The notes beneath the pieces are model-generated. The model was not told the DNA's origin and searched no databases. It saw nothing but the letters and a program-made list of their open reading frames with translations. A stretch of DNA of 5,741 bases from a virus. The position numbers and the translations under genes were made by a program. Position 1 is the stretch's first letter; each line of letters opens with the position of its first letter. Shown here piece after piece: positions 1 through 5,741 of the stretch. The stretch spans positions 1 through 5,741 of IMG/VR virus record IMGVR_UViG_3300045988_003419. One strand, written 5' to 3'.

Positions 1-119
1 GTTTTTTTTTTTTTTGGTAAAATGAGAGAAAAAGGAGGTGGTATCATGGCATACCGCAAGACCGTAAAACCGAAGATCGACAAGAAAATTTTCACCAACA
101 CCGCAAAGAAAACCAAAAA
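1..119. repeat. Terminal direct repeat, left copy of the assembly overlap of a circular genome. It is identical to 5623-5741.
   Basis: A base-by-base comparison shows 1-119 equals 5623-5741 exactly (offset 5622). The match includes the T14 run, the AGGAGG RBS and the first 74 nt of the 46-165 ORF. Confidence 0.95.
15..23 (+). promoter_or_regulatory. Candidate extended -10 promoter (TGgTAAAAT) for the J-like/structural gene block. A second copy lies at 5637-5645.
   Basis: TG at 15-16, then g17, then TAAAAT at 18-23. The T14 run immediately upstream could act as a UP-like element. There is no good -35: the circular context gives TTGCGT with a spacer of about 15 nt. The predicted start near position 30 would leave a very short leader before the SD at 33-38. 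Confidence 0.35.
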
Positions 120-165
120 AATCAATGTGAACCCGAAACCGAGCAGAGGGGGAATCAGGCTATGA
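46..165 (+). CDS. Small basic DNA-binding protein of 39 aa, the microvirus J/VP8-like DNA-condensing protein.
   Basis: Hand translation gives MAYRKTVKPKIDKKIFTNTAKKTKKINVNPKPSRGGIRL*. It has the strongest SD in the window (AGGAGG 33-38, 7 nt before the ATG). It is very Lys/Arg-rich and carries the F..TA...N....RGGIRL C-terminal pattern that I recall from small microvirus DNA-binding proteins. Its stop overlaps the next start (ATGA at 162-165). It is missing from the ORF track because it is shorter than 60 aa. Confidence 0.8.
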   Translation: MAYRKTVKPKIDKKIFTNTAKKTKKINVNPKPSRGGIRL

Positions 166-365
166 ACAAAAGACCGTATCACCAAAAAGAACCCGGCATG
201 ATGAAAGTAAGATATGCGATCAACATCGAAAACAACATGCTGGAAGAGATCGAGGACGTAAGCCAGACACTGGAACTGCCGAGATCGAAAGTGACAAGGG
301 CACTGCTGCGCTACGGTCTCGATAACATCACCACAAAGCAGATCTACGAACTGGGAAAGGAATAA
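162..365 (+). CDS. Ribbon-helix-helix (CopG/Arc/MetJ-like) DNA-binding protein of 67 aa.
   Basis: There is an SD-like GAGGGGG at 147-153 upstream. The start is coupled to the previous stop by ATGA. The sequence KVRYAINIENNMLEEIEDVSQTLELPRSKVTRALLRYGL fits the RHH pattern of an alternating beta-strand, helix A, a turn, and an S/T-capped helix B. Confidence 0.65.
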   Translation: MNKRPYHQKEPGMMKVRYAINIENNMLEEIEDVSQTLELPRSKVTRALLRYGLDNITTKQIYELGKE

Positions 366-368
366 ACT

Positions 369-647
369 ATGATTCTCGAAATGTACGCAATCAAAGACGA
401 ACTCGCAGGAACCTTTGGCAACATCATGGTAATCAATCCGAAAGTCGCGCAGCGCACTTTCCACTGGCTGACCGAAGAAACCGAAAAGCAGGACTGTGAT
501 GACAAACGAATCTACAAGCTGGGCATGTACAACACCGAAACCGGCGAGATCGCACCACAGGTGCCGGAACTGGTCTACAACATCGAACAGGAAAAGAAAG
601 CCATGCAGCAGCCGGTAAAGAAACCAGCAAGAGGTAAGAAAGCATGA
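369..647 (+). CDS. Gokushovirus VP5-like non-structural protein (ORF5 family, with a proposed role in ssDNA synthesis or packaging).
   Basis: The SD GAAAGGA lies about 7 nt upstream. The N-terminus MYAIKDELAGTFGNIMVINPKVAQRTF... and the later ...IYKLGMYNTETGEI match the pattern M.v(F/Y)a.(R/K)D....F..p........A.R.F........(L/Y).LG.(F/Y)d..tG.(I/F) that I recall for gokushovirus VP5. It sits upstream of VP3 as in other gokushoviruses. Confidence 0.6.
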   Translation: MILEMYAIKDELAGTFGNIMVINPKVAQRTFHWLTEETEKQDCDDKRIYKLGMYNTETGEIAPQVPELVYNIEQEKKAMQQPVKKPARGKKA

Positions 648-1114
648 AAATCTTCAAGCCATACGAAAAAGAAAAACCGGAAGTCCGCTGCAACTGCTGC
701 GGGAACATCATGGAACCGGAATACAAAGAGAGATACGACGACAACGGACATCCGTACCTTGAAAAGGTCGGAGAGGTCAACACCTACGAAAAAATTCAGA
801 GCTACCGCGACCAGTGCGACGTGATGGCAATCCTCAGCCGGTACGCAGCAGGCGACGAAAGCGCACTGGCAACGCCGGGCTACTACATCGACACTACGAA
901 GCTGCCGAAAACCTACACCGAATACCTGAACATGATGAACGAGCAGCGCGAGAAGTTCGACATGCTACCGCTGGAGATCAGGCAGAAGTTCGGCATGAAC
1001 TTTCAGAACTGGGCAGCAACCGCAGGCGAAACGGAATGGCTTGAAAAAATGGGCATTTCGACGAAAACAGCACCTGAAGAAACGCCGATCGAAAAGAAAG
1101 AGGTAGCAGAATGA
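644..1114 (+). CDS. Internal scaffolding protein VP3.
   Basis: The ATGA overlaps the upstream stop (644-647), and an SD AGAGGT lies at 629-634. The motifs ...DVMAILSRYAAGD...GYYIDTTKLPKTYTEYLN...FDMLPLEIRQKFGMNFQNW resemble the gokushovirus/Chlamydia-phage scaffold family (F..LP..iR..F). It lies directly upstream of VP1. Confidence 0.8.
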   Translation: MKIFKPYEKEKPEVRCNCCGNIMEPEYKERYDDNGHPYLEKVGEVNTYEKIQSYRDQCDVMAILSRYAAGDESALATPGYYIDTTKLPKTYTEYLNMMNEQREKFDMLPLEIRQKFGMNFQNWAATAGETEWLEKMGISTKTAPEETPIEKKEVAE

Positions 1115-2769
1115 ACAGAAATTCAGAACAGCACTATGCACAAGTACCTCATGCGGAAATCCGAAGAGCAAAATTTCAGCGTGACTTTAACCTTTTGACC
1201 ACGATGAACGAAGGTGATCTGGTACCGATCTACCTTGACGAAGTATTGCCGGCCGATACTTTCAAGATCAACCTGAATGCGCTGGTACGTATGGCAACTC
1301 CGCTTTATCCGGTCATGGATAACGCGTATATGGACTTCTACTTCTTCTTTGTGCCTGCGCGCCTGCTGTGGAAGCACTTTCAAAACCTCATGGGCCAGAA
1401 CGATAGCACTTTCTGGGCAGAACAGACAGAGTACACGACACCGGTAACGACCGCACCAAAAGACGGCTGGAACGTGGGCACGCTGGCGGATTACTTCGGA
1501 ATCCCGACAGGCGTAAGCGGCCTGAAGGTAAACAGCCTGCCGTTCCGAGCATATGCAAAGGTTTGGAACGAATGGTTTAGAGATGAAAACCTTCAGCAGC
1601 CTGTAACACAGAGCATGGACGACACGACCACAGCCGGCGTAAACACCGGCACGAGCCTTTCAGACGCAGAAGCGGGCGGTCTGCCACTGAAGGTCTGCAA
1701 ATACAAAGACTATTTCACCAGCTGCCTGCCTTCGCCACAGAAAAATGCAGAACCGGTAACAATGCCAATGCTAGGCAATGCACCGGTAAGGCTGTTTCTG
1801 CCCGATACAGAAAACATCGTAACGAACTACGGAGCGGACAATGAAGGAGCAGTTAAAGTAACAAGCGAAAACATGAACGCACCGTGGACAATGGATTACG
1901 AAACGGCATATAAACTGAGAGCAACCACAACGTCAAACAATATCTTTTACGACGAAAAAGGCAATAGACAAACATACGCCGATTTCCGAGCAGACCTAAG
2001 CGCAGTAACAGGCGCAACCATCAACGAACTGCGACAGGCGATCGCGGTGCAACACATCTTCGAGCGTGATGCCAGAACCGGCACGCGATACAAAGAAATC
2101 CTGAAAGGTGCATGGGGTGTGACCAGTCCGGACGCACGTCTTGACCGATCTGAGTACATCGGCGGACACAGAATGCCGATCAACGTGAATCAGGTCATTC
2201 AGACCAGCAGCACAGACAACACGTCACCGCAGGGCAACACCGGTGCTTATTCCATGACAACATTGAGCCGAAACATGTGCACGTACTCGGCAACGGAACA
2301 TGGCTATGTTCTGGGTCTGGCAGCTATCCGAGTAGATCACAGCTATCAACAGGGTTTGAGCAGGCTTTGGACAAGAAACACGCGCTTCAGCTATTATGAC
2401 CCAATGCTTGCAAACCTCGGTGAACAAGCAGTTCTCAATCAGGAGATCTATGCACAGGGCAAGCCACAGGACGAAGAAGTTTTTGGGTATCAGGAAGCAT
2501 GGGCCGACTACAGATACCGCACCAACATGGTAACAAGCGAAATGCGCAGCACCTACGCAGAGACGCTGGATGCATGGCACTATGCAGACAAGTACGGCAC
2601 ACTTCCTACCCTGTCCAGCAGCTGGATTAAAGAAGGAACAGAGAACATTGACAGAACTCTAGCAGTGCAGAGTCCCAACAGCCATCAGTTCATTTGTAAC
2701 TTCTACTACGAACAGGCATGGACGCGACCGATGCCGATCTACAGCGTGCCAGGAATTGACACGATCTAA
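1111..2769 (+). CDS. Major capsid protein VP1 (Microviridae F-protein family).
   Basis: This is a 552-aa ORF with an SD AGAGGT at 1098-1103 and an ATGA overlap at 1111-1114. The N-terminal region ...[34 protein letters not shown]...[27 protein letters not shown] is the characteristic microvirus capsid signature. The size is typical of gokushovirus VP1. Confidence 0.95.
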
Positions 2770-2780
2770 GGGGGTGCAAA

Positions 2781-3710
2781 ATGGGCCTCTTATCAGGTTT
2801 AACAACATGGCTGCCGATCGTATCGGGCGGTCTGTCGATCGCAGGACAGATGAAAAATCTGTTCAGCAACACAAGCGGAAGCACCAGCAGCGCCATGGGA
2901 CAGCAGGGAATGAACACAAGCATAAGCAGCGGAAGCACCAGTGGAACAACCAGCGGAACCACGACCGCAAGCGGCGGAAGCGTAACAACAGGCAACACCG
3001 GTGCACTGGGTTCAATCCTGCAAACAGCAATGGGAAGCCCGACCGGAAACAACGCAGGACAGGCAGCAGGGTTCAACGCAGGACAAGCAGCAACGGCAAA
3101 CAACCTGCAAACAGGTATGTGGAGCTACGCGAACGGCCTGAACATGCTATCAAACATCGTTGCGAACGGTCTGAACCTCGCAAGCCAGACCAGCGCACAG
3201 AAGTACAACAGCGCAGAAGCAGCAGCACAACGAGCGTGGGCTGAAAGAATGAGCAGCACCGCATACCAGCGCGGAGTAAAAGACCTGAAAGCAGCAGGCT
3301 TGAATCCGATCTTAGCAGCATACAACGGATACGGAGCAAGCACACCGTCAGGCGGAACAGCAAGCAGCGGAATGCAAAGCTTTTCACACACTCAGAGCGC
3401 AGCGATCCCAAGCGCACACACGGCGACCATGCAAAGCATGTACGACTATGGGAACAACACGGCACAGTTCCTGCAAAACGCGATGAGCGCGATCAACACA
3501 GCAAAACAGTCAAACGAATGGTACAGCGCAGAGCAAATGCAGCAAGCCACAAGTCAAATCATGTCGAGCAGCGCACAACAGATCAGCAACCTGAACCAGC
3601 AGAGCAGCCAGCAAAGCAGCAGCACGACACGAGGAAACGAAAAGGGCATCAGCGGAGAAGGCCACGGGGACATTGAATGGAACCCGGGACACACAGCAAG
3701 GAAAAGATAG
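2781..3710 (+). CDS. Minor capsid / DNA pilot protein VP2 (functional analogue of phiX174 H).
   Basis: The SD AAGGGGG lies at 2768-2774. The N-terminus is hydrophobic ([22 protein letters not shown]). The core motif [31 protein letters not shown] matches the conserved pilot-protein block (..fqerMsnTAyQR.v.DlkaAGLNP.La). The gene lies directly after VP1. Confidence 0.9.
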
Positions 3711-3739
3711 TTGACAGACACAGAAAAGAGGTGTATAAT
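3711..3739 (+). promoter_or_regulatory. Perfect-consensus sigma-70/sigmaA promoter (P-A) driving the 3784-4023 RHH gene.
   Basis: TTGACA at 3711-3716, a 17-nt spacer, and TATAAT at 3734-3739. It begins on the base after the VP2 stop codon. The 17-mer AAAAGAGGTGTATAATA (3724-3740) is identical to 5374-5390. Confidence 0.8.
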
Positions 3740-3783
3740 ATGGGTGTACTAATCACACACCTTACCTAGAAAGGGGTATAACA

Positions 3784-4023
3784 ATGAGAAGCCAGATTGA
3801 AAAAAGAATGAACGTCAACTTAACCAACAGGGAAATGAAATCGCTGGAAAAACTCACCAAAATGGAAAGATTTGAAGGGTGGACAAAAAGCGATCTGATA
3901 AGGCAAGCAATAAACGTATATGCACGAGAAATGGGAAAGATAAACGCCACAAAAAGCGGATACAAAAGCAACGAGAAAGAAGAATACATCGAGATATGGG
4001 ACGATGACGATCTACCATACTAA
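3784..4023 (+). CDS. Ribbon-helix-helix DNA-binding protein with an acidic SSB-tip-like C-terminal tail (79 aa).
   Basis: The SD AAGGGG at 3771-3776 lies 7 nt before the ATG. KRMNVNLTNREMKSLEKLTKMERFEGWTKSDLIRQAINVYAREM fits the RHH strand-helix-helix pattern. The C-terminus is EEYIEIWDDDDLPY*. The gene has its own consensus promoter. Confidence 0.7.
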   Translation: MRSQIEKRMNVNLTNREMKSLEKLTKMERFEGWTKSDLIRQAINVYAREMGKINATKSGYKSNEKEEYIEIWDDDDLPY

Positions 4024-4051
4024 CAACAAAAATCCATGATTAAATTGGACT

Positions 4052-4071
4052 TGACACGAAAAATTGTGTCA
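4052..4071. repeat. Small inverted repeat / hairpin (6-bp stem TGACAC/GTGTCA, 8-nt loop).
   Basis: 4052-4057 TGACAC is the reverse complement of 4066-4071 GTGTCA. Its right arm overlaps the left arm of the larger hairpin, so the two structures are mutually exclusive. Confidence 0.6.
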
Positions 4072-4114
4072 GTGGGCCCCAATAACATCAAGAAGGGTTA
4101 TTGGGGCCCACTGA
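4069..4114. repeat. Perfect 18-bp inverted repeat (hairpin with a 10-nt loop) in the intergenic region upstream of rep.
   Basis: 4069-4086 TCAGTGGGCCCCAATAAC is the exact reverse complement of 4097-4114 GTTATTGGGGCCCACTGA. The loop is ATCAAGAAGG (4087-4096). No T-tract follows (CTGAGGTAAAG), so it is not a canonical intrinsic terminator. Confidence 0.9.
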
Positions 4115-4137
4115 GGTAAAGAGGGTGAAACATCCAT

Positions 4138-5253
4138 ATGGGGTGCACAAGACCTTTGGTAAGATTCGCAGACGGCGAAATAACGACGCTGAAAAAGTAT
4201 CTGCTGGCAGGAAAGAGACACAACAGCCAACTCAACATTGAAGGACCATTCTTGGATGAAAGCCTAGAAAAAAAGCTGCTGCGAAAGCTGAAAGACGAAA
4301 ATGCACAAATCCTGCCGTGTGGACATTGTGCCGGGTGTAAAATGCAAAATGCAAGCAGCTGGGCGAACAGAATGGAAATGGAACTTCCATACCACGACAA
4401 TGCGTGGTTCTTAACACTCACATACGACAATGAACACGTACCATGGTCTTTTAACCAGGGTTTAGGCGTTAACAAAAAAACAGGCGAGATCATCATAGAA
4501 AATTTAACACTCAACTATGAGGACATGCAGAAATTTTGGAAAAGGCTAAGACGCTGGTTAGAATACCATGAAAGAAATACCGGAAAACTGATGTACTACC
4601 AAGCAGGCGAGTACGGAAGCCAGACACACAGACCACACTATCACGCGATCGTGTACGATCTGCCGATAAAGCCGGAAGAACTGAAAATCTACAAACAGAA
4701 GAACGGATTCAGATACTACAATGTTGAATGGCTCACAAAGCTGTGGGGTATGGGTCATGTAGTGGTAGCACCAGCAGAATGGAAAAACATGGCATACACC
4801 GCAAGATACACGACAAAAAAGATTTACGGCAAGGATTCAAAAAAATATTATGAAGAACTCGGAGTTTTACCAGAACGCTGCATGATGAGCAAAAATCCAG
4901 CGATCGGAATGCAGTACTATGAGGAACACAAAGATGAAATCTATGCAAAAGATGAAATTCAACTGAAAAATGGAAGGAGAGCAAAACCACCAAGATATTT
5001 TGATAAACTCTTTGATCTGGAACATTCAAACAGTAAACCGCTATCAGAAGCAGAAAGTGAGACGATAGAGGACACAATAGTAAAAGCCGAATCTGAAGAA
5101 CTGAAAGCAATCAAAAGAGAACGCCGAAGAATCGCAAACGACGCGCTATTTGCTCAGCTCAAGCAGACCGGCTTAACCATGCAAGAATATTATGATGTGA
5201 AAGATCAAAAAAATCAAGATAAATTTAAAAAACTTATCCGGGAAGAAATCTGA
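4138..5253 (+). CDS. Replication initiation protein VP4 (HUH rolling-circle endonuclease, phiX174 gene A family).
   Basis: The SD GAGGGTG lies at 4121-4127. The N-terminus is MGCTRP... followed by PCGHCAGCKMQNASSWANR, which gives a 4-Cys cluster. Motif 1 is FLTLTY. The HUH motif is RPHYHAIVY (HYH at 4636-4644). The two-tyrosine catalytic motif is YTARYTTKK (Tyr codons at 4795-4797 and 4807-4809). Confidence 0.95.
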   Translation: MGCTRPLVRFADGEITTLKKYLLAGKRHNSQLNIEGPFLDESLEKKLLRKLKDENAQILPCGHCAGCKMQNASSWANRMEMELPYHDNAWFLTLTYDNEHVPWSFNQGLGVNKKTGEIIIENLTLNYEDMQKFWKRLRRWLEYHERNTGKLMYYQAGEYGSQTHRPHYHAIVYDLPIKPEELKIYKQKNGFRYYNVEWLTKLWGMGHVVVAPAEWKNMAYTARYTTKKIYGKDSKKYYEELGVLPERCMMSKNPAIGMQYYEEHKDEIYAKDEIQLKNGRRAKPPRYFDKLFDLEHSNSKPLSEAESETIEDTIVKAESEELKAIKRERRRIANDALFAQLKQTGLTMQEYYDVKDQKNQDKFKKLIREEI

Positions 5254-5277
5254 AAGAACGGCTGAATAAAGGGAACT

Positions 5278-5313
5278 GGACGGCGTGACACAAAAAGGTT
5301 ACGCCGTCCTTTT
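5278..5313 (+). terminator. Rho-independent terminator downstream of rep.
   Basis: GGACGGCGTGAC (5278-5289) pairs with GTTACGCCGTCC (5298-5309). This is a 12-bp stem with one G.U pair and an 8-nt loop, followed by TTTT (5310-5313). It begins 25 nt after the rep stop. Confidence 0.7.
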
Positions 5314-5360
5314 CATGCGCGACCCAGCGCGCACCGGACGACCTCAAACAAAAATAGTAC

Positions 5361-5389
5361 TTGACAAGTGTATAAAAGAGGTGTATAAT
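5361..5389 (+). promoter_or_regulatory. Perfect-consensus sigma-70/sigmaA promoter (P-B), a near-duplicate of the 3711-3739 promoter, driving the 53-aa ORF.
   Basis: TTGACA at 5361-5366, a 17-nt spacer, and TATAAT at 5384-5389. Positions 5374-5390 are identical to 3724-3740, and GGTGTA at 5393-5398 matches 3743-3748. Confidence 0.8.
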
Positions 5390-5418
5390 AAAGGTGTAGA
5401 AAGGATGGTGCTTAAACC

Positions 5419-5580
5419 ATGAAAAGTTACTATGAAGAACATGTAGAAGATTGTGCAGCAGCTCTTTACGACGGCGGATGGAGAAGCACAGACAAAGACG
5501 AAATAAAAAAAGAGTACAACATGGATGAAGAATGGGCAAAAGCGATCTGTGAAAAGCTCAAAGAATACGAAAACCAATAA
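5419..5580 (+). CDS. Small acidic hypothetical protein of 53 aa, not assignable to a microvirus core family.
   Basis: Hand translation gives MKSYYEEHVEDCAAALYDGGWRSTDKDEIKKEYNMDEEWAKAICEKLKEYENQ*. An SD-like AAGGAtGGTG lies at 5401-5410, 8 nt before the ATG. The ORF is bracketed by a consensus promoter and a strong terminator. It has 15 D/E against 7 K/R plus one His. It is missing from the ORF track because it is shorter than 60 aa. Confidence 0.6.
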   Translation: MKSYYEEHVEDCAAALYDGGWRSTDKDEIKKEYNMDEEWAKAICEKLKEYENQ

Positions 5581-5595
5581 TGCTAACATTAAAAA

Positions 5596-5637
5596 CGTGA
5601 GGTTGACGAAAATCAACCTTGCGTTTTTTTTTTTTTT
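5596..5637 (+). terminator. Strong rho-independent terminator with a 14-T run.
   Basis: CGTGAGGTTGA (5596-5606) pairs with TCAACCTTGCG (5613-5623). This is an 11-bp stem with two G.U pairs and the loop CGAAAA, followed directly by T14 (5624-5637). Confidence 0.85.
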
Positions 5638-5667
5638 GGTAAAATGAGAGAAAAAGGAGGTGGTATC

Positions 5668-5741
5668 ATGGCATACCGCAAGACCGTAAAACCGAAGATC
5701 GACAAGAAAATTTTCACCAACACCGCAAAGAAAACCAAAAA
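5668..5741 (+). CDS. Redundant partial copy of the 46-165 small basic protein gene, an artefact of the terminal overlap and truncated by the window end.
   Basis: It lies inside the exact repeat 5623-5741. The ATG at 5668 corresponds to position 46 plus 5622. Confidence 0.9.
   Translation, partial: MAYRKTVKPKIDKKIFTNTAKKTK

Follow-up and report, generated by a model that had tools for sequence, protein, structure and literature searches.

A small gene of a gokushovirus-like phage encodes a ribbon-helix-helix (RHH) protein that ends in a tip resembling the extreme C terminus of Gram-positive SSBs (the SSB-Ct), and this tip has been under selection at the protein level. We came upon the gene in IMG/VR record IMGVR_UViG_3300045988_003419, of which we analyzed positions 1 to 5,741 as one strand read 5′ to 3′ (hereafter the window, 5,741 nt in length). 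The explanation that we prefer, and to which we would give about an even chance, is that the protein regulates the Rep operon in the manner of CopG and presents an SSB-Ct mimic to SSB partners of the host, with tethering of such a partner to phage DNA as the favored mode of action. An earlier note on this DNA had suggested that the protein might serve as an adaptor or a decoy for SSB partners, and both functions reappear below as ways in which the tip could act.

The RHH gene and its genomic setting

A 119-nt terminal redundancy in the window implies that the genome is circular, with a length of 5,622 nt. On sequence grounds the window is a gokushovirus-like Microviridae genome, that of an ssDNA phage, with a VP1 that matches Pfam Phage_F (E = 5e-163), a match to the VP3 scaffold (E = 5e-33), an ORF5-like protein and, at 46–165, a very basic small VP8/J-like protein. 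All genes are preceded by a Shine-Dalgarno sequence and the promoters conform to the TTGACA/TATAAT consensus, features consistent with a host from the Bacillota, with SSB tips of the LPF type. Scanning GTDB genomes with a pattern for the RHH family returned no homologue, and an 18-mer of the conserved hairpin described below had 17 genome matches in unrelated taxa, compared with ~35 expected by chance according to our own estimate. In IMG/VR only one related locus was found. A 48-kb contig that apparently contained an integrated copy was rejected as a chimera ending in an Illumina adapter, and its flank had no plasmid match.

The RHH gene (3784–4023, plus strand) starts with an ATG that is preceded by a Shine-Dalgarno-like AAGGGGT at 3771–3777, and it specifies 79 amino acids. 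It is flanked by the gene of VP2, the pilot protein, and by that of the HUH Rep, which comes next directly downstream, and the order VP2, RHH, Rep is kept in all related loci that are long enough to show it. We collected 63 close and ~100 more distant homologues, nearly all on contigs of ~5.6 kb or shorter; those in GenBank reside in three microvirus records, where they carry no annotation. The number of homologues and the constant place between VP2 and Rep argue for a genuine gene, which we take to be an early one, shared by a clade of gokushovirus-like microviruses of the gut. A second RHH-like ORF in the window (162–365) had no significant relation to the family. The gene and its downstream neighbor comprise the following features:

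3784..3954, plus strand: RHH core, residues 1–57 (weak concordant profile matches, AlphaFold, Foldseek)
3955..3993, plus strand: disordered linker, residues 58–70 (low pLDDT, variability)
3994..4023, plus strand: SSB-Ct-like tip I-W-D-D-D-D-L-P-Y, residues 71–79, with the stop codon (codons, comparison with SSB tips)
4138..5253, plus strand: Rep, a VP4-like HUH rolling-circle initiator (Pfam REP_ORF2-G2P, E = 2.1e-15; phrog_942, E = 7.8e-100)

In line with the RHH fold proposed in the earlier note, the N-terminal ~57 residues are predicted to be an RHH domain, on the basis of many weak but concordant profile matches, the AlphaFold core and structural matches. The window protein matched Pfam RHH_1 with E = 0.014 and 15.8 bits, which is under the curated cutoff of 20.5 bits; 12 of 28 family members matched the same profile (best E = 1.1e-4), and further members matched 56B_RHH, CcdA and RHH_3. 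A PHROG for transcriptional repressors was matched with E = 1.9e-4, and CopG was the top PDB profile match, with a marginal E of 0.047. In the AlphaFold monomer model, in which pLDDT was ~90 for the core (88–93 over residues 11–50), an extended strand, K7-R8-x-N10-x-N12-L13-T14 (residues 7–14), is followed by helices at 15–26 and 35–58, and the strand is unpaired, as expected of a single chain taken from a dimer. When this model was compared with the PDB using Foldseek, RHH proteins made up five of the six top matches (ParD2 twice, ParD1, Reg576 and ParD), the three best of which (ParD2 7r5a and 7b22, and ParD1 8c24) had target-normalized TM scores of 0.71–0.75 and rmsd values of 2.2–2.5 Å over ~50 columns, with E-values that were weak (~3) because the domain is tiny. 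Within the family, four residues do not vary (N10, T14, D37 and R40) and K7, R8, N12 and L13 have a conservation of 90% or more, and on the N-terminal strand K7, R8, N10 and N12 alternate with hydrophobic residues, like the base-reading ribbons of RHH proteins. Searches of Pfam, PHROGs and NCBIfam matched the protein to no SSB or OB-fold family, which, together with the RHH fold, indicates that it is not a member of the SSB family and is SSB-like in its tip only.

Conservation of the C-terminal tip

The codons at 3994–4020 (ATA TGG GAC GAT GAC GAT CTA CCA TAC) confirm the end I-W-D-D-D-D-L-P-Y that had first drawn attention to this ORF, with TAA at 4021–4023. The SSB tips that the earlier note gave for comparison were also correct, the E. 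coli protein ending in ..MDFDDDIPF and those of S. aureus and B. subtilis in ..IDISDDDLPF (PMC5531588). The tail of the window protein (residues 58–79) is strongly acidic and predicted to be disordered, with pLDDT of ~50–65 or below, and its linker is the most variable segment of the protein, having the highest entropy in the alignment and a 4-amino-acid indel among homologues. The terminal Tyr is confined to the closest relatives of the window protein; proteins that are 85–87% identical have Phe.

An acidic stretch followed by C-terminal [LI]-P-[FY] was found at the extreme C terminus of 90 of the 162 family members, in divergent lineages and without conservation of the linker, so that the tip passes the test of conservation set in the earlier note. 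By core sequence these 90 proteins fall into 7 clusters, interleaved with tail-less clusters, and there are eight tail lineages with linkers of 8–45 residues that are unrelated in sequence. Without exception the 90 stop directly after the motif. Counting back from the C terminus, the last residue (−1) is mostly Phe (86 proteins) and otherwise Tyr (4), all 90 have Pro at −2 and Asp or Glu at −5, 89 have Leu at −3, and positions −6 and −7 are acidic in 94–96% (85–86 of 90). Lys or Asn is tolerated at position −4, and a hydrophobic residue and a Ser/Thr, as a pair, precede the acidic run. Rare variants of the tip break single positions only. The Leu is encoded by CTA, TTG, TTA or CTC and the Pro by CCA, CCG or CCC, and this synonymous turnover indicates that what is conserved is the protein sequence.

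Other family members have no tail, or have a different one, FANEW, which makes the tip a modular add-on that is dispensable for the core function of the protein. The existence of such members is what might be expected if the tip had no function, and had come by chance or by hitch-hiking to be part of a small repressor of the ordinary kind. We nonetheless consider this very improbable, because the tip recurs in seven core clusters behind unrelated linkers, has a near-invariant Leu, Pro and aromatic residue, undergoes synonymous turnover at its codons, and coincides with the exact end of the ORF. By the same sequence evidence, the tip is not a product of chance and is a motif selected at the protein level. 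For comparison, an LPF end is rare in the S. mutans proteome, where only three proteins have it, two of them SSBs (PMC5143411). A β-clamp-binding motif (QL[SD]LF or QLxLxL) was also considered and rejected; the flank is strongly acidic, and a clamp-type Gln at positions −5 to −7 occurs in none of the 90 sequences. A tail-only profile, which was too short and compositionally biased, gave no matches when searched against PDB sequences.

The main rival to an SSB mimic, and one missing from the earlier note, is a ClpXP degron, whereby C-terminal L-P-[FY] would be a proteolysis tag that shortened the half-life of the repressor and allowed Rep and late expression to be retimed, and the likeness to SSB would arise because SSB itself has the tag. 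Unstable RHH repressors and antitoxins are common, and L-P-[FY] is indeed how the tip sequences end. Work in S. mutans UA159 has shown that the terminal LPF of SsbA and SsbB is both required and enough for GFP to be degraded in vivo in a ClpXP-dependent manner, and that the sole tolerated substitution is LPY, the variant found in the window protein (PMC5143411). In the same species SMU.394, an EbfC/YbaB nucleoid protein, ends in LPF (PMC5143411), which provides a precedent in a Firmicute for a dsDNA-binding protein that ends in LPF. However, the effect of the degron depends on the strain, does not occur in S. gordonii or E. coli, and was not reproduced with purified ClpXP (PMC5143411). Moreover, although the terminal tripeptide is identical, three residues suffice for the S. 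mutans degron and no acidic run is required, whereas the family conserves both the acidic run and the hydrophobic and Ser/Thr pair, which a three-residue tag leaves unexplained. We therefore regard a degron as a rather unlikely account of the tip.

Promoters, candidate operator and hairpin

The DNA around the RHH gene, and that downstream of Rep, contains four further features:

3711..3739, plus strand: promoter P_A, TTGACA, 17-nt spacer and TATAAT (12/12 match to consensus)
3730..3762, plus strand: candidate operator (GGTGTA at 3730–3735 and 3743–3748, inverted ACACACC at 3755–3761)
4069..4114, plus strand: perfect 18-bp hairpin with the loop ATCAAGAAGG (inverted repeat, 100% complementary; z = −5.3)
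5361..5398, plus strand: promoter P_B, 12/12 match to consensus (GTGTA in three direct copies with 13-nt spacing, at 5368, 5381 and 5394)

P_A is conserved in all 9 related loci and is taken to be the promoter of the RHH gene and probably of Rep as well; between these two genes no promoter matching at least 10/12 consensus positions was found. The candidate operator overlaps both the −10 element of P_A and the transcript start (+1), and its GTGTA elements start 13 nt apart. This segment is nearly invariant over the 9 loci, whereas the RHH proteins encoded there share only ~31–60% identity. P_B is conserved in the related loci L007, L009 and L010, with an 84% match to microviruses from pig feces in GenBank. 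It has AAAAGAGGTGTATAATA in common with P_A, and GGTGTATAAT, which is common to both 12/12 promoters, occurs 3 times in the window compared with 0.15 expected. To judge from these shared elements, P_B is probably under the same regulator as P_A, and the GTGTA operator is the predicted binding site of the RHH protein. A leader peptide starting from a conserved ATG at 3740, inside the operator, is unlikely; this ATG lacks a Shine-Dalgarno sequence and, by its position, precedes the point where transcription likely begins.

The hairpin occupies part of the 114-nt spacer between the RHH gene and Rep and is very stable, with no T-run. Its loop is invariant, and compensatory changes occur in its stem in L007 and L010. 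It is a conserved cis element that may be an origin, a single-strand origin or an attenuator, and no Rfam family matched it or the other intergenic structures. The earlier note had named this adjacent hairpin as a possible binding site of the RHH protein. We rejected that assignment, as the stem by eye bears no resemblance to the GTGTA repeats and the conserved candidate operator instead overlaps the promoters, and we retain the hairpin as a separate element.

Possible roles of the tip and known systems

In the explanation that we prefer, a dimer, or a dimer of dimers, of the RHH protein would most likely bind the 13-nt-spaced GTGTA repeats that overlap both promoters, and the bound protein would exert feedback control over its own synthesis, the synthesis of Rep and the second transcription unit, with a logic like that of the copG-repB module of rolling-circle plasmids. 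The motif of the tail, composed of a hydrophobic residue, [ST/W], 3–4 acidic residues and L-P-[FY]-COOH, would copy the Gram-positive SSB tip and would most likely dock in the SSB-Ct pockets of one or more genome-maintenance proteins of the host. The SSB partners known from B. subtilis include PriA, DnaE, RecG, RecQ, RecJ, RecO and Ung (PMC3000357). When bound to DNA, the RHH oligomer would show 2–4 tips, in the manner of an SSB tetramer, and could raise the local concentration of a host SSB partner on the phage replicative form, close to the hairpin and the Rep gene. We favor tethering because the tip is always found on a sequence-specific, oligomeric dsDNA binder. DNA binding and repression, the docking of the tip on a host protein, and the preference for a tether over a decoy are all inferences. 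What speaks against this explanation is that genuine SSB on phage ssDNA already provides tips, such that the gain from tips on dsDNA is not obvious. It also counts against it that many family members do without the tip or have FANEW in its place, and that the window protein ends in Tyr instead of Phe, a residue on whose fit in SSB-Ct pockets we came across no measurements.

A more specific proposal, which we put forward tentatively and consider possible but doubtful, is that the regulator, as a DNA-bound oligomer, behaves like an SSB placed on dsDNA (a "pseudo-SSB"), the tips at fixed sites of the replicative form, beside Rep and the conserved hairpin, serving to nucleate enzymes such as PriA or DnaE or to exclude others such as Ung or RecJ at the very places that matter to the phage. 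If this were true, it would constitute a new mode of hijacking replication factors, through mimicry of the bacterial SSB hub, and the FANEW tail of sister phages would be a second host-docking peptide on the same scaffold.

As a variant, competitive titration comes a close second to tethering, although taken on its own we consider it unlikely. The free tip would act as a decoy that competes SSB partners such as Ung, RecJ, RecQ and PriA off SSB-coated DNA, with the effect that phage ssDNA intermediates were protected or host fork repair was crippled, and the RHH domain would only regulate and oligomerize, thereby adding avidity. The motif evidence is the same as for tethering, and because the gene comes first after a perfect consensus promoter, early and possibly high expression is plausible; phages with ssDNA intermediates reportedly profit from a block of Ung, as with phi29 p56 and PBS2 Ugi. 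However, if P_A is autorepressed, the amount of protein would be capped and might not reach a level that competes with SSB, which weakens the decoy variant, and SSB-Ct contacts tend to have micromolar affinities in cells that contain much SSB. In addition, the tip is found solely on this DNA-binding protein, an association that a decoy would not need.

The acidic, disordered character of the tail would also suit a partner inside the phage, or autoinhibition. In this case the tail would bind Rep or the basic VP8/J-like protein, or would mimic DNA and fold onto the DNA-binding surface of the RHH domain, in the way known for the acidic tails of T7 gp2.5 and of SSB itself. In support of such a role, the gene adjoins Rep in all loci, the genome does encode a very basic small protein, and RHH antitoxins such as ParD, which include the best structural matches, bind their partner through C-terminal tails. 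Nevertheless, a generic acidic DNA mimic needs neither an invariant Pro nor an aromatic residue at the exact C terminus, the window contains no toxin-like partner gene, and the 10-residue match to host SSB would have to be coincidence. We thus judge this explanation improbable, somewhat more so than the degron.

Genome maintenance in bacteria has its central docking peptide in the C-terminal tip of SSB, which has been proposed as an antibiotic target, and to our knowledge natural non-SSB proteins that carry it are barely documented. Our literature search found nothing relevant on an RHH/SSB-tip fusion, which agrees with the earlier note's impression that none had been described, nor on any SSB-Ct mimic in phages, and no report of a phage transcription factor with an SSB tip. 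A conserved copy of the SSB-docking peptide on a phage RHH regulator suggests an undescribed way to tap or block the host SSB hub. If the tip does bind host partners, a bacteriophage would clearly be mimicking a short linear motif, as eukaryotic viruses are better known to do, and for the control of gokushovirus replication, which is almost unstudied, there would be an identified regulator, an operator and a point of contact with the host. The family also offers natural variation in the tip (ends in LPF, LPY or IPF, runs of Asp or Glu, Lys or Asn at −4) that could help to map what SSB-Ct pockets tolerate.

Several known systems resemble parts of this arrangement. Plasmid RK2 TrfA and Hda carry a β-clamp-binding motif, and T7 gp2.5 and gp4 carry acidic C-terminal tails with Phe. 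In each, as may hold here, a short terminal peptide on a DNA-binding protein of a mobile element plugs into a pocket of a host or replisome hub. Both the hub and the motif are different in the present family, whose tip has no Gln or other clamp-type pattern, and the T7 tails act on the phage's own polymerase.

ParD and CcdA likewise combine an RHH domain for DNA binding and dimerization with a disordered C-terminal tail, which in antitoxins binds protein, and ParD2 and ParD1 are the best structural matches. Here, however, it is Rep and not a toxin that lies downstream, and the tail is a short SSB-type motif rather than a long segment that wraps a toxin. None of the ORFs in the window matched a toxin family in Pfam or PHROGs, and without a toxin gene we rejected a toxin-antitoxin reading.

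CopG (RepA) of pMV158/pLS1 (PDB entries 1b01 and 2cpg) is a small RHH protein and the best PDB sequence match, with marginal homology (E about 0.05). As in copG-repB, the RHH gene is immediately upstream of, and co-oriented with, the gene of an HUH rolling-circle Rep, and a strong promoter is overlapped by repeated or symmetric elements, although repressor binding to those described here is a prediction. CopG differs in being 45 amino acids long and lacking a tail, and copG-repB differs in lacking the stable conserved hairpin that separates the RHH gene from Rep.

Compared with SSB itself, the tip of the family is attached to an RHH fold that binds dsDNA rather than to an OB-fold tetramer that binds ssDNA, and the linker is much shorter (8–45 amino acids). 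The tip often has one extra acidic residue, with Glu as frequent as Asp, and in the window copy it ends in Tyr. Like the SSB tip, it follows a disordered, variable linker, lies at the extreme C terminus and consists of an acidic run and then [IL]-P-aromatic, so that family tips such as ..EIISEEEDLPF, ..ELITEEDELPF and ..IIIDDDDDLPF parallel the Gram-positive IDISDDDLPF over ~10 residues. In the 70- and 75-amino-acid clades the preceding hydrophobic and Ser/Thr positions match as well, and, as in SSB, the tip is probably present in multiple copies on an oligomer.

Genome organization around the RHH gene

The window comprises an entire gokushovirus-like Microviridae genome of 47% G+C; its 119-nt terminal redundancy (1–119 = 5623–5741) identifies the contig as a circular genome of 5,622 nt. 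All of its genes lie on the plus strand.

Genes of the window (coordinates, strand, product)
46–165, +, small basic VP8/J-like protein (phrog_10695)
162–365, +, ribbon-helix-helix (RHH)-like ORF, 67 aa (Pfam RHH_3, E=0.011; phrog_5118, E=8e-8)
369–647, +, ORF5-like protein
644–1114, +, VP3 scaffold
1111–2769, +, VP1 capsid (Phage_F, E=5e-163)
2781–3710, +, VP2 pilot
3784–4023, +, RHH-tip ORF, 79 aa
4138–5253, +, HUH Rep (REP_ORF2-G2P, E=2e-15; phrog_942, E=8e-100)
5419–5580, +, 53-aa ORF

All related loci of sufficient length kept the order VP2, RHH, Rep irrespective of the tail class of the RHH protein, and 3784–4023 is a real, conserved early gene. Downstream of Rep, the close relatives L001–L004 have a putative lysin gene, Peptidase_M15_3 (in L002, 184–567), at the position where the window has only the 53-aa ORF. 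At 5591–5640, ~14 T residues in a row follow a 16-bp terminator hairpin; next comes TGGTAAAAT, an extended −10-like element that precedes the structural gene block and is also found in the related locus L007.

The spacer between the RHH gene and Rep contains a perfect GC-rich hairpin of 18 bp (4069–4114; DNA folding z-score −5.3) that recurs in L002 (4505–4549), L007, L009, L010 and L012, with an invariant loop, ATCAAGARGG (ATCAAGA(A)GG), and inner stem, CCCCAATAAC, and with compensatory changes in the outer stem in two relatives. The window hairpin had no T-run and no Rfam match, and because we saw no resemblance to the GTGTA operator described below we regard it as a separate cis element, which could serve as an attenuator or as an origin, either rolling-circle or single-strand. 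The reverse complement of its loop, CTTGATGTTATT, resembles what we take to be the phiX174 origin core, but on the wrong strand.

The RHH core and its candidate operators

The earlier note had assigned the N-terminal domain of the 79-aa protein to the RHH fold. With a domain of only ~50 residues no single test of this assignment was strong, but all were concordant, and membership of the RHH superfamily is probable. Pfam RHH_1 matched the window protein with E=0.014 and, when 28 diverse family members were scanned singly, matched 12 of them (best E=1.1e-4), with 56B_RHH, CcdA and RHH_3 matched by other members. Matches in PHROGs were to 'transcriptional repressor' and 'CopG-like repressor' families, and the best PDB match of the family profile was CopG (1b01, 2cpg; E=0.05), in an alignment that placed the KRxNINLT strand on the CopG ribbon and SDxIR on its second helix. 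The AlphaFold model, built from a 111-sequence alignment, contained an N-terminal extended segment and helices at 15–26 and 35–58, with pLDDT 88–93 across residues 11–50 and low confidence for residues 59–79; its best Foldseek matches in the PDB were all RHH proteins (ParD2 in two entries, ParD1, Reg576 and ParD), the top three with target-normalised TM of 0.71–0.75 and rmsd of 2.2–2.5 Å. Across the family N10, T14, D37 and R40 were invariant and K7, R8, N12 and L13 at least 90% conserved, and K7/R8, N10 and N12 are separated by hydrophobic residues, as in the base-reading ribbon of RHH proteins.

Two promoters, both 12/12 matches to consensus, share the 17-mer AAAAGAGGTGTATAATA. P_A, a perfect TTGACA-17-TATAAT promoter at 3711–3739, precedes the RHH-tip gene; from its −10 element to ~+20 the DNA reads GGTGTATAATATGGGTGTACTAATCACACACC, with two direct GTGTA units and an inverted ACACACC (segment 3730–3762), and this stretch was almost invariant across nine loci whose RHH proteins are only 31–60% identical. 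P_B, at 5361–5389 downstream of Rep, carries three direct GTGTA units at 5368, 5381 and 5394 (element 5361–5398), and it is conserved both among relatives and among pig-faeces microviruses in GenBank. In both promoters the spacing is exactly 13 nt. The promoter-overlapping repeats are conserved, and together with the conserved DNA-contact residues they look like a repressor–operator pair. Either RHH-like protein of the window is a candidate to bind them; the product of 162–365 lacks an acidic tail and showed no significant relatedness to the 3784–4023 family (hhalign probability 2%).

A conserved acidic-aromatic C terminus

The last codons of the gene, ATA TGG GAC GAT GAC GAT CTA CCA TAC TAA, encode I-W-D-D-D-D-L-P-Y and a stop, exactly as first reported. 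A word-indexed search yielded 63 close homologues; searching 1.84 billion cluster representatives with a profile gave 27 clusters, and a further indexed search, run with a diverse alignment, brought the set to 161 proteins (162 with that of the window), nearly all on contigs of ~5.6 kb or shorter. An [LI]-P-[FY] end (the LPF class) was present in 90 of the 162, a different conserved tail, ..TGYTFANEWKPK.., in 42, and none or another in 30. The LPF class comprises seven clusters at 65% identity of the RHH core, interleaved with tail-less clusters, and the segment joining core to tip is unrelated in sequence and variable in length between lineages.

Tips of LPF-class proteins (protein, length, C terminus)
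P0068, 58 aa, ..LGYPDDLPF
70-aa clade, 70 aa, ..EIISEEEDLPF
75-aa clade, 75 aa, ..ELITEEDELPF
P0086, 78 aa, ..IIIDDDDDLPF
Window, 79 aa, ..IEIWDDDDLPY
P0079, 88 aa, ..NDTDDNLPF
P0067, 97 aa, ..VGDEDKLPF
P0089, 104 aa, ..EINEDLPF

Residues counted back from the C terminus in the 90 distinct LPF-class sequences
−1: Phe 86, Tyr 4
−2: Pro 90
−3: Leu 89, Ile 1
−4: Asp/Glu 80, Lys 8, Asn 2
−5: Asp/Glu 90
−6 and −7: Asp/Glu 85–86
−8: mostly Thr/Ser
−9: Ile 85

Only the nearest relatives of the window have Tyr at the end, and proteins 85–87% identical to that of the window have Phe. Across eight independent loci the Leu codon was CTA, TTG, TTA or CTC and the Pro codon CCA, CCG or CCC, so the constraint is on the peptide, not the DNA. 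In the close clade L-P-F was as conserved as the core, and the linker was the most variable region. Judged from these alignments, the tip is a C-terminal motif under protein-level purifying selection, carried on a tail that is disordered in the model, and a tip without function is very unlikely. We rejected a beta-clamp motif, as none of the 90 sequences has Gln at −5 to −7 and the context is strongly acidic.

In sister clades of the family (P0066 and P0090–P0160; L012 4830–5033, for example) the different conserved tail of the 42 proteins is the extension ..TG[YA][TV]FANEWK[PL]K... Their genes lie at the equivalent genomic position, downstream of the same operator, and the extension may serve as another docking peptide.

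A GGAGG-type Shine-Dalgarno sequence precedes every window gene and the promoters follow the consensus TTGACA/TATAAT, a combination not expected of a Bacteroidota host. Taken with a tip of LPF rather than IPF type, these signals are consistent with a Bacillota host. In one locus, L006 (ENA ERZ27281030 k141_41694, 48,421 nt), a related microvirus genome appears joined to genes of bacterial or mobile-element type (FtsX, ABC transporter, ALP_N, DUF5720); we rejected it as a prophage, and it is an assembly chimera, because the contig ends in the Illumina adapter AGATCGGAAGAGCACACGT and 92 nt are missing from the phage circle.

Possible roles of the tip and comparison with known systems

Bacterial SSB tips read MDFDDDIPF in E. 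coli and IDISDDDLPF in S. aureus and B. subtilis (PMC5531588), and those given in the earlier note for E. coli and B. subtilis were correct. The Gram-positive I-D-I-S-D-D-D-L-P-F and the phage E-I-I-S-E-E-E-D-L-P-F, L-I-T-E-E-D-E-L-P-F and I-I-I-D-D-D-D-D-L-P-F match over ~10 residues, and both kinds of tip combine a disordered linker, an acidic run, Leu/Ile, Pro and an aromatic last residue whose carboxylate is free. The window protein itself was rejected as an SSB, since it has no OB fold.

In the mechanism we propose, an RHH oligomer would bind the GTGTA arrays, placing Rep and the second transcription unit under feedback control, and the tip would dock into pockets of host proteins that receive the SSB C terminus. 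In the tethering variant, two to four tips displayed on DNA would mimic, on the replicative form, a tetramer of SSB. Action as a decoy for those partners is a close alternative, but we favour tethering because the tip is always attached to an RHH DNA binder and because a protein that represses its own synthesis would compete poorly in bulk. The chief rival takes LPF/LPY for a ClpXP-dependent degron, a credible role demonstrated in vivo for SsbA and SsbB of S. mutans, where LPY was tolerated; that effect, however, was strain-specific, absent in the other species tested and not reproduced with purified ClpXP (PMC5143411), and a degron does not account for the conserved acidic run. The tail may also have a partner among the phage's own proteins or be self-inhibitory. 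The structural and evolutionary parts of the original interpretation are supported; its functional part, an adaptor or decoy for host SSB partners, is plausible.

Full-text literature searches found neither an RHH protein in Microviridae nor an SSB-tip mimic on a phage regulator. Unannotated homologues are present in the GenBank microviruses MG945186, KX513873 and MG945569 (MG945186.1 5273–5485, our L032, translates to a 70-aa protein ending AISEEEDLPF), and the best BFVD match was an unnamed 70-aa viral protein.

Among cellular proteins, a precedent for a dsDNA binder that ends in LPF is SMU.394, an EbfC/YbaB-family nucleoid-associated dsDNA-binding protein that, with SsbA and SsbB, makes up the three LPF-ending proteins of the whole S. 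mutans proteome (PMC5143411). ParD-type antitoxins have the same overall architecture, an RHH domain with a partner-binding tail; an antitoxin identity for the window protein was rejected. In the copG-repB arrangement of rolling-circle plasmids an RHH gene stands in front of an HUH rep gene, as it does in the window, and the phage protein would combine an SSB-type docking peptide with a CopG-type regulator that controls a rolling-circle Rep gene.
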